Made by a program: the position numbers and the translations under genes | Shown: positions 1 through 64,000 of the stretch, in pieces | Numbering within the stretch: the first letter of the stretch is position 1 | Layout of the letters: each line of letters opens with the position of its first letter | The notes under the pieces: model-generated | The model's database searches: none | Seen by the model: the letters and a program-made list of their open reading frames with translations, nothing else | Told to the model about the DNA's origin: nothing | NCBI GenBank assembly: GCA_034189385.1 | Contig: JAXHVD010000013.1 | Coordinates: forward strand, 1 to 64,000 | DNA: 64,000 nt | Reading direction: 5' to 3' | From: Thermodesulfobacteriota bacterium | GTDB taxonomy: Bacteria > Desulfobacterota > Desulfobacteria > Desulfobacterales > C00003060

Positions 1-61
1 CTTGGTGGCGCAGTTGCTGTTGGGCCTCAGTAGAAAGTTTGCGTGCATCTGTCTTTTTCAT
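1..61 (-). CDS. IS630-family transposase, N-terminal fragment (truncated by window edge)
   Basis: Translates MKKTDARKLSTEAQQQLRHQ, resembling the xxDARxLxxExQxxLR start of IS630 transposases; not in the ORF track. Confidence 0.7.
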   Translation of the reverse strand, partial: MKKTDARKLSTEAQQQLRHQ

Positions 62-119
62 GCACGACTCTATAACATATTATCACAAACAACTCATCTA
101 TTTTCTTGCCGGGTTAATA
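1..119 (-). mobile_element. Left end of IS630-family insertion sequence (continues beyond window start)
   Basis: The minus strand reads TA|TTAACCCGGCAAGAAAATAG, an IS630-like end with a TA target, followed by a transposase-like ORF start at 61. It interrupts a host ORF at this TA. Confidence 0.75.
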
Positions 120-231
120 TCTTGAAGATTTTCGTTATCCTCTCCTTGTGGCACCGCAAGACCTCTCCCTGTCCGACCTTGTCGTATTTCCAGAGCTTTC
201 TTTTGCAGGCTGCGCATTTGATGACGAGCAC
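118..231 (-). pseudogene. 5' part of small Cys-containing (CxxC) hypothetical protein interrupted by the IS
   Basis: GTG start at 231 gives VLVIKCAACKRKLWKYDKVGQGEVLRCHKERITKIFKI; the frame runs into the IS end at the TA and stops inside the IS. Confidence 0.6.
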
Positions 232-279
232 GGCAATGCTTCACATCCTTAGCCGGATGCCCCTCTTTCCATTTCTTTG

Positions 280-480
280 GTAACGTTCAAAAGTTGCGGC
301 AAAGGCCTTCAGCAGGCAGTCAGAGGGATAGGGATGATCGCTCAACGCAGGCATACAGCCATTGCAATCTACACAAATGGCATAGGCTACCTAAAGGCAT
401 TGGATGCCAAGAGAAGCGATTATCCCTATCTCGAAGTTGGTTGTCCAGAAATCCACCAAGTCAACGCTTTTGAACGTTAC
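280..480. mobile_element. MITE-like element, family A, copy 1
   Basis: Perfect 14-bp terminal inverted repeat GTAACGTTCAAAAG (280-293) / CTTTTGAACGTTAC (467-480); internal sequence recurs near 8300-8436 (inverted) and 24760-24927. Confidence 0.8.
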
Positions 481-529
481 TATTTCTTTTGTCGGTGTTC
501 CGTCTGGCAGCTTTGGCAGTTGCAGGGCC

Positions 530-1237
530 TCAAGACCCCGAAGTCATTTGTATGGCCTCGAGTGCTTCTTGGGCCAGCGCCCCCAAGGTCACTCTCGTGA
601 GTTCCCTGTCCCGGTAAAGTTCTATGTTCTTAGTGGAGTCAACAAGTTCTTCTAAGGCCCCTTGGGCCTGTCTTGCCTTGAGGGAGCCAAGGGCCCAGCA
701 GATGAGCCCCTTTGAGGTGTCCTCTTCCCCTGGCAGGGCCTGAAGCAGGTCGGGCACGGCAGTCACCGTAAACTTGGGCCGTGCCTCCGAAAGCCTTCCG
801 AGACCCCAGTACGCCATCTGCCGAAGCTGGGGATGTTCTATGTAGTTGTTGCCGGAGCCAAAGCACCTGGGGTTCTGGATGTAGGAGATGAGCTGCTTGT
901 GGAATCTCTTGGCCAGCCTTTCGCTTTGGGCCATGACCTCTCCCATGGATTCAGAAATCCCCCACCCCGAATTGGAGGAATTTCTCTGCATGTGCCACAG
1001 GAATCGGCGCATCACGGCCAGGGCATCCCTCATGTCTTGTTCTGCCATTCTGGGGACGATGAGGCCAAAGGCCGTCACAGCGTGCCACTTGATCTCAGGC
1101 GGGTGCAACAGGAGGGAAAAGAGGGGACCAAGAATTTTTTGAGGGGGAATCTCCAGCAAAGACTCCAGCCTCTCCTCCCAGTCAAGGGCTTGGAGAAGGG
1201 CCAGCACTTGTGGTTTGAGCCTGCGAAAACCCGTCAT
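530..1237 (-). CDS. HEAT/PBS-lyase-like repeat protein (DVU0298-like)
   Basis: Helical repeats, WHAVTAFG, MRRFLW...SGWGISESMGE motifs; start moved to MTGF. Confidence 0.7.
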   Translation of the reverse strand: MTGFRRLKPQVLALLQALDWEERLESLLEIPPQKILGPLFSLLLHPPEIKWHAVTAFGLIVPRMAEQDMRDALAVMRRFLWHMQRNSSNSGWGISESMGEVMAQSERLAKRFHKQLISYIQNPRCFGSGNNYIEHPQLRQMAYWGLGRLSEARPKFTVTAVPDLLQALPGEEDTSKGLICWALGSLKARQAQGALEELVDSTKNIELYRDRELTRVTLGALAQEALEAIQMTSGS

Positions 1238-1349
1238 GACGCATCCGTGTATGTGAGGCAACAAAGGTTCACATCACCGGACATCATCTCGGTGGGGAGG
1301 GAATACATTCCAGCTCCTGAGCAGCTATTTGTGTCTTGCTAAATGGACA

Positions 1350-2081
1350 TTAGCCGCCGATGCCAGTCAGACTCTCCTTGAGGTGGTAATCGGCGCCTAG
1401 TGACCCCAAGAGGTTCTCGGCATTTGCCCTGAACTGTGGCCAGTCCACCGGTCTGGGCAGTTTGCGGTAGTTGAGAATACCTACTTCCCAATGGCCTACA
1501 ACCGGATGGAGCCTTCTTATCAACTCCAAGGCCTGGTCAGGGTCAATGACAGGTTCTAGGCATACCCATGTCTTAATGCCCCTGCCGTGAGCCTGACGTA
1601 TCGCCTCGATTCTGTCGGCTATTGGCGGGGCGCCTGGTTCCCAGTGTGAGGCATCAGCTTGGTTCGTGAATACAACGGAAGTCCCGAACTTAGATTTTTC
1701 ATAAGTCTCCAACAGGTCGAAGTCTCTGGCAGCGCGCATGCCTCCTTTTGTCAGAATCATCACCCGCAATCCATGGCGAATCAGGATCTGGATGGCCTGT
1801 CTTGTGGTGCCCCACTTCGTTTCAAAAGGCTGGTACGGATCGGAGCTGAATGTGACAAGGATCTCCCTGTCATCGCCTCTCATTCCTTCCGCGTCTCTGT
1901 CAAGACTCCTGAGGACTTCTGGCCTGAGTCTGGCGTGATTCTCGAAAGCTTGCCGTGTTCGTCTCATCGTTCGGTGACCATAACAATAAAGGCAACCATA
2001 GGCGCAACCGTCCAAGTACAATCTGACACCAAGGGGCGCCAACTCATGGGCTTCGCCTGTGGTCTCGCAGATGACGTTCAT
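1350..2081 (-). CDS. Radical SAM protein (spore photoproduct lyase-like / SPL-related)
   Basis: CAYGCLYC (CxxxCxxC), SDPYQP, ILTKG, EPVID motifs; AGGAGG RBS. Confidence 0.8.
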   Translation of the reverse strand: MNVICETTGEAHELAPLGVRLYLDGCAYGCLYCYGHRTMRRTRQAFENHARLRPEVLRSLDRDAEGMRGDDREILVTFSSDPYQPFETKWGTTRQAIQILIRHGLRVMILTKGGMRAARDFDLLETYEKSKFGTSVVFTNQADASHWEPGAPPIADRIEAIRQAHGRGIKTWVCLEPVIDPDQALELIRRLHPVVGHWEVGILNYRKLPRPVDWPQFRANAENLLGSLGADYHLKESLTGIGG

Positions 2082-2125
2082 GGCATGACCTCCTGTTCCC
2101 CTCTTGAAGAAAAAGAGAAAGCGGT

Positions 2126-3064
2126 TTACTGGAATCTTTCGCTGTTTCCCGGAACAAATTTGCGAAAGCCTCTTGTGGTGGTTTTCCCTTCTGCATAGTC
2201 TTGGTGCCAGTTCGGGGGAACGGGCATCTTCTCATACAGGGCTTTTCTCTTGGCCTCCAGAAGGAGGCGTGGTCTTCTCATATAATCAGCTGCGCAGAGG
2301 ACTCTCCGGCCCGTTTCCAAGGAGAGGTCGCGAAGCCACTCGAGCCCCTCTTCGTTTCTTAAGAGGTGATGGTCAAGAATCAGGGTGCCTACGGCATCCG
2401 CAAGCCGCAACGCGTTTTTCCAGGCCCTGTGTCTCTGGTCCGAACTCAGGCGCTGAAGATAGAGCGGCGGGCCGCCTGCAAGAACAATATCCGGTTTCCA
2501 CTCAATTATCACACTTGTTGTATCATCGTCTAGGAGCTGAATGTCGGAGCCGTGGACGAACACGGCCTCATCGTGGACTCTGGTCATCATCACTGTTTCA
2601 CCGGGCTCTGCTCTTTTGCCATGGGGAACGGGCATGGAAAAGACGAGGTCCCCCTGGCCCCAAGCCCCTTCTTCCCACTCGGCATTCAGAGCGTCTTTAA
2701 GCGAAGACAGGCAGTCAAGCTCTTTGGCGGAAAGAGATTCAGGCCCTTTTGCCCATATTCGCACACCGGGATTCAGATCAGCCACCTCAGAGAGATCCAG
2801 CTGATAGGGATTTGCACTGAGAAGGGGAACATGGTCTCCGTGATAGTGACTAAAGACGATGTCCGTAGCAAGTCTCCAAGCCCTTTTTATCTGGTCCCTG
2901 ATAGCCTCGTCCACCGCCACCTGGGCCGGGTGCGGAGGCAGGCCGTTGCGGACATACCCCAAGGCGATGCCGGGGTCGATGAGTATCGTCCTTGCTCCAG
3001 CCTCTACAAGGCAGCACAGGCCTCGAACACCAAGAGACTCGGCTCCGATAATCTCTATGTGCAT
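2126..3064 (-). CDS. Metallo-beta-lactamase-fold hydrolase (UPF0282-like)
   Basis: AESLGVRG, IDPG, SHYHGDH, HGSD, DHHLLR motifs. Confidence 0.8.
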   Translation of the reverse strand: MHIEIIGAESLGVRGLCCLVEAGARTILIDPGIALGYVRNGLPPHPAQVAVDEAIRDQIKRAWRLATDIVFSHYHGDHVPLLSANPYQLDLSEVADLNPGVRIWAKGPESLSAKELDCLSSLKDALNAEWEEGAWGQGDLVFSMPVPHGKRAEPGETVMMTRVHDEAVFVHGSDIQLLDDDTTSVIIEWKPDIVLAGGPPLYLQRLSSDQRHRAWKNALRLADAVGTLILDHHLLRNEEGLEWLRDLSLETGRRVLCAADYMRRPRLLLEAKRKALYEKMPVPPNWHQDYAEGKTTTRGFRKFVPGNSERFQ

Positions 3065-3255
3065 GGTGATAGACCGGCTTGGCGATGCATCAGGCGCCTG
3101 GGGGAAGTGCTTCTGGCCCTTTTCGAAGTGGCTTCGTGTCGGTTTGGTTCACGCTCTTCCAGCAACGGTCTGGGCTTTAAGGAAACGGAGTGTTCAATCT
3201 GTCACAAGGGCCCCACGGCCTTTTCATAGGCGTCGTGGACAGCCCCTTTGCTTTT

Positions 3256-3867
3256 TCATGGTATGAGCCACGTAGCATTCAGGCCACTCTCATCCCAGTC
3301 AAATCGAGCGCGCCGATGTCCGAGAGGACTCAACTTCAACCAATCCATGGAGTCAATGCTGCAAGAAATGGCCATGAAATGTCTGCGACTTCTCTCGCTT
3401 TCTAACAGCATAGGAGCCTTCTTGAGGAACAAATCGGGCCATCCCGACGACGGTCTGTCCACCGGCGTACCGGGGGGCAGACTTGCACAAAAGTCGAGGC
3501 GGCTTGTTATGTTGATAGCAGCCCATTGACCGGCGGCCAGTGGATCATCCCTATGACAGGTTGCCTGTCCTGATATTCTTAATTGAACCTTCTTTCCCGG
3601 ATGATAGAAAAGCCAACGGACTTTACTGCAATGATCGATCTCCTGCACTTTTCTTGCCCTGGCATCGGTATGGCACACCAGGATCCGATCGGGCAATAGG
3701 AACTGCCGCAGGATAACCGTTCTGAGATTACAGCCATCTTTTCCTGTTGTTCCTAGGACCGGCCAATGAAAGGGATCGTTGAAACGGCCGACCCCCTGTG
3801 TAAGCATGGCCCAGACCTCCGTCAAAATCCCATCAAAGGTGCCCCCAGCTCCTTTTTCCACCGTCAT
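3256..3867 (-). CDS. Pyridoxamine 5'-phosphate oxidase-related FMN-binding protein
   Basis: RTVILR, HTDARARK, LFY...QLRISG motifs and C-terminal WLIP. Confidence 0.8.
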   Translation of the reverse strand: MTVEKGAGGTFDGILTEVWAMLTQGVGRFNDPFHWPVLGTTGKDGCNLRTVILRQFLLPDRILVCHTDARARKVQEIDHCSKVRWLFYHPGKKVQLRISGQATCHRDDPLAAGQWAAINITSRLDFCASLPPGTPVDRPSSGWPDLFLKKAPMLLESERSRRHFMAISCSIDSMDWLKLSPLGHRRARFDWDESGLNATWLIP

Positions 3868-3974
3868 ATTATCACTATTGTTTCTTCATTCTTACCCAAA
3901 ACAGCCTTGAGCCGAAATGGGTAAAAACGTGGCGACGACATTCGTTATCCGAGGCTCACACCCAATATTGCATA

Positions 3975-4200
3975 TTAACGGGTTGTTGCCCAAATGCCTT
4001 CTCCCTTAGTTCTGAGCCGTTTGTTGATACATCTAAGGTTTGCTCCAGGCGATGCCGCACGTAGTGAAGCTTTGCGCTATACTCGCCCTTCGGGCTCAAA
4101 CAGTTGACATCGCTGATCTTCCGCTTCGCCAAGATGTATCGGCAAAAAACTGCTCAATGAACCGGTCGAAAGCATTTTGGTTTGGGCAACAGCCCGTTAA
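3975..4200. mobile_element. MITE-like palindromic element, family B
   Basis: TTAACGGGTTGTTGCCCAAA (3975-3994) pairs with TTTGGGCAACAGCCCGTTAA (4181-4200), one mismatch; inner GATACATCT/AGATGTATC arms; TTAA at both ends. Confidence 0.75.
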
Positions 4201-4492
4201 GACTGCGCCTGAAAACGCAGGGCGCTGTGTTTGAACCATCTTTTCCGAAAAGTGGGCTCACCAACGAACGATGAGCGTCAAGGCATAACTTGTACATATA
4301 ATTAAGAGATCTCCAGTTGTCAATGGAATACGGAATGGGGGGGCTGGGAAAGGGCCCCTGTGTTGGACCTCTAAAAGGCTCGAATATGTGGTTAGCGGAA
4401 GTTCTATCTCGCCTGGGTTTCCCGACTCTTTGCCTTTTAGAACAAAGGTCCTATGCGGAAATCTCCAAGGATCGGATCGCGTGCAAGCCTGT

Positions 4493-6364
4493 TCACAAAT
4501 CTGCAAGGTGGTCCAGTTGATCAAGCCTTTTCTGAAAAAGGGCGGACTGCTCGTCCAGGGTGGTGGTAAGCTCTTCCAGCTCATTGAAGAGTCTATCAAT
4601 GGCCGATTGGCAGGCGTGAATAGACTGTGCGATTTTTCCTATGTTTTGGCCATCCTGCGCTTCCGTGGCCTGCTGCATGGCCACGTTTAGTGCATGGAGC
4701 TCCTGGTCATGGGTTTCAATCTCGTTTTCCACCTCTATAATGCGCTCCTCAAGGGGTCTCTGGGTCTTGCCTCGTTCAGTAATGATGGCCGAACGTCTTC
4801 GCCTTTTTTCCTTTTTAGTCACCTTGACACTGGAGGCCCCCTCCCCCCTGTCTTGTCCGGTAGATAGGGAAACCACCTCCTCATCTCCCCAACCCCCCTT
4901 TTCTATGAACCGTTGGTAGCTTCCATCGAATACGGATACGCGGTCATGTTGAAACACGATGAGCCGGTCTGCAAGAGCATGGAGCAGCATCTCGTTGTGG
5001 GTGACCATGACTACAGCACCTTCGAAACTGTCGATGGCAGCCAGCAAGGCATCACAGGCATACATATCAAGATGGTTTGTCGGTTCGTCCAGAAGCAGAA
5101 GGTTCACAGGCGTTACGAGTAGCTTCCCCAGCATCACCCTGCTTTTCTCTCCGCCAGAAAGGACCCCGATTTTCTTCAAGGCAGCATCGCCTTCAAACAT
5201 CATGGCACCGCAGATATTTCTTGCCTGCTGCCTGTCAACGTCCGGGTGAGAATAGAGGATTTCTTCTTCTACGGTTCTTGTGTCCACGAGGCCCTCGATG
5301 TTGGTCTGTTCAAAGCATCTCCTAGTCACATCCGGATGACAGGCCGTTTTGCCCTCTTGAGGTGTGAGGCGTCCTGCAAAGAGCTTCAGCAGCGTTGTCT
5401 TGCCTTTACCGTTTCTACCGACGACACAAACCCGCTCCCCTGCACCGATGGTGATACTCACATCCCTGATGAGGGGAACATGGGGATCGTATGAAAATGA
5501 AAGGTCCCGAGCCCTTAAAACAACCTTTCCACGAAAGGGCTTGTATCGAAAGGAGAAATCAAGGGCCTTGATCCTATCAAGCTTTTCCTTCTTTTTCTGC
5601 TTCTCAAGGGTCTTGATTCTCGACTGCACTAGATTGGCAAGCCTCGCCTTAGCCCGGAATCGGGTGATGAACTCCTTGATCTTTTTCCGGCGGCGCTCAT
5701 CGTTGACGCGGGTTTTTTCGTATACTTCCTCCTCTTGGGCGATCTGGGTGTAGAGTTTTTCGGTATTCCCCCCTATCTTGCGCACCTTTTTGCGATGAAT
5801 CCCCATGGTGTGGGTCACGATCTTGTCCATGAACCCCCTGTCGTGAGTGATAAGCATGAGTTCACGGGGCCAGGTAATCAAAAAGCGCTCCACCCACCGT
5901 ATGGAGGTGATGTCAAGATAGTTGGTAGGCTCATCCAGGAGCAGCAAATCGGGTTCAGACACAAGGACCTTGGCAAGATTCAGACGCACCTGATATCCTC
6001 CCGAAAACTCGCGGGGATGGCGCCCCATGTCGTTTGTGGAAAATCCGAGTCCTGCCAGAATCTTCTCGGCCTTCCAGTGGTGGTCCCACTCTTCTGTTGG
6101 CAGTCTGGTCATGGCCTCTTTGAGCACTGTGTCTTTGGTAAAGTCCAGCTGCTGTAGAACATGACCGACACGGTAGCCTTTGGGAAGGCTGATGGTGCCT
6201 TCATCAGGATGCTCATCACCTACGATGAGGCGAAAAAGCGTGGTCTTGCCGTGACCGTTTTGCCCCACAAGTCCCACCCGCTCCCTGGGGTTGATGTTAA
6301 AGCTCACCCCTTCAAAGAGTAATTGGGTGCCGAAACGTTTTGTTAAGTTCCCAACGGTGATCAT
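4493..6364 (-). CDS. ABC-F family ATPase (YheS/Uup-like) with C-terminal coiled coil
   Basis: Two NBDs (GQNGHGKTT, FSGG, LLLDEPTN; GRNGKGKTT, LSGGEK, LLLDEPTNHLD), no TM segments; start moved to MITVGN. Confidence 0.92.
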   Translation of the reverse strand: MITVGNLTKRFGTQLLFEGVSFNINPRERVGLVGQNGHGKTTLFRLIVGDEHPDEGTISLPKGYRVGHVLQQLDFTKDTVLKEAMTRLPTEEWDHHWKAEKILAGLGFSTNDMGRHPREFSGGYQVRLNLAKVLVSEPDLLLLDEPTNYLDITSIRWVERFLITWPRELMLITHDRGFMDKIVTHTMGIHRKKVRKIGGNTEKLYTQIAQEEEVYEKTRVNDERRRKKIKEFITRFRAKARLANLVQSRIKTLEKQKKKEKLDRIKALDFSFRYKPFRGKVVLRARDLSFSYDPHVPLIRDVSITIGAGERVCVVGRNGKGKTTLLKLFAGRLTPQEGKTACHPDVTRRCFEQTNIEGLVDTRTVEEEILYSHPDVDRQQARNICGAMMFEGDAALKKIGVLSGGEKSRVMLGKLLVTPVNLLLLDEPTNHLDMYACDALLAAIDSFEGAVVMVTHNEMLLHALADRLIVFQHDRVSVFDGSYQRFIEKGGWGDEEVVSLSTGQDRGEGASSVKVTKKEKRRRRSAIITERGKTQRPLEERIIEVENEIETHDQELHALNVAMQQATEAQDGQNIGKIAQSIHACQSAIDRLFNELEELTTTLDEQSALFQKRLDQLDHLADL

Positions 6365-6622
6365 GAATTCATCTTTTCCGTTACCGATGACATATCCCGG
6401 ATAACTGACGACGGATGACAGGGAAGGGGGCACTGGTGATAGGCAATAGACGACAGAGGCCGGAGGCCAGGCAGACCCCAAGGGTAAACAACATGGCAGG
6501 TTTTTTGCTTTTCCTGAACGTCACTGGTAATGAATTCGACAGAACTCTCCCAAAACGGTGCAACGTAAGACTATCATTGTTTTTTAGGACCTTTTGCCAT
6601 GTTGTTTATGGAACGTTAGGGC

Positions 6623-6829
6623 TTATTCTACTGCAATGATCTGGCCCTCAAATTCTATGATTTGGCCCTTTCTTATTTTGCATCTCTTGCGCAGTTCTGT
6701 CTGGTTATCCACTTTCACTCGCCCCTCAGCTGTCACTCTTTTTGCCGTGCCGCCGGTGGTGCATAGGCCCGTGGCCTTCAGAAGCTTCGTCAGTTCTATG
6801 TACTTGCCTTGTATGGTGAATTTTTCCAT
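6623..6829 (-). CDS. RNA-binding S4 domain protein (YaaA/YbcJ family)
   Basis: YIELTKLLKATGLCTTGGTAK...VKVD...ELRKRCKIRKG. Confidence 0.88.
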   Translation of the reverse strand: MEKFTIQGKYIELTKLLKATGLCTTGGTAKRVTAEGRVKVDNQTELRKRCKIRKGQIIEFEGQIIAVE

Positions 6830-6837
6830 TCTGTTTC

Positions 6838-8070
6838 TTACTTGTTCTTTTCATTCATTTTTGCTCGAAGGATGTCTCCCAAGGAGCCGAGAGCCCCAGA
6901 GGCCTTCTTAGTGCCTGCTGCCATGTGCTTTTTGTAGTCATCGATCCCTTCTGCGTCCTGCCCATCTGAGACCATTGTAAGGGAAAGGCGTCTTTGCTTT
7001 TCATCTACTCTTGCAATCTTGACTTCAATGGTCTGGTCCTCTCCTAGGACTTCACGGGGGTGGCGTATCCTTTTTTCTTTTCCAAGTTCTGAAATGTGAA
7101 GAAGACCGTCGATGCCAGGCTCCAAGGTCACAAAAGCACCAAAGGGGACCAAGCGGGAGACCTTGCCCTTGTGAAAGGAGCCCTCAGGATACTTGTGGAC
7201 AATGTTGTTCCATGGATTGGGCAGCATATCTTTCAGGCTAAAGGAGAATCTATCCTCTTTCCAGTCCAGTTTCTTAATCACCACATCTACTTTCTGTCCA
7301 AGCGAGACTGCGCTGTTGATGTCCTCCACACGACCCCATGACATCTCCGAGATGGGGATCAGGCCTTCCAAGCCTCCGATATCAACAAAGGCCCCAAATT
7401 TGTGGATGGAGGTTATCTCTCCACGCACTGTCATTCCCTCTTCCAAAGACGCCCTCAGGGCATCTCTTTGTATCTGCCGTTCCTCTTCCAGTATGGTCCT
7501 ATTGGAAACAACGATGTTTCGGCCCTTCTTATTGAATTCGATGATTTTGAAGGTCACATGCTGGCCAATATACTGGCCCTTGTCTTCCACCCGGTATAGT
7601 CCCATTTGGGAATGGGGGCAAAAAGCACGCGTGTTTTCCCCTATCTTGACTTCAAATCCCCCCTTGATTTCCCTTTCAACACGGCCCTCAACCGGGATCC
7701 CACTGCGATAGGCCTCTTCCAGGTGTTCGTTGCCGGCCGTGTCGCCGGTGAGCCGGGTGGTAAAGAGCATGTCGTTGTGTTTGGAAGACAAGAAGTAGGC
7801 ATTGATCGTGTCTCCCTCTTTGATGGTGAGACGGCCTTCATCATCAATGCATTCATTGGTCATAATACTGCCATCTGACTTGCCGCCCACATCAACGAAA
7901 ATCCACTCTTTTGTGATCTGAGTAATAACAGCCTCGACCTTTTCACCGGGGTTGAAGTGAACCGGTTTGCCCATACCCTGGTTCAACAATTCTTCGAAAT
8001 TTTCCTCTGCTGCCGTTTCCGTCAGACTATTGTCATTGTACGCGTCCATATCGTTCCTCATCTGGTTCAT
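6838..8070 (-). CDS. rpsA: 30S ribosomal protein S1-like protein (four S1 domains)
   Basis: Repeated S1 motifs (FGAFVDIGGLEGLIPISEMSW; FGAFVTLEPGIDGLLHISEL), C-terminal SLGDIL. Confidence 0.85.
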   Translation of the reverse strand: MNQMRNDMDAYNDNSLTETAAEENFEELLNQGMGKPVHFNPGEKVEAVITQITKEWIFVDVGGKSDGSIMTNECIDDEGRLTIKEGDTINAYFLSSKHNDMLFTTRLTGDTAGNEHLEEAYRSGIPVEGRVEREIKGGFEVKIGENTRAFCPHSQMGLYRVEDKGQYIGQHVTFKIIEFNKKGRNIVVSNRTILEEERQIQRDALRASLEEGMTVRGEITSIHKFGAFVDIGGLEGLIPISEMSWGRVEDINSAVSLGQKVDVVIKKLDWKEDRFSFSLKDMLPNPWNNIVHKYPEGSFHKGKVSRLVPFGAFVTLEPGIDGLLHISELGKEKRIRHPREVLGEDQTIEVKIARVDEKQRRLSLTMVSDGQDAEGIDDYKKHMAAGTKKASGALGSLGDILRAKMNEKNK

Positions 8071-8203
8071 TGTCTAGAGGTTATGCCTCTGGGCCCAAGT
8101 TTTGGATCTTGTGTATCCCGTTTTCAATCTTCGGTTGTTCTTCCCACTAGTTGATTTAGAAAGCTAGTAACATAAGTTTCGCACCCTTATCAACCCTTAG
8201 AAA

Positions 8204-8436
8204 TAACCTCTAAAAGTGTGCTGAGGTTGCTAGAAAACGGAAGAACCCCGGTTTGAACCTTTTTCATGCAATGGGAGCCCCGGGAGTAGGAAATCCCCAT
8301 CTCTTCGGCCGCCAATGCCTTTAGGTAGCCCCATACTATTGGTGTGGATGGAAATAGCTCTATGCCTACGTTCAGCCATCCTCCCTATCCTTTTAACGGC
8401 TGGCCAAGAGGCTTTGCCTCAACTTCTGAACGTTGC
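8204..8436 (-). mobile_element. MITE-like element, family A, copy 2 (inverted, degenerate)
   Basis: CCAATGCCTTTAGGTAGCC and GCCTCAACTTCTGAACGTTGC are reverse complements of segments of copy 1; the left boundary is uncertain. Confidence 0.65.
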
Positions 8437-8618
8437 CAAAAAGTCAGAGAACTCGAGTGGTGGTAAGCAGTGTGCTGGATCCCGTGACCACTTTCCGCCT
8501 GCGGCAGATGATAATCCAACCTTTCTGCTTTGCCGCAGGCCCCCCTCATGCGATAGACCTGCTTATGGGGCAGGTACAAACTGACAAGGCCAATGGCTGG
8601 GAAGGTTGCGGGGACGCA

Positions 8619-8912
8619 TTATTTGGAATCCTTTGTGCTTAGATTCCTGAACCATGAGAAGTACTCCTTGAATAAGGAGAGCTGGCTGTCTGTGATACTC
8701 TCGGCAAATGCGTACAGTTCCCTTTGTTCCTCTGGAAGGCTTTTTAACCGACACATCCTCATGGCATCTGCAATTTCTTCGATTCTGCTCACAAGTTCCA
8801 TGGACTCCTTGTTATCCTCATCGCTCAAATCCAAGTAAGTCTGCGCCCGGGGGTGACGTTTCATCAGTTGGTCAATTCGACAGACGGTTTCTTCAATGAA
8901 CTTTCTGGGCAT
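8619..8912 (-). CDS. Hypothetical helical protein
   Basis: ORF with protein-like composition; start moved to MPRKF because the upstream extension runs into repeat DNA. Confidence 0.5.
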   Translation of the reverse strand: MPRKFIEETVCRIDQLMKRHPRAQTYLDLSDEDNKESMELVSRIEEIADAMRMCRLKSLPEEQRELYAFAESITDSQLSLFKEYFSWFRNLSTKDSK

Positions 8913-8999
8913 ATAGGCCTCTTTGGGGTCTCGAATCAGAGATACGAAAATCTCTTGCTCCTTCCTGTTGTTCTTTCCTTGAGCATTTCGGCTGTACTC

Positions 9000-9141
9000 A
9001 GCGTGTTCGTTACCACACAAAAATTCGGGCTAAGGCCCTCAAATCCCGACTTTTCGGGACAGTCTCCTCTGCCGAATATTCAAACTGCCTTTCTCAGAAG
9101 ATGCCCCATTGTCTGCAAAAGACCTTTTGCGAAACCGTTCA
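9000..9141. repeat. Degenerate repeat element (family C-type right end)
   Basis: TGCAAAAGACCTTTTGCGAAACCGTTCA resembles the end of the 15923-16096 element; contains CTCAAA[TCCCGA-CTTT-TCGGGA]CAGT. Confidence 0.5.
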
Positions 9142-9601
9142 CTGTCACGCCTGCCCAAATGAGTAGGCTCCACCCCCCATCACGACAACATGGGGCCTGA
9201 ATACCAGCCGGCTCTGTTTGTGCCCGCCGTCAATGATCCTCCAAGGGTGGGCATCAAGGAAAGTCCCAGCCGCCTGTCGGGGCTATAGCCCTATTGGCTT
9301 GAAATGTCAAGAGATATGGACGTCCTGGCGCGCATCTCTTTCCCTCGGTCGCTCGGTTGTTCAGAGATGTTTTTTCCTTGTCGCTTGGCAGACTGAGGGG
9401 GTAACGGCGCGAAACGAGATGGGAAGGACTTACTGTCACCTTGCTTTGCGCCGTTTGTTGTGCAAAGCCTCTCAATGAACGGCAAGGTCTTGTTATTTGT
9501 GGCGAATTATGGTATAGAATATGCGAAAATGAAAAGTGGGCAATAATAGAATCGTAGCGCCTGCAAGAGTACAAATCAGAAAACGTACCAGGGAGGTCCC
9601 T

Positions 9602-9781
9602 ATGACAGGCAAAGAGCCGCTTTCTTCCGAGCAGCTCTTGAGGCGCTACCCCTGTACAAGGCAAGAGAAGCAGGTAATCCGTCTATGTGCTTTGACAACC
9701 GTGATGGTCGATAGGTATATGACGGTGGTCATGGCGGTTCCCCGGAGGTCTAGATCCATTTTTTCCCTTAGGGGTCTTTGA
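9602..9781 (+). CDS. Small hypothetical protein
   Basis: GGAGG RBS before ATG at 9602; directly upstream of the PilZ gene. Confidence 0.35.
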   Translation: MTGKEPLSSEQLLRRYPCTRQEKQVIRLCALTTVMVDRYMTVVMAVPRRSRSIFSLRGL

Positions 9782-9796
9782 GAGGGTATAGATGAT

Positions 9797-10264
9797 ATGC
9801 AAGTGCAGAAGGTCGATGTAAACCCGGACGGTACAGCAGTGGTCAATTGCCCCTACTGTGGGACTACGAAAGTCGTACATGTGGGCAAGTTCAAAGGTCC
9901 AAAAAGGCGCATCAAGATACGGTGTGTCTGTAATTCGTCTTTGTCCGTCACCTTTGAATTCAGGAAGGCCTACCGAAAAAAGATAAGTCTTCAGGGTTTT
10001 TATGCGAAGGTTCGGCCCGCCCAAGCCCCGGACAAGATGGAAATAAAAGACCTGTCCATGACAGGTCTCCGCTTCGTTACGACCAGCTCCCACGCGCTCA
10101 GAGAGGGAGACGAGGTGATGGTGAGATTCACCCTAGATGATAAAAACCGCTCCAAAATCGAGAAAAAGGCGGTTGTGAGATGGGTTCAGGACAAGGAAGT
10201 AGGTTGCCGTTTTTCAGAATCCGTTCAATATGACAAAGCCTTGGGCTTTTATCTCATGGCCTAG
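9797..10264 (+). CDS. Zn-ribbon + PilZ domain protein (c-di-GMP receptor)
   Basis: CPYC...CVC N-terminus; PilZ RxxxR (RKAYR) and DxSxxG (DLSMTG). Confidence 0.85.
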   Translation: MQVQKVDVNPDGTAVVNCPYCGTTKVVHVGKFKGPKRRIKIRCVCNSSLSVTFEFRKAYRKKISLQGFYAKVRPAQAPDKMEIKDLSMTGLRFVTTSSHALREGDEVMVRFTLDDKNRSKIEKKAVVRWVQDKEVGCRFSESVQYDKALGFYLMA

Positions 10265-10310
10265 GCCAGCAGAGGCCCGTGAGATGCTCGCCACTGCTGG
10301 AAATAAGTCT

Positions 10311-11762
10311 TCACACCAGAAACTCCGCCGGCTGGATTCCCAGAGTGGAAGGATGAAAGGTCGCCTTCACGTTTCTTCGAAAGGCCCCGGTTTTCGGATG
10401 CCGTTCAGCCAAGTTCACGGTTTTTCCCTTCTTGAATCCCCCCTTGCCGTCAGACGCTAACAGCAAGACCTGTGGGCGTCCGCGATCTGACTCTCCAGGT
10501 GTCCCGTTTACCAAGCCCACTTCACCGGTGTCCAGTCGCAACACGGTCCCCATGGGGTAGATGCCAAGCATGTTGACAAAGACCTTCAAAAGAATGGGGT
10601 CAAAATCTTTTCCGGCCCCTTTCAGCATGATGCCTAAGGTACGATCAGGGCTAACCAGCCTAGGACGATATACCCGGGCGGACGTCATGGCATCGTAGAC
10701 GTCAGCGATGGCCAGTATTCGTCCAAATAGGCTGACCGGTTTCTTCCTATAGGCCCGCGGGTAACCCGAGAGATCGTATTTCAGATGATGTTCGAAAGGG
10801 GGTAGCACGATCTTGGCCTTGAGGCTTGAAGAAGCCCGCAGTCTGATGATTTGACGCACGCTACTCAAGGGATGCTTTTCTATTTCCTTAATCTCTTCCT
10901 TAGTCAACTTTCCAGACTTGTTAAGGATCTCATAGGGCACCTCTACCTTCCCCAAATCATGAACGAGACCACAGATTCCGAGTCTCCTCAAAGAGAGGCG
11001 AGAAAGTCCCATGCGCTTCCCCAGACACAGGGCCAGTATGGCCACGTTCACGGAGTGGGTGTACGTGTAGTCATGATAGTCTCGAATCGTGCTCATCCCC
11101 AGGATGACAGACTCATCTTCCATGAGGAGATCGACCATGTTCTGAACAATCCGCTTGACTTTGCTAACGCCGGCCCGGCCCTCGGTCGTTATTTTTTGGC
11201 TGACTTCCTTGAGTGAGCTAAGGGCGTGAGAGTAAGTCCTTCGGGCGATCTTCTTCCGTTCAAGGATCCGTTCCTGTTCACCTGCTGCCGGTCCACTGAT
11301 AATCTCCGCCCACGGGAATTCTCCTGCATCTCTTTGCTCGAGCAGCCAGGCTAACGGATCCTCTTGCTTTTCAGCATCGTTTAGGACATGGGCAAACGCC
11401 AGGATCTGGTCAAGGGACGCATCCTTGATGTCGGAGTCGAAGCGGAGGCCTCGCAGCCCCCGTAGCTGAAAGAAGTTCATCATCTCGTGGACAAGGTAGA
11501 CGGTCTCCCTAGGGTAGTGCAATTTCTCCTCTTCCAGGAAGAATCTGCCCCGAGAAACCTGAATCGTCAAATGGGCCTCATCCTTGCACCACTGGGCGAC
11601 AGAGGTAGCAAAGTCTTTGGTGCACTCTATGAGTAACTTATTGTTATCTGGATGGGTCTTGACCGTTTGTACAAGTCTATAGAAGGCCCTGAGAAACTTG
11701 ATCCCAAAGAGATCCCGTTTCCTCTTTAGCTGCTTATCCGAAGGGCTGCTTCCGATGGTCAT
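10311..11762 (-). CDS. HD-GYP domain protein (putative cyclic dinucleotide phosphodiesterase)
   Basis: YTYTHSVNV, HDLGK, HHLKYDLSGYP, IADVYDAMTSAR, FDP motifs. Confidence 0.88.
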   Translation of the reverse strand: MTIGSSPSDKQLKRKRDLFGIKFLRAFYRLVQTVKTHPDNNKLLIECTKDFATSVAQWCKDEAHLTIQVSRGRFFLEEEKLHYPRETVYLVHEMMNFFQLRGLRGLRFDSDIKDASLDQILAFAHVLNDAEKQEDPLAWLLEQRDAGEFPWAEIISGPAAGEQERILERKKIARRTYSHALSSLKEVSQKITTEGRAGVSKVKRIVQNMVDLLMEDESVILGMSTIRDYHDYTYTHSVNVAILALCLGKRMGLSRLSLRRLGICGLVHDLGKVEVPYEILNKSGKLTKEEIKEIEKHPLSSVRQIIRLRASSSLKAKIVLPPFEHHLKYDLSGYPRAYRKKPVSLFGRILAIADVYDAMTSARVYRPRLVSPDRTLGIMLKGAGKDFDPILLKVFVNMLGIYPMGTVLRLDTGEVGLVNGTPGESDRGRPQVLLLASDGKGGFKKGKTVNLAERHPKTGAFRRNVKATFHPSTLGIQPAEFLV

Positions 11763-13480
11763 TTTTCCTCCTGTGCAGCCTTTCGATAGGCCCGCCGTAT
11801 GGGGGGGGACAAGCTGCGAGAGGCCTTCTCAAGGATCTCCTTGGCCTCGTCGTTTCCCAGTTCCATGAGAGAGATAGCCGCACCCTGACGATGGATGGAT
11901 CTGCCGAACCCTGGCATCCAACCCTGACCCATAAGGACGGCTTGCAAGACCGGAACCGAACGGGAGGAGCCACAGCGACCGAGGGCCCTAAAACAGGCCA
12001 GGACCTGTTCTCTGTCATTGTGCCGAAACTGTCCCTGTTGCATGTAGTCCAGCAGGAGGCCCTCAGCCCGCTCGCTCCTGCGTCGTCCCAAGTACTCGAA
12101 CATCACCTGACGAACGGAATCACTGGTATCGTCAATAAGTGGGAACAACTTTTCAAGGATCTCGGGACCCAGGTTTCGGGCTACCAAGAATCTAAGGGCA
12201 AGGTCCCGCACCCTTTCTGAAGAATGGCCTACCATTTTGAGCAGGAGTAGGGTAGATTCCTTGTTTTTCAGAGTTCCCAGTACGTTGACTAGCCTCTGGA
12301 CCATGAAGACCTCTGGACGGCGCAGCAGACGCTTTAGGGGTCCTATATCCCTCTTCGCTTGGATGGCAATGATCTCCATAAACTCCCTTCGGGCGCTTGA
12401 AGAACGGAGCTGCAGCAACATGGGGCCGAGAGCCAACATGCTCTCTGCGGGCAGAAGCAGCAGAACTTGCCTTAGCAGCGTCATCTGTTCTGCGTCTAGC
12501 ATATCCAGACTGGGCCAAGACTGGGAAAGGACACCTAGGACCTGGGGGCTTGAGATGCCGAGGAAAAACTTGTGCAATAATGGCAGAGCCCAAGGCTTTT
12601 TGGCTTTGAAAGCCTGACGACTCTCATATAAGGCCGTCAGGAGCTCCAGGGCAAACAGGAATTCTCTTTGTGCCAGTGTATGCTGGAATTCATCCTGCAG
12701 GAAATCAAGGAGGGTCGAGAGGTCTTCTTCGTTTCGCTGGTCGTGGAGGACGATCAGCAACATATCCAGGACGTCTTGCAAGGTGTCCCGCTTCTCCTCC
12801 TCGTGGATCATCTCGCGAAGTTGCCTCATCTCCTCGGCTGTCAGTTTCCAGAGCGGACTCTCCTTGGGTGGAGGGAGTATCTCCTGTTCTGGTTCCTCCT
12901 TGTCCAGGTCGATGTCCTGGGTTTCCTCTTCCCTCACCCTTAGGACGGATAAGTCAATGAGCGGTTCGGCCTCCCAGTATACGTCTATCGCCTTGTATTT
13001 CAAATGTGGGAAATCGGCCTCCCAAAGGGCTGTTACCAAATCTCCCTCAGCGTCTTCTGTCGCTTCCCGGTATTTGTTGACAATTCTGATGAGACCATTG
13101 ATCTCCTCTATGGCGAGGCCTTTGCGAAATTCCAACCACTGGATGCCGTCTCTAAATAGGAGTAGGCCCAAGTTCCCTTCGTCCCTTTCGCCATGGTGGA
13201 CGACCTCGCCTCGAAAGAGGAGACGAACCATCTCCACATCAAACCTGAGCTTGTCGTGGTTTTTAAAGAAGGTATCTAGGCGGCCTGCGGCTGTCGTGAC
13301 AGACTTTTGGCAAGCGGGGTGGTTTTCCGGATAGAAACCGTAATTCTTGATCGCCCTGAGAAAGGAGGTGATCACCTCTTTTGCAGCCCGAAGCTCCTCT
13401 GATGTTGGGCCCTCTTCTAGACTCTCCCCCAGGAACTCTAAATCTTCACCTGTTAATGGTTCCATCATGCCATTTCTCAC
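11759..13480 (-). CDS. HEAT-repeat protein, translationally coupled to HD-GYP
   Basis: Leu-rich helical repeats in C-terminal half; N-terminal FYPENHP domain resembles the HD-GYP N-terminus; 4-nt overlap. Confidence 0.75.
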   Translation of the reverse strand: MRNGMMEPLTGEDLEFLGESLEEGPTSEELRAAKEVITSFLRAIKNYGFYPENHPACQKSVTTAAGRLDTFFKNHDKLRFDVEMVRLLFRGEVVHHGERDEGNLGLLLFRDGIQWLEFRKGLAIEEINGLIRIVNKYREATEDAEGDLVTALWEADFPHLKYKAIDVYWEAEPLIDLSVLRVREEETQDIDLDKEEPEQEILPPPKESPLWKLTAEEMRQLREMIHEEEKRDTLQDVLDMLLIVLHDQRNEEDLSTLLDFLQDEFQHTLAQREFLFALELLTALYESRQAFKAKKPWALPLLHKFFLGISSPQVLGVLSQSWPSLDMLDAEQMTLLRQVLLLLPAESMLALGPMLLQLRSSSARREFMEIIAIQAKRDIGPLKRLLRRPEVFMVQRLVNVLGTLKNKESTLLLLKMVGHSSERVRDLALRFLVARNLGPEILEKLFPLIDDTSDSVRQVMFEYLGRRRSERAEGLLLDYMQQGQFRHNDREQVLACFRALGRCGSSRSVPVLQAVLMGQGWMPGFGRSIHRQGAAISLMELGNDEAKEILEKASRSLSPPIRRAYRKAAQEEK

Positions 13481-13522
13481 GGTGGATGGGTAGCCGACAG
13501 AAGAATCCCCCCTTATTGGGCG

Positions 13523-14860
13523 TCAGGAATGCTTCTCTGCCAGCTGGATAACCTTGTCGACTACTTCCTTTGGGGTCCTGCCGAGGACCCGGATCATGGG
13601 CTCCTTACCAATCTCGCCGCGGTCGTAGATCATGTCCGGGATCTGGAACGTCTGGGAAAGCACTGCCTCCGTCCCCCACTCCAAGGTGCCTCCTTCGCGT
13701 TTCTTGACATGCTTTGGTTCATGAGCACGATCAAAAGATCGCACCTCCCAGCCTAAGGCTTGGCACTGACGGACCTTTGCCTCTGAAAACCGGATGTTCA
13801 TGGCCGAGCGAAAGGCTGGATCGTACCGCATGGCGGTGAGGATGATGGAAGCGATGTGTCTGGATGCCCCAAAACGGGGGCTGCTCACCGCCATGATCTT
13901 CTCTCCCAGCTTCACCAGTCTGCCTGGGAAGGCAGCCACATCGGCGTGGGTTTCTGCAAAGGGGAGGGCATAACCGAGATTTGATTGCACCTCTGGCATC
14001 AGGTCCCCCGGACAGGCCTGCTGGAGGCGAGCCAGACTTGAGTTCAAGGCCTCGATGACGCCGTACTTCTCTTGGTCTTTTTGAAAGGGGGCATAGATGT
14101 TTGTGGGGCCATGTCCCTTGCCTAGGGGCAGTGGAGCGCCTATAGCCCTATGGATAAAATCCTTCGCCCCTGTCACGGCCTCTTTGATCTCAGACCCCCT
14201 GGCAAGGTATGTGGCAATGGCGGCAGAATAGACGCACCCTGTGCCATGGGTGTGGGGTGTGCGGATACGGTCTTTTTCAAATACAAAAAAGTCCTTGCCA
14301 TCGTACAGTATGTCTTTGGCAGGGCCTTTTAAGTGGCCCCCTTTTATCAGCACGTGTTTGGGCCCTAGGGCCTGTATGGCCCGTGCTGCTTCATATATGT
14401 CGCCTTCCTTTTCGATGGACCTCTTTGAAAGGACCTCTGCCTCTGGTATATTTGGTGTTACCACATAGGCCATAGGAAGAAGCTGCTTGATGAGAGTGCT
14501 TCTGGCCTCTTCGACTAGTAGGAGATCGCCCCCCTTTGCCACCATGACAGGATCCACTACCAGCCTTTCCATGCCGTAAGTCCGCAGTTGATGAGCGACG
14601 ATTTCAATGGCAGGGACATCAAAGAGCATCCCGGTTTTTGCTGCATCTGCCCCGATATCTGAAAGCACCGTCTGTAGCTGCTCGTCAATGAAGGAAGGGG
14701 GCACTGGGTGGATCGCCCTGACTTCCACCGTGTTTTGTGCTGTCAGGGCGGTGAGCACGCTCATGGCAAAACCGCCAAGAAGGGTGATGGTCTTCACATC
14801 GGCCTGTATCCCGGCGCCACCGCCTGAATCCGAGCCGGCAATGGTGAGGATGCGCTTCAT
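13523..14860 (-). CDS. thiD: Hydroxymethylpyrimidine/phosphomethylpyrimidine kinase ThiD fused to ThiN-type thiamine-phosphate synthase domain
   Basis: [25 protein letters not shown]-terminal PEVQSN...FGASRH...RSAMNIR...GKEPMIR; start moved to MKRIL. Confidence 0.92.
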
Positions 14861-15081
14861 TTGAGGCGAAACATCTACTCCTTTCTCCCCCCCGGAAAAG
14901 AAGTCTTGACCGTGATCGGCCCAAGTTGCGGTTTTGCTGAGTCTTTCAAGGCAAAGCAAAATGCTACCTTCTGGGGAGTCGATTGGTAGTCAATAGGTGA
15001 ACCATGCCAAAAGGCCTCATGAGCATTTGGTATAAGAGTACTTTCGTGCGGAGATAGTGTCAATGAAAATAAAGCATTAGC

Positions 15082-15110
15082 TTGACTTTCGGGTTGACAT
15101 TTCCTAGTAT
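15082..15110 (+). promoter_or_regulatory. Sigma70-type promoter upstream of mlaE
   Basis: TTGACT-17 nt-TAGTAT; predicted +1 falls at about the ATG at 15117. Confidence 0.5.
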
Positions 15111-15116
15111 CCGCCA

Positions 15117-15926
15117 ATGTTCGACAGCTACTCCAGTACGAAACCTGTTGCGTCTCTGACCAGCTTCATGGAGACCCTCGGCCGCAGCCTCATCCGGTTT
15201 ATCGAGGAGTTTGGGCTTATCCTATTCATGTTGTCGTCCGCACTCCTCTGGATGGTGCGCCCGCCCCTGCGCGTTCGGGCCATCTTCAAGCAGATGGAGT
15301 TTGTGGGCGTGAACTCCTGGCTTGTTGTCCTTCTGACGGGCATCTTCACGGGCGGTGTGCTGGCGCTGCAGGCGTTCCATGGATTTCGCCTGTTTAGCGC
15401 CGAGAGCCTGGTGGGGTCCACGGTGGCCCTGGCCATCACCCGGGAACTAGGCCCAGTTCTCACCTCTCTCATGGTGACAGGGCGGGCCGGTTCTGCCATG
15501 GCTGCAGAATTGGGGACCATGCGTGTAACCGAGCAGATTGATGCCCTTTATGCCATGGCATGCGATCCGATTAAGTACCTGGTCGTGCCCCGTATTATTG
15601 CTGGGGTGCTGATGCTCCCAGTGCTGACGATTATTGCAGATTTTGTCGGAATTATAGGGGGGTATTTGGTCGGAGTAGGGCTGTTGAACATCAACTCAGG
15701 TATCTACGTGGCCAAAATGATAGAGATTGTTGAGTTGGATGACATCTTCAACGGCCTTGTCAAGGCCGCTTGTTTTGGGCTCATCCTATCGCTGGTGGGT
15801 TGCTACAAAGGCTTTTATGCCACGGGCGGGGCTGAAGGCGTGGGGAAAGCCACGACACAGGCCGTGGTCATATCTTCTGTGTCTATTTTGATCAGCGACT
15901 ACTTCTTGACGGCAGCTATGTTTTGA
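15117..15926 (+). CDS. mlaE: MlaE family ABC permease
   Basis: RELGPVLTSLMVTGRAGSAMAAELGTMRVTEQIDAL; GGAEGVGKATT. Confidence 0.95.
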   Translation: MFDSYSSTKPVASLTSFMETLGRSLIRFIEEFGLILFMLSSALLWMVRPPLRVRAIFKQMEFVGVNSWLVVLLTGIFTGGVLALQAFHGFRLFSAESLVGSTVALAITRELGPVLTSLMVTGRAGSAMAAELGTMRVTEQIDALYAMACDPIKYLVVPRIIAGVLMLPVLTIIADFVGIIGGYLVGVGLLNINSGIYVAKMIEIVELDDIFNGLVKAACFGLILSLVGCYKGFYATGGAEGVGKATTQAVVISSVSILISDYFLTAAMF

Positions 15927-16096
15927 TGAAATCGCCAAAAGTCCCCTTTGCTCTTTCCAGGAGTATTTGCGCCTGTGGGCTTGAGAAGAGACGGGGGCAC
16001 TTAGAATGTTCAGTTGAAATGCTAGGACTCGGGCCGACGCACTCACATCGACAACCGCTTCATGTTTTTTGCAAAAGACCTTGTGCAAAACGGTCA
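15923..16096. mobile_element. MITE-like element, family C, within mla operon
   Basis: Starts TTGATGAAATCGCCAAAAGTCC, ends GACCTTGTGCAAAACGGTCA; shares TTTGCGCCYGTGGGCTTGAGAAGAGA with 63421-63687. Confidence 0.7.
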
Positions 16097-16223
16097 TATG
16101 TTGATGATGTGAGTTTGGCAGGCCATTGAGATTTGAGCGTTGCAGAAGGTTGGGGGAAGGTCCTTGTGTGGAGAGGGTGGGGCACATGCCCCATAAGAGG
16201 ATAGAGCAACGGGAGCCGTTCTT

Positions 16224-16973
16224 GTGATCAAGCTGCTTGATGTGTGCAAGGCGTTCAAGGGCCACAAGGTTTTAGATGGAGTGAACCTTGAGGTTGAGCC
16301 TGGCAAGATCACTGCCATTATTGGGCAAAGTGGCGGGGGGAAAAGCGTGCTGCTCAAGCACATGATCGGACTGATAAGACCGGACAGGGGGGAGGTCCAG
16401 GTGGAAGGCATCAACATTTCTCGCCTGAATGACCGCGAACTCAATGAAGCCAGGAAGGACTTTGGCATGCTCTTTCAAGATGCTGCCTTGTTTGATTCCA
16501 TGACGGTGGGGGAAAATGTGGCCTTCCCGCTCCAGGAGCATACCCGGCTTCCGAAGGGGGAGATTGAAGAGATCGTCCAGCAGAAACTCCTTCAGGTGGG
16601 CCTAAAGGACGTGGCCCACAAGATGCCTTCGGAGTTGAGCGGTGGCATGCGAAAACGCGTAGGGCTTGCCCGGGCCATTGCCCTTGACCCCAAGATCATC
16701 CTTTTTGACGAGCCCACTACCGGCCTTGATCCCATCATGGCCGATGCCATTGACCGCCTCATTGTGGAGACCCAGAGACAGACCAGGGCCACCTGTGCGG
16801 TGATCAGCCATGACATTGCGTCCACCTTTAAGATTGCCCACACGGTAGCCATGCTCTATGAGGGCAAGATTGTTGAAATCGGCTCACCTGCATCTGTACG
16901 GCAGTCGAAGAACCCGGCTTTACAGCAGTTTATACAGGGAAAGGCCGAAGGGCCCATTCACATAGGGTGCTAA
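16224..16973 (+). CDS. mlaF: MlaF family ABC ATP-binding protein
   Basis: GQSGGGKS, LFQDAALFDS, LSGGMRKRVGLARA, FDEPTTGLDP. Confidence 0.95.
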   Translation: MIKLLDVCKAFKGHKVLDGVNLEVEPGKITAIIGQSGGGKSVLLKHMIGLIRPDRGEVQVEGINISRLNDRELNEARKDFGMLFQDAALFDSMTVGENVAFPLQEHTRLPKGEIEEIVQQKLLQVGLKDVAHKMPSELSGGMRKRVGLARAIALDPKIILFDEPTTGLDPIMADAIDRLIVETQRQTRATCAVISHDIASTFKIAHTVAMLYEGKIVEIGSPASVRQSKNPALQQFIQGKAEGPIHIGC

Positions 16974-16979
16974 GAGGTC

Positions 16980-18371
16980 ATGACAAAGCTTAGTATTGAG
17001 GCCAAGGTAGGTTTCTTTGTGCTTCTCAGCATCTTGGCGCTGGCTTATATGTCCATGAGAATAGGCGGGTTCAAATACGCGGCTCACGGGGGGTATGAGT
17101 TGTATGGCTATTTTGACTCTGCCGAGGGCCTCGTTCCAGGAGTACCGGTGGAAATAGCTGGCGTTGAGGTGGGTCGGGTAAAGGAGATCGCCCTGGAAGA
17201 TGGCAAGGCGAAGGTGACTCTCGAGTTCAACCCTGATGTGACAATCGGAGAAGATGTGGAAGCCGCCATTCGCACCAAAGGCGTGCTGGGGGACAAATAC
17301 GTGGAAGTGATCTTGGGTGCGTTGGACGCCGCTCCATTGAAGCCAGGTGGCCGTATTGGGCGAACCATTTCTCCAGCCAACATAGACACCTTGTTGAAAC
17401 AACTGAGCGCCATTGGCAAGGACCTTCAGGGGATTACAGGTTCCCTATCAGGAGTCCTGGGCGGAGAGGCGGGGGAGGAGTCTGTGATGCTCATTGTCCA
17501 GAACCTTCGAGATCTGGCTACGACCCTTAACAAGACAGTGCAGGGAAACCAGGAAAACATCAACCGGATACTGGACAACCTCACGGTCTTTTCCAGGGAT
17601 CTCAGAGAGATAAGCAGCACGAACAAGGAAGGTTTGAGAGAGGTTGTAGCCAACTTCAGAAAGCTTTCACAGGACCTGGGAGAGACGATCGTGGCGGTGA
17701 AGCGGATTACGGAAAAAATTGACCGGGGTGAAGGCACTATCGGTAAGCTCATACAGGAAGATGAAACGGTGGATAACATCAATACCGCCCTCATAAGTCT
17801 CAATGATTATCTCGAAGAAAAGGACAGGTTTCGTACCTATGTTGACTACCGGGGAGAGTATCTCTGTGACAGTCAAGACGTGAAGTCATACGTGTCTCTT
17901 ACGATTCAACCCAAAGAGGACAAGTACTACATGTTGCAGGTGGTGGACGACCCGGCTGGAGATATTGATGAAACGGTGACCACCAAGACGGTGAACGGGA
18001 TTTCTACTACGGAACACAGGGAAAAGATCGATAAAGACAAGCTCAAGTTCTCTGCCCAGATTGCAAAACGTTACTATGATCTGGGACTTCGAGCAGGAAT
18101 CTTCGAGTCAAAAGGCGGGATAGGTGCTGACTACTACTTCCTGGACGACAGCTTGGTGCTGTCTATGGAGGCTTTTGATTTTGACGAAGACGACAAGCCC
18201 CACTTGAAGTTCAAGGTAGACTTTACCCCATTTCAATACTTGTACATGACCGCAGGCTTTGACGATTTCGTAAGCGATGATGACAAGGAATCTTTTTTTG
18301 TGGGAGGAGGCCTCCATTTTTCCGATGAAGACTTAAAGACCTTGCTTCAGGGGGCTCCCATTCCCAGGTAG
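16980..18371 (+). CDS. mlaD: MlaD/MCE family protein with long helical region and beta-rich C-terminal domain
   Basis: N-terminal TM anchor, MCE motif (GL..G.PV..AGVEVGRV; GVLGDKYVE), GEGTIGKL. Confidence 0.88.
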   Translation: MTKLSIEAKVGFFVLLSILALAYMSMRIGGFKYAAHGGYELYGYFDSAEGLVPGVPVEIAGVEVGRVKEIALEDGKAKVTLEFNPDVTIGEDVEAAIRTKGVLGDKYVEVILGALDAAPLKPGGRIGRTISPANIDTLLKQLSAIGKDLQGITGSLSGVLGGEAGEESVMLIVQNLRDLATTLNKTVQGNQENINRILDNLTVFSRDLREISSTNKEGLREVVANFRKLSQDLGETIVAVKRITEKIDRGEGTIGKLIQEDETVDNINTALISLNDYLEEKDRFRTYVDYRGEYLCDSQDVKSYVSLTIQPKEDKYYMLQVVDDPAGDIDETVTTKTVNGISTTEHREKIDKDKLKFSAQIAKRYYDLGLRAGIFESKGGIGADYYFLDDSLVLSMEAFDFDEDDKPHLKFKVDFTPFQYLYMTAGFDDFVSDDDKESFFVGGGLHFSDEDLKTLLQGAPIPR

Positions 18372-18526
18372 TTTCCATGGGCAGCGCCTATCATTGACTC
18401 CTTACATCTGCCTTTGGTAGACAATCCTTAACACTTCGATCTGGCTGGCATCTCTCACAAGAGGTGCCCGAGAACATGCTCATGAAGAAGCTTTCACGAG
18501 CCTACGAATGCTGGCGAGCAGAGTAG

Positions 18527-19948
18527 ATGGAAACAAAGAACATAGAGCGATTAAAGCCTTTTAAGCTCGTCAAGTACTTCACCTTTACCAGCCTCATTGT
18601 GATCCTTGTGGGTACCTTGGCCCTGTCTATGGTGATTGCCCGTCGGGCCGAGACAGTGCTCATAAAGAAGAGTGAAGAGTATGCGCTGCTCATGGCCGAA
18701 AACCTGAACCATCAGGTCTTTGTCCAGTTTATTATCCCTGCGGCCCTTCAATTTGGACAAGTCATTCAACTCAGAAATGAAGTGCTCTTCGAACGTTTGG
18801 ACCAGGTGGTAAGGAATACACTTCACAGTTTTAGTGTGGAGAAGGTCAATATCTTTGCCAAGGAAAAGAATGTGATCTTCTATAGTTTCGACAAAGAGCT
18901 CCTGGGAGAAGAAGACTTGGGGGGAAGGGACTATCTGCAAGCCCTGGAGGGCGAGTCAAGCTCTAAGCTGATTCGAAAAGGCGGCTTCTGGAGGATGCTT
19001 GTCGGGGTTCCCAAAGAAAGGAAGCTTCGCACCTATGTCCCCTTGAGGGCAGAAAAGCCCCTGTCGAATATTGAAGGTCCCATACTCGGGGTTTTTGAAA
19101 TTGTCCAGGACCTTTCCGGGGACTACAGGACCATCGCCCAGTTCAAGCTGAGGGTCATTGTTACCTCCATTGCGATTATGGGGCTCCTCTTTGTTGTGCT
19201 GCGCCACATTGTGAAACGGGGCGAGAAGATCATTGAAAAACGGGCCGAGGAACGGCTCTTGCTGAAACAGAAATTGAACCAAGCCGAGCATCTTGCCCGC
19301 CTTGGTGAAATGGTCGCGGCCGTATCTCACGAGGTCCGAACGCCTCTTGGGATTATTAGCAGCACGGCAGAACTCCTGAAGCGGAAGTTAAACCGCACGG
19401 ATTCCCAGGATCAGCTTGCAGATGTGATCGTCGAAGAGGCGAACCGTCTGAATGGCATTGTCTCGGATTTCTTAAACTTTGCACGACCGGTCACACCAAA
19501 CCTGATACCTTGTAACGTGGCAAGCGTCCTTGATAAGAACCTAAGTTTTCTGGCCCCGCAGATCAACAGCCAGGGCTACAAGATTGAGAAGCGATTTGCC
19601 GACGAGGTGCCTGACATACAAGCGGACCCCGGAATGCTCTACCGGGCCTTTTTGAACATCTTGGTGAATGCCATGCAGGCAATGCCCAAAGGGGGCACCA
19701 TAGATATTGAACTGGACAACAGGGCTGACACGGTGGCCATCGTGTTCTCCGATGGAGGAAAGGGGATTCCTGCGGAAGCTCTGGACAAGATCTGGGATCC
19801 ATTTTTTACGACAAGAGACAAGGGAAGTGGCTTGGGCCTGGCCATTGTGAGAAAAATAGTGGAGGGCCATGGTGGCACGGTCCACATAGAAAACGGCAAG
19901 GACCGTGGGGCCCAGGTCACGGTTACCTTGCCCATAGGGAAGGTGTGA
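18527..19948 (+). CDS. Membrane sensor histidine kinase (NtrB-like)
   Basis: Two TM helices; H-box VSHEVRTPL; N, G1 (DGGKGI), F (PFFTT), G2 (GSGLGL) boxes. Confidence 0.95.
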   Translation: METKNIERLKPFKLVKYFTFTSLIVILVGTLALSMVIARRAETVLIKKSEEYALLMAENLNHQVFVQFIIPAALQFGQVIQLRNEVLFERLDQVVRNTLHSFSVEKVNIFAKEKNVIFYSFDKELLGEEDLGGRDYLQALEGESSSKLIRKGGFWRMLVGVPKERKLRTYVPLRAEKPLSNIEGPILGVFEIVQDLSGDYRTIAQFKLRVIVTSIAIMGLLFVVLRHIVKRGEKIIEKRAEERLLLKQKLNQAEHLARLGEMVAAVSHEVRTPLGIISSTAELLKRKLNRTDSQDQLADVIVEEANRLNGIVSDFLNFARPVTPNLIPCNVASVLDKNLSFLAPQINSQGYKIEKRFADEVPDIQADPGMLYRAFLNILVNAMQAMPKGGTIDIELDNRADTVAIVFSDGGKGIPAEALDKIWDPFFTTRDKGSGLGLAIVRKIVEGHGGTVHIENGKDRGAQVTVTLPIGKV

Positions 19949-20019
19949 GGGTTTTGTTGTGCAGATCAGATCGGCCTGGAGGCGGGCAGGCATTGGAGGA
20001 AAACGCATAGGGGCGAACC

Positions 20020-21378
20020 ATGGAAACCATCCTTGTTGTTGATGATGAGAAAAACTACCTTGTGGTGTTGAGTGCCTTTCTCACAGAAGAGGGCTACGAG
20101 GCCCTGACAGCAGAAGAAGGGCAGGAGGCCCTTAAGATTCTGGAGTCTGCAGACATTGATCTTGTGCTCACAGACATGAAGATGCCCTCCATGGATGGCA
20201 TTGAGCTTCTAAGGCGGATTAGGGAAAAGTCGCCTGACCTGCCAGTGGTTGTAATGACTGCTTACGGGACAGTTGAAAAGGCTGTTGAGGCCATGCAACA
20301 AGGGGCTTTCAACTTCATCCAAAAGCCCTTTCAGAACGAAACACTCAAGCAGATCGTAGACAGTGCTGTGGCCACCTACAGGGTCGTTAAGGAAAACAGG
20401 CGCCTGGTTCAGGCCTTGGAAGACCGCTATCGCTTTGACAACATTGTAGGGAAAAGCAAGCCCCTGCAGGATGTGTTTGATATTGTACAGAAGGTGGCCC
20501 ACACTAAGGCTACGGTATTGATCACAGGCGAAAGCGGCACGGGCAAGGAGCTGATTGCCAAGGCCATTCATTTTAACAGTCCTCGTCGCGACAAACCCTT
20601 TGTGGCCGTCAGCTGTGCAGCACTGAGCGAAACCTTACTAGAGAGTGAGCTTTTTGGCCATGAAAAGGGGGCCTTCACCGGGGCCATTGCCGTGAAAAAA
20701 GGGCGGTTCGAGCTGGCAGATGGAGGGACTCTGTTTCTGGATGAGATCGGTGAAGTGCCGGTGGCAGTTCAGGTGAAACTCCTTCGAGTGCTGGAAGAGA
20801 TGAGTTTTGAGCGTGTAGGGGGTGCCAAGACCATTGCTGCAGACGTGCGTTTAATCGCAGCTACCAACAGGGCGCTCAAGCAAGAGGTGGAACAGGGCCG
20901 TTTTCGAGAGGACCTCTATTTCCGCCTAAATGTGGTTCACATTGAACTGCCCCCGCTGAGGGAGCGGGCAGAGGACATTCCACTCCTGGCAGCCCACTTT
21001 CTGGAGAAATATGGGGGGGAGGCAAACCGAGGAGAGATGACTGTTTCGCCTGAGGCCATGCGCTTTTTGTACAACCACCGCTGGCCCGGAAATGTGCGGG
21101 AGCTCGAGCATGCCATTGAGCGGGCTGCCCTTCTGAGCAGGAGTAACGAAATTGCCCTGGACGACCTCCCCAAAGACCTTGTGGGTTTTTCAGATCTTGA
21201 AACGCCGATAGACTGGCAGAAGCTGTCAAGTCTTCCTGAAACGTTGGATGCCATTGAAAAGAGACTGATTCAAAAGGCCCTGGCCCTGTCTAACAACGTC
21301 CAGTCTCGGGCAGCCAATCTCCTTGGCATTCCCAGGGCCAATTTGCAGTATCGCCTAAAGAAGCACAATATCGTGTGA
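20020..21378 (+). CDS. Sigma54-dependent response regulator (NtrC/AtoC family)
   Basis: Intact receiver (DD, D in LTDMKMP, T, KP), [23 protein letters not shown]-terminal HTH. Confidence 0.95.
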
Positions 21379-21461
21379 AGTGTTCTGCCGAGGTTGGCAA
21401 AACAAGAATTGCTGTTTTATTTCAACAATTTAAATCCAGCAGGCGGAGTGTCAGGCCTAAC

Positions 21462-21617
21462 GTATGAAAAGTTGGCATTCGCTGTTATTGTTCACAAATT
21501 CCGTTGGTTGGATGGCACCAGAAAAGAGCTTGTATAAAAAGTTGGCACCCCACCCTAGTACATGTAATAGCAGCAACTTAAGGAGCATCAGGCAAAGCCC
21601 TGTATGAAAAGTTGACT
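21462..21617 (+). promoter_or_regulatory. Three direct repeats GTATRAAAAGTTGRC with exact 70-bp period (putative enhancer sites)
   Basis: Copies start at 21462, 21532 and 21602. Confidence 0.6.
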
Positions 21618-21791
21618 CACAGACAACAAGGGCACGGTCCAATCTCCCCTGCCTGGACCGCGCCGGCATCGGCATGAATGGAGAGATGCAGGATGTTTGG
21701 TTCTTCTATTCGCTGGGAAATAAAAAGGTTAGCCGCTTTTCCCCCAGTGGCTCCCGTTCAAAAGTCAAATGTTCCGAGGAGTATTGAAGGC

Positions 21792-21807
21792 TGGCATCGT
21801 TGTTGCA
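21792..21807 (+). promoter_or_regulatory. Sigma54 -24/-12 promoter
   Basis: TGGCATCGTTGTTGCA, GG-N10-GC spacing correct. Confidence 0.75.
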
Positions 21808-21817
21808 TAACGATAAG

Positions 21818-21899
21818 GGAAAGCGCTGTGAAGAGACTTCTTCATTCGCTTTCCTCCTGTTAGAGGCTAATCGCATGTTGCGATTAGCCTTTATTTTTT
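21818..21899 (+). ncRNA. Putative sigma54-dependent small RNA (~80 nt, two hairpins)
   Basis: Predicted +1 (21818) is the first base of hairpin GGAAAGCG...CGCTTTCC with inner TGAAGA/TCTTCA; CCTCCT motif; ends in intrinsic terminator. Confidence 0.6.
21864..21899 (+). terminator. Intrinsic terminator
   Basis: Perfect 12-bp stem AGGCTAATCGCA/TGCGATTAGCCT followed by TTATTTTTT. Confidence 0.85.
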
Positions 21900-21923
21900 G
21901 TGCGCCCGGCAGGGTCCACTTAC

Positions 21924-21955
21924 AAAAAAAGGCCGCCAGTACTGGCAGCCTTTTT
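21924..21955. terminator. Bidirectional intrinsic terminator (serves apbE)
   Basis: A7-GGCCGCCAGTACTGGCAGCC-T5. Confidence 0.75.
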
Positions 21956-21974
21956 CCTTGAAAAAACACTCTAT

Positions 21975-23027
21975 CTATGCGGGCCATCCTTTTGAGAGGA
22001 CACGATTCTTCTGGTCCCTCAAGATGAGACACTCTGTGCCCGGAAGACCATCAATAAAACGCTTTGCCGCTTCGGGCTCAAGGACAAAGGCCGTTGTAGA
22101 GAGGGCATCTGCGTCCATGACATTGGAGGCCATCACGCTTACGCTTGAGGTTTGTCTGGGCGAAACCCCTGTTTTGGGATTCACAATGTGGTGAAAGAGC
22201 TTCTCTTTGTCGAAATAGACCTCATAATTGCCGGAGGTGGCGACAGCCCCATTGGCCATCTTGACCATGTCTACATAGGGGCCTTCTTTGTCAGGGTTTT
22301 GAATCCCCACCTTCCAGGGTGTGCCGTCCTTTTTGCCGCCCACTGCACGAATATCCCCGCCAGCGTTGATGAGGGCATGTTGGATACCGGCAGCCCTGAT
22401 TATTTCCGCTGCCTTGTCAATAATGTAACCCTTGGCAATACCGTCTAGCGTAATCCCCATGCTCTCCTTCTTAAATCGGATTGATTTTCCGTCAAATGAC
22501 ATGGCACGGGAATCGACTAGGTCCAGCACTTTATCCAGTTCGGCTTCCGATGGAGCCCGCCCAAGGACAGCAAAATCCTTTTTGTACAAGTCCACTAATG
22601 GTTGGACAGTGATGTCAAAGGCCCCATGGCTGAGTTCATGAAAGTAGAGGGACCGGGCCACCACTTCGGCAACCTCAGGCGGCATGTCAAGGAGCATCCC
22701 CTCTTTATTAAGAGCACCAATAGGTGAGTCGGATCGGTAGCGGTCCAAGAGCTTGGTGAGCCGATCCATTTCTTCAAAGGCCATTCCAATGACCTGTTCC
22801 GCTTGGATCTTAGATGGGTGCAAGGCCGTCATAGCTACAAAGGTACCCATTCCCATTTTTGCGTCGGTGACCTTGTGGAGCTTTCTGTTGAAAGCCACGC
22901 TTTCCGAAATGGGCAGTAAGCCGCCGCTCGCAACCCCTATACCCAAGATGCCGGATATTTTTAGAAAATTCCTTCGATCCATGGTGTGCCGACTGTGCTC
23001 TCTTTCAGACATGGCTTTCTCCTCCAT
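21975..23027 (-). CDS. apbE: FAD:protein FMN transferase ApbE with Tat signal
   Basis: DRRNFLK twin-arginine signal; MGT, GAFDITV, LDGIAKGY, NAGGD, ATSGNY, HHIVNP, ADALST. Confidence 0.92.
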   Translation of the reverse strand: MEEKAMSEREHSRHTMDRRNFLKISGILGIGVASGGLLPISESVAFNRKLHKVTDAKMGMGTFVAMTALHPSKIQAEQVIGMAFEEMDRLTKLLDRYRSDSPIGALNKEGMLLDMPPEVAEVVARSLYFHELSHGAFDITVQPLVDLYKKDFAVLGRAPSEAELDKVLDLVDSRAMSFDGKSIRFKKESMGITLDGIAKGYIIDKAAEIIRAAGIQHALINAGGDIRAVGGKKDGTPWKVGIQNPDKEGPYVDMVKMANGAVATSGNYEVYFDKEKLFHHIVNPKTGVSPRQTSSVSVMASNVMDADALSTTAFVLEPEAAKRFIDGLPGTECLILRDQKNRVLSKGWPA

Positions 23028-23459
23028 CGTGTTAGGCCTTAGGTCCTATTCTTAACCCTTTCGGATTCGGATATAAAGCTACATACCAGACTATGGTCAC
23101 ATGGGCCTATAGCCTATTTCCATGATCTTGTCAACCATTCAGAACGTTTCATGGGAAGGGAACCTGATCCCCATCTCCTCGAGATGTGGGAAAGACGCCT
23201 GTGGGCAGAAGAGGGCTCTCAGTCAGAAATCATGTGCCGTCTGTGCCGGTAGACATGAACAAGGGGATGCTGTTTCAAGCGCTTCCATTGGCACCACAAA
23301 GGCGAAACCCAAACAGAAATGGAGAGGAGCTCTAAAACGTGACCATTGGAAATTGGCGAACAGAACAAGGAAAAGATGGTTGCCCAGGGCCCAGGATTCA
23401 TGTAGATTAATCGGCCTACTACACAAGAAGGAGAACTTGCAGAAGGGGAGGATCGATCC

Positions 23460-24659
23460 ATGCTGACTGACAGCCAGATGGACAGGTACGCAGATGTCTT
23501 ACTTTGGGGGCTCAAGACGGGAAGAGCTGGCCGTTTCAAGAGAGGAGACATGATCTTACTTCGATACGACCTGGCTGCCATAAAGCTGGCGGAGCGTTTG
23601 CAGGCCAGAGTCCTTGATATGGGGATGCACCCTATCCTGCGGGCCGGCCTGACGTCGCAGATGGAGTGCCAGTTTTTTGAGAAAGCGAATAACAGGCAGC
23701 TCATTTTTCAGCCACCAGGTGAAAAGCAGCTCTATGAGCAGATCAATGGGAGCGTCTATCTCCACGGGCCAGAGTCCCTGACGCACTTGAGTCACATAGA
23801 CCCCAGAAGAATTGGAAAGTTCGCCGTATCCAGAAAACCCTTGCGGGACATCCTTACAAAACGGGAGGAAAAGGGTGTCTTCAGCTGGACCCTTTGCATG
23901 GTTCCCACGCCTGAGCTGGCAAGACAGGCCAGGCTGACCATGAGGCAGTATACCAATCAGATCGTCAAGGCCTGTTACCTCAACAAGGATGATCCCGTCC
24001 AGCACTGGAAGGCCATTTACAAAGACGCCACTGCCCTCAAGAAATGGATGAACAGTATGGACGTGACATACTATCATGTGATGTCGAAAAACACGGACCT
24101 CTACATCACTCCAGGAAAGCAGAGGAAATGGATCGGGATTTCCGGCCACAACATCCCTAGTTTTGAGATCTTCCTTTCCCCTGACTGGAGGGGGACAGAA
24201 GGGGTCTATTTTGCCAACCAGCCCTCTTTTAGAAGTGGCAATTACGTGGAAGGCGTGAGAATTCAATTCAGAAAGGGAAAGGCCATGGAAGTGGAAGCTG
24301 CGAAGGGAGAGGAATTTGTCATCAAACAGCTTTCCATTGACAAAGGGGCCTGCAAGGTAGGGGAGTTTTCTTTAACAGACAAACGGTTTTCAAAGATCGA
24401 CAGGTTCATGGCCAATACCTTGTTTGACGAAAACTATGGCGGACGTAACGGTAACTGTCATATCGCTCTAGGGGCGTCCTATTCCGATACCTTTGACGGA
24501 AATCCGGCCAGACTGACCAAGGACCGGAAGAGGCAGCTGGGGTTCAACGACTCAGCCCTTCACTGGGATTTGGTGAACACAGAGAAGAAGACGGTCGTTG
24601 CCCATCTTACCTCAGGAAAGGAGGTCACGGTCTATGAGAACGGGATGTTCAAGTATTGA
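23460..24659 (+). CDS. Aminopeptidase, M29 (AmpS/thermophilic metalloprotease) family
   Basis: NIPSFEIF, VGEF, NTLFDEN, HIALGASY, NDSALHWD motifs. Confidence 0.88.
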   Translation: MLTDSQMDRYADVLLWGLKTGRAGRFKRGDMILLRYDLAAIKLAERLQARVLDMGMHPILRAGLTSQMECQFFEKANNRQLIFQPPGEKQLYEQINGSVYLHGPESLTHLSHIDPRRIGKFAVSRKPLRDILTKREEKGVFSWTLCMVPTPELARQARLTMRQYTNQIVKACYLNKDDPVQHWKAIYKDATALKKWMNSMDVTYYHVMSKNTDLYITPGKQRKWIGISGHNIPSFEIFLSPDWRGTEGVYFANQPSFRSGNYVEGVRIQFRKGKAMEVEAAKGEEFVIKQLSIDKGACKVGEFSLTDKRFSKIDRFMANTLFDENYGGRNGNCHIALGASYSDTFDGNPARLTKDRKRQLGFNDSALHWDLVNTEKKTVVAHLTSGKEVTVYENGMFKY

Positions 24660-24706
24660 TGAAATCGTCAGAAGTTGTCACCCCAGTGGAGACTGGGACC
24701 GGCAAC
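24656..24706. repeat. Truncated family C element end plus small hairpin
   Basis: TTGATGAAATCGTCAGAAGT has the same first 12 nt as 15923; followed by CCCAGT-GGAG-ACTGGG. Confidence 0.5.
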
Positions 24707-24758
24707 TATTTCAGCCCTATGACATTGCCAAACCATAATCTAGTGTCGAAGAGATGGG

Positions 24759-24927
24759 GAACGTTGAAAAGTTGAGGTCAACCCTCTTAGCAGGCAGCTA
24801 ACAAGGATAAGGAGGATCGCTGAACATAGGCACAGCCATTTAAGGGCATTGGATGCCGAAGAGAAGCGATTGGCCATATCTGGAAATTGTCTATTCAGAT
24901 ATAGACTGTCACCACTTCTGAACGTTA
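24759..24927. mobile_element. MITE-like element, family A, copy 3
   Basis: AACGTTGAAAAGTTG ... CTTCTGAACGTTA ends; internal AGCAGGCAG, GGCATTGGATGCC, GAGAAGCGATT shared with copy 1. Confidence 0.75.
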
Positions 24928-24974
24928 TTAAGAAATGAAAGGTGTTGTTCGCGGCCAAAGTTGAGGTATGATCC

Positions 24975-25850
24975 ATGTATTACGAAGGACCCATATACCG
25001 CCCACCCAGCGAAGCCGATTCCCTGCTGATCCAGGCCACCGTGGGATGCCCCCACAACCGATGCACCTTCTGCATGGTCTATAAGAAGGGCCCCAGGTTT
25101 CGTGTCCGGTCCGTAGAGGACATCAAGGAGGACATCCTGGAGGCAAAAAGGGTCTACGGTCCCAACGTGCCCACGATGTTTCTTCCTGCTGGAAATACCA
25201 TCGCCATGAAGACAGGAGACTTGGCTGAGGTCTGCACTTTTGCCAGGAAGACTTTCCCTTCCCTTGAGCGGACCACAGTGTACGGGTCGTCGCAGTTTAT
25301 TCACAAAAAGGGGCCAGAGCGGCTTGAGCAATTGTGCAAGGCAGGCTTAAAGCGCATTCACGTGGGCCTGGAATCGGGCGATGATACGATTCTAAAGCGC
25401 ATTCGTAAGGGGACCCATGCCCAAGAGCAGATCGAGGCAGGCAGATGGGTCTTGGCCGCCGGCATGGAGCTGAGCCTCTATGTGATCCTGGGCATTGGAG
25501 GCCAAGAAAGGACCAGTGAACACGCGAGACAAACGGCTCGGGTGATCAATGACATAGAGCCGACCTTTGTCCGGCTGCGCACTTTTGTGCCTAAGATCAA
25601 CACCCCACTTTTAGAAGAGGTAAGGGAGGGGCGCTTTCAGATGCTCACCGCTCACGGCGTGCTTGAGGAGACAAGGCACTTGCTTGAGGGGCTCTCCGTC
25701 CAGACCACTCTCACAAGCGATCACTATACCAACTACATCGACCTGTGCGGGAACCTGCCCCAGGACAAGCCACGGCTATTAGAAGAAATAGGCCTTGCCC
25801 TCAAGCGGGACGAATCTGAATTCAGACCCTTTTTTATAGGAACACAGTAG
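24975..25850 (+). CDS. Radical SAM protein, uncharacterised family
   Basis: YRPPSEA, CPHNRCTFC, GLESG, SDHYTNY. Confidence 0.88.
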   Translation: MYYEGPIYRPPSEADSLLIQATVGCPHNRCTFCMVYKKGPRFRVRSVEDIKEDILEAKRVYGPNVPTMFLPAGNTIAMKTGDLAEVCTFARKTFPSLERTTVYGSSQFIHKKGPERLEQLCKAGLKRIHVGLESGDDTILKRIRKGTHAQEQIEAGRWVLAAGMELSLYVILGIGGQERTSEHARQTARVINDIEPTFVRLRTFVPKINTPLLEEVREGRFQMLTAHGVLEETRHLLEGLSVQTTLTSDHYTNYIDLCGNLPQDKPRLLEEIGLALKRDESEFRPFFIGTQ

Positions 25851-25868
25851 TTGCTTGCCTGACGGCGG

Positions 25869-25889
25869 GCCGGGCCCTGAGGGCCCGGC
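25869..25889. terminator. GC hairpin between convergent genes
   Basis: GCCGGGCCC-TGA-GGGCCCGGC. Confidence 0.5.
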
Positions 25890-25893
25890 GTCT

Positions 25894-26304
25894 TTACTTC
25901 GCCTTTACCGCGATCTTTCGGGGAACGGCCTTCTCGGCTTTTGGCAATACCAACCTCAGAACCCCGTCTTGGAGTTCTGCCTCAATCTTTGCCTGGTCAA
26001 TGGTGTCTGAAAGGGAAAACTGACGTACATACCTTCCCGTCCTGTATTCCTTCAGAATTTCTGTTTCACCCGCAGTTTCAGGCCTCTCAACCTCGCCTGA
26101 CAGGGTGATGACATCTTCACGCAGGTCAATGTTCAAGTCACCTGCCTTTACACCTGGCATATCGGCAAGGAGCGTGATACCGGTCTGTGTTTCAAAGATG
26201 TCAACGGCAGGCTTGAAAGTGAGTCCTGGCCTTGTCTGCTCGGCGGCACTGGCCACTTCCCGCTTCTCTCTTGCTTCTAGGGCTTTTGCTTCGGCCTCAG
26301 TCAT
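25894..26304 (-). CDS. Hsp20/alpha-crystallin small heat shock protein
   Basis: PAVDIFE, ADMPGV, AELQDGVLRLVLPK. Confidence 0.92.
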   Translation of the reverse strand: MTEAEAKALEAREKREVASAAEQTRPGLTFKPAVDIFETQTGITLLADMPGVKAGDLNIDLREDVITLSGEVERPETAGETEILKEYRTGRYVRQFSLSDTIDQAKIEAELQDGVLRLVLPKAEKAVPRKIAVKAK

Positions 26305-26340
26305 GGTCTTTCCCTCCCTTCCAATAGACTTGCATGGCTC

Positions 26341-26802
26341 TCAGCCTGCTTTCACAGTGATCTGTTTCGGCTTTGCTGCTTCTGCCTTGGGAAGCACCAC
26401 AGTCAAGACGCCATCAGTACAGCTGGCTTCCACCTTCTGTGTATTGATGTGACCTGGCAGCGTTAGCATTCTGCTGAATTTGCCAGCGTTCCGCTCTCGC
26501 CTGTGGTACTTAGCGTCTTCTCCTTCGGCAAGGATCTTTCGCTCCCCAGAGATGGAAAGGCTTTCTCCTGTTACAGAGATGTCCAGCTCATCCGCTTTCA
26601 TTCCAGGAAGCTCCGCCCGGACGTAATAGTTGTCACTGTCTTCTGTCACATTGGTCAGTGGAAATACTCCCGCTCCAGGCATCCCGGGCGTAGCGCCCGT
26701 CAGACCGTCGAAGAGCCTATCCATCTCTTTTCTCATCCTGTCCAAATCTGTTGGAACACGCCAGCCCCATGCAGGCAAGCCAAATCCTCTTATGATTGCC
26801 AT
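26341..26802 (-). CDS. Hsp20/alpha-crystallin small heat shock protein
   Basis: FPLTNV, AELPG, YHRRER, DGVLTVVLPK; start moved to MAIIR after AAGGAGG. Confidence 0.92.
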   Translation of the reverse strand: MAIIRGFGLPAWGWRVPTDLDRMRKEMDRLFDGLTGATPGMPGAGVFPLTNVTEDSDNYYVRAELPGMKADELDISVTGESLSISGERKILAEGEDAKYHRRERNAGKFSRMLTLPGHINTQKVEASCTDGVLTVVLPKAEAAKPKQITVKAG

Positions 26803-27001
26803 AGCTGATCCCTCCTTTCTAATAGTTGTACCACTGAGTACGTTCAACTAGAAACTTGGACTGCTTCGACAATGTTTTTAAACACTTGGGAAACGCTTGT
26901 CGACGGATAAACTAAAGATAGCTAATCTGTAATGCATGTTTTTCGCTTGTCAAGTGGATGAATCCAGCTGGGAAGAAGAAAGCTCACATACAAGATCCCT
27001 T

Positions 27002-27958
27002 TTAGGCTAAGGGTGGCCTTTGGTGGTTCAGACACAAGTCGACCAACTCATCGATTCGTGCCTCGCCAGCACACATGACCGTGTCAGCGCCTCCCCAGTA
27101 GATCTTCACAGATCTGTCTTCTTCCGCCACCGCACCGCAAGTGAAGACCACATTATGGACGTATCCCGTAACCTCCCAGGGATCCTCGGGCTGGAGAATC
27201 CACTCATCAGCCACACCAAGGATGCGTGAAGGGTCGTCTAAGGCGTGAAGGGCCAGACCGAGGCGATAGACAGATCCGTCCATGGTCTTGAAAACCCCGT
27301 GGAAGATGTTGAGCCATCCTTGGTCCGTTTTCATGGGTGTGGCCCCCGGGCCGATCTTCATCTCGTCCCAGTGGTAGGGTAGCGGCTTAATCAACACCCT
27401 GGAATCGCCCCAGTGTATGAGGTCCCGGGAATAGGATATCCAAATGGACCAGGGAGATATATTCGAATGGGGGCGGTCAAGTCGGGCGTAGCGGCCATCA
27501 AACTCGGTAGGAAAGATGACGACGTTACGATGATCGGCCTCTGTAATGAGGGCAATCCGTTCCACCGTTCTGAAATTACTGGTTTTGGCCAGACCAATCC
27601 TCACGCCGTGGCGCGAGTAGGCACTGTACGTGATGAGGTAGGTGTCTTCCATGAGACAGATGCGAGGGTCCTCAACACCAAATTCCTCATAGGTGGCAAA
27701 AGGCTCCTTTGTCGACGGCGTCATGAACGGCTCAGGGTGAACCCGAAATTGATAGCCATCGTCGCTTTCCGCCAAACCGATGATGGACCGCCCATTTCGC
27801 AAATGAGACCTGAAAAGCATCGTGTACCGGCCTTCATGTTTGACCACGCCCGCGTTGTGAACCGTTTCTACCGGGAACGGCACATCAGACTTGGTGAGAA
27901 TGGGATTCCCCTTGTATCGCTTCACAATAGACTCTTTGGATCCAGTTACCATCCTCAT
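27002..27958 (-). CDS. GH130-like glycosidase/phosphorylase
   Basis: NPIL, HNAGV, GVEDPRI, RNVVIFP, KIGPG, NVVFTCG, YWGGAD. Confidence 0.85.
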   Translation of the reverse strand: MRMVTGSKESIVKRYKGNPILTKSDVPFPVETVHNAGVVKHEGRYTMLFRSHLRNGRSIIGLAESDDGYQFRVHPEPFMTPSTKEPFATYEEFGVEDPRICLMEDTYLITYSAYSRHGVRIGLAKTSNFRTVERIALITEADHRNVVIFPTEFDGRYARLDRPHSNISPWSIWISYSRDLIHWGDSRVLIKPLPYHWDEMKIGPGATPMKTDQGWLNIFHGVFKTMDGSVYRLGLALHALDDPSRILGVADEWILQPEDPWEVTGYVHNVVFTCGAVAEEDRSVKIYWGGADTVMCAGEARIDELVDLCLNHQRPPLA

Positions 27959-28042
27959 GTGTCCTTTCCTGGCACTGCCGTCCCACTAATCTCCTCTGTG
28001 GACGGCGAAAAAATGAGGTCTTCTCTGCTGGTCAGACCTCAG

Positions 28043-29080
28043 CTAGATGGGCCGAGAGAGCGTGTCCCCCCTCTTTTTGAGGACCTTTTTGTAGACCAAT
28101 AGATATTTTTCCACCATGCGATCGACAGTGAAACGCTCTTCAACCGTCTTGCGGCAGGAAGCCCTGTCAATGTCCGTTATTCTTGCCACACAACGAATAG
28201 CATCATCCACGCTGGCAACCAGAAATCCGTTCTCTCCGTCGTCTATGATCTCCCCCATACTTCCGCGATTGATAGCTATAGGGGGCGTTCCACATGCCAT
28301 GGACTCAATGACTGAAAGGCCGAAGGGTTCGTTGAAGTTGATAGGATGAAGCAGTGCAAGGGCATTGCCCATAAGCCTATCCCTTTTGATGGGGTCGGCG
28401 CTGCCCACATAGGCGACACTGCTACCATCCACGTAAGGTTTCACGTGGTCATTGAAGTAATCTTCGTCCTGGACAATTCCCGCTATGATCAGTCTCTTTT
28501 CGCAGGCCTTGGCAATCTCAATGGCCTCTTCTGTCCCCTTGTCCGGATGAATGCGACCGAAGAAGAGAAGGTAGTCTTCTGGTTGAGACTGAAACGTGAA
28601 GCTGCCAAGGTCTATGCCATGATGGATAGTAGCGACATAGTCCAAGTCGGGGGCTCTGTCTGCATCGCTTATCGATACGTAGAAGACCTTCCCATTGTAT
28701 TTCCGGTAGACTGGCAGGATTTCTTGTGAAGAGAACCCATGGATGGTTGAGACAACGGGCGTGTTCACCAGGCTGCTGTACGTGAGGGGGAGGAAATCAA
28801 AATGATTGTGTATGAGGGCAAACTCATCGGCCCTCTCAAAGACCTCGGATACATGGAGGCACTCCCAGACCTTTGGGTCTATGGTCCTCTCCTCTTCGTA
28901 GCCTTTCCTGCACACTGCACGGAGTCTCCCTTTGGTTTTGGAGTCCGCCGTAGCAAAGAGGGTTACATTCACACCTCGAGCCACGAGCCCCTCGGTCAAC
29001 AGAGAGACAACGCTTTCCCACGGCCCATAGTGTCTGGGAGGCGTACGCCAAGCAATGGGTGAAAGCATACCTATACGCAT
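28043..29080 (-). CDS. Glycosyltransferase family 4
   Basis: PPRHYGPWE, FFGRIHPDKG, EPFGLSVIESMACGTP. Confidence 0.9.
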   Translation of the reverse strand: MRIGMLSPIAWRTPPRHYGPWESVVSLLTEGLVARGVNVTLFATADSKTKGRLRAVCRKGYEEERTIDPKVWECLHVSEVFERADEFALIHNHFDFLPLTYSSLVNTPVVSTIHGFSSQEILPVYRKYNGKVFYVSISDADRAPDLDYVATIHHGIDLGSFTFQSQPEDYLLFFGRIHPDKGTEEAIEIAKACEKRLIIAGIVQDEDYFNDHVKPYVDGSSVAYVGSADPIKRDRLMGNALALLHPINFNEPFGLSVIESMACGTPPIAINRGSMGEIIDDGENGFLVASVDDAIRCVARITDIDRASCRKTVEERFTVDRMVEKYLLVYKKVLKKRGDTLSRPI

Positions 29081-30042
29081 GGTCCTTGTGAACTAATGGC
29101 ACTGTGTTTCTTGAGCCAGTTCAGCAGCCCGATAAGGCTAGCCGAAGCCAGGGCAAGACAGCTGTCAGCCCCGCCGTAATAGAGCCTGACCTCGTCGTCC
29201 GCCGCGACCCAACCGCAAGGGAAAACGACTTTGTCCACATCCCCAAACAACTCATATGGCTCCCGGGGTGCGAATATCCACTCATTTGAACGGGCAATAA
29301 TCCGACAGGGGTCTTCCATGTCAAGCAATGCCAGGCCCAGTCGATAGATGGCCCCACTGGCCGTGGTTCGGACTCCATGGTACATGATCAGCCATCCTTC
29401 TTCTGTCCTCAGCGGAGGGGGCGAGAGGCCGATCTTGTTGGCGTCCCACCATGCCCCTTCTCTGGCCGGAATCAATATGCGATGGCCGCCCCAGTGCTTA
29501 AGGTCGGGGGAAAAGGAGATCCAGATATGGGCACCAAGACCTTGAACGGCGGATACCGGCCGATGGATCATGGCCCAGCGGCCCTCGAATTGGACAGGGA
29601 ACAAGGCCGCATCCTTGTCCTCTGGTGGCATCACAGGACCAAGGCGTTTGAAGTATTCAAAATCACTGGTGGTGGCCAGGGAGACCATGGGACCGCCCCG
29701 TGAATAGGCTGTGTAGGTTATGACCCACTCCTGCAAGTCTTCCAGCCAAGTAATCCTCGGGTCTTCTATTCCCCAAATCTCTTCAGGGTGGGCTTCGGGA
29801 CTGGGTGCCATCGTTGGTCTACCATTGATGCGCCAGTCGCTGACCCCATCTTGGCTGCGAGCTACAGTCAAATGGGAAATGCCGGTTCTGCTTTCCACCC
29901 GCATCAGAAGTAATGTCTCCTCCCTGACCAAGGCCGCGCCGGCATTGAAGACCGTGTTAGCCGGATAGGGAATATCTCTTATCGTAATGATAGGATTGTT
30001 CGGATGACGTCGGAAAAGGTCCCTGAAGTGCGGGTTCTTCAT
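29071..30042 (-). CDS. GH130-like glycosidase/phosphorylase
   Basis: VFNAGA, GIEDPRI, DKDAALFP, HRP, KVVFPCG, YYGGAD. Confidence 0.85.
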   Translation of the reverse strand: MKNPHFRDLFRRHPNNPIITIRDIPYPANTVFNAGAALVREETLLLMRVESRTGISHLTVARSQDGVSDWRINGRPTMAPSPEAHPEEIWGIEDPRITWLEDLQEWVITYTAYSRGGPMVSLATTSDFEYFKRLGPVMPPEDKDAALFPVQFEGRWAMIHRPVSAVQGLGAHIWISFSPDLKHWGGHRILIPAREGAWWDANKIGLSPPPLRTEEGWLIMYHGVRTTASGAIYRLGLALLDMEDPCRIIARSNEWIFAPREPYELFGDVDKVVFPCGWVAADDEVRLYYGGADSCLALASASLIGLLNWLKKHSAISSQGPCV

Positions 30043-30052
30043 CTCTTTTCCT

Positions 30053-31297
30053 TCAGAATTCTGAATCCAAAACTACGCGTTGCCAAGACCGCTTAGATTC
30101 TCTGGCCAGTTCATAAGCCTGGAAATACTGCTTGGCCACTAGTTCCCAGGAGACCACCTCGTCCAGATAGCTTCTAAGATTCTCTCCAAGGGTAAGCCGC
30201 AGCCGTTCGTCGGTAGCCATGCGGATCACTTTCTGCCTGAGCATCTCTTTCGTGGTGAAGAGAAGACCCCCTTGGCTTTCGAGGGTCTGAGCTGTCAGGC
30301 CTTCCATGGGAGCAGTTGTAATATACGGTTTGTTCAAGGCGATGATCCGGGCCAATGTTCCTGACTGGGTCTCGTCTATGGATGGCAGGACGATGAAGTC
30401 GCATATAGACATAATCTTGTAATAAGTATCGCCGCGGGGGATGAATTCATAGTAATGAGCAATGCCCTTTTTCTGGAGTTCCAAGGCATGGGACTTCCAG
30501 TTTTCATATTGGGCGCGGTGGTTGGGATCCCGGATAGTGCCGGCCGCGAGCAAATCCCACTCCTCGCCATTCAGGCCTCTAATCTCTTCGTGGATCTCTT
30601 CCCACATGTGGAGCAAGATGTCCCAGCGCTTGTTGGACTGAATCCAGCCGATCATGCCGACCACATGATCCGCAAGTGCTGCTTTGTCTAATCCCAGTTC
30701 TCTTCTCAGGGCTGGTATTTCATGGACACCCCAACGTTTGTCTGGCCGGGCGCCATGGGGAACCACCATGACATTGCGAGGAGTCTCGCCCTCTTCTTCG
30801 GGAAAATGCCAGTCCAACCGCCATTTCTGGTAATGACATTTCAGCAGGACAAGGTCGCTTTTCTGACATAGCCGGAAAACAAAGTCCTGCTCAGTCTCTC
30901 TGAGCCTGCCGTGAATAGTGTGGGGTTCCACCACAATGGGATAATTGCCAATGGCGTCAAGAAGCGTGAGAAAACCCTCATTGTTGTCCCCCACACCGTC
31001 TTCGTCCACGTATTCGTAGAGGCCGTACTCATGCTCCAAATGAACCGCATAAGGATTGAGTTCGTCGATCTTTTGGGCCACAGGCTTCCACCAGTCACTG
31101 CGGCTCATGTCAATCAAGGGAAAAACGTCCTCCCCCCGACCGTCTGTGTGGCTGATAACCATGACTTTTCTGTCTGGATTAGCCTTTTGGATGAACTCTC
31201 TCGCCTCCTCTGTGAAGGTGGCGATTCCACAAAGCCTTGGTGGGTAAGAACTCACCATAACGAGAGGACTGTTGTTCCCTCTGCGCATTGGTGCCAT
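30053..31297 (-). CDS. GT4-like glycosyltransferase (divergent)
   Basis: YPPRLCGIATF, HEYGLY, VPHG, QSGTLA; paralogous to the N-terminus of the next gene. Confidence 0.75.
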   Translation of the reverse strand: MAPMRRGNNSPLVMVSSYPPRLCGIATFTEEAREFIQKANPDRKVMVISHTDGRGEDVFPLIDMSRSDWWKPVAQKIDELNPYAVHLEHEYGLYEYVDEDGVGDNNEGFLTLLDAIGNYPIVVEPHTIHGRLRETEQDFVFRLCQKSDLVLLKCHYQKWRLDWHFPEEEGETPRNVMVVPHGARPDKRWGVHEIPALRRELGLDKAALADHVVGMIGWIQSNKRWDILLHMWEEIHEEIRGLNGEEWDLLAAGTIRDPNHRAQYENWKSHALELQKKGIAHYYEFIPRGDTYYKIMSICDFIVLPSIDETQSGTLARIIALNKPYITTAPMEGLTAQTLESQGGLLFTTKEMLRQKVIRMATDERLRLTLGENLRSYLDEVVSWELVAKQYFQAYELARESKRSWQRVVLDSEF

Positions 31298-31321
31298 ATT
31301 TAAGGGTCTCCTCTTTGTCTT

Positions 31322-33604
31322 CTAAGCCTTCATCACAACCGTTGCCTCAGCAAGGGAATGCAAGTGCAATAGGGAAAGCAGCCATGCTAATGTAGATTCT
31401 GCACCTTGATTCAGATTGGGGCCGTCAGCCGTCAAGCCGTCGCAACACCCTGCACTCCTGTGGTCATACAAAGGAGCATTGAGGTCATTCCGGCCCAGGA
31501 ACCAGTCAAAGCAGCGTCGAGCCTCCTCAATCCATTTCTCATCTTTTGTGATCTTGTATGCCTCAATGCAGGCTTCAATCATGTTTTGAGCCTCGATGGG
31601 CTGCTGGTCAAACCTGGCCCGCTCTCCATTCTGGACAAACCACCCGTGATTTCCAATGGGAGTAAAATGCCCTCTGGAATCCGTCTGCATCTCAATGAGC
31701 CAATTTAGAGAGTGCAGCCCCGCCTCGATCATGTCGCTTCGGTGCAGCCAACGTCCTGAGAGAAGCATTGCTTGGGGAATCTTACCATTGGCATAGTTGA
31801 GGCTGTCTTCAATCCAGGGCCAACCATCAGAGGTATTCATCTGAAACAGCTCAAACAAATTCCTGGCCAAAGTCTCACGTCCTCGCCGGACCTCGCTGTC
31901 CCCTCCAAAGCGCCTGAGATACGCATGAATCCCAACCAAGCCGAACGCCCATGCCCTGGGTGATCGGAAATGGACCATGGCCGACAGGGCCCTCTCAAAG
32001 AGGTTCATGGCTGCTCCCTTAAAGCTCTGTGAATTTGACAGTGCCACCGCCATGCCCAATCCCCAGATTGCCCGCCCGTGGCAATCTTCGGTCCCTTGTT
32101 CTTCCAGCCAGCGCCGGTCGTAGCCCATGAAGTTCCGAAAACGTCCATTGGCCTCGTTGAAGGCATGGTACAAAAAGCCCAAGTATCTGCAGGCCAGGTC
32201 CGTTAGCTCACTCTCATTAGGGAGCAGATCCCGAGCCATCATGACGACGATAAGTGCTCGGGCGTTGTCGTCGGTGCAGTAGCCGTGGAAGCGATCCGGC
32301 ACCATGAACTTCGCATGCTGCAATATCCCAACATCATCTGTTAACAACTTCAGGTGATCCAGTTTCACCTGGGGCAAGTCGACCGGAATAGCATCCAGCG
32401 TCTTGGTATAGAATGCAACCCTAGGCCCTTTTTGTCTGTCGTCCCCGACTTCCACAAATATTTCTATGTAGCGGCGAGCCACTTCTTTCCAGATCATGCT
32501 CCGGCAAAAGCTATAGGCCCGCTTACGCATGGCATGACATTCAAATTCGTTGTCTAAAAGATCCACTACTTGGGCAGACAAGGCATCCGCATCTTGGAAC
32601 GGAACAATGCGTCCTCTCCCGTCATCAAGCATTTCTTCGGCGTACCAGTATGGTGTGGATATGGTCGCCTTGCCCGCACCCAGGGCGTAGGCGAGGGTGC
32701 CAGAGACGATCTGTTCTCTGTTCACATAGGGCGTCACATATATGTCTGCGGCTCCCAGAAATTCACACAGTTCTTTGAGGTTCACAAATCTGTTATGGAA
32801 GATGACGTGGCTGTCCACGCCCCGCTCCCGTGCCCGAAGCTGCAAGGAAAGGCGGTAGGCCTCTCCCGCTTCTCTTTTGACATTGGGATGTGTTGCTCCC
32901 AAAACGATATAAGCCACTTCCGCATGTCTATTTACGATGGCCGGCAAGGCGTCTATCATGTGTTCAATCCCCTTGCCAGAAGAAATGAGACCGAAAGTGA
33001 GGAGCACCTTTCGTCCGGCAACTCCGAATTGGTCCTTGTAGTAATTGGGATCAACGAATGGAACATCCGGGATGCCGTGATGGATTAACGCAATCCTTTC
33101 TTCTGCCACGCCGTAAACTTCTTTCAGCATCTCCTTCGCTTTATAGCTCATGACCACCAAGCGGTCAGAGAGGTCTCCCAACTCTTCTACGATGGTCTTT
33201 TGTCCCAGATCAGGTGACGCCACCACAGTGTGCATTGTGGTTACGACGGGCATGCGCAGGTTGCGGAGGAGTTCCAAAATGTGGCTGCCGTGCTTGCCGC
33301 CAAAGATGCCGAACTCGTGTTGAAGGCACACGATGTCCACTTGGTTCATATTCAGAAAGTCAGCTGCTAGTCGGTAATCGTCAAGATTCTTATAGTCAAC
33401 TTCAAAGCGTACCCGGGGGGGATAACGGTACCCCTCAGGCACATCGTTCATGACCACCGCCCAGCACTCCATATCGGGGCCCTCGATCGAAAGGGCTTCT
33501 AAGAGATCGGCTGTAAACGTGGCAATGCCACATTGCCTTGGGACGTAATTGCCAATCAGGGCGACTGTGGTTGGGGTGTCAGGGTGCAGTCCAGTCGGGT
33601 TCAT
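31322..33604 (-). CDS. GT4 glycosyltransferase fused to six-hairpin glycosidase-like domain
   Basis: PRQCGIATF, QHEFGIFGG, SGTLAYA; C-terminal GYCTDDNARAL, FDQQPIE, WFLGRN, NQGAEST. Confidence 0.85.
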   Translation of the reverse strand: MNPTGLHPDTPTTVALIGNYVPRQCGIATFTADLLEALSIEGPDMECWAVVMNDVPEGYRYPPRVRFEVDYKNLDDYRLAADFLNMNQVDIVCLQHEFGIFGGKHGSHILELLRNLRMPVVTTMHTVVASPDLGQKTIVEELGDLSDRLVVMSYKAKEMLKEVYGVAEERIALIHHGIPDVPFVDPNYYKDQFGVAGRKVLLTFGLISSGKGIEHMIDALPAIVNRHAEVAYIVLGATHPNVKREAGEAYRLSLQLRARERGVDSHVIFHNRFVNLKELCEFLGAADIYVTPYVNREQIVSGTLAYALGAGKATISTPYWYAEEMLDDGRGRIVPFQDADALSAQVVDLLDNEFECHAMRKRAYSFCRSMIWKEVARRYIEIFVEVGDDRQKGPRVAFYTKTLDAIPVDLPQVKLDHLKLLTDDVGILQHAKFMVPDRFHGYCTDDNARALIVVMMARDLLPNESELTDLACRYLGFLYHAFNEANGRFRNFMGYDRRWLEEQGTEDCHGRAIWGLGMAVALSNSQSFKGAAMNLFERALSAMVHFRSPRAWAFGLVGIHAYLRRFGGDSEVRRGRETLARNLFELFQMNTSDGWPWIEDSLNYANGKIPQAMLLSGRWLHRSDMIEAGLHSLNWLIEMQTDSRGHFTPIGNHGWFVQNGERARFDQQPIEAQNMIEACIEAYKITKDEKWIEEARRCFDWFLGRNDLNAPLYDHRSAGCCDGLTADGPNLNQGAESTLAWLLSLLHLHSLAEATVVMKA

Positions 33605-33722
33605 GAAACGTTACCTTGTTGAGGTGTTGCAGGGAGCTCTGATGCAGGGACATGCGTGAGCCGCCCCTTGATTCGAGTCTTCAGTTCTATCCTTGGAGCC
33701 CATTGCCTTGTTTCTGTTTCTT

Positions 33723-34907
33723 CTATGTATACCTCATGTGCGACCGAATTTCATCAAAAAAGGGCGTGTCGTTGTGTTCAACACAATGGGCGGCATAGAT
33801 ATACATTGCCGCGGACCACGTTTGCCAATCTTGTCCGCAAGGCTCCCTGTCCTGTGCCCGAAGGTATTCGTTAAAACCGAAATCCACCGTGGCTTCCCGG
33901 GCCGGTCGGACGAGCCTTGTCAGGACCTCCAGCTTCCTTCTGGCCAATCGCCTTTTGCCCGCAGCCACGACCGCCGCAACATAAAGTCCACATATAAAAG
34001 GCCATAATCCGCCATTGTGGTACTCCCCCGGACGGTTGAACTTGGCGTACCTGGGCCGCCAGTCCGGGTCTTGTTCTTCAATAAACGGGAGAAGACTGGG
34101 CGGAAGATCCAAGGCAAGCTTCCCTTTGGCTCGCATGGCGGCGCATTCGGCTTCAATCCATGAGATAATCTTCTGTGCTCGTGAGGGTGGGGCAATTCCT
34201 GAAAGGATGGCCAGGCTGTTACCCAACAAATCAAATCGCTCACTGCTGTAAAGCTTATAGGACCATAGGGCATAGTAAGGCTTATGACGAACGGCCAGTC
34301 CTTCATGAACGTGCCGGTGTTTGGTGTCTGCCGTGATGGTGAAGCGCCCCATCAGCCGGCGAAGCAGATCGGCCTTTTGGTATCTCCCGTAAAGGCATAA
34401 GTAGCAATAGACTACTGTATTAACGAACAGGCCGAAGCCTGGCACCCATTGCTCGTCCCGCCAGTCGCTGGTGGGCAGCTGGGCCACCATGACACGGTCG
34501 GAGGGACTCTGGTAATCCATCCAGGTTAGTGCCTTTTCGGCGGCAACTTCCAAAAAATCTCGTTCGCCGGTGACCTTTCGAAAGACGGCCAGTGTCAGCA
34601 GGAAAAGGGGCGTGGTGTCGCTCGCACCACGATCTTCAGGATCGTGAACAAGGGATGGGATGTGGCCGTGCCGGCTCTGGTTTCTCGCCAGAGTTACCAA
34701 CACCCGACGGAGGGAACCCGTTAGCCGCTTGTCACCAGACACGAGCATCCCCAAACCTGCAATCATAAGGTCGCGGGTATATGGCTCAGGATAGCCCCAG
34801 CCGGCGGTCCTGGGCAGACCGCCATATGGTCCTCGCAGGTTATGAAGCAGCACATCTGTTGCCGCCTTTTTCGCCTCTTCAACCTTGTCTGGTAGCGGGT
34901 TGGACAT
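33723..34907 (-). CDS. Six-hairpin glycoside hydrolase (GH100 invertase / amylo-alpha-1,6-glucosidase-like)
   Basis: YTRD, DTTPLF, DWRDE, YHNGGLWP, FNEY, QTWSAA. Confidence 0.78.
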   Translation of the reverse strand: MSNPLPDKVEEAKKAATDVLLHNLRGPYGGLPRTAGWGYPEPYTRDLMIAGLGMLVSGDKRLTGSLRRVLVTLARNQSRHGHIPSLVHDPEDRGASDTTPLFLLTLAVFRKVTGERDFLEVAAEKALTWMDYQSPSDRVMVAQLPTSDWRDEQWVPGFGLFVNTVVYCYLCLYGRYQKADLLRRLMGRFTITADTKHRHVHEGLAVRHKPYYALWSYKLYSSERFDLLGNSLAILSGIAPPSRAQKIISWIEAECAAMRAKGKLALDLPPSLLPFIEEQDPDWRPRYAKFNRPGEYHNGGLWPFICGLYVAAVVAAGKRRLARRKLEVLTRLVRPAREATVDFGFNEYLRAQDREPCGQDWQTWSAAMYIYAAHCVEHNDTPFFDEIRSHMRYT

Positions 34908-34909
34908 TT

Positions 34910-36052
34910 TCAGGCACCCCCCAGTTTCTCAGACACTAATTGCACGAGCCGCTTGGCCACGACACGATAGTCGAAGTGCTCAACTACGCGAGCGCGCGCA
35001 GCGGCACCCATTTTCTGGCGGAGTTGTTCGTCTGTCATCAACTCCATGAGGTATTGCGCTATGTCATGGACGCTAGCGCGGTAGTCGGCAGTGCGCGGCC
35101 TCTTGAAGACAACGCGATGGCCAGGCTTATAGCCTTCATCTTCACCGAGGGTGGTCTCTCGAAGACGGACTTCCTGGGCTACCCGGGCGAGAAAACCAGT
35201 CTGGCCGTGGACGAACGTGTCAAGCATGCCCATGGCCTTGATCCCAATGACCGGTTTTCCACAAGCACCGGCTTCTACCTGAAGCATACCGAAACCTTCC
35301 AGACGAGACGGTGCAGCGTAAATGTCGCTGGCGGCAAGCAAGTAGGGCATGAAGCTGCGTGAAACCCGACTTGTTGTATAGATCACATTCTTTTCAATCC
35401 CCAAATGGGTGGCCAGCTGCAAGTCCTGCAGGTTTTGTTGTTCCGTCCTCGGCTGAGGCCAGACCTTACAGACGTATTTCCAGTCTGGTGCCTTGGCGTC
35501 GATGAGAGCCAAAGCCTGCATGACTTCCTGGGCACCCTTCGAGGCAGCATCTCCTCCCACGGTGAGTATCATTATTTGATCCGGCGCCACGCCAAGGGCT
35601 TCCCGGACTGCAACCACTTTCGGGTCGGTTCTGTCTCTGGGTCTGAAGGAATCTGTGTCGCAACCCACGGGCAAGACCTCAATGTTTGAGGCCCTCAGTC
35701 CGTCCCGTGCATATACCTTCTTCACCCACTCAGAGGTGGCCAAAATCAAAGGGAGTCCGTTTAGGACCTCCTGGTAGGCGGCCACGTATCCGTCAGCCAC
35801 GAACCACGGCACGGCCTCAGCGCCGTAGCGCTTGGGATGAAGTACCAGGTGTGGCGTGTGCCCCCAATATCCGATTCCAACCACAACGTCAGGCTCGAAC
35901 CAGCGATAGCACCATTCCTTTTCCTGGGGAGACTCAAAGGGTGCTGGGATGGCCTCCACTCCGACCTCTTTCAACCCCCTGTAAAGCAAGTCACCCTGTG
36001 TGGACAAACCGCCAGGGGATGGAGGATAATCATAAAGAACAAGAATCCTCAT
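34910..36052 (-). CDS. Glycosyltransferase family 4
   Basis: PPSPGG, KG, PSRLEGFGMLQVEAGACGKPV. Confidence 0.88.
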   Translation of the reverse strand: MRILVLYDYPPSPGGLSTQGDLLYRGLKEVGVEAIPAPFESPQEKEWCYRWFEPDVVVGIGYWGHTPHLVLHPKRYGAEAVPWFVADGYVAAYQEVLNGLPLILATSEWVKKVYARDGLRASNIEVLPVGCDTDSFRPRDRTDPKVVAVREALGVAPDQIMILTVGGDAASKGAQEVMQALALIDAKAPDWKYVCKVWPQPRTEQQNLQDLQLATHLGIEKNVIYTTSRVSRSFMPYLLAASDIYAAPSRLEGFGMLQVEAGACGKPVIGIKAMGMLDTFVHGQTGFLARVAQEVRLRETTLGEDEGYKPGHRVVFKRPRTADYRASVHDIAQYLMELMTDEQLRQKMGAAARARVVEHFDYRVVAKRLVQLVSEKLGGA

Positions 36053-36713
36053 TGCTGACCCCTTTTTTCATCGACCAATCACGTAATGCGCTTTGCGAGA
36101 TGAAGCGCCAGAAGGCTTCTTTGTGAGGAGCGGCTTTTGCTTCAAAACTGTCTGACGCAAACCCATAGACTTGGGTAATAATGCGATATTTTTGCCGCCA
36201 GACTTTGTCTGGGATCTCGAGGCTTCGGTGTGCAGTCTCGACGGGACGAGGCAAGTATTGTTTTCCGCCATCTTCGTAAGCGAACATCCACACCTCAGTT
36301 GCAGAAACACTCCCTTTGTTCCACAGTGCTGCAACTGCCCGACTTGTCTCTTCATGGCGACGATGCCGCGTATATTCTCCCCATGGGCCATGGGTGACAA
36401 TGAGATGATAATGTGTTGCAGGCAGGAGCGACATGACCATCTGCTGGACCTCCATTGCAGGGAGAGGCCTTTGTTCCGGCCCATCATCAAGGTCGCCGAT
36501 TCTGCCTGAAGCGCCCAGCCGTTGTACTGCCCGAAAGAACCTTGGCGCCCGATCTGAATCGCTTGCCCGACACAACGCTATTATTGTCCATTGTAGCTCC
36601 GGGTAGCTCAGAATAGTCCCCCCTCCCCAGATCGTTTCATCGTCAGGATGAGCAACAATCACGGCAGCTCTTTTGGAGTGGACCAGTTGAGGAGATGTCT
36701 GGTAGGCGGTCAT
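36030..36713 (-). CDS. PIG-L/LmbE family N-acetylglucosaminyl deacetylase
   Basis: VAHPDDE metal motif; THGPWGEYTRHRRH. Confidence 0.85.
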   Translation of the reverse strand: MTAYQTSPQLVHSKRAAVIVAHPDDETIWGGGTILSYPELQWTIIALCRASDSDRAPRFFRAVQRLGASGRIGDLDDGPEQRPLPAMEVQQMVMSLLPATHYHLIVTHGPWGEYTRHRRHEETSRAVAALWNKGSVSATEVWMFAYEDGGKQYLPRPVETAHRSLEIPDKVWRQKYRIITQVYGFASDSFEAKAAPHKEAFWRFISQSALRDWSMKKGVSNEDSCSL

Positions 36714-37531
36714 GTTTGGTGCTGCTCATAAGGCAAGTTGCCGGTTACCGCAGTTTCCGTCCCAGTTACATGTTCGTAATACTCTGTGTGCGTCAGTTTC
36801 TGAGCTGCTTCCTGGTCACACAAAACGGTGACGCTCGGATGCATCTGAAGGGCGGAGGCTGGGCACATGGCAGTCACAGGCCCCTCGATCATCGCCGTCA
36901 CTGCCTGTGCCTTTTCAGGGCCAGTTGCCAAGAGAAGAAGCTTCCTCGCTTCCAGTATGGTCCCCACCCCCATGGTGAGGGCGCGCCGTGGCACATCCTC
37001 CTTGTTTGGGAAGAACCGCTCGTTATCCCGTATCGTACGTTGAGTAAGTATCACCATCCTCGTGCGAGAAGCCAGTGATGAGGTGGGTTCGTTGAAAGCA
37101 ATATGCCCGTTCCTTCCGATGCCAAGTATCTGTAGATCGATTCCGCCCACTTCTCTAATCTGTTGTTCGCAGTCTTCACAGCGTCTCTCAATGTCTTCCG
37201 GGACGCCGCTCAAGAAATGGACATTGTCTTTGTTCAAGTTCACGTGGTCAAATAGATTCGTCCGCATGAAGCAATGATAACTCTGAGGGTGATCGGGCTT
37301 GAGTCCAACGTATTCATCCAGATTAAATGTGTAGACGCTTGAAAAGTCCAGTTCCCCTCCCGCGAAGCCAGCAACCATTTTGCGAAAGAGCTTCAAAGGC
37401 GTGCTGCCGCTGGCAAGGCCCAAGACGAGCCTTTTCCTTTTCTTCATTATGTGACGGAGGAAATCATATGCATGCTCTGCAACTTTTTCCTGATCAGAAT
37501 GGATTAGCACCTGCATAACCCTTGTCCTCAT
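36710..37531 (-). CDS. nagB: Glucosamine-6-phosphate deaminase
   Basis: LGLASGSTP, TFNLDEY, GIGRNGHIAFNEP, TMGVGTI, PASALQMH. Confidence 0.95.
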   Translation of the reverse strand: MRTRVMQVLIHSDQEKVAEHAYDFLRHIMKKRKRLVLGLASGSTPLKLFRKMVAGFAGGELDFSSVYTFNLDEYVGLKPDHPQSYHCFMRTNLFDHVNLNKDNVHFLSGVPEDIERRCEDCEQQIREVGGIDLQILGIGRNGHIAFNEPTSSLASRTRMVILTQRTIRDNERFFPNKEDVPRRALTMGVGTILEARKLLLLATGPEKAQAVTAMIEGPVTAMCPASALQMHPSVTVLCDQEAAQKLTHTEYYEHVTGTETAVTGNLPYEQHQT

Positions 37532-37609
37532 TGTTGGATTCGCTGGGCAGGAGATCTTATGTTTTTGCCTCTAGACTGTGACGAAAAGACTGAGAAGGTA
37601 TTGATGAAG

Positions 37610-38335
37610 TCATGTCGTCTGATCATTCTTCCCCTGTTCACAAAGCTCAGGATAGAGCTTTAAAGCACAGTCGGGACAAATGCTGTGAGAAAAAACTGCT
37701 TCAGAATGATCATGAATATAGGCCTCAACTTGGTGCCAAAACCCCTTGTCGTCCCGTATGTTCTTGCAAGAAGCACATATGGGCACTAAGCCGCGCAGTG
37801 TTTTGACCTTGGCAAGGGCGCTTTGAAGCTGGGCAATAAGGGTTTCTCGCTCCAGCTCCATATGTTTGCGCTGGGTAATGTCAACAAATGATGCTATCCT
37901 TCCCGTGACATGCCCTTTATCGTTGGTCACATTGGAACAAGAGACCTCTACGTAGAACTTCGTGCCGTCTTTGTGCAGAACGACAAACTCCTCAGTGGCA
38001 CCTTGTGTCAAATCGATGTAGGCCCGCACGTCTCTGAGACTCTTCACCTTTTTTGACGCGAACAAAACTGCCGCATCCGCTCCTATGATTTCTGCTTTGT
38101 CGTGATATTCGAACATTCTGAGAAAGGCTGGGTTGACATACCTAATCCGCCCGGAAAGATCTGTTATGATCATTCCGCCCACGGCTGAATCGATGGCATC
38201 ATAGAAAATGCTCAACGCCTCCTTCAGAGAATTAAGGTGGGCTTCGGAGGCTTGCAATTCGCCAATTCTGTGCCGCGGTCCCGTCAGCTCATCTATAAGA
38301 CGCTTTTGGGTCTTGTTTCGTTTCATGGTGTGCAT
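37610..38335 (-). CDS. PAS domain protein with C-terminal Cys-rich putative Zn-binding domain
   Basis: PAS/PAC (YVNPAF...DITQRK) then LVPICASCKNIRDD...HSICPDC; no kinase domain. Confidence 0.85.
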   Translation of the reverse strand: MHTMKRNKTQKRLIDELTGPRHRIGELQASEAHLNSLKEALSIFYDAIDSAVGGMIITDLSGRIRYVNPAFLRMFEYHDKAEIIGADAAVLFASKKVKSLRDVRAYIDLTQGATEEFVVLHKDGTKFYVEVSCSNVTNDKGHVTGRIASFVDITQRKHMELERETLIAQLQSALAKVKTLRGLVPICASCKNIRDDKGFWHQVEAYIHDHSEAVFSHSICPDCALKLYPELCEQGKNDQTT

Positions 38336-38387
38336 GCCAAAGAGAGGACTTCACTGTCATCATCTTTTTACGGAAGCTTGTGGCGCG

Positions 38388-38828
38388 CTAGAATCGATTC
38401 GTGTCGTTTTTCAGCGGATGTGCATGGGCACACTGTCCAGGGATGGGATACATTTTTGCTTCTGTTTTGTCCGGGTGCTGTTCAAGACGCTTGTAACGTT
38501 TAATGGCAAATTCGGCCATCCGCTCAATAATGTGAGGCAAATCAGAGCCCTTCCAGGCCGAGGCAAACCCAGGCACGTCGTCCCAGAGTCGGGCGCTTAT
38601 GGTGAAGCCCTCTGCCTTGCTCAGATCCAAAAGGACATCTTCATGATCTATGGGTATTCGTGGCTGCAGGACCTTCTTAAGAAGGTTTCGAACACCGTAA
38701 AAGAAGAATTTCTTGACGTCCTCAGTAGATTCAGCATTGTTAATGGTTTTTCTCAGTATGGGACGAATTTCTTGTTCGTATTTGCTAAACGAAAGGTGTG
38801 TATTCATAGTTCCGGTACCCTCTTTCAC
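38388..38828 (-). CDS. Conserved-looking hypothetical protein
   Basis: SFSKYE...INNAESTEDVKKFF...SDLPHII; co-oriented in the cluster. Confidence 0.6.
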   Translation of the reverse strand: MKEGTGTMNTHLSFSKYEQEIRPILRKTINNAESTEDVKKFFFYGVRNLLKKVLQPRIPIDHEDVLLDLSKAEGFTISARLWDDVPGFASAWKGSDLPHIIERMAEFAIKRYKRLEQHPDKTEAKMYPIPGQCAHAHPLKNDTNRF

Positions 38829-38906
38829 GATTCAGTGCCCTTGGCATGTCTTTGCTGACTCTGGGTGTGACACTTTCTCCGATAGCTTCCGTTTCACTGT
38901 TGGGCC

Positions 38907-39341
38907 TTAGACGTCCCTCTGAAGATAGGAGTCATAGTCTTTGATCACAGGTTCGTACTCCTCACTGAAGAGAACGCTTGATATGATGAAGTCTGCGGTC
39001 GACCGATTGCAGGCCACCGGGATATTGAACAGGACGGACATTCTGAGCAGTGCTTTTATGTCCACGTCGTGAGGCTGCGGTGTCATTGGGTCCCACAGGA
39101 ATATGAGAATATCCAGCTCACCATTGGCTATCATCACCCCTAGTTGTTGATCTCCGCCCAAGGGGCCACTTTTCAGTCTATGAATGTCCACTGAACACGC
39201 CTTGGATATGACCTTGCCGGTTGTGCCCGTTGCATACAATTCATGCTGAGACAATATGTTGGCGTTGTACTTCACCCAGCTCAGGAGATCTGCCTTCCGC
39301 TGATCGTGAGCCACCAAGGCAATCCTCTTTTTCTTTTTCAT
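38907..39341 (-). CDS. mgsA: Methylglyoxal synthase
   Basis: IALVAHD, ATGTTG, SGPLGGDQQ, WDP, PHDVD. Confidence 0.95.
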   Translation of the reverse strand: MKKKKRIALVAHDQRKADLLSWVKYNANILSQHELYATGTTGKVISKACSVDIHRLKSGPLGGDQQLGVMIANGELDILIFLWDPMTPQPHDVDIKALLRMSVLFNIPVACNRSTADFIISSVLFSEEYEPVIKDYDSYLQRDV

Positions 39342-39430
39342 GATGGACCGCCGTCCGTCGTCATCTGTCTGAGGAACGCGAAGGTCACCAGTAATTTATG
39401 GAATGGACAGTTCTTGAGCCGTTTGCGATT

Positions 39431-39595
39431 TCAGCTCTTTTTGGACGTCACGGTCTGAAAAGAAGAAATGAGCTGCCGAACTTTGTCCTTCCCACACCTT
39501 GGGCACTTCGTCTTCTTCTCAGTATAGTCTGAAAGACTCATGGTCAACGTAAAAGTCTTGTTACACTTCTCACAGATAAACTCGTACGTGGGCAT
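39431..39595 (-). CDS. FmdB-family zinc ribbon protein
   Basis: MPTYEFICEKC...CPRCG; AAGGAGG RBS. Confidence 0.85.
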   Translation of the reverse strand: MPTYEFICEKCNKTFTLTMSLSDYTEKKTKCPRCGKDKVRQLISSFQTVTSKKS

Positions 39596-39768
39596 TACCG
39601 ACCTCCTTAGCCACGGGGTCTTCTTGCTGGCCCGACAGGCCATTGGCCATGTGTGAAAGCTTGTGTGGTGTCTCTGCCGGATCTCCGAGGCTGATGGCAA
39701 ACAAACTGATGGGGCCTCTGTCCAAGCTAAAGGTACTTTCCTTCATGACTGCCCCCTTGTTTACCGAC

Positions 39769-41701
<1,933 letters not shown>

Positions 41702-41809
41702 TCTACCATCTCCCTGCTTCCGTCCTTACATGCACTGCATAGCTTCTTTGGCCAGCAGGGGGGCTGAAGCCCCCTGCTGTCGATAGGTCTTGCTTTGCCA
41801 GGCACCACA

Positions 41810-42265
41810 TCAAGTTGCCTTGACCTCGATCTTCTTGGTTGACGTCTCTTTGATCTTGGGCAAGGTGACGTTCAGGACGCCGTCCTTGTAGCTTGCTTTC
41901 ACCTTGTTCCCGTCGACTTCAACAGGCAGTCTGATGGACCTGGCAAAAGCGCCATGGCTCCGCTCCACCCGGTGGAAGTTCTCGCCCTTCTCCTGTTGTT
42001 CCTTTTTCCGCTCTCCACGGATGCTCAGAACGTTCCCGCTTACGGCCACATCAAGGTCCTTTGGGTCTATCCCAGGCAGTTCAGCCTTGACGATGACCTC
42101 TTTGGCGGTTTCAGATACGTCAACAGAGGGGATCCAGTGGCCGTCGGTCGGTCGAAACCTGACGGGCCAGTCTTCGAAGAACCGGTCAAAAAGCCTGTCC
42201 ATATCCTTTCTCAAGCCGGTCAGTTCTTGTCGCCCACGCCAAGGTACTAAGCTGGAGATTTCCAT
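41810..42265 (-). CDS. Hsp20/alpha-crystallin small heat shock protein
   Basis: WIPSVDV, AELPG, RVERSHGAFAR, ASYKDGVL; GGAGGTG RBS before MEISS. Confidence 0.92.
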   Translation of the reverse strand: MEISSLVPWRGRQELTGLRKDMDRLFDRFFEDWPVRFRPTDGHWIPSVDVSETAKEVIVKAELPGIDPKDLDVAVSGNVLSIRGERKKEQQEKGENFHRVERSHGAFARSIRLPVEVDGNKVKASYKDGVLNVTLPKIKETSTKKIEVKAT

Positions 42266-42623
42266 AATATCACCTCCCAATCTTCTGTTTCACGGTTGGG
42301 GCCGCTGATTCTCAACGAATCGCAAACCCATTCTTGCATCGGATGTATGGCAAAGTGCGTGCCATCATTCCAATATATTGATAATATTGATATTGTCCCA
42401 GTTGCTGAAATCCGTACAGGAACTGACGGTTCCGATTTAAGGCCCGGTGGCCACATCACGAAGGAGTGGGCCAGCGTATGTGCTCCAATCAACTGGAATA
42501 ACGAAGGATACACGAATGTGAACTGTAGATTCCGCTTTTTGCCACATAGGAATTGACAGTTCTTATATGCGGCTGGTCAAGGGGCAATGGGCGGCAAGAA
42601 CTGAGCTACAACGGAGGCATCAT

Positions 42624-43691
42624 CTAGCAAGAGAGATCGAATCCAAGCCCCGGTTTGGTGCTTGGAAAAAGGGTCCCGTCACGTAGCGTTACCGCACCGG
42701 CAGAAGGGTCGTTCACCAGGCCCAGGTGGCCGTCCAGGTCAGCGTAGACCACATTGGGACGGGCCAATGCAAAGTGCAGGCCTGCGCATATGGCCAAGGC
42801 GGCCTCGTCTACGCATCCCACCATCACTTCCAAACCTGCTGAGCGGGCAACCGCATTGACTTGGAGGGCTTCGGAGATGCCTCCCACCTTCATGAGTTTC
42901 ACATTTACCATGTCAGCCAATTCTTGTTGTGCAATCCGAAAGGCGTCCCGGAGAGTCATGAGACTTTCATCTGCCATGACCGGAATAGGAACCACGCTCG
43001 TAACGCGACCGAGCAGGTCTGGTTGGCCTTTGGGCGTAGGCTGCTCAATAAGCTCCAGATGGGCTTGACGCGTGCTTTCAACAAACCTGAAACATTGTTC
43101 TACTGTGAACCCTTGATTGGCATCAAAACGCAACGCTACCTCATTGCCCATGGCTTCTCTGACCTTGAGCACGCGTTCAATGTCAGCATCCACATCACGG
43201 CCCCCCTTCAGCTTTAGGCTTCTGAATCCTCTTGCCGCAAACTCCCGTGCCCGCTCTACTGTTTCTGTCACAGACAAGATGCCGATGGTGACGCTGGTTT
43301 CTATACGATTACGGAATCCGCCCAGGAGCTTCCAGACGGGGAGATTAGCCGCCTTTCCAAGGAGATCATAGAGCGCCATGTCTACTGCGGCCAGGGCGGA
43401 GGATTGAGCGGTTATGCTTCGTTTCTGTCGCTCCAAAATCATGGCCACCCGAAGGGGGTCTGAGCCCTTTATAGATGGAGCGACACAGTCCTCCAATACC
43501 TGAATGACGCTCTCCACGGTCTCGCCTGTGACAGTTTCATCCGGAGCTGCACAGCCATAGCCGGAAAGCCCGTTGGCTGTTTCTATTCGAAGAAAAACGT
43601 TTTTCACAGCTTCAACGGTCTGATAAGCAATCGTGTAAGGTTCAGAGAGCCGCATGGAGACCGGCCAGACATCTAGCTTAGTGATTTTCAT
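42624..43691 (-). CDS. Enolase-superfamily dipeptide epimerase (L-Ala-D/L-Glu epimerase / DgcA-like racemase)
   Basis: KLK, DANQG, EQP, DES, VKLMK, DLD motifs. Confidence 0.88.
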   Translation of the reverse strand: MKITKLDVWPVSMRLSEPYTIAYQTVEAVKNVFLRIETANGLSGYGCAAPDETVTGETVESVIQVLEDCVAPSIKGSDPLRVAMILERQKRSITAQSSALAAVDMALYDLLGKAANLPVWKLLGGFRNRIETSVTIGILSVTETVERAREFAARGFRSLKLKGGRDVDADIERVLKVREAMGNEVALRFDANQGFTVEQCFRFVESTRQAHLELIEQPTPKGQPDLLGRVTSVVPIPVMADESLMTLRDAFRIAQQELADMVNVKLMKVGGISEALQVNAVARSAGLEVMVGCVDEAALAICAGLHFALARPNVVYADLDGHLGLVNDPSAGAVTLRDGTLFPSTKPGLGFDLSC

Positions 43692-43695
43692 AGCC

Positions 43696-46101
43696 CTAAT
43701 ATCGCCTCTGGTAGAGTTCCTCTAATGTCATGCTCTTGAGATCCTCCACAAATTCTACCAAGTTCATTATCATCCTCTCCCACATGCGCCTCCCTTTCTC
43801 TGCAGTGGCCCTTGTGGGGTCGCCCAGGACACCGGAAGGAGAAATCCTGGCGGTGTGGGTATACCATGTCACGCTCCTTTTAGAGGTGAAATTGAGATAC
43901 GTGCTTGAGAATCTAGGGACGAACTTCTTTGCGGCTTCAAGTCTTACGACCTCAGGGCGAACCGCCAAGGTGGTGCTGGTCTCGATCTCCCCGGCATGGA
44001 CATCGTTCGGGGTTTCCGCCATGGCGTAGATGTCGGGATCGCTCGTCTCACCGGTGTCAACGCAGGTGAAAATCTGGGCATCTCGGTTGATCATCTGTGC
44101 GGCAAAATGCAGGGCTGGACCGTTTCCTCCATGTCCGTTGATGATGACCAGTTTTCTGGCGCCGTGACGGGCAATGCTCATACCTATGTCATAGACGAGC
44201 CGTGACAGCGTCTCCGGATTCACGCTGATGGTGCCACTGAAGTCTTCGTGGTGGTAGGAAACACCATATGGGATTAAGGGAAGAACAATAGGCCTCGGCT
44301 CGCTGCACGCCTTTGCCACCTCATGGGCCAGATACTCGGCATCAAAGGCATCGGCATCTAGAGGCAGGTGAGGGCCGTGTTGTTCAATGGCACCCACAGG
44401 AAGGAGCGCTACATCCACGGATTTGAATCGCTTTTTTGCTTCAGGCCATGTCATCTGGGCCAATAGGGGGCTGCCCGCAACGCCTTCGTTCTCGTCTCTG
44501 CTGCCATGTTCAACTGAAGACACATCCCCCGGGGGTTCAAAGTGGAACGGTTTCTTGAAGGTGGGGTCTTCGATCGGGTCACATTCCCTCCATGCTTTCC
44601 CAGTGCGCTTCACCGCTCCATCTGCGTGCTCAAGATAAATGCGAAACAACGGTCCACGAAGGTCTGCTGGAATACCGTCAAGCGGAGACTTTTCATCGTG
44701 GAATCGCAGCTTCATCACTTCGTGTCTTGCCCGTGCCTGGGCCGACCGGATGTGGGGTTCGGAAAGAAGGCCTTTTTCATTGAGCAGGAAAGCCACATGC
44801 TCAGCAACAGCGACTTCAGAATGAATTCCCTTGTCCACGAGTCCTGCCAGACAGCGGTCGATCTGGTGGCGCCCGTAACGGCACTGGGCCGGGTCTGCTC
44901 CCAGGGCCAACAGCATTGCCACGATGCGACGGCACTTTTCACAGCGGCCGCAGGGACGAATTTCGTTTCCTTCCTCATGAGTAGCATGGCACGAAACCTG
45001 CTCTCGGTGGAGTTCGGGATAGCGTTCAACTAGAATCTTCTGGACCAGAAGCTCAGACAGAGGCCTGAGTATGGAAAACTGATTGATTCCCCACTGCTTG
45101 CGATGGAAGTACCGGGTGAGGGCGTCGTCGAAGTATCGACTTTGGTCGTATAGACCCGCATAGTGGACAATTCCTTCAAATGACGTCCTGTGGGTTGTGT
45201 CGAACTCATCTCCAATGAGAAGACGGCCAATGCCCCGTTTTCGAATGATGGCCAATGCTCCGAAGATGAAAACGGCTACAGTCCATAAACGAATGGGATA
45301 TTCGTCTGATCGTATTCTCGCAAAATCCGGACGCACAAAGGGAAGATGTCTCAACATCCAGTTGAACACCCTGTCCGAGTTCGTCCACACCCGTGCTGTC
45401 GTCGGAACGGCGGCTACAAAATGGCGGTAAGCATTCAAAGCGGTGAACCAATGTCGGCCAGACTCGTTGATGAATATGGGGTGCACCTCGCAGCCCATCT
45501 CCTGCAAAAGGCCGAAGGTCAGAAGACTGTCCTTCCCTCCGCTTGAAAGGACCGCATGCTTTGTTGAATCTCCGTTCCACTGGCCCATCTTTCTTTTGCC
45601 TCTTTCCCTTCCACGGGAAGGAGGGCTGTCTTGGTCGGGAAAAATGAACTTGGCACGAAGGTAACTCTTTTTCTTAACAGGGGTAAGATTCGTCGTTCTA
45701 TGGAGGAGAAAAGGATTCGGTTGGAGAAACTTCTTCACAAGGATCTCGCGAGCCGTATTGGAGGCCATTTCCCTGATGAAATGCTGGTCTTCTTTGTTGA
45801 ACTGCCCGTGGAACACGATCTCATGGCAGAATAGCCCATAGTTCAGAGCCACCTGCACTCCAATCATTGCTGCAAGATTGATTGAGTCCTCTTCATCTGG
45901 AACGAAGACATCTTCCGCGAACCGGTAGACCAGTTCCATGGTGTCAGGGCTGCCGTTCTTACTCACCCTATAGGGGGTGGTGAGCCGGTTTTTCTCCAGC
46001 CGGACCGGTCCCACCTCGAGCCGTGGGATGACCGCCAAACCCTCCTCCAGCAGGCCGCTTTCAAGGGATGGCTTCTGTTGTCTCGTTTCTTTGTGTGGCA
46101 T
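43696..46101 (-). CDS. Fusion: PP-loop ATPase (QueC/MurL-like) + creatininase-family amidohydrolase
   Basis: LSSGGKDSLL, SCH...CGRCEKC; C-terminal PVGAIEQHGPHLPLDAD, NGHGGN, HAGEIET; start moved to MPHKE. Confidence 0.8.
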   Translation of the reverse strand: MPHKETRQQKPSLESGLLEEGLAVIPRLEVGPVRLEKNRLTTPYRVSKNGSPDTMELVYRFAEDVFVPDEEDSINLAAMIGVQVALNYGLFCHEIVFHGQFNKEDQHFIREMASNTAREILVKKFLQPNPFLLHRTTNLTPVKKKSYLRAKFIFPDQDSPPSRGRERGKRKMGQWNGDSTKHAVLSSGGKDSLLTFGLLQEMGCEVHPIFINESGRHWFTALNAYRHFVAAVPTTARVWTNSDRVFNWMLRHLPFVRPDFARIRSDEYPIRLWTVAVFIFGALAIIRKRGIGRLLIGDEFDTTHRTSFEGIVHYAGLYDQSRYFDDALTRYFHRKQWGINQFSILRPLSELLVQKILVERYPELHREQVSCHATHEEGNEIRPCGRCEKCRRIVAMLLALGADPAQCRYGRHQIDRCLAGLVDKGIHSEVAVAEHVAFLLNEKGLLSEPHIRSAQARARHEVMKLRFHDEKSPLDGIPADLRGPLFRIYLEHADGAVKRTGKAWRECDPIEDPTFKKPFHFEPPGDVSSVEHGSRDENEGVAGSPLLAQMTWPEAKKRFKSVDVALLPVGAIEQHGPHLPLDADAFDAEYLAHEVAKACSEPRPIVLPLIPYGVSYHHEDFSGTISVNPETLSRLVYDIGMSIARHGARKLVIINGHGGNGPALHFAAQMINRDAQIFTCVDTGETSDPDIYAMAETPNDVHAGEIETSTTLAVRPEVVRLEAAKKFVPRFSSTYLNFTSKRSVTWYTHTARISPSGVLGDPTRATAEKGRRMWERMIMNLVEFVEDLKSMTLEELYQRRY

Positions 46102-46112
46102 TAGAATTTCCC

Positions 46113-47192
46113 TTATCGACCTTTGAGGCAGGACAGTACCGTCCTGACAATTGCTTCCGGGCCTTCCAGAAGCATGTCGCAAGCAGGCAGGCCGGTCGCC
46201 TTTCGAATCTGATGGCAGACTCTAGGAACCTGACCTGCTTCTAAACCCTCGTGGTTGACGCATATTGCTACCACCGGCTTGCCGGACAGCAGTTCAATAG
46301 CCTCTATCTGCTTTTCCAGAGGGTGGATGGAATAGCCGGGGAAGCCATCGTACTCTCGCCTGGCGGGGGCGTGTTGAAGCACCACTGCGTCAGGCCTTCC
46401 TGCTGCCAGGATCTCAAATCCACCCGGATAAGCGGGATTCATGAGGCTTCCCTGTCCTTCAATGATGATGACATCGGGTTGCGACTCATGCCAAGCTGTC
46501 CAGATAATGTGTTCAATTTCACCTGACACAAAGTCATTGATGAGGGCGTCAAGGATGATGCCGTAACGGGCACCCTGTATCCACGCCGTTTGCCCTGTCC
46601 CGATGAATTCCGTGTTCCAGCCGGCGGCCTGGAGGGCGTCTACAAGAATCCAGGCCGTCGTTCTTTTGCCAACAGCGGAGTCAGTTCCTAAGACTGCGAC
46701 TTTCAATGCGTTGACTTGTTCTATCTTTCCTTCGAAAAAGTGGAGTCCTTTTCGAGGCGGGCATTTTCTGATGTCGCGAATGATAACTCCATGCTGGGCC
46801 GCGAGGGCTGCAAGGTCGACATCTTCCAGGAGAAAGTCATGGAGCCCAGAGTCCACGTTAAGACCTAGGGTAATGGCTTGGATCACATCTTCACGGGCTT
46901 GGGCGCTGAGCCTCCCGCCATCGGGGGCCAGACCAATGACCAGGTGGGTGGGGTCGGCTCCATCTCTCCTGGCCGCCTCAACAGCCCCGGGAACGTCGGG
47001 ATGGATAGGAATCCCTTTGGCTTGTGCGTCCAACACCATCCCCGCGTCTTTTCCCGCACAGCAAGAGTCCACCACAGAGAGGATCTCATAGCGCCTTGTA
47101 CGTCGCACTAGCCCATGGGCTGTTTTGCCGTTTGGCGTCCCAAAGGCCCCCTCACAGTACACAATGGCGTTGCCTTCTGAGAATAGAGTCAT
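46113..47192 (-). CDS. DUF1611 family protein (D-glutamate N-acetyltransferase DgcN-like)
   Basis: GKTAHGL, SGLH, GTDSAVGKRTT, GTGQT, EGQGS. Confidence 0.85.
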   Translation of the reverse strand: MTLFSEGNAIVYCEGAFGTPNGKTAHGLVRRTRRYEILSVVDSCCAGKDAGMVLDAQAKGIPIHPDVPGAVEAARRDGADPTHLVIGLAPDGGRLSAQAREDVIQAITLGLNVDSGLHDFLLEDVDLAALAAQHGVIIRDIRKCPPRKGLHFFEGKIEQVNALKVAVLGTDSAVGKRTTAWILVDALQAAGWNTEFIGTGQTAWIQGARYGIILDALINDFVSGEIEHIIWTAWHESQPDVIIIEGQGSLMNPAYPGGFEILAAGRPDAVVLQHAPARREYDGFPGYSIHPLEKQIEAIELLSGKPVVAICVNHEGLEAGQVPRVCHQIRKATGLPACDMLLEGPEAIVRTVLSCLKGR

Positions 47193-48319
47193 GATTTCCG
47201 TCCTGTGAGTATAACCACATACCGATCACCAGCAAATGGTGCTTTAGCGTGACGGTCTAGCAGGGAGATTAGCCCTGCCGTGGAGGCTGGCAAAACATTC
47301 AGGCCTTCAAGGTTGCCTAATAATTTTGAAAACGAGAGCATCGCTTTGTCGCTGGCATAGGAGGCCCAGCCCTTTGTGTTCCTGATAGCTTCAAGGGCAT
47401 GATCCCCATCAATAGCATGCCAATTGATGAGAGGTTCGTTTACGCGGGTTTCCCGAATTTGCTCCGGCCTGAGGTCCTCACACAGGAGGGTGTTCTTCAT
47501 ATAAGCCCTCACTATGGGATTCTTACCGTGAGAAGAGCCGGCGAACATGCGGGGCATCCGCGAGGTTTTCCCCCGGCGATAAAGACTGAGGAATCCTTTG
47601 TAGATACCTGCCAGGGTGCTGCCGTTAGAGACGGGCACGGCAACCACCCCGGGGGCATCACGGAGCTCATCGTAGATTTCGTAAGCAATTTCGCCGTAAG
47701 CCTTTGATTGAAGCGCCGTGTTATCACCTCCGGGGTTTGCGTCGTAGAGTTCGTCGGATTCAGCTCTTTCTCGAGAAGCTATGACTGCATTTTCATAGTC
47801 TCCTGGCACCCGGACGATCTCTGCGCCATAGGCAACCATCTCTTGCACGCGTTTCGTGCTGTAGGCCTCTGGAATAAAGATAGTGCAACGCAAACTTGCC
47901 ATGGAGCTAGCCAGCGCTACCGCTACGCCGTAGTTGCCACAGGTAGCTACAGTGATGGCATCGAACCCACGCCGTAAGGCATCCATGGCCTGGACGAAGG
48001 CGATGCGGTCTTTCTGCGTTCCCGTGGGGTTACCTCCTTCGAACTTAAGGTAGATTTGTCTCAAGCCCACTTCACGCTCAATATTTCGAGCCCTTGAAAG
48101 GGTTGTGTCGCCTACCTCTGAATCGACAATGTCCTCATAGGCCTCAAGGCGATCATTCAAAGGTTGCTTTTTGTCTGAAGCCAGCTTTTTCTGCCTTTCC
48201 AACTCGGGGGCAATGATGGGCACCTGAGAGGTTGCCCCATCTACTAGAGAAAGCCGTGAATCATTCATCTCGAATTCCGGCATGGGAGGAGACTCCATTT
48301 CCTTCATAGCAGAGGGCAT
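47189..48319 (-). CDS. PLP-dependent fold-type II enzyme (threonine synthase-like)
   Basis: LKFEGGNPTGTQKDR, TCGNYG, PVSNG, ILTG; 4-nt overlap with the DUF1611 gene. Confidence 0.85.
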   Translation of the reverse strand: MPSAMKEMESPPMPEFEMNDSRLSLVDGATSQVPIIAPELERQKKLASDKKQPLNDRLEAYEDIVDSEVGDTTLSRARNIEREVGLRQIYLKFEGGNPTGTQKDRIAFVQAMDALRRGFDAITVATCGNYGVAVALASSMASLRCTIFIPEAYSTKRVQEMVAYGAEIVRVPGDYENAVIASRERAESDELYDANPGGDNTALQSKAYGEIAYEIYDELRDAPGVVAVPVSNGSTLAGIYKGFLSLYRRGKTSRMPRMFAGSSHGKNPIVRAYMKNTLLCEDLRPEQIRETRVNEPLINWHAIDGDHALEAIRNTKGWASYASDKAMLSFSKLLGNLEGLNVLPASTAGLISLLDRHAKAPFAGDRYVVILTGRKS

Positions 48320-48396
48320 GTCCGTCTGGACATGCCCTCAACCCAGAATTTGTCCGATTCGTTTTATGACAAGATGTTAGGCCGCCTTCACCTGGC

Positions 48397-48555
48397 TTAC
48401 CTCGGCGAACCCGTTGGTTTGCTCTTGGCCTCTTTGTTCCCCACGCCTTCAGCTCTTGCCAGCTTGTCACATCTCTCTATCAGGCTCTCTATCTGTCCTG
48501 TCACCGCTTTTAGCCCTTCTAACAACCCTTGAAGGTCTCTTTCTATCTTTTTCAT
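48397..48555 (-). CDS. Small coiled-coil hypothetical protein
   Basis: MKKIERDLQGLLEGLKAVTGQIESLIERCDKL, amphipathic heptads. Confidence 0.4.
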   Translation of the reverse strand: MKKIERDLQGLLEGLKAVTGQIESLIERCDKLARAEGVGNKEAKSKPTGSPR

Positions 48556-48729
48556 CTCTGCCCTTCTTCTCCTTATTAGGCCCTCACCGAGCCTTTCCAT
48601 AGTCTATCTAAAACCGGCCAGTTTGTTTATCAACCGCCCAAAGGCCAACCTTAGGGTCGTCTCGCTTCATCTCTGCCCTCACTGGCATGTTCGTCCCAAC
48701 GACAAAATGTGCATGCAGCCATCTCCTCA

Positions 48730-48954
48730 CTAGTCAAAGATGACGTGCCCCTTACCGGCAGCGGCAATCCTGAGCAAGTCGTCCGTTTTCCTGACAGCCA
48801 TATTTCGAAAGGTCACTGTAGCACCAGATCGTTTGGCCGCAGTTGCAATCTTCGCCAGCTCCTCCGTCGTTCTCCGGCCTGCTTCCATGGCAAAACCACC
48901 GCCCGCGCTGGCAATTTTAATCAGCTCCTCCGTTTTCTTCATGCCTAAACCCAT
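48730..48954 (-). CDS. Small hypothetical protein with three internal repeats
   Basis: KKTEELIKIASA / RTTEELAKIATA / RKTDDLLRIAAA. Confidence 0.65.
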   Translation of the reverse strand: MGLGMKKTEELIKIASAGGGFAMEAGRRTTEELAKIATAAKRSGATVTFRNMAVRKTDDLLRIAAAGKGHVIFD

Positions 48955-49069
48955 AGCCTTTTCCTCCCCCGGATTGATAGTGAGCCGCCCTTGGCTCAGC
49001 GTTTTAAGGTCCCAAGAGGATCCTCCGTGCTCTTGAGCTGAGAGCCCTTTTCCCGCAGGTCGGTTGAGG

Positions 49070-49294
49070 TTACAACTCAAAGAAATCATAGTTTTCTTTG
49101 CGGCGGCTGCGCCTCCTCTTGGTAATATCCCTCCAATCATTACTAGTCTGGATTCCTTTCGCCTTCTTCTTGCGACACTCTGGGCACCGCTTTGGCACAC
49201 CAAAACCTTTTGCCATGAAACGTTCCCGCTCCTGACCTGAGAAAACAAACTCAGTCCCGCATTGAACACAATTTAACGTCAGTGCTTCCATCAT
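49070..49294 (-). CDS. Zinc-ribbon domain protein (zf-trcl-like)
   Basis: CVQCGTEFVFS..EQ-like ERERF..KGF..PKRCPECR. Confidence 0.8.
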   Translation of the reverse strand: MMEALTLNCVQCGTEFVFSGQERERFMAKGFGVPKRCPECRKKKAKGIQTSNDWRDITKRRRSRRKENYDFFEL

Positions 49295-50367
49295 ATACCT
49301 GCCTCGTTACGGAGTAGTTCTTTCGGGGCGACATGAACAACTCGTCGTTGCCTCCAGCGATCAATGGGTTCATCTACAGCATAGTAAAGGATCAGGGATG
49401 CTACTAAAACGGTTGCTAGCAGGGGGAAAAGAGGGTACTCCTCCAAATATTCATCAAAGAATGCCACTATGAGAAAATGAACCATGTAGAAGGGGTATGA
49501 AATGTTTCCGAGGAATCTGTCCAGTCGGTTGTCCTTTGCAGCGTTGAAAATAAAGGGGATGCATACGGAGGTTGTCAGGACCAGAATCGTGAAGGCATAT
49601 TCTTCGTTTATGCTTTCAAATGAAAGGAGCGCGCCCAGAAGTATTACCCATGAAATGAGTCCTGCATGTCTGCCAAGGTGACCTTTGATCCTCAAGAAAA
49701 GGATATAGCCAAAATAACCAAGAAGAAAGAGGCATAACTCAGCAGGAAGGCATCTTCGCAACAACAGCTCGCATTCGGGGCCTTTCGAGACAAGATAGAG
49801 GCGCAATGCAAGGCTCAGCAAAAAGATACCCCCTACCCAGTACAATCGGCGGCGCAGAATAAGGGGGGCTAAGAAGTAAAAGCACAGTTCCAGGGAAAGG
49901 GACCAGGCTTGTGGGACCAAGATATAAGACCAGGCCTTGGCTGAAGCCCCCCCGTCCGGAGCCCAATAGAAAGAGAAACTGGCAGTGTCTATACCTAGAA
50001 GAAACAGTATTTCCTGCCCCAGCACTGCGATGTTTGCCCAGGCATAGGCTCCTGCCATGACAGGCCCGTGCGAAAAGACGCTTTTAAATCTGTCCATGCG
50101 TGTAAAAGCCGCCACATCGAAGAAAAAAAGAGCTGCAAAGGATAGGACAAGGACAAGCAGATAGCTTGGAAAGAGTCGGAACAGCCTGTTTGTGTAGAAC
50201 AACATGGCATCGGTGTTGTACTTCTCACTGAGAATGAAAGACATGTAGAAACCAGATATGATGAAAAAGACTTGCACTGCCACGTGTCCCGGCAAAAGGC
50301 TAATCTCTAAGGGAGTGGCGTGTGATATCAAGACCGCACAGGCAAGAAACAAACGAATCGATCCCAT
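49291..50367 (-). CDS. Acyltransferase family 3 (membrane O-acyltransferase)
   Basis: IRLFLA...H, FFIISGF, RLFRLFP, WSLSLELCFY, GNISYPFYMVH. Confidence 0.9.
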   Translation of the reverse strand: MGSIRLFLACAVLISHATPLEISLLPGHVAVQVFFIISGFYMSFILSEKYNTDAMLFYTNRLFRLFPSYLLVLVLSFAALFFFDVAAFTRMDRFKSVFSHGPVMAGAYAWANIAVLGQEILFLLGIDTASFSFYWAPDGGASAKAWSYILVPQAWSLSLELCFYFLAPLILRRRLYWVGGIFLLSLALRLYLVSKGPECELLLRRCLPAELCLFLLGYFGYILFLRIKGHLGRHAGLISWVILLGALLSFESINEEYAFTILVLTTSVCIPFIFNAAKDNRLDRFLGNISYPFYMVHFLIVAFFDEYLEEYPLFPLLATVLVASLILYYAVDEPIDRWRQRRVVHVAPKELLRNEAGI

Positions 50368-50419
50368 GGAACTGGTCCATTCGTGAGACTCCCCAGGCTT
50401 CCGCAGGGGGACTCTGATT

Positions 50420-50453
50420 CTCCTCCCCTTGATGGGGGAGGATCAAGATGGGG
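50420..50453. repeat. REP-like GC hairpin
   Basis: CCTCCCC-TTGATG-GGGGAGG followed by GATGGGG. Confidence 0.4.
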
Positions 50454-50578
50454 CAAGGCTGTTGTTTCATCTTTTTTCATTGGTTCTCAGAAGCCTAAGT
50501 GGAGGTTCTTTCTAAGGGCGGCATATTGGAGTATGTCCAAGCGATGAATTCCGGCGCCAGAGGGTTTAGGTGGGAGGG

Positions 50579-50950
50579 CTAAAGCCCTCTAAGTCTTTCC
50601 CCGTACTCCTGCTGTTCTTTGCATCGAATACAAAACCTGGCTATTGGGCGAGCCCTCAGTCTCCCCTTGGAGATCGCCCTGCCACATTCCTCGCAGATTC
50701 CGTAAGTTCCGTCTTGAAGCTTGGCCAGGGAATATTTGATCTTTTTGACCAGTTTACTTTCCCTTTCTCTCATGCGGAAGGAGAGGACGTTGTCCATCTC
50801 CGTGGATGCTCGGTCAAGGGTATCGGGAGATGCACCTCTGGACATAGTTGTACGGCCAGAACTAGCCTCTGCCTTTCTCAAGGCCTCGTCCAGTTGTTGA
50901 CTCAGTAAACTGCTGAAATACGATTTATCTTTCTTGGCCAACATGTGCAT
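50579..50950 (-). CDS. dksA: DksA/TraR family C4 zinc-finger protein
   Basis: DTLDRA (DxxDxA), YGICEECG...RLRARP...CIRC. Confidence 0.85.
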   Translation of the reverse strand: MHMLAKKDKSYFSSLLSQQLDEALRKAEASSGRTTMSRGASPDTLDRASTEMDNVLSFRMRERESKLVKKIKYSLAKLQDGTYGICEECGRAISKGRLRARPIARFCIRCKEQQEYGERLRGL

Positions 50951-51218
50951 CTGAGAATCCTAGACAAAAAGAAAACTCTGGAGCCGATCGCGCCTTTTCC
51001 TGAGTCAAAACTTGCCCCCGCACTGTGTCGTGTCTTGGTTTCTTTGGGCTTTGCTCTTCCAGGAAGACCGCTTCGGACAAGGGGCTTAACTCTGCATGGA
51101 GTTCTTGCGGTTGCCTCCCCGTGGCAAATATAATTTTCGATCACTAACAGTGCAGGGGCAAGGGATAAGCCTGATTTCTTCCTCTGACAGATGCCGTGCT
51201 TTCCTCTAGCCCTTTGGC

Positions 51219-51602
51219 CTATTCTGCTTGCGCCTGTGCAAGGTCGTCATCACCTTGCGGGGTCATGTATGAGCTTTCTTCCTCAGAGGGCTCCTCGGTG
51301 TAAGATTCGTGTTCGTCACCGGTCGGGGCATTTTCGTATCCAGAGCCCTCTTCGCCCTCTTCTGACAACTCTTCTCTGAATTGCTCTTGGTATTCACCCT
51401 CTTTGTACTCCTCTTCACTCTCTTCACTCTCAGAGGCCCATGCATCGGAGCTTTCGAGGAGGCTACCCGCTGTATCTTCCTCATGCATTACCTTTGTTTG
51501 GGTGTCCGACGCTCGCGCCGGCCCTGCGTTCGCCAGAAAAACGAAGACCAGTGATAATAGGATACATAGACATGGGGCCCAGAACCTCTTGCTTACCTTC
51601 AT
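51219..51602 (-). CDS. Secreted, very acidic low-complexity protein
   Basis: Signal peptide ending ARA; Glu/Ser-rich mature part; AAGGAGG RBS. Confidence 0.7.
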   Translation of the reverse strand: MKVSKRFWAPCLCILLSLVFVFLANAGPARASDTQTKVMHEEDTAGSLLESSDAWASESEESEEEYKEGEYQEQFREELSEEGEEGSGYENAPTGDEHESYTEEPSEEESSYMTPQGDDDLAQAQAE

Positions 51603-51693
51603 TTTCGTACCTCCTTAAGCCATTTTGTGTGTCGTTCCTCTTGGGGTCCCGCCAGAACCCTCCTTGTAGGCGTGCTCAAGCGCTTCTACTCAT

Positions 51694-51709
51694 GGCAATT
51701 GCCGTGCCA
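51694..51709 (-). promoter_or_regulatory. Sigma54 -24/-12 promoter (leftward)
   Basis: Minus strand TGGCACGGCAATTGCC. Confidence 0.8.
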
Positions 51710-51764
51710 CTTCCGTAACCAATTGAAATTACATTTATTGAAGTGAATGGGAAAAGGGCGGACC

Positions 51765-51912
51765 GGAACTGGCAGTTCCGGTCCTGGCGGAGGGAGGCCC
51801 CACTAGAAAAAGGATAAAGCTGGAGATCGAGCACAACATATTGAGATAATGAGGGATTGGATGTGTGGAATCTCTAGTTCCGTTTTTTGGGGGTTTCGGA
51901 ACTTGAAGTTCT
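51765..51912. promoter_or_regulatory. Three palindromic GGAACT-N3-AGTTCC-like sites (putative enhancers)
   Basis: 51765 GGAACTGGCAGTTCC, 51867 GGAATCTCTAGTTCC, 51898 GGAACTTGAAGTTCT. Confidence 0.7.
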
Positions 51913-51923
51913 GAAAACCGCTT

Positions 51924-53345
51924 CTAGGAAGGTCCCGTCTTGAACTCTTCTTTTCGCAAGCCATGTTTTTTCATGAGTTTGTGTAGCTGGCGGGTAGTGA
52001 TGCCTGCGGCCTCAGCCGTGTCCTTGATTCGGCCCCGTTTTGCTGCAAGAAGCTCCTTTAGATAGGAGCTTTCTATCTCTTCCACACCCCTCCGCCTGGC
52101 CTCTACAAGCGTGTAGGTTGTGGGCACAGCGGGCATGGGTGTGGCTGTGCCATCCTGAAGGATGTCACTTGGAAAGCTCTCCGTACTCAGTATGGATGCT
52201 GCTTCTATGATGTACGCTCTCTCTAGAAGGTTTTCCAGTTCGCGTATGTTCCCCGGCCAGGCGTACGCACCAAAAGCGTCCAGCACCCGGGAATCAATGC
52301 CATGGATCTCCTTGGAATGGAACTTGTTGAGTTTTCTGAGTATAACGTCAACGAGATGGGGAATGTCTTCTGTCCTCTCCCTAAGAGATGGAATGGCCAC
52401 GGGAAATACGTTCAAGCGGTAATAGAGGTCCTTTCGGAATTGTCCCTGGTCGCAGAGTTCCTGAAGGTCCGTATTTGTGGCTGCCACAACCCTAACACTT
52501 GCCTCCAGTGTCTCTTCCCCTCCCACACGATGAAAAGTCCCATCCTGTAGTACCTGCAAGAGCTTGATCTGGGCAGTGGGTGTGATGGTGGCAATCTCAT
52601 CCAGAAAAATGGTCCCCCCTTGGGCGATTTCGAACTTGCCAAGCTTCCTGCGTACAGCTCCAGTGAAGGCCCCCTTCTCGTGGCCAAAGAGTTCGCTTTC
52701 TATAAGTGTGTCAGGTATAGCGCCACAATGCACAGCGATAAAGGGGCCGTCCTTGCGGTTGCTATGCTGGTGGGTCAGGCCGGCTAGCACGCCCTTTCCT
52801 GTGCCTGTTTCGCCCACAAGGAGCACAGTGCTCTTAGTTGGTGCAACAGAGCGGATTTTGTTGAAGACACCTTGCATCAAGGGGCTTTGCGTGCGGACGA
52901 CGTCGATGGAATCTCCTTGCCAGAATCTATCTCGCAGGTAATCCAGCTCTGATTCCATGACCAGAGATTCATAGGCACTCTCGGTCAGGTATTTGACCTC
53001 TTCAGGATCGACAGGATAGGCAAGGTAGTTACTGGCTCCCGCCTTAACGGCCATGACTGCCTCTCTGATTTTGCCCTGAGACGACATGACAATGATTTGG
53101 GCACTGGGATACACTTGCCAAAATGGTTGAAGGGCGGCTTTCAGGTTATTGTCAGAGGTTGATTCGCGAAGGATCTCCACGTCTAGGAAAAGGAATTCAT
53201 ACCGCTTTTTTTTGAACATCTCCAAGGCCCTATCCTTTTCAGAGGTCACCTCAACAGCGTATTCCTTTCGCAAGCTGGTCTTAATGGCCTCACAGGCGGA
53301 CCGATTGTGAGATGCAACAAGAATGGCCTTCATCTGTTCTTCCAA
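51924..53345 (-). CDS. Sigma54-dependent activator with atypical receiver domain
   Basis: [25 protein letters not shown]; receiver lacks the acidic pair (VASH) and conserved Lys (YLAYP). Confidence 0.92.
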
Positions 53346-53449
53346 AGATGTTTCACGGCCGCCCCAAAAAGAGGGTCGGTTGGTTCAGTCTGCCAAATAC
53401 CGGTGTGTCCTCCAATGCACCAAAAGCCACAATCTTTCAAGAGAAAAAA

Positions 53450-53600
53450 AGAATTGTCAGTTCTCACTTCGAGAATATCGGAACTCAAAGTTCCAACATG
53501 GTCAGTCGTCATTTGATTTCAAGTGGTTGAAGGGGCAAACAATGTCTTGAAAGTGCCAACAGGGGGAGTCTTAGTGGCTGGCATCGGAACCTGCAATTCC
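53450..53600. promoter_or_regulatory. Three palindromic GGAACT-N3-AGTTCC-like sites (putative enhancers)
   Basis: 53450 AGAATTGTCAGTTCT, 53480 GGAACTCAAAGTTCC, 53586 GGAACCTGCAATTCC. Confidence 0.7.
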
Positions 53601-53654
53601 GATTGTCAGGCCCGCTAATTTGTCAAATATTGCAATATCAGCGGTTTATGGTTG

Positions 53655-53670
53655 TGGCACAGATACTGCT
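53655..53670 (+). promoter_or_regulatory. Sigma54 -24/-12 promoter (rightward)
   Basis: TGGCACAGATACTGCT; IHF-like TATCAGCGGTTTA at 53636-53648. Confidence 0.65.
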
Positions 53671-53765
53671 TATCGTCAGATCCAATAATCTGGGACACGA
53701 TTTCCCTCGCTTGCAAGGAGGGACGGGGTAGCCGAGGACGGGGGGATTCAGACGAGAAGAACAAG

Positions 53766-54083
53766 ATGGTTGCGCAGAGGGAAAGGGCAGGAAATGAACC
53801 AATCACAGTCGTGGGTATCGTCATTCCCGTTGAGTGGGACGACCAGGGGAACGCTCTCACCACGATCATTTCAAGCCCAGGTGAGGAGGAGTACCTTGTT
53901 GAACCGTATGCAAAGGGAAAAGAGCTTTTGGGCTTGGTGAGACAAGAGATAGAGGTCATCGGCGTTCTGACGAAGAGAATGAAAGGTGGAAATACAATCC
54001 GGGTGGACAGTTATCGACTGAAAGAAGCAAGAGATTGGCAAGGAGAGGCGGAACGCCAAAAAACAGGCGCTCCGCCTCTCTAG
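53766..54083 (+). CDS. Small OB-fold-like hypothetical protein (no signal peptide)
   Basis: ITVVGIVIPVEWDDQG...EEEYLV...GKELL...EVIGV; paralogue of the next gene. Confidence 0.7.
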   Translation: MVAQRERAGNEPITVVGIVIPVEWDDQGNALTTIISSPGEEEYLVEPYAKGKELLGLVRQEIEVIGVLTKRMKGGNTIRVDSYRLKEARDWQGEAERQKTGAPPL

Positions 54084-54137
54084 ACAAACAAGTTCAGTGT
54101 GCTTTAGAACCATTCAACGTGGGAGGAAGCATCATTC

Positions 54138-54464
54138 ATGAAAGGGATCAGAAGATACTTGGTTTTGGTGCTCTGTACGCTGACATTCGCTTCTTTGTTG
54201 TGTACGGCCAGCGTGCTTGCCACAGAGTCAGATGAGGTTACGATCATTGGAAGAGTGCAAGCAGTGGATTGGGATGATAGAGGAAAGCCAATTGCTGCCG
54301 AAATGTCGGGGACGGGAGAGGAATACCAAATCGTTGACAATGCCGTTGGAAAGGAGCTGATCAAGCTGGATGGTATGACGGTGAAGGCAACTGGTGTGGT
54401 GGCTGAAGATAGCAAAGGAAACAAGTCTCTCACCGTGACCAGCTATGAGGTCGTATCCAAATAG
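54138..54464 (+). CDS. Small OB-fold-like hypothetical protein with signal peptide
   Basis: Signal peptide ending VLA; VTIIGRVQAVDWDDRG...EEYQI...GKELI...KATGV. Confidence 0.75.
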   Translation: MKGIRRYLVLVLCTLTFASLLCTASVLATESDEVTIIGRVQAVDWDDRGKPIAAEMSGTGEEYQIVDNAVGKELIKLDGMTVKATGVVAEDSKGNKSLTVTSYEVVSK

Positions 54465-54625
54465 GGTAGACATATCACACGGGGGCGACGAAAAGAACTT
54501 ATTCAGATAGCTTGGTTAAGGACCCCTATGAGGGGGGAATGGCCTGCTGCCTCATTTTTGAACCCACAGGAAGGGTGTTCCGCAAGTAGTAACCGGTGTG
54601 ATCAGAATCTAAGGAGGAAGACAGA

Positions 54626-54901
54626 ATGACAAAAGGAGAACTCATTGACCAGATGGCAGGGGACGCTGGCATTTCAAAAGCAGAGGCAGCCGAGGCCCTC
54701 AGTTCGCTTTTGGAGAGCATTGGAAAGGCGATGAACGGAAAGGGAGGCAAGATTACGCTCCCTGGTTTGGGCACCTTCTCTAAGGTGGCGCGCAAGGCCC
54801 GTAAAGGGGTCAATCCGGCAACCGGAGAAAAGATAACCATAAAGGCCCACAACTCGGTGACGTTTAAGCCTGGCAAGGCCCTTAAAGACGCTGTGGCGTA
54901 A
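54626..54901 (+). CDS. hup: HU family DNA-binding protein
   Basis: MTKGELI, GLGTFS, RKARKGVNPATGEKITI, FKPGKALK. Confidence 0.93.
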   Translation: MTKGELIDQMAGDAGISKAEAAEALSSLLESIGKAMNGKGGKITLPGLGTFSKVARKARKGVNPATGEKITIKAHNSVTFKPGKALKDAVA

Positions 54902-55237
54902 ATCTTCTGGCACGGCCCTTTCGGCTCTTCAGGAAGGTCATTATCAGGGAAGAGAGACACCCAACAGGGATTTCGTCAGTTAATCCAGAAGTGGCCTGCG
55001 AAGGCTTCTTGCTTGTAGCCTCTTCTCATGCAAACCGTTCGATGTGTAAAGGGCCGAGGACTATATCGTCCAATTCTTCCGGTCCAAGTCCCCTCCGGTT
55101 CCTGCGCGGGAACGTGGTGCTGCCCGCCTCAAAGCCATTTGTCTTAACGGATTGATCCAGCGCACATCCTGGCGCCTTTGGCGCCTGTCGCTTTTTAGGG
55201 GCCGCAAAGGTAGGTCAGATGGAAAGACAGAAGCCTA

Positions 55238-56086
55238 ATGGACCTTATCAAACAAGGAGTACAACAGACCGACAGGCACATAATGGAAGGTCTAAACGCC
55301 TTAAGCTTTCACGATGGTCAACTCTTCTATCTGTATGTGCCTGGGAGGGTGATTGCCGAGCCTACAGCAGCCAGGATACTGGTGTCGGTCCACGGATACA
55401 CGGGCAGCAGAACCAACGCCAGGGGAAGGGCCAAGGTAAGAACCTATGCCGAATACTGGACAGACCTGGCAGACGAGAAGGGGTGGGTTGTTCTGGCCCC
55501 CCATTTTGACGAACGGCGATTCAACAAGGACTACCAACGCCTGAACCCCTCGGGACTGAGAGCAGACCTTCGCTTAAACGCCCTCGTCGATGAAGTGGGG
55601 AAAATGCTGCCGGGAATCCCTACAGCCCCCATTTTGGTTTTTGGCTTTTCTGGGGGCGGTCAGTTCGTTCATCGTTATCTCACCTTCAGCCCTGAACGGG
55701 TTGACCGGGCCGTGTGTGGTGCGCCAGGTTGGTATTTGTGGCAGGACCCAACACTGCCTTATCCGGTGGGAACTGCTCGAAAGACATTGCCCTGCGGCCT
55801 GCGACCGCGATGGCGACAGCTCTGCGGGGCCAAGGTTCTTCTCATTGTTGGGGAAAGGGATATTGCCCAGTCCGCTTTTAGGAAAAGATACAAAAAGTAT
55901 GATCTCATGAGCCTGCAAGGTAAAGGCCGCAAGGAACGGGCCGAGAACTGGTTCGCCTCCCTGCAGCAAATGGCTAATGAGGAACGGTGGTCTTTCAGGA
56001 TGGCTCTCAAGGTGCTTCCACGCGCGGGACATGTGGTCAATCAGTCTTTTCTGGAATGCACAGCGAGATATTTGTGCGAGGACTAG
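55238..56086 (+). CDS. Alpha/beta hydrolase (PHB depolymerase / poly-aspartate hydrolase-like)
   Basis: VHG, VLAPHF, GFSGGGQFVHR nucleophile elbow, PYPVG, GERD, AGH. Confidence 0.75.
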   Translation: MDLIKQGVQQTDRHIMEGLNALSFHDGQLFYLYVPGRVIAEPTAARILVSVHGYTGSRTNARGRAKVRTYAEYWTDLADEKGWVVLAPHFDERRFNKDYQRLNPSGLRADLRLNALVDEVGKMLPGIPTAPILVFGFSGGGQFVHRYLTFSPERVDRAVCGAPGWYLWQDPTLPYPVGTARKTLPCGLRPRWRQLCGAKVLLIVGERDIAQSAFRKRYKKYDLMSLQGKGRKERAENWFASLQQMANEERWSFRMALKVLPRAGHVVNQSFLECTARYLCED

Positions 56087-56095
56087 GACGTAGCT

Positions 56096-57208
56096 GTGGC
56101 TTTTGCCTCAATTGAGGTGAAGCGGAGAAGCAACAGAATGCAAAAGATTGACAAAGGATTCATCTTGCCAAGTGCTGCCTTGACCATCAAGAGGAGCCAG
56201 GTCAAACACTACAAACACTCTGACAAGATGCCGGAAGTCGGTGATGTCGTCTATGGAACCATTGGTCGTATTGGCCATCACTCGTCTTTGGAGAATGCCT
56301 TTGGCAGGATTCATACGATACACAATGGTACAAAAGGCATTTTTGTTTTTGGAAATAGATATGCTCCAGACCATTATGAAGGGATCATCCCAGACAGAAT
56401 GAGACATAAAGTCGACCTCCTTGCCCGATCCGGCATGATCGGGATCGTGAAAACCAAGAATGCCATGATAAAAGATCCGACAAGGGTGCGGATACATGGC
56501 TATGTGTTGGACAAGGACAACAACACCGTCCTGAATACCCGCTCCTTTCCCACGGTCAAGCCCAAGAAGTCGGTCAAGGACTTCCCCAGATCCAGAATGA
56601 TTTTGGTTTGCGGCACTTCCATGAATGCGGGCAAGACCATGGCTGCTGTTGCCTGTTGCTGGGCGCTGGCATCCATGGGACACCCTGTGCGGGCCTCAAA
56701 GGTGACAGGAACGGCCAGTCTCAAAGACATCCTCCACATGAACGATGCAGGCGCCGATCCTTATGCTGATTTCACATTCCTTGGCTATCCTTCGACCTAT
56801 CTGCTTCCCGAGGATGAGGTGCTGAGCATCTTCGATCAGCTTGACCTTAAATATGCAAACAACCGCAAGAACTATTGGGTGGTGGAGTTTGCTGACGGCA
56901 TCAACCAGCGGGAAACGGCCATGCTGCTCCGTTCAAAGGAAGTGAGGTCAAGGATTCACAAACTCATCTTTTGTGCTAGTGACGCCTTTGGAGCCCTGGG
57001 AGGATTGAAGATCCTGGAAGACAAATTTGGTCTGGTTCCCGATGCCCTCTCGGGCGTGTGTTCCAGTTCGCCATTACATGTAAGGGAGCTTGCGAGATTC
57101 AGTGATGTGCCGGTTTTTAACAGTGCTAACCCTGATCTGAGCCAACTGGCCAAGATTCTCCTCTCATACGAAAGGCGTTCGTCCCCTTCATGGCGGAGCG
57201 CTGCCTGA
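56096..57208 (+). CDS. DUF1611-related P-loop protein
   Basis: GNRYAPDHYEG, GTSMNAGKT, KVTGT...D, GYPSTY, EFADGI.QRET. Confidence 0.7.
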   Translation: MAFASIEVKRRSNRMQKIDKGFILPSAALTIKRSQVKHYKHSDKMPEVGDVVYGTIGRIGHHSSLENAFGRIHTIHNGTKGIFVFGNRYAPDHYEGIIPDRMRHKVDLLARSGMIGIVKTKNAMIKDPTRVRIHGYVLDKDNNTVLNTRSFPTVKPKKSVKDFPRSRMILVCGTSMNAGKTMAAVACCWALASMGHPVRASKVTGTASLKDILHMNDAGADPYADFTFLGYPSTYLLPEDEVLSIFDQLDLKYANNRKNYWVVEFADGINQRETAMLLRSKEVRSRIHKLIFCASDAFGALGGLKILEDKFGLVPDALSGVCSSSPLHVRELARFSDVPVFNSANPDLSQLAKILLSYERRSSPSWRSAA

Positions 57209-57431
57209 ACTTCCGTCCGTTACTACTGCCTCGATGAATCCAAAGAGTTAAGTTGGACACAAGAGAGGGCCCCAGGGCACTGTCAGCTTGCCATCGGCCT
57301 TGTTGAAGAGCGGGATAAGGATGTGAGAACCAGTGAGGGAAAATGGATTGTGTTGATTTTTTCGGAAGAGAAGGTACGGACGAGGCCAAAAGAGACCGCA
57401 CTTTTTGAGAAGCACGACTTAGACACAAAAT

Positions 57432-58349
57432 ATGCCCGCCGTGGACATCCGGCCTGCTGAGAGGGGAAAGATGACTTCCAATCGCACCAATAGAACGACT
57501 TCGGATTTCGCGCGTGAACTGTTACGGAACATCGGACTCATAACGCTGGGTAGCACCATCTGTGCGTTAGCCATCAACGGTATCCTCATTCCCCACAGAT
57601 TCGTGAGTGGCGGTGTGACCGGCCTGGCCCTGGTGATCCACTATCTTGTTCCATCTCTCCCTGTTTCGGGGCTCTATTTCGCCATCAATCTGCCCCTCTT
57701 TGCCATGGGATGGAAGTTTGTTGGAAGGCGCTTCTTCTTGTTCAGTGTGGCGGGCATGGTTGTCTTTTCCGCAAGCTTGCAGTGGGTTTCCATTCCCATC
57801 GCGATCCATGATCCCGTTCCGAGTGCACTGCTTGCAGGCATTATGAGCGGCCTGGGTTCGGGAATCATCCTACGATCTGTCGGGTCAGCAGGGGGTACGG
57901 ACATTCTTGCAGTGACCTTATTGAACCGCTTTTCTATTCGCTTGGGAACCACGACTTTGGCCTTCAATGCCGGCGTGCTCGTTCTGGCAGCCATGTCTTC
58001 CTCTTTGGAACCAGTGCTGTACACCCTCATTTATATGTATGTCACCTCCCACGTTATGAATCTCGTGGCTACGGGGCTTAGCCAGAGGAAAGCTGTGCTC
58101 ATTATTTCATCTCAGTGGAACGAAATTGCGCAAAGGGTCCTTGAGCAGGTTCGAAGGGGCGTCACTATTCTTCGAGGCCAAGGGGCATTCTCAGGTCAGG
58201 AAGAACAGGTCTTGTACACCGTCATCACGTTTCGGGATCTGGCCCGAACTAAACGGATTATCCGCCAAGTGGACCCCGGCGCCTTTGTGGTGGTGACCGA
58301 TACCCTGGAAGTGATGGGCCATCGCATTGGAAACCAGCCCCACTGGTAA
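57432..58349 (+). CDS. YitT family membrane protein (DUF161 + DUF2179)
   Basis: SGGVTG, INLPLF, SAGGTDI, RGVT, VDPGAF. Confidence 0.9.
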   Translation: MPAVDIRPAERGKMTSNRTNRTTSDFARELLRNIGLITLGSTICALAINGILIPHRFVSGGVTGLALVIHYLVPSLPVSGLYFAINLPLFAMGWKFVGRRFFLFSVAGMVVFSASLQWVSIPIAIHDPVPSALLAGIMSGLGSGIILRSVGSAGGTDILAVTLLNRFSIRLGTTTLAFNAGVLVLAAMSSSLEPVLYTLIYMYVTSHVMNLVATGLSQRKAVLIISSQWNEIAQRVLEQVRRGVTILRGQGAFSGQEEQVLYTVITFRDLARTKRIIRQVDPGAFVVVTDTLEVMGHRIGNQPHW

Positions 58350-58469
58350 AGCCTTTGGCAATTTCCCTACGTCCATCTTTTCCTCCAGTGCCGATCCACG
58401 TGGGTCCAGATTTGCCCCTTTACCTTGACGGCTACCTTGGATTCGTGCATAAGATCTACGAAATAGAAG

Positions 58470-59765
58470 GTGGCCAACGAGCTTTCAGCCATAAAGAAGG
58501 AGTACGAAGAAGCCATGCGATATTATACGGGCCTGAGGGCCTATACTGCAAAAAGGATCGAAGAAGTAGAGCGTGCAGACATCCTCGTGGGCATACCCTG
58601 CTACAACAATCAGGAGACTATCGAACATGTGGTCCAGATGGTCACGCACGGCCTGCACAGGCACTTCAAGGACATGCGCTCTGTCATCATGGTGGCTGAT
58701 GGCGGTTCTACCGATGATACCCGGGAAGTCGCCAAGGAGTTTCAGATCAAGCCATGGCAGGAGAAGATCGTCTCCATCTACCGCGGTCCAGGCGGCAAGG
58801 GCTCGGCCTTTCGGTCCATTTTTGAAGCCGCCAAGCGCCTCAAGGTGAAAGCGTGCATGGTGGTTGATTCGGATCTTCGCTCCATTACCAGCGATTGGGT
58901 CAAGTACCTTTTGGAGCCCGTCCTGGAAAGGGACTACGAATATGTGTCGCCCATCTATTCCCGTTACAAATACGATGGTACCATTACAAACAACATTGTT
59001 TACAATCTCACCAGGGCTCTCTATGGCCTGCGGATTCGCCAACCCATTGGTGGAGACTTCGCCTTTGCAGGCGAGCTGGCACGCCACTACATTGAACAGG
59101 ATGTGTGGGAGACAGATGTGGCCCGATACGGCATTGATGTGTGGATGACCACCCATGCCATCACGCACAACTTCAAGATCTGTCAGTCCAATCTGGGTGT
59201 GAAGATCCACGACGCCAAAGACCCTGCCGAGTCCTTGGGCCCCATGTTTCGCCAGGTAGTTCACACCCTCTTTGTGCTCATGGAAGAGAATGAGGAGGCA
59301 TGGCAGTCTGTGCGGGGGAGCCGGACCGTGCCGGTATTTGGGCTTGAGAAATTGATGGAGCCCGAGCCGATTCAGGTCAATCTTGAAGCATTAGTAAAGG
59401 AGTACAAGACCGGTTTCAGACAATTCAAAGGGCTCTATAAGGATGTGTTTTGCCCACAATGCTATGATGAGCTGAAGAAGTGTGCAGCCAAATCCAAGAC
59501 AAAGTTTATTATGCCGGAAAAGACATGGGTCATGGCCCTCTATGAGATTGCGGCCACCTTTCACCAGTGGACGTTTAACCGCACCCAGCTTATCAACGTG
59601 GTCACTCCCCTGTATCTCGGTCGTGTCGCCTCCTTCATCAACGAGACAAAGAAGATGAGCTCAGGCGAGGCTGAAGAGGTGGTGGAAAAACAGGCCCAGG
59701 TCTTTGAGGAGCAAAAGAACTATCTCATTGAGGTCTGGGACAAGAAGGCCAAGACCAAGCACTGA
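58470..59765 (+). CDS. Glucosylglycerate synthase-like glycosyltransferase (GT-A fold)
   Basis: VGIPCYNN, DGGSTDDT, GKG, VDSDL, RQPIGGDF, YGIDVWMT, HDAKDP..LGPMF. Confidence 0.75.
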   Translation: MANELSAIKKEYEEAMRYYTGLRAYTAKRIEEVERADILVGIPCYNNQETIEHVVQMVTHGLHRHFKDMRSVIMVADGGSTDDTREVAKEFQIKPWQEKIVSIYRGPGGKGSAFRSIFEAAKRLKVKACMVVDSDLRSITSDWVKYLLEPVLERDYEYVSPIYSRYKYDGTITNNIVYNLTRALYGLRIRQPIGGDFAFAGELARHYIEQDVWETDVARYGIDVWMTTHAITHNFKICQSNLGVKIHDAKDPAESLGPMFRQVVHTLFVLMEENEEAWQSVRGSRTVPVFGLEKLMEPEPIQVNLEALVKEYKTGFRQFKGLYKDVFCPQCYDELKKCAAKSKTKFIMPEKTWVMALYEIAATFHQWTFNRTQLINVVTPLYLGRVASFINETKKMSSGEAEEVVEKQAQVFEEQKNYLIEVWDKKAKTKH

Positions 59766-59889
59766 TGGTGCCTTCACCACCGTCACATTCCGCGGAGACA
59801 TTCCGTGGCTGGGAGCTCGGGATACAGGCATAGTATCCCAGGCCTTGAGCCAGACAGAAGTGGCCGCGGGATGATAGGAGTAGCGCCCG

Positions 59890-60897
59890 ATGACATTGAC
59901 CAACCCCCTTATAATGCTCCTTTTAATTATTGCGTTGCTAGGCTGTTCCGCTTTTTTCTCGGGGTCTGAGACGGCCCTCATGGCCATCAGCAGGCTGCGT
60001 CTGAGGCACCTTGCCGAGACCAAGCCTGTTAGAGCCAAACTGGTACAACGCATCCTAAAGGAGCCGGAACGCCTGATCGGGACCATCTTGTTAGGAAATA
60101 ATCTGGTGAACGTGGCCATGTCAGCCCTTGCCACGGCTTTTGCCATCTCACTTTGGGGTGAAAAGGGTATTATCTATGTGACAGGGTTGCTCACTCTTGC
60201 GATTCTGGTCTTTGCCGAGATTACCCCCAAAGTGTATGCGAAATACTACAATGAGCGGGTTTCTTTTCTTACGGCTCCCATCCTCAAAGGTATCATGGTG
60301 TTCTCCAATCCAGTGGTGGTCTCGATTACCTATGTCACAAACAAGATCTTATTGCTGCTGGGTGTGGATGTGTCCAAGATGAAGAACCCGCTTATGACAG
60401 AAGACGAGATCAAGACCTGCATCAAGATGGGCTGGGATGAAGGTGCTATTTCAGCAGAGGAAAGGAAAATGCTTTCAAGGGTTTTTACCCTCAATGATAA
60501 GACCGTAGAAGAGGTCATGGTCCCCAAAGAGAAAATGACCGTCCTGGACATAGATGCTTCCATGGATGATCTCACCAAAATGATCGTTAAAACGGGGCAT
60601 ACACGGTTTCCCGTTAGGGAGGGAAGGGGTTCAGATGTCATCGGTTTTGTGCACGCCAAAGATGTGTTCAGGGTCATAGAAAGCAAGCAGTCGGTTTCTG
60701 TCAAGAAGATTCTGCGGCCGGCCTATTTTGTGCCGGCCGAAAAGACGATCGATGCCCAATTGCGAAGCTTTCAGGCGAAAAAACTCCATCAAGCAGTCGT
60801 ACTGGACCCAAAGGGTAAATTGACAGGTCTCATCACCCTGGAAAATATACTGGAAGAACTGGTGGGCAGCATACAGGATGAACACGACTATTCATGA
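59890..60897 (+). CDS. CNNM/DUF21 + CBS pair protein (CorC/HlyC-type Mg/Co transporter-like)
   Basis: SAFFSGSETAL, ILLGNN, FAEITPK, HTRFPV, LENILEELVG. Confidence 0.9.
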   Translation: MTLTNPLIMLLLIIALLGCSAFFSGSETALMAISRLRLRHLAETKPVRAKLVQRILKEPERLIGTILLGNNLVNVAMSALATAFAISLWGEKGIIYVTGLLTLAILVFAEITPKVYAKYYNERVSFLTAPILKGIMVFSNPVVVSITYVTNKILLLLGVDVSKMKNPLMTEDEIKTCIKMGWDEGAISAEERKMLSRVFTLNDKTVEEVMVPKEKMTVLDIDASMDDLTKMIVKTGHTRFPVREGRGSDVIGFVHAKDVFRVIESKQSVSVKKILRPAYFVPAEKTIDAQLRSFQAKKLHQAVVLDPKGKLTGLITLENILEELVGSIQDEHDYS

Positions 60898-60969
60898 GAG
60901 GCGTGCTGGTTTGTGTATAGTGCTCTGATTTTCTGAAGAGGCCTCTTTTGAATGGCGCGCCAAGGATGA

Positions 60970-62733
<1,764 letters not shown>

Positions 62734-62741
<8 letters not shown>

Positions 62742-63075
62742 CGGCCGCCAACCAAGAGAAGAAGACGTCCGAAAGGAACTGTGCCGGAAAGTGAAGATAA
62801 AAGAGGCCAGGAAGATGAGGGCCCGCCAGCAGAAAGATGGCTCTGTTTGGTTCGGGTTGGGCATGTTTGGCCTAGTCGGGTGGTCTGTCGCCATCCCCAC
62901 GCTGATTGGCGTGGCCCTGGGTGTCTGGATAGACCTGAGATGGCCAAGCCGGTATTCCTGGACCTTGACGCTCCTCATCATTGGCATTGGGCTCGGTTGC
63001 CTGAACGCCTGGTTCTGGGTGAGCCGAGAGCGAGAGGCGATTGAGGAAGAAGAAGGGGGACCTGAATGTGACTGA
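62734..63075 (+). CDS. atpQ: N-ATPase AtpQ (AtpZ/AtpI-like membrane protein)
   Basis: WFGLGMFGLVGWSVAIP...GVWID...GCLNAWFW. Confidence 0.85.
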
Positions 63076-63400
63076 ATGGCTTCCCCTAGGACTTTGTTTT
63101 CTGGCGGGCATTGGGCTAGGCACATTCTACTTTTACGGGTTGTGGTTAACGGTTCGAAAGCTCCCCTTGGCGCGGCGACCGCTCCGGCTAAGTCTTCTTA
63201 GCCTTTTTGGGCGCTCAGCCGTAGTGTTGGCGGGCTTCTATTTTGTCATGGGTGGCCGATGGGAGCGGCTGATAGTGAGCTTGGTTGCTTTTCTCGCCGT
63301 TCGGACGGTGCTCGTAAGGCATTGGGGTCCAGATCGCAGCGGCCTGAAGTCGCACCCTGAGCTTGCAGGGAGGAGCCCAGATGTTAAGACCAGAGGCTGA
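63068..63400 (+). CDS. atpR: N-ATPase AtpR membrane subunit
   Basis: GIGLGTFYFYGLWLTV...R...FLAVR; GTG start overlaps atpQ. Confidence 0.8.
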   Translation: MTEWLPLGLCFLAGIGLGTFYFYGLWLTVRKLPLARRPLRLSLLSLFGRSAVVLAGFYFVMGGRWERLIVSLVAFLAVRTVLVRHWGPDRSGLKSHPELAGRSPDVKTRG

Positions 63401-63420
63401 GATCCCTTGGCCTCCAGACA

Positions 63421-63687
63421 TGATGATTTCGAAAAAAGTCCATTTTGCCTTCTCCGTGACCATTTGCGCCCGTGGGCTTGAGAAGAGATGCGCACACTTG
63501 AGATGGTCGACTAAAAGGCTAAAACTCTCCGCCCCGGCGGACTCAAAGTCGAAAGACACGTCTTTCTGTCATTCCGGTGAAAGCCGGGCACGCAGTGAAG
63601 CTCCGGCGCTATCCAGTCTTTTCAAAAACTTCTAGATGCCGGATCAAGTCCGTCATGACGATTCAAGGATTTTTTAAGAAACCGTCA
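63421..63687. mobile_element. MITE-like element, family C, with nested REP-like palindrome (63568-63659)
   Basis: TGATGATTTCGAAAAAAGTCC ... GGATTTTTTAAGAAACCGTCA inverted ends; inner GTCATTCCGGTGAAAGCCGG...CCGGATCAAGTCCGTCATGAC. Confidence 0.75.
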
Positions 63688-63784
63688 GACATGGGCTTTG
63701 GACACATTGATTGTGGATGAATCGTCATCGGAAGTGGCTCGAAAGGCGACAGGTTCAGAAGATCGGCAAGTGAGGTCTTAAAAT

Positions 63785-64000
63785 ATGCGTATTAGCCCTG
63801 ATGACCTGGTTCTCTTCAGGTGGGGACCGATTGTCGTAAATGCAACCATTGTGTTTACCTGGGCTGTGATGGTCTTCATGGTTCTCGGGTCCATACTAGT
63901 GACACGCAAGATCACGTCAGAGACCCGGTTTTCTCGGTGGCAGAACCTTATGGAGGTCCTTGTCACCGGAATGAGGGATCAAATCCGCGAAATCAGCGGT
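63785..64000 (+). CDS. atpB: ATP synthase subunit a (N-ATPase), truncated by window end
   Basis: MRISPDDLVLFRWGPIVVNATIVFTWAVM...SRWQNLMEVLV; not in the ORF track. Confidence 0.88.
   Translation, partial: MRISPDDLVLFRWGPIVVNATIVFTWAVMVFMVLGSILVTRKITSETRFSRWQNLMEVLVTGMRDQIREISG

Follow-up and report, generated by a model that had tools for sequence, protein, structure and literature searches.

A conserved, probable small RNA gene with a sigma54-type promoter behind an NtrC-family activator gene in Desulfobacterota, predicted to act on porin mRNAs

The window analyzed here, a stretch of 64,000 nucleotides from a Thermodesulfobacteriota bacterium, contains a gap (21379-21975) between the gene of an NtrC-family activator and the convergent apbE gene. 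Judged by the names of homologues, the organism belongs with Desulfobacterales-like Desulfobacterota. The features in and around this gap are as follows.

18527-19948, plus strand: membrane sensor histidine kinase of 473 aa (HisKA and HATPase_c)
20020-21378, plus strand: NtrC-family sigma54 activator of 452 aa (REC-AAA+-HTH by Pfam domains; GAFTGA)
21461-21477, plus strand: predicted activator site 1 (matrix score 21.6; located near -333 relative to the promoter within the genus)
21531-21547, plus strand: predicted activator site 2 (score 25.2; rank 1 of 22 matches in the genome)
21601-21617, plus strand: predicted activator site 3 (score 18.4; about -193 in the genus)
21792-21807, plus strand: sigma54 -24/-12 promoter, predicted +1 at 21818
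21818-21899, plus strand: predicted small RNA of about 82 nt (from fold, conservation and no Rfam family)
21818-21854, plus strand: hairpin 1, masking the greater part of the seed; retained within the genus and variable beyond it
21828-21863, plus strand: GTG ORF of 11 codons
21837-21863, plus strand: seed, consisting of anti-codons 2-3, anti-AUG (CAT, 21843-21845), a spacer, anti-Shine-Dalgarno (21853-21858) and a flank
21861-21899, plus strand: intrinsic terminator hairpin and U-tract (stem 21864-21875/21879-21890, 12-bp perfect)
21926-21955: apbE's own terminator

Three phased motifs had originally been claimed at 21462, 21532, and 21602, and they are indeed found there as elements of 16-17 nt placed 70 bp apart. 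Also, the sigma54 promoter proposed at 21792-21807 was confirmed, with its TGGCA and TTGC columns showing little or no variation across all of the 30 aligned copies from the genus, and so were the 12-bp perfect terminator (21864-21875/21879-21890) with a U-tract reaching 21899 and the separate terminator of apbE. The 88 nt starting at 21818 have a predicted folding energy of -42.7 kcal/mol (z -6.84), and none of 200 shuffled sequences was equally stable. The original prediction further placed +1 exactly on the first base of hairpin 1; this is correct in the window's genome, but hairpin 1 begins a few bases later in most relatives within the genus, and the match is a coincidence of the window's genome. 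Likewise, the anti-Shine-Dalgarno CCTCCT does occupy the proposed position (21853-21858) at the junction of the hairpins but is exposed only in part; the two C's at its start are paired in hairpin 1, and only 21855-21860 are unpaired in this region of the predicted fold. The window's genome has rpoN. When the window was searched with Rfam 15 (including Qrr, GlmY, Pxr, CrcZ, MicF, MicA, and RybB), no family reached its gathering threshold, and the ten weak matches, all far under gathering, fell on terminator-like stretches, which agrees with the proposal that the RNA is outside the known families. Eleven related loci also gave no Rfam family for the RNA, and the sole match there was a piece of a group II intron elsewhere. 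One metatranscriptome run held 3% of the words, and one 231-nt contig (depth 3.4) spans 21783-21876; because this contig includes promoter bases 5' of +1, it is uninformative on the predicted transcript.

In a blastn search of the 581-bp gap against 60 genomes, identity was almost confined to the stretch that opens with the first promoter base and closes with the U-tract (mainly query 413-520), and this confinement is the reason why we consider the island to be more than chance. Conservation of the promoter and hairpins in relatives, on which the original prediction was to stand or fall, is thus seen as an island of promoter, seed, and terminator in 31 of the 36 genomes of the same genus, and the five genomes without the island are 52-85% complete. 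The 30 aligned copies from the genus hardly differ in the -24/-12 boxes, in the terminator stem, or in a 19-nt core, of which two positions vary, and the spacer between these elements shows free variation. One copy in the genus (L036; G008:C190, about 16600-16731) has no sigma54 promoter, apparently by deletion, and its seed and terminator are intact.

Stem covariation had been suggested as a check, and it was positive for one of the two hairpins. Namely, the terminator has 11 pairs with 100% of the cells paired in 30 sequences, three of which pairs are changed on both sides in a compensatory manner, and in other families its sequence differs with the same fold; in contrast, the inner helix of hairpin 1 is 89% paired with no compensatory change, and several other families have a weak hairpin 1 or none. 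Pairing was counted on a hand-set structure, given that MAFFT/RNAalifold missed the inner helix of hairpin 1. A promoter hairpin proposed by MAFFT/RNAalifold was dismissed as spurious.

The seed read in reverse is SD-N7-ATG-AAG-AAG. The product of the gap might be a peptide instead of an RNA, encoded either by the 11-codon GTG ORF on the plus strand or by a 26-codon MKK ORF that is spelled by the seed on the minus strand behind a perfect Shine-Dalgarno sequence. Both small ORFs are present in the window, and the Shine-Dalgarno sequence and the ATG of the minus strand are ideally spaced. The plus-strand ORF, however, is without a start codon in 6 of the 31 copies from the genus and in 17 of the 22 other copies, and its length otherwise varies from 5 to 69 codons; the minus-strand ORF has 2-55 codons in 49 copies, and its ATG is missing in four more. 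Furthermore, the promoter and the U-tract both point along the plus strand, and the minus strand is shielded by the apbE terminator. A peptide product is therefore considered to be extremely improbable, and the GTG ORF, which is not conserved across the copies from the genus and from other families, does not appear to be the product, as had been originally proposed. The island has its own promoter and an intrinsic terminator with no conserved ORF, and the gap very likely holds a real and hitherto undescribed family of small RNA genes.

The cassette of promoter, RNA, and terminator is not limited to the genus. In other families of the order, it was found in 17 of 24 genomes, being located directly 3' of the activator in ten (found from 20 fetched loci) and elsewhere or at a contig edge in seven; it was not found in the remaining seven genomes (G038, G043, G044, G048, G049, G055, and G060), three of which (G048, G049, and G055) also gave no kinase match. 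Among the named loci, the cassette follows the activator in 12 of the 28 with enough downstream DNA, and the carriers include records of Desulfobacterium, Desulfobacula, Desulfotignum, and Desulfatiglandales. A covariance model matched 20 of 148 further genomes of the phylum, and seven of these matches are directly behind an orthologue of the activator; weak model matches in the kinase-less genomes G087, G105, G160, and G189 were not counted as members. The sensor region of the kinase was searched in 80 of the 148 genomes, comprising all of the 20 model positives and 60 of the 128 negatives, and gave full matches in 16 of the 20 positives versus 8 of the 60 negatives. Distant copies retain the C/U-rich anti-Shine-Dalgarno tract, and the anti-AUG is often absent from them. 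Six pattern matches (L252, L254, L257, L258, L268, and L271) were discarded as chance with no terminator downstream, and so was the one in G063. In G097 and G076, searches by model, site, and seed patterns found no cassette.

At E<=1e-60, 57 of the 61 genomes searched have the kinase itself as a single copy, either intact or split, and GAFTGA and the helix-turn-helix are kept across the orthologues of the activator. Look-alikes of sCache_3_2 give a lead, and only a lead, that the periplasmic region of the kinase may be sCache-like. A search of plasmids gave one distant kinase match. Upstream of the promoter, the motif is a quasi-palindrome of 16-17 bp resembling GTWCAAAWWTTTGWAC, which is repeated as two or three sites near -333, -263, and -193 in the genus and as one to three sites, mostly near -230 and -150, in other families; in 7 of the 22 non-genus copies, no upstream site was detected on either strand at the matrix threshold. 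Shuffled controls gave 0.006 matches per sequence with this matrix, which was trained on these same regions. By sequence, the three upstream motifs are thus a predicted but conserved activator-type site. When the entire genome was scanned, the window accounted for ranks 1, 2, and 8 of the 22 matches, and since the top-ranked sites of the genome are in the window, the RNA would seem to be the activator's main output. The upstream site also stays with copies of the RNA that are detached from the regulator genes, and a search with the site alone in five kinase-positive but model-negative genomes revealed a promoter, a C/U tract, and a terminator 75-110 bp downstream in three of them. A stretch at 21420-21432 of the window, which we take to be an IHF-like site with one mismatch, is located 5' of the first activator site, and no IHF-like site was found between the activator sites and the promoter in the window.

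Alternatively, the RNA might be driven by another sigma54 activator, to which the neighboring pair would be incidental; indeed, 7 of the 17 carriers from other families have the cassette at a distance from the pair or at a contig edge, and the upstream site resembles the published sites of DVU3381 (scores up to 10.8), whose helix-turn-helix nonetheless differs. We regard this possibility as highly improbable, because the cassette is directly behind the activator in the genus, in ten genomes of other families, in 12 of the 28 named loci, and in seven of the phylum matches, and because it was not found in the three of 24 other-family genomes that have no kinase. The neighboring sensor-regulator pair is hence likely to switch the RNA on, and the original proposal that a sigma54-type, trans-acting RNA of about 80 nt, outside Rfam, would be the output of the adjacent pair is supported by these comparisons. 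Identity of the pair with ZraSR was not adopted, as the DVU3381 sites fit only moderately and the DNA-binding domain is different, and the binding motifs of DVU0679, DVU0653, DVU1419, and DVU3305 do not fit the upstream site. As for the neighborhood, mlaE/mlaF/mlaD-like genes are located immediately 5' of the kinase in the window (15117-18371); mlaD is by the kinase in 10 of 29 short loci from the genus and in 2 of 36 named loci and is hence mostly a genus-level neighbor, which was not used as evidence. In the named loci, pilM-like (type IV pilus) genes are, judged by eye, a common divergent neighbor.

Non-coding RNAs as the output of sigma54 activators are not new to this phylum. According to the available text of PMC3333781 and PMC4641369, ncRNAs of D. 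vulgaris lie behind DVU0679 (Dv_sRNA2) and DVU0653, and others are under DVU1419 and DVU2359, with neither functions nor targets stated for them there; similarly, the accessible part of PMC4045070 describes two unannotated sigma54 small RNAs in D. alaskensis. While these are alike in layout, DVU0653, DVU0679, and DVU1419 differ from the present activator in both the DNA-binding domain and the binding sites (DVU0679, the activator for Dv_sRNA2, also having GAYTGS instead of GAFTGA), and DVU2359, compared by domain alone, differs in the DNA-binding domain. The kinase family, furthermore, reaches Desulfobulbus and Desulfovibrionaceae; D. vulgaris is not among the named rows of the 120 kinase matches listed. 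In a member of Desulfovibrionaceae (L323), a 459-aa regulator with GSFTGA is behind the kinase and agrees with DVU3220 of the DVU3220/DVU3221 pair in length, GSFTGA, and gene order, unlike DVU3305 (451 aa, GAFSGA), as far as these are described in the accessible sources. Judging indirectly from these features and from the distribution, the regulator pair in the window is probably orthologous to DVU3220/DVU3221 of D. vulgaris. In supplement file 2 of PMC4641369, the row of the DNA-binding domain that is near-identical to the L323 regulator carries the label DVU3305, and the labels in this file may thus be swapped. The distribution of the DVU3220 family includes Desulfobacterium, Desulfatibacillum, and Desulfotalea in the available text of PMC3333781, and there and in that of PMC4641369, the assignment of DVU3220, which has no motif, to the amt operon is based solely on a gel shift. 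DVU3220, DVU3221, and rpoN were scored essential in D. vulgaris but amt was not, as given in the accessible part of PMC10102598; in these sources, therefore, the sole proposed target of DVU3220 is non-essential though DVU3220 is listed as essential. In the one genome of Desulfovibrionaceae tested (G097), no RNA cassette was found by model, site, or seed patterns.

The seed (21837-21863) mirrors a complete ribosome-binding site followed by AUG-AAG, and over the 15 nt of 21849-21863 it is perfectly complementary to two porin leaders. Candidate translation starts in the window's own genome were ranked by the energy of the duplex with 21837-21862 and collapsed to 2024 genes (at least 150 aa, with an SD-like motif). 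The four genes at the top of the ranking all encode signal-peptide proteins ending in Phe and are all among the 26 OMP-like genes, a class defined by our own heuristic of a signal peptide and a terminal F/W (Fisher p 2e-8). These predicted targets are as follows.

G000 C1:5674-4511: rank 1, predicted porin
G000 C1:85748-87355: rank 2, resembles alginate-export barrels
G000 C1:89231-90355: rank 3, 83% identical paralogue of the top target
G000 C40:1067-2311: rank 4, matches Porin_4

The model of the top target (19-sequence alignment, pLDDT 80) matches DcaP (E 2e-14), OmpT, Omp38, and PorB, and this protein is thus predicted to fold as a general porin; a single-sequence fold of a 535-aa target was useless (pLDDT 30). 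When the costs of opening structures were included, OMP-like genes were at ranks 1, 2, 6, 7, and 16, with non-OMP genes at ranks 3-5, so that the separation was less clean. In the 36 genomes of the genus, a 22-nt seed pattern with at most one mismatch gave 39 matches, namely 31 RNA copies and eight starts of porin-like genes (8 of 8 non-RNA matches), and the reversed pattern gave none. With looser patterns, nine distinct non-RNA matches were obtained in other families, comprising four barrel-type proteins and five exported or membrane proteins other than porins; there was no porin among the seven non-RNA target matches in distant orders, and DESULF_POR1 was detected in only one of five distant genomes. 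The conserved seed is complementary to translation starts of porin mRNAs encoded elsewhere, and it is likely from this complementarity that the RNA represses porins. In one genome (G037; L087/L100, C1 617577-628566), the RNA shares its contig with the predicted target porin gene, which is located about 6.7 kb downstream, and in another (G047), a fragment of a group II intron (RF02001; L229:50-221) is near a porin gene.

It might also be considered that the RNA is real but works as a broad damper of exported proteins whose starts are of the strong AGGAGG-N7-AUG-AAR type, the porins coming first only as the most typical of them. Seeds that are C/U-rich and anti-Shine-Dalgarno commonly have many targets, cytochromes, a peroxiredoxin, and HU come directly below the four barrels in the ranking, and the non-porin matches in other families and distant orders would fit such a role. 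Porins nonetheless stand out even among the 38 genes with MK[KR] and a signal peptide, of which the ten OMP-like ones average -28.0 versus -20.5 for the rest (p 1.7e-4), and they do not do so through the strength of the Shine-Dalgarno sequence, given that none of the 26 OMP-like genes is above rank 56 by this measure. Together with the exclusively porin-like strict matches in the genus and the lineage-specific letters outside the Shine-Dalgarno sequence that match porins, these results make a broad damper unlikely, and repression of porins remains our preferred reading.

These letters are seen when the seeds are compared with the porin starts of their own lineages. All of the 14 porin starts from the genus pair better with seeds of the genus than with those of other families (-34.9 versus -26.1), and for eight of the nine porin starts from other families, pairing is equal or better with seeds of other families (-23.3 versus -19.6; one N-masked locus was dropped), although this co-variation is not a formal test because of the non-independence of the lineages and their differing G+C. 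The base 5' of the Shine-Dalgarno sequence is C in 14 of 14 porins of the genus, and its opposite is G in the RNAs of 29 of 30 relatives and of the window; in other families, A/T is found here on both the RNA and the porin sides. The second codon is AAG in 13 of the 14 porins and in all of the 31 seeds of the genus, and its third base agrees between RNA and porin in seven of nine genomes from other families, including two in which both are AAG. Perfect 27-nt matches between RNA and porin were found in G011 and G059, and in G059, whose porin is from another family, the Shine-Dalgarno sequence is altered on both sides. A porin of G046 matched the seed before the detached RNA of this genome was located. 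Within the genus, in contrast, the rank of the cognate seed varies from 1 to 24 out of 30, with the top place reached in just 1 of 11 genomes, and co-variation at the level of species is weak. Also, the one tested porin of G052 pairs weakly in spite of the RNA being present, and a porin of G060, where no RNA was detected, pairs at -25.5; in G038, also with no RNA detected, pairing of the two tested porins is weak, at -14 to -18, in line with expectation.

Taken together, we consider it quite probable that the gap encodes a conserved non-coding RNA that has a sigma54 promoter, is likely activated by the adjacent pair, and is predicted to shut porin translation without Hfq. The sensor would phosphorylate the activator upon a signal that is probably related to the envelope, as suggested by the predicted targets and the periplasmic sensor region. 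The activator would then bind the three conserved upstream sites and open the conserved sigma54 promoter, by which a predicted transcript of about 82 nt, ending at its own structurally conserved terminator, would be made. The open bases 21855-21860 are predicted to catch the Shine-Dalgarno sequence of a porin mRNA, hairpin 1 would unzip, and a duplex of 20-27 bp, for which complementarity and co-variation are seen, would cover the ribosome-binding site, AUG, and first codons. Loading of ribosomes would be blocked, and the levels of porins would drop, as suggested by RNAs of the MicA/RybB type in the available text of PMC4651636. Hfq (PF17209) was over the cut-off in none of the 37 genomes searched (0/1 and 0/36), with one sub-threshold match in G007, and such an unusually long duplex might make a chaperone unnecessary, which would fit this result. 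If the RNA instead paired with porin leaders in order to stabilize or process them, or titrated a protein or another RNA, its role would not be repression, and a stabilizing or titrating role is conceivable if the regulator pair is essential; given that the duplex sits directly over the Shine-Dalgarno sequence and start codon, and that the RNA has a single GGA with no repeats, unlike the CsrA/Crc sponges, we find this very unlikely and favor a block of translation. The protein sponges CsrB, RsmZ, and CrcZ repeatedly present GGA or A-rich motifs in open loops, and a sponge of this type was rejected here, as the only GGA is paired and unconserved.

MicF and ompF are a known pair of a porin-repressing small RNA and its target, and the seeds of MicA and RybB are short. 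In the accessible part of PMC4651636, MicA and RybB of E. coli are porin-repressing, sigmaE-driven, and Hfq-dependent, and they resemble the present RNA as short trans-encoded RNAs pairing, by prediction in our case, at the translation start of mRNAs for major outer-membrane proteins. The present RNA differs from them in having a -24/-12 promoter with activator sites, pairing of up to 27 perfect bases, no Rfam match, and no Hfq found. Its layout is rather that of Pxr of Myxococcus xanthus, which is located about 260-440 bp behind the sigma54 response regulator gene nla19, has a sigma54 promoter in a host without Hfq, and, with 108 nt in three stem-loops, controls development, its targets not being named there (PMC5568312, available text). 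The present RNA, however, has one or two hairpins instead of the triple stem-loop, and Pxr gave no match at E<=10 in the window. Among the 80 loci, records of myxobacteria other than M. xanthus match only the catalytic half of the kinase (residues about 238-471).

If our reading is true, porins are controlled by a sigma54-driven, Hfq-free RNA through long and near-perfect pairing in trans that is kept in step with the targets. As the promoter of the RNA is joined by predictions for its activator site, its sensor, and its specific targets, each step is directly testable, and a candidate binding motif and output are supplied for a regulator family that is probably DVU3220/DVU3221. Our literature search, which was light on subscription papers, met in the texts it covered neither a small RNA of these sulfate reducers that acts on a named target by base pairing nor a description of the present RNA. 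More speculatively, the most conserved sigma54 two-component system of Desulfobacterota (the DVU3220/DVU3221 family) might have as its main output this RNA family, a chaperone-free porin brake replacing the enterobacterial sigmaE-MicA/RybB arm, and loss of the brake might explain the essentiality of the kinase, the regulator, and rpoN in D. vulgaris; we hold this extension to be tentative and somewhat doubtful.

Several other stretches are worth recording. An apparent broken duplicate of the cassette (L296:950-1640; G000:C9, about 90640-91291) has two activator-type sites 68 bp apart, followed by an element of about 230 bp that is multi-copy (dozens of copies in four of five relatives) and then by a 3' end near-identical to the terminator of the RNA; it carries a stretch complementary to the seed and is a possible sponge. 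Another locus (L248; G026:C325:3445-3560, minus strand) has a sigma54 promoter, a C/U-rich anti-Shine-Dalgarno/anti-AUG tract, and a terminator with no upstream site of the RNA's type, and is possibly a second small RNA under another activator. Further along the window, two Hsp20-like genes (25894-26847) as well as a cluster of two glycosidase-like, three glycosyltransferase-like, and one glycoside-hydrolase-like gene (27002-34907) were noticed, all judged by eye.

Follow-up and report, generated by a model that had tools for sequence, protein, structure and literature searches.

A conserved two-module operon that might build, lock and recycle a dipeptide of basic amino acids

Which pathway is encoded by four adjacent genes for a PLP enzyme, a DUF1611 protein, a PP-loop ATPase fused to a creatininase-family domain, and an epimerase? 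Such a locus lies in the window (the whole stretch of DNA analysed, 64,000 nucleotides), and the searched literature contained neither a description of the operon nor a paper joining at least three of its enzyme types. Four open reading frames were found at 42624..48319, all on the minus strand. Reading of the DNA showed that genes 1 and 2 overlap by 4 nt at an ATGA (47192-47189), that an 11-nt gap separates genes 2 and 3 (46102-46112), and that a 4-nt gap separates genes 3 and 4 (43692-43695). This confirmed the tight coupling claimed in the original prediction, and the four genes form a real operon.

One of the checks named in that prediction was a comparison of gene neighbourhoods, and it revealed co-occurrence: of 80 related genome loci, 56 have all five domains side by side, in the same order except for one insertion. 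Desulfosarcina variabilis Montpellier is among the carriers of the complete set (L061). The bacterial counts were taken from the best 80 of 434 relatives, and only loci with enough contig room were scored. On this basis the PLP gene was present in 66/67 loci, DUF1611 lay upstream in 66/67, and creatininase and epimerase were both found downstream in 54/61; these values indicate that the gene association is not due to chance. The epimerase occurred without the creatininase in 4/61 loci and the creatininase without the epimerase in 3/61. In the reciprocal test, a strong DUF1611 match was obtained in 7 other genomes (301 searched), and the PP-loop gene adjoined it in 7/7. The operon order is kept across many bacterial phyla, and archaea show a rearranged version, the core being found also in Thermoplasmatota; altogether, the lineages with operon relatives span more than 10 phylum-level labels plus archaea. 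Within the genus, just two of the 24 other genomes carry the PLP gene. Because the same genome holds a separate ThrC-like gene (on C1), a QueC-like gene (on contig C64) and a MurI (237 bits, cut-off 147), the operon is accessory. Neither a transporter or regulator tied to the operon nor a murein peptidase cluster or mur genes were conserved nearby across the 80 loci, and a plasmid comparison gave no match. Sigma-54 control was considered as a general feature and rejected: a consensus site was seen upstream at 6/64 loci versus inside a gene at 4/64, and in neither copy of the operon in this genome. The locus counts support the earlier proposal of a conserved and so far undescribed route, and the operon likely encodes a conserved amino-acid or peptide pathway.

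The operon is composed of two modules, a core (PLP enzyme, DUF1611 protein and PP-loop ATPase) and an arm (hydrolase and epimerase), the latter being able to split off, to vanish, or to swap the creatininase for an M14-like peptidase. The creatininase is missing in 80/80 distant-clade loci. There, 17 of the 35 informative loci carry both the M14-like peptidase and the epimerase, and the other 18 carry neither. The M14-like protein has a weak Pfam score (24.3 bits over 21.6 in one copy, 17.7 in another), and a sequence search for its solved relatives returned none. In bacteria, the creatininase is a separate gene immediately ahead of the epimerase in 6 of 12 regions, and both are missing at two loci (L232, L233). 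The minimal unit consists of DUF1611 and the PP-loop protein (L085-L087), and these two domains are fused in one protein (P0124). At a single distant locus (L081), a Ddl-like ATP-grasp ligase and a lysine 2,3-aminomutase occupy the places of the DUF1611 protein and the PLP enzyme; no further locus with aminomutase, ATP-grasp and PP-loop genes was found in 20 other genomes of the taxonomic order of that locus or among 36 loci of three other phyla. Furthermore, a GNAT acetyltransferase, closest to RimI (81.6 vs 86.4 bits), adjoins the core in 57 of 80 distant loci.

Gene 1 (47189..48319, 376 aa, with a start perhaps at residue 13, position 48283, according to Atlas) encodes a fold-type II PLP enzyme with a PALP domain (Pfam, 184.9 bits) and the Schiff-base Lys103. 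The protein scored 435.7 bits against NF004996 (cut-off 266) and passes PRK06381, a subfamily labelled 'threonine synthase' by NCBI. Its nearest solved relatives are ThrC enzymes (1UIM, 2ZSJ), with which it shares the PLP lysine and cofactor loop; K103, TCGNYG, YDANPG and NEPL are conserved. However, it reached only 102.4 bits with the thrC model TIGR00260 (cut-off 167), and in a sequence alignment with a gap near Arg160, ThrC residues Thr88, Ser155 and Arg160, which we take to be phosphate contacts, are replaced by Tyr130, Pro196 and Gln204. A literature search found no paper on the phosphate-binding residues of ThrC. The low thrC score and the ThrC-like gene elsewhere in the genome support the earlier suggestion that this enzyme is not the housekeeping ThrC.

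The product of gene 2 (46113..47192, 359 aa) carries the Pfam domains DUF1611_N and DUF1611, the former Rossmann-like and the latter with an intact BioD-type P-loop (GTDSAVGKRT 169-178, EGQGS 245-249). A structure model (pLDDT 92) retrieved DUF1611 structures at Z 32-40, among them the DgcN structure 7XRJ with the same two-domain fold (Z 32.1, rmsd 4.2, 323 aligned). The next folds were BioD (Z 15.1), formyltetrahydrofolate synthetase (14.1), CTP synthetase (13.8) and cDPGS (13.7); the nearest folds outside the family thus include several ATP-dependent ligases, and non-ligase P-loop proteins match as well as BioD does (Z 15.2). With the DgcN model NF041892 (cut-off 480), gene 2 scored 159.9 bits and distant-clade copies 169 and 172. 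Since DgcN, the sole characterised DUF1611 member, described as an N-acetyltransferase (as cited in the available text of PMC12363236 and PMC10845958), retains a P-loop like that of gene 2, this motif is no proof of ligase activity; an ATP-dependent ligase or acyltransferase is predicted. A complex prediction between the DUF1611 protein and the PP-loop domain scored 0.00, with no verdict either way, and a literature search for DUF1611 by name returned unrelated papers only.

Gene 3 (43696..46101) encodes 801 aa counted from an ATG at 46101; the TTG start at 46182 proposed by the ORF finder falls within the DUF1611 gene. Its N-terminal part (residues 1-525, 44527..46101) matched no family in the Pfam copy searched. 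It contains an SSGGKDS loop at 186-192 and a cysteine cluster (C371/C384/C387/C390) that is invariant in 81/81 aligned sequences. Alignment by hhalign, with a MurL profile of 2 sequences, gave 96% (E 2.7e-9) over 300 columns and included the MurL-type N-terminal domain together with the PP-loop and the Cys zinc site; with QueC, the value was 81-90% and only the core was covered. The fold of residues 179-403 resembles QueC and Cap9 (Z 10.6; for the QueC entry 3BL5, rmsd 3.8 with 190 aligned, a zinc fold with four ligands). QueC models (Pfam and NCBIfam, E 0.01) did not match this domain, which has 525 aa against about 230. The protein scored 0.95 against Atlas MurL clusters and about 20 bits against the MurL model NF041275 (cut-off 700), and a homologue search from P0255 aimed at MurL returned 6 unnamed proteins. 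A quick tree put the family in a separate clade, tentatively beside that of MurL; fold searches listed no MurL structure among the matches, which carries no weight either way. As the alignment to MurL-like proteins is better and longer, the ATPase appears by sequence to resemble MurL more than QueC. The C-terminal part (residues 548-785, 43747..44460) is a creatininase-family metal amidohydrolase (PF02633, 248.5 bits), predicted to be a peptidase or amidase. E573, H575, D584, H657 and E707 are invariant in 73/73 sequences, whose conservation traces the metal motifs E-x-H, D, GHGGN and HAGExE; an acidic loop is also present (D682-x-G-E685-x-S-D688-x-D690). Among the NCBIfam models, that of the peptidase MftE comes nearest (TIGR03964, 161.2 bits, below 172), and creatininase itself scored lower (TIGR04448, 113.7, cut-off 235). 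With all ligand-type residues conserved, the fusion of an adenylating PP-loop enzyme to a metal amidohydrolase, proposed earlier, is supported for gene 3.

Gene 4 (42624..43691, 355 aa) belongs to the enolase superfamily (Pfam MR_MLE N and C), and its best solved relatives are the dipeptide epimerases 3JVA, 3RIT and 1JPM. K160, K162, D190, E216, D241, K265, D318 and D320 are invariant in 67/67 sequences; the family thus has the KxK motif, second lysine, three metal ligands and DxD of dipeptide epimerases, as retained in B. subtilis YkfB (1JPM/1TKK), 3RIT and 3JVA, and it shares GCMDE and D/E51 with 3RIT. We take the ligand of 3RIT to be basic, 2P88 to be the entry of BC0371, both enzymes to act on basic residues, and Asp51 to have a role in substrate specificity. 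According to the available text of each source, the specificity positions of 3RIT are R24, E51 and D296 (SFLD paper, PMC3965090), the substrate of BC0371 is N-succinyl-Arg (PMC2948282), and in the B. subtilis Ala-Glu epimerase Arg24 binds the dipeptide carboxylate and Asp321/323 the alpha-ammonium (bioRxiv 2022.05.01.490185). Arg24, found in YkfB and 3RIT, is absent from gene 4: position 24 is E in 61/67 sequences, Q in 5 and G in 1, the copy in this window having Gln where most relatives have Glu. Position 51 is D in 64/67 and position 295 D in 67/67; distant-clade epimerases have E 23/24, D 24/24 and N 23/24 at the same three positions. The scores were low with the DgcA model NF042940 (168.6 bits, cut-off 400) and with the Ala-Glu epimerase models (229 vs cut-off 500; 96 vs 343). 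The acidic residues at the three specificity positions point to a basic dipeptide rather than D-Glu as substrate.

From the observed anatomy, conservation, modularity, folds and residues, we predict the reactions as follows, with a probability of about 40%: the conserved two-module operon would build a basic dipeptide, use ATP to lock its D form, and recycle it via the epimerase and the hydrolase. In the weakest step, the PLP enzyme would carry out an elimination or replacement at the beta or gamma position of a substrate other than O-phosphohomoserine and so provide a non-standard amino acid. The DUF1611 protein, through its BioD-type P-loop and ATP, would couple this product to a basic amino acid of the Lys, Orn, Arg or diaminobutyrate type. 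By its likeness to MurL, which is ATP-dependent, AMP-releasing and one-way from L to D (available text of PMC5808125 and PMC8788868), the PP-loop domain would adenylate the C-terminal carboxylate and turn the C-terminal residue from L to D irreversibly, in the way that MurL follows the ligase MurD2. In its D form, the product would withstand ordinary peptidases and might serve as a stored stress solute or as a reserve of nitrogen, the link to stress coming from neighbour genes only. The epimerase, whose family function is established, would revert the D residue of this putative substrate to L, and the creatininase domain would then split the bond. This model is supported by the modularity, the MurL likeness, the ligase-like folds of DUF1611 and the acidic specificity positions; it is weakened by the remoteness of the MurL similarity and by the solved fold relatives QueC, Cap9 and QatC, which make nitriles or amides instead of epimers. 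More tentative still is its extension to a cross-domain pathway for a D-residue dipeptide of basic amino acids, with stereochemistry as a metabolic lock and a swappable release arm.

The same fold relatives suggest a different use of ATP. It is possible, if doubtful, that the PP-loop domain, having adenylated a carboxylate, couples it to ammonia or an amine to give an amide, after the model of QueC-family enzymes and the NAGGN amidotransferase; a charge-masked dipeptide solute would result, from which the creatininase domain would strip the amide, the epimerase acting in turnover. The GNAT partner beside the core fits such a route, known peptide osmolytes mask both termini (available text of PMC1224877), and an ATPase-amidohydrolase fusion would suit a make-and-break pair. 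However, the longer and better alignment of gene 3 with MurL-like proteins argues against it, the creatininase follows the epimerase instead of the ATPase, no glutaminase gene was found among the conserved neighbours, and the origin of a D residue would be left unaccounted for. A DgcN/DgcA-like scheme for salvaging basic D-amino acids is unlikely. In it, D-Lys, D-Orn or D-Arg would be acylated by DUF1611 and then inverted by the epimerase, the L-amino acid would be set free by the hydrolase, and the PLP and PP-loop enzymes would supply or detoxify related compounds. In its favour, gene 2 is truly homologous to DgcN in structure, hydrolase and epimerase occur as a pair, and many hosts, as judged from their record titles, belong to uncultured environmental lineages; against this, the epimerase is dispensable and the PP-loop gene constant, the invariant DxD suggests a substrate with a free alpha-amino group rather than an N-acyl amino acid, no transporter is conserved, and two of the four genes would lack a role. 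The DgcN/DgcA D-glutamate core of the original prediction was not supported either, given the sub-threshold scores of genes 2 and 4, the replaced Arg24, the epimerase-free distant loci and the fact that DUF1611 follows the PP-loop gene.

A further reading is that the operon tags a cofactor or macromolecule, such as tRNA, a protein terminus or a carrier-bound amino acid, in the manner of Cap9 and QatC, the last two enzymes taking the tag off again. QueC-family relatives are described, in part of the available text, as joining to protein N-termini, and the GNAT partner is nearest to RimI; yet dipeptide epimerases work on free small substrates, and the ORFs of at least 90-100 aa in the surroundings of 160 loci included no conserved gene for a target, a precursor peptide or defence, making this reading improbable. 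Least probable by far is peptidoglycan synthesis or recycling by a MurL stand-in, an Ala-Glu epimerase and an amidase. The MurL likeness, the dipeptide epimerase and the M14-like peptidase (M14 also includes the murein peptide amidase MpaA) speak for it, but the genome has its own MurI, the epimerase has another residue in place of Arg24, Thermoplasmatota archaea have homologues, the PLP gene is rare in the genus, and neither mur genes, a transporter nor a murein peptidase cluster accompanies the operon. Of the original prediction, the conserved pathway, the non-ThrC PLP enzyme and the PP-loop/amidohydrolase fusion were retained, whereas the DgcN/DgcA core found no support and peptidoglycan recycling is unlikely; its alternative of modified-amino-acid or osmolyte synthesis is a candidate close to the best reading.

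If the dipeptide model is correct, a MurL-type enzyme would work outside cell-wall synthesis, ATP-dependent peptide ligation would be established for a DUF1611 protein, and sediment bacteria and archaea would possess a new stress solute or store of nitrogen. Functions would be assigned together to PRK06381, the DUF1611 clade and the unnamed MurL-like ATPase family (2,935 relatives scored), and the label 'threonine synthase', like the reading as DgcN, would be wrong for many genes. According to the model, lineages under more than 10 phylum-level labels, as well as archaea, would make the metabolite, and D-basic amino acids would have a biological origin that does not involve cell walls. What this analysis adds is the evidence on substrate charge and the swappable arm.

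Among known systems, DgcN-DgcA (NF041892, NF042940) likewise combines a DUF1611 protein of the same fold and an enolase-family epimerase in a single operon; here, however, both proteins fall below the cut-offs, an acidic pocket replaces that of Arg24, and DUF1611 is tied to PP-loop and PLP genes. With MurD2-MurL (NF041275), gene 3 has in common an ATP-using PP-loop protein with the N-terminal domain, the GGKDS loop, the FS(I/L)LRPLSE motif and the SC...CGxCxKC zinc site, and ligation followed by one-way epimerisation is the likely shared logic. It differs by its sub-threshold score, by a DUF1611 instead of a MurD partner, by the lack of mur neighbours in a host with MurI, by the occurrence of the operon family in archaea, and by a predicted basic substrate in place of Glu. 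QueC, Cap9 and QatC (PF06508) share the PP-loop and zinc-site fold; gene 3 has in addition an N-terminal domain of about 165 aa and an extra C-terminal part, and no que genes are conserved nearby, the QueC-like gene standing apart on its own contig. A 2026 survey of the QueC family (PMC13329287) does not mention creatininase, MurL, epimerase, DUF1611 or threonine in the available main text. Finally, the NAGGN and N-epsilon-acetyl-beta-lysine pathways are also small operons (ligase, acetyltransferase or aminomutase) for amino-acid-derived solutes, but they use other enzyme families and contain neither a D residue nor an epimerase.

Analysis of the operon (window 42624..48319) confirmed the predicted placement of the four genes, which lie on the minus strand; genes 1 and 2 overlap by 4 nt, and the next two junctions are spaced by 11 and 4 nt. 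Pfam assigned gene 1 to PALP, both halves of gene 2 to DUF1611, residues 548-785 of gene 3 (801 aa, minus strand, ATG start at 46101) to creatininase, and gene 4 to two domains of the enolase superfamily. No Pfam match was obtained for the N-terminal 525 residues of gene 3, the PP-loop ATPase. The sole curated NCBIfam cut-off passed among the operon genes was PRK06381, by gene 1, and the models for thrC (score/cut-off 102/167), curated creatininase (114/235) and MftE (161/172) were missed.

The original prediction took these genes as one pathway, and they do co-occur elsewhere. GTDB genomes were scanned, 434 relatives were retrieved and the top 80 analyzed; their record titles span more than 10 phylum-level labels, and the five domains were found all together in 56/80 loci, with median identities of 60-71%. 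In these 80, with contig ends controlled for, the PLP and DUF1611 genes each lay upstream of the PP-loop gene in 66/67 loci, while creatininase followed downstream in 57/61, the epimerase in 58/61 and both in 54/61. Reciprocally, the PP-loop gene adjoined DUF1611 in 7/7 other genomes with a strong DUF1611 match (301 searched). No other neighbour was fixed to the operon in the 80 loci; sigma-54 regulators, groESL, Hsp20 and Mg transporters, named by eye, were recurrent and variable. Polyamine-synthesis-like genes (carboxynorspermidine synthase and decarboxylase, arginine decarboxylase, agmatinase) were seen by eye on the same strand upstream of the operon in loci L007, L011, L017 and L029. In L242 (G997:C9), the operon runs in shifted frames across several genes, probably through sequence errors. 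Sigma-54 control of the operon was tested and is not general. The window holds 12 sigma-54 matches with at most one mismatch (5.4 expected), and perfect -24/-12 consensus sequences lie on the minus strand at 42350-42364, upstream of the Hsp20 gene preceding groES-groEL, and at 51695-51709, upstream of the ORF at 51602.

The operon genes are not housekeeping genes. Standard orthologues such as ThrC had been one competing explanation, and the genome carries a separate ThrC-like gene (C1:163493-165001; weak tblastn match and by eye), a separate QueC-like gene on contig C64 (by motif), and a MurI above its cut-off elsewhere. The PLP gene was found in only 2/24 other genomes of the genus, and strong matches to the PP-loop gene occurred in 3/200 other genomes of the phylum and in three further phyla in 3/301, 15/351 and 17/167 genomes, counts that include the seed genomes. 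A second whole-operon copy (83-90% protein identity) is present in the same genome on the 29.5-kb contig C26, within a block repeating the window neighbourhood at ~80-93% DNA identity. This contig mostly matches window 37626-63888, including operon, groEL, sigma-54 regulator and acyltransferase, and is either a segmental duplication or a co-binned relative. An ORF of ~52 aa was read in the stretch that separates the operon from the next gene upstream (48397-48555, minus strand), and the C26 copy has a similar start.

Divergent relatives separated the operon into two modules. A profile built from 20 divergent members, two of them labelled Thermoplasmatota, retrieved at least 540 metagenome relatives, and analysis covered the 80 highest-ranking. 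Most of these loci were read as archaeal from flanking genes judged by eye; L101, at least, has a bacterial appearance. Among these 80, DUF1611 and PLP genes lay upstream in 40/41 and 37/41 informative loci, creatininase was found in 0/80, and a RimI-like GNAT in 57/80. Of 35 informative loci, 17 have both the epimerase and an M14-like zinc peptidase, encoded on the opposite strand in 12 of the 17, and the other 18 have neither. In bacteria, creatininase was a gene of its own immediately before the epimerase in 6/12 regions, chosen mostly for a stand-alone ATPase; some loci keep creatininase or epimerase alone, L232 and L233 lack both, L085-L087 have DUF1611 and the ATPase only, and in protein P0124 these two are fused. 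From these arrangements, the constant unit is DUF1611 and ATPase, in most cases joined by the PLP enzyme, and hydrolase and epimerase form a detachable arm. In another family member, P0123, a class I methyltransferase domain is fused where creatininase would be.

The original prediction drew on the known conversion of D-Glu by DgcN and DgcA and extended it to a D-amino-acid or peptide pathway. A DgcN/DgcA core was not supported: both models were missed (160/480 and 169/400), and the specificity positions of the epimerase are acidic. The SFLD paper gives R24, E51 and D296 as specificity residues of dipeptide epimerase 3RIT (PMC3965090), and in a simulation study of the B. subtilis epimerase the substrate is held by its carboxylate at Arg24 and by its alpha-ammonium at D321/D323 (bioRxiv 2022.05.01.490185). 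Whereas these enzymes have R24, the gene 4 family has E (61/67) or Q (5/67, window's copy included), followed by D at the second (64/67) and third (67/67) positions, and the DxD motif is invariant. Distant-clade epimerases have E (23/24), D (24/24) and N (23/24). Because all three sites are acidic, the pocket would be a poor fit for a glutamate side chain and appears to suit basic residues whose N-terminal amine is free. A conserved acidic loop is also present in the creatininase domain. In gene 1, Tyr, Pro and Gln stand at the positions of three phosphate-contacting ThrC residues, which makes O-phosphohomoserine an unlikely substrate; the reaction of the gene 1 enzyme is the least constrained step of the pathway.

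The DUF1611 model (pLDDT 92) matched three DUF1611 structures at Z 32-40, then P-loop proteins including dethiobiotin synthetase (15.1), formyltetrahydrofolate synthetase (14.1), CTP synthetase (13.8) and cDPGS (13.7), which is an osmolyte enzyme; non-ligase P-loop proteins match at the same Z level as the ligases. In the distant locus L081:71-3720 (G130:C89), a lysine 2,3-aminomutase, a Ddl-like ATP-grasp ligase, a distant MurL-like ATPase and a GNAT stand in a row, and the ligase in this single case suggests a ligase role for DUF1611. The same run is a candidate beta-lysine peptide pathway. In L084:10967-15936 (G133:C46), Ddl-like ATP-grasp, gamma-glutamyltranspeptidase, N-formylglutamate amidohydrolase and DUF5698 genes lie upstream of the operon in the same orientation. 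All or nearly all of 30 DUF1611 sequences keep the motifs GTD-x-A-x-GKRT and, around E245, G-x-G-S, and since DgcN has similar motifs, gene 2 may still be an acyltransferase. DgcN-style salvage of basic D-amino acids is one main rival account of the operon, and an improbable one. Divergent DUF1611 genes among beta-propeller-repeat genes (L192:1032-2087, L193:991-2100) have no PLP or PP-loop partners.

We favor, tentatively and with a probability of about 0.4, a scheme in which the PLP enzyme would make a building block, DUF1611 would ligate it, the MurL-like domain would adenylate and invert a C-terminal basic residue, and epimerase and hydrolase would reverse the product. Besides DgcN-style salvage, the main rival is amide capping by the ATPase, which we consider unlikely. 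From the neighbours and by analogy with known peptide osmolytes (PMC1224877), the product may be a stress solute or store. The operon was not found described in the literature searched, which covered few subscription papers.

The ATPase was compared with MurL and QueC, as proposed from the outset. The MurL cut-off was missed by far (20/700). Across residues 179-403 the ATPase model (pLDDT 74) matched QueC and Cap9 with a Z of 10.6, and by Foldseek the model also matched QatC; the Atlas ranked two unnamed clusters first and MurL clusters next. Profile comparison gave 96% over 251-300 columns against two MurL-like proteins (~300 bits for a cut-off of 700; one adjoins a murD passing its cut-off), covering the N-terminal domain in one comparison, versus 81-90% over ~190 core columns for QueC. 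In a quick tree of 40 rows the family forms one group (support 92), its placement beside the MurL group lacks resolution, and QueC sits on a long branch. Another stand-alone PP-loop family (L082:3082-4443, L083:5672-7039; FGKDS, SCH...WCHxCxRC) matches MurL weakly and has its own branch. A further MurL-like family (L169-L174, ~460 aa, GGGKDS, NHQWGK) has no murD in its 1.5-kb flanks, and some loci adjoin ergothioneine egtB/egtD-like or osmoprotectant ABC transporter-like genes (by eye). According to PMC5808125 and PMC8788868, MurL acts after the ligase MurD2 and depends on ATP, with AMP as a product, and its conversion runs in one direction, from L to D. We infer that the ATPase family works like MurL; it is not a member of the MurL family.
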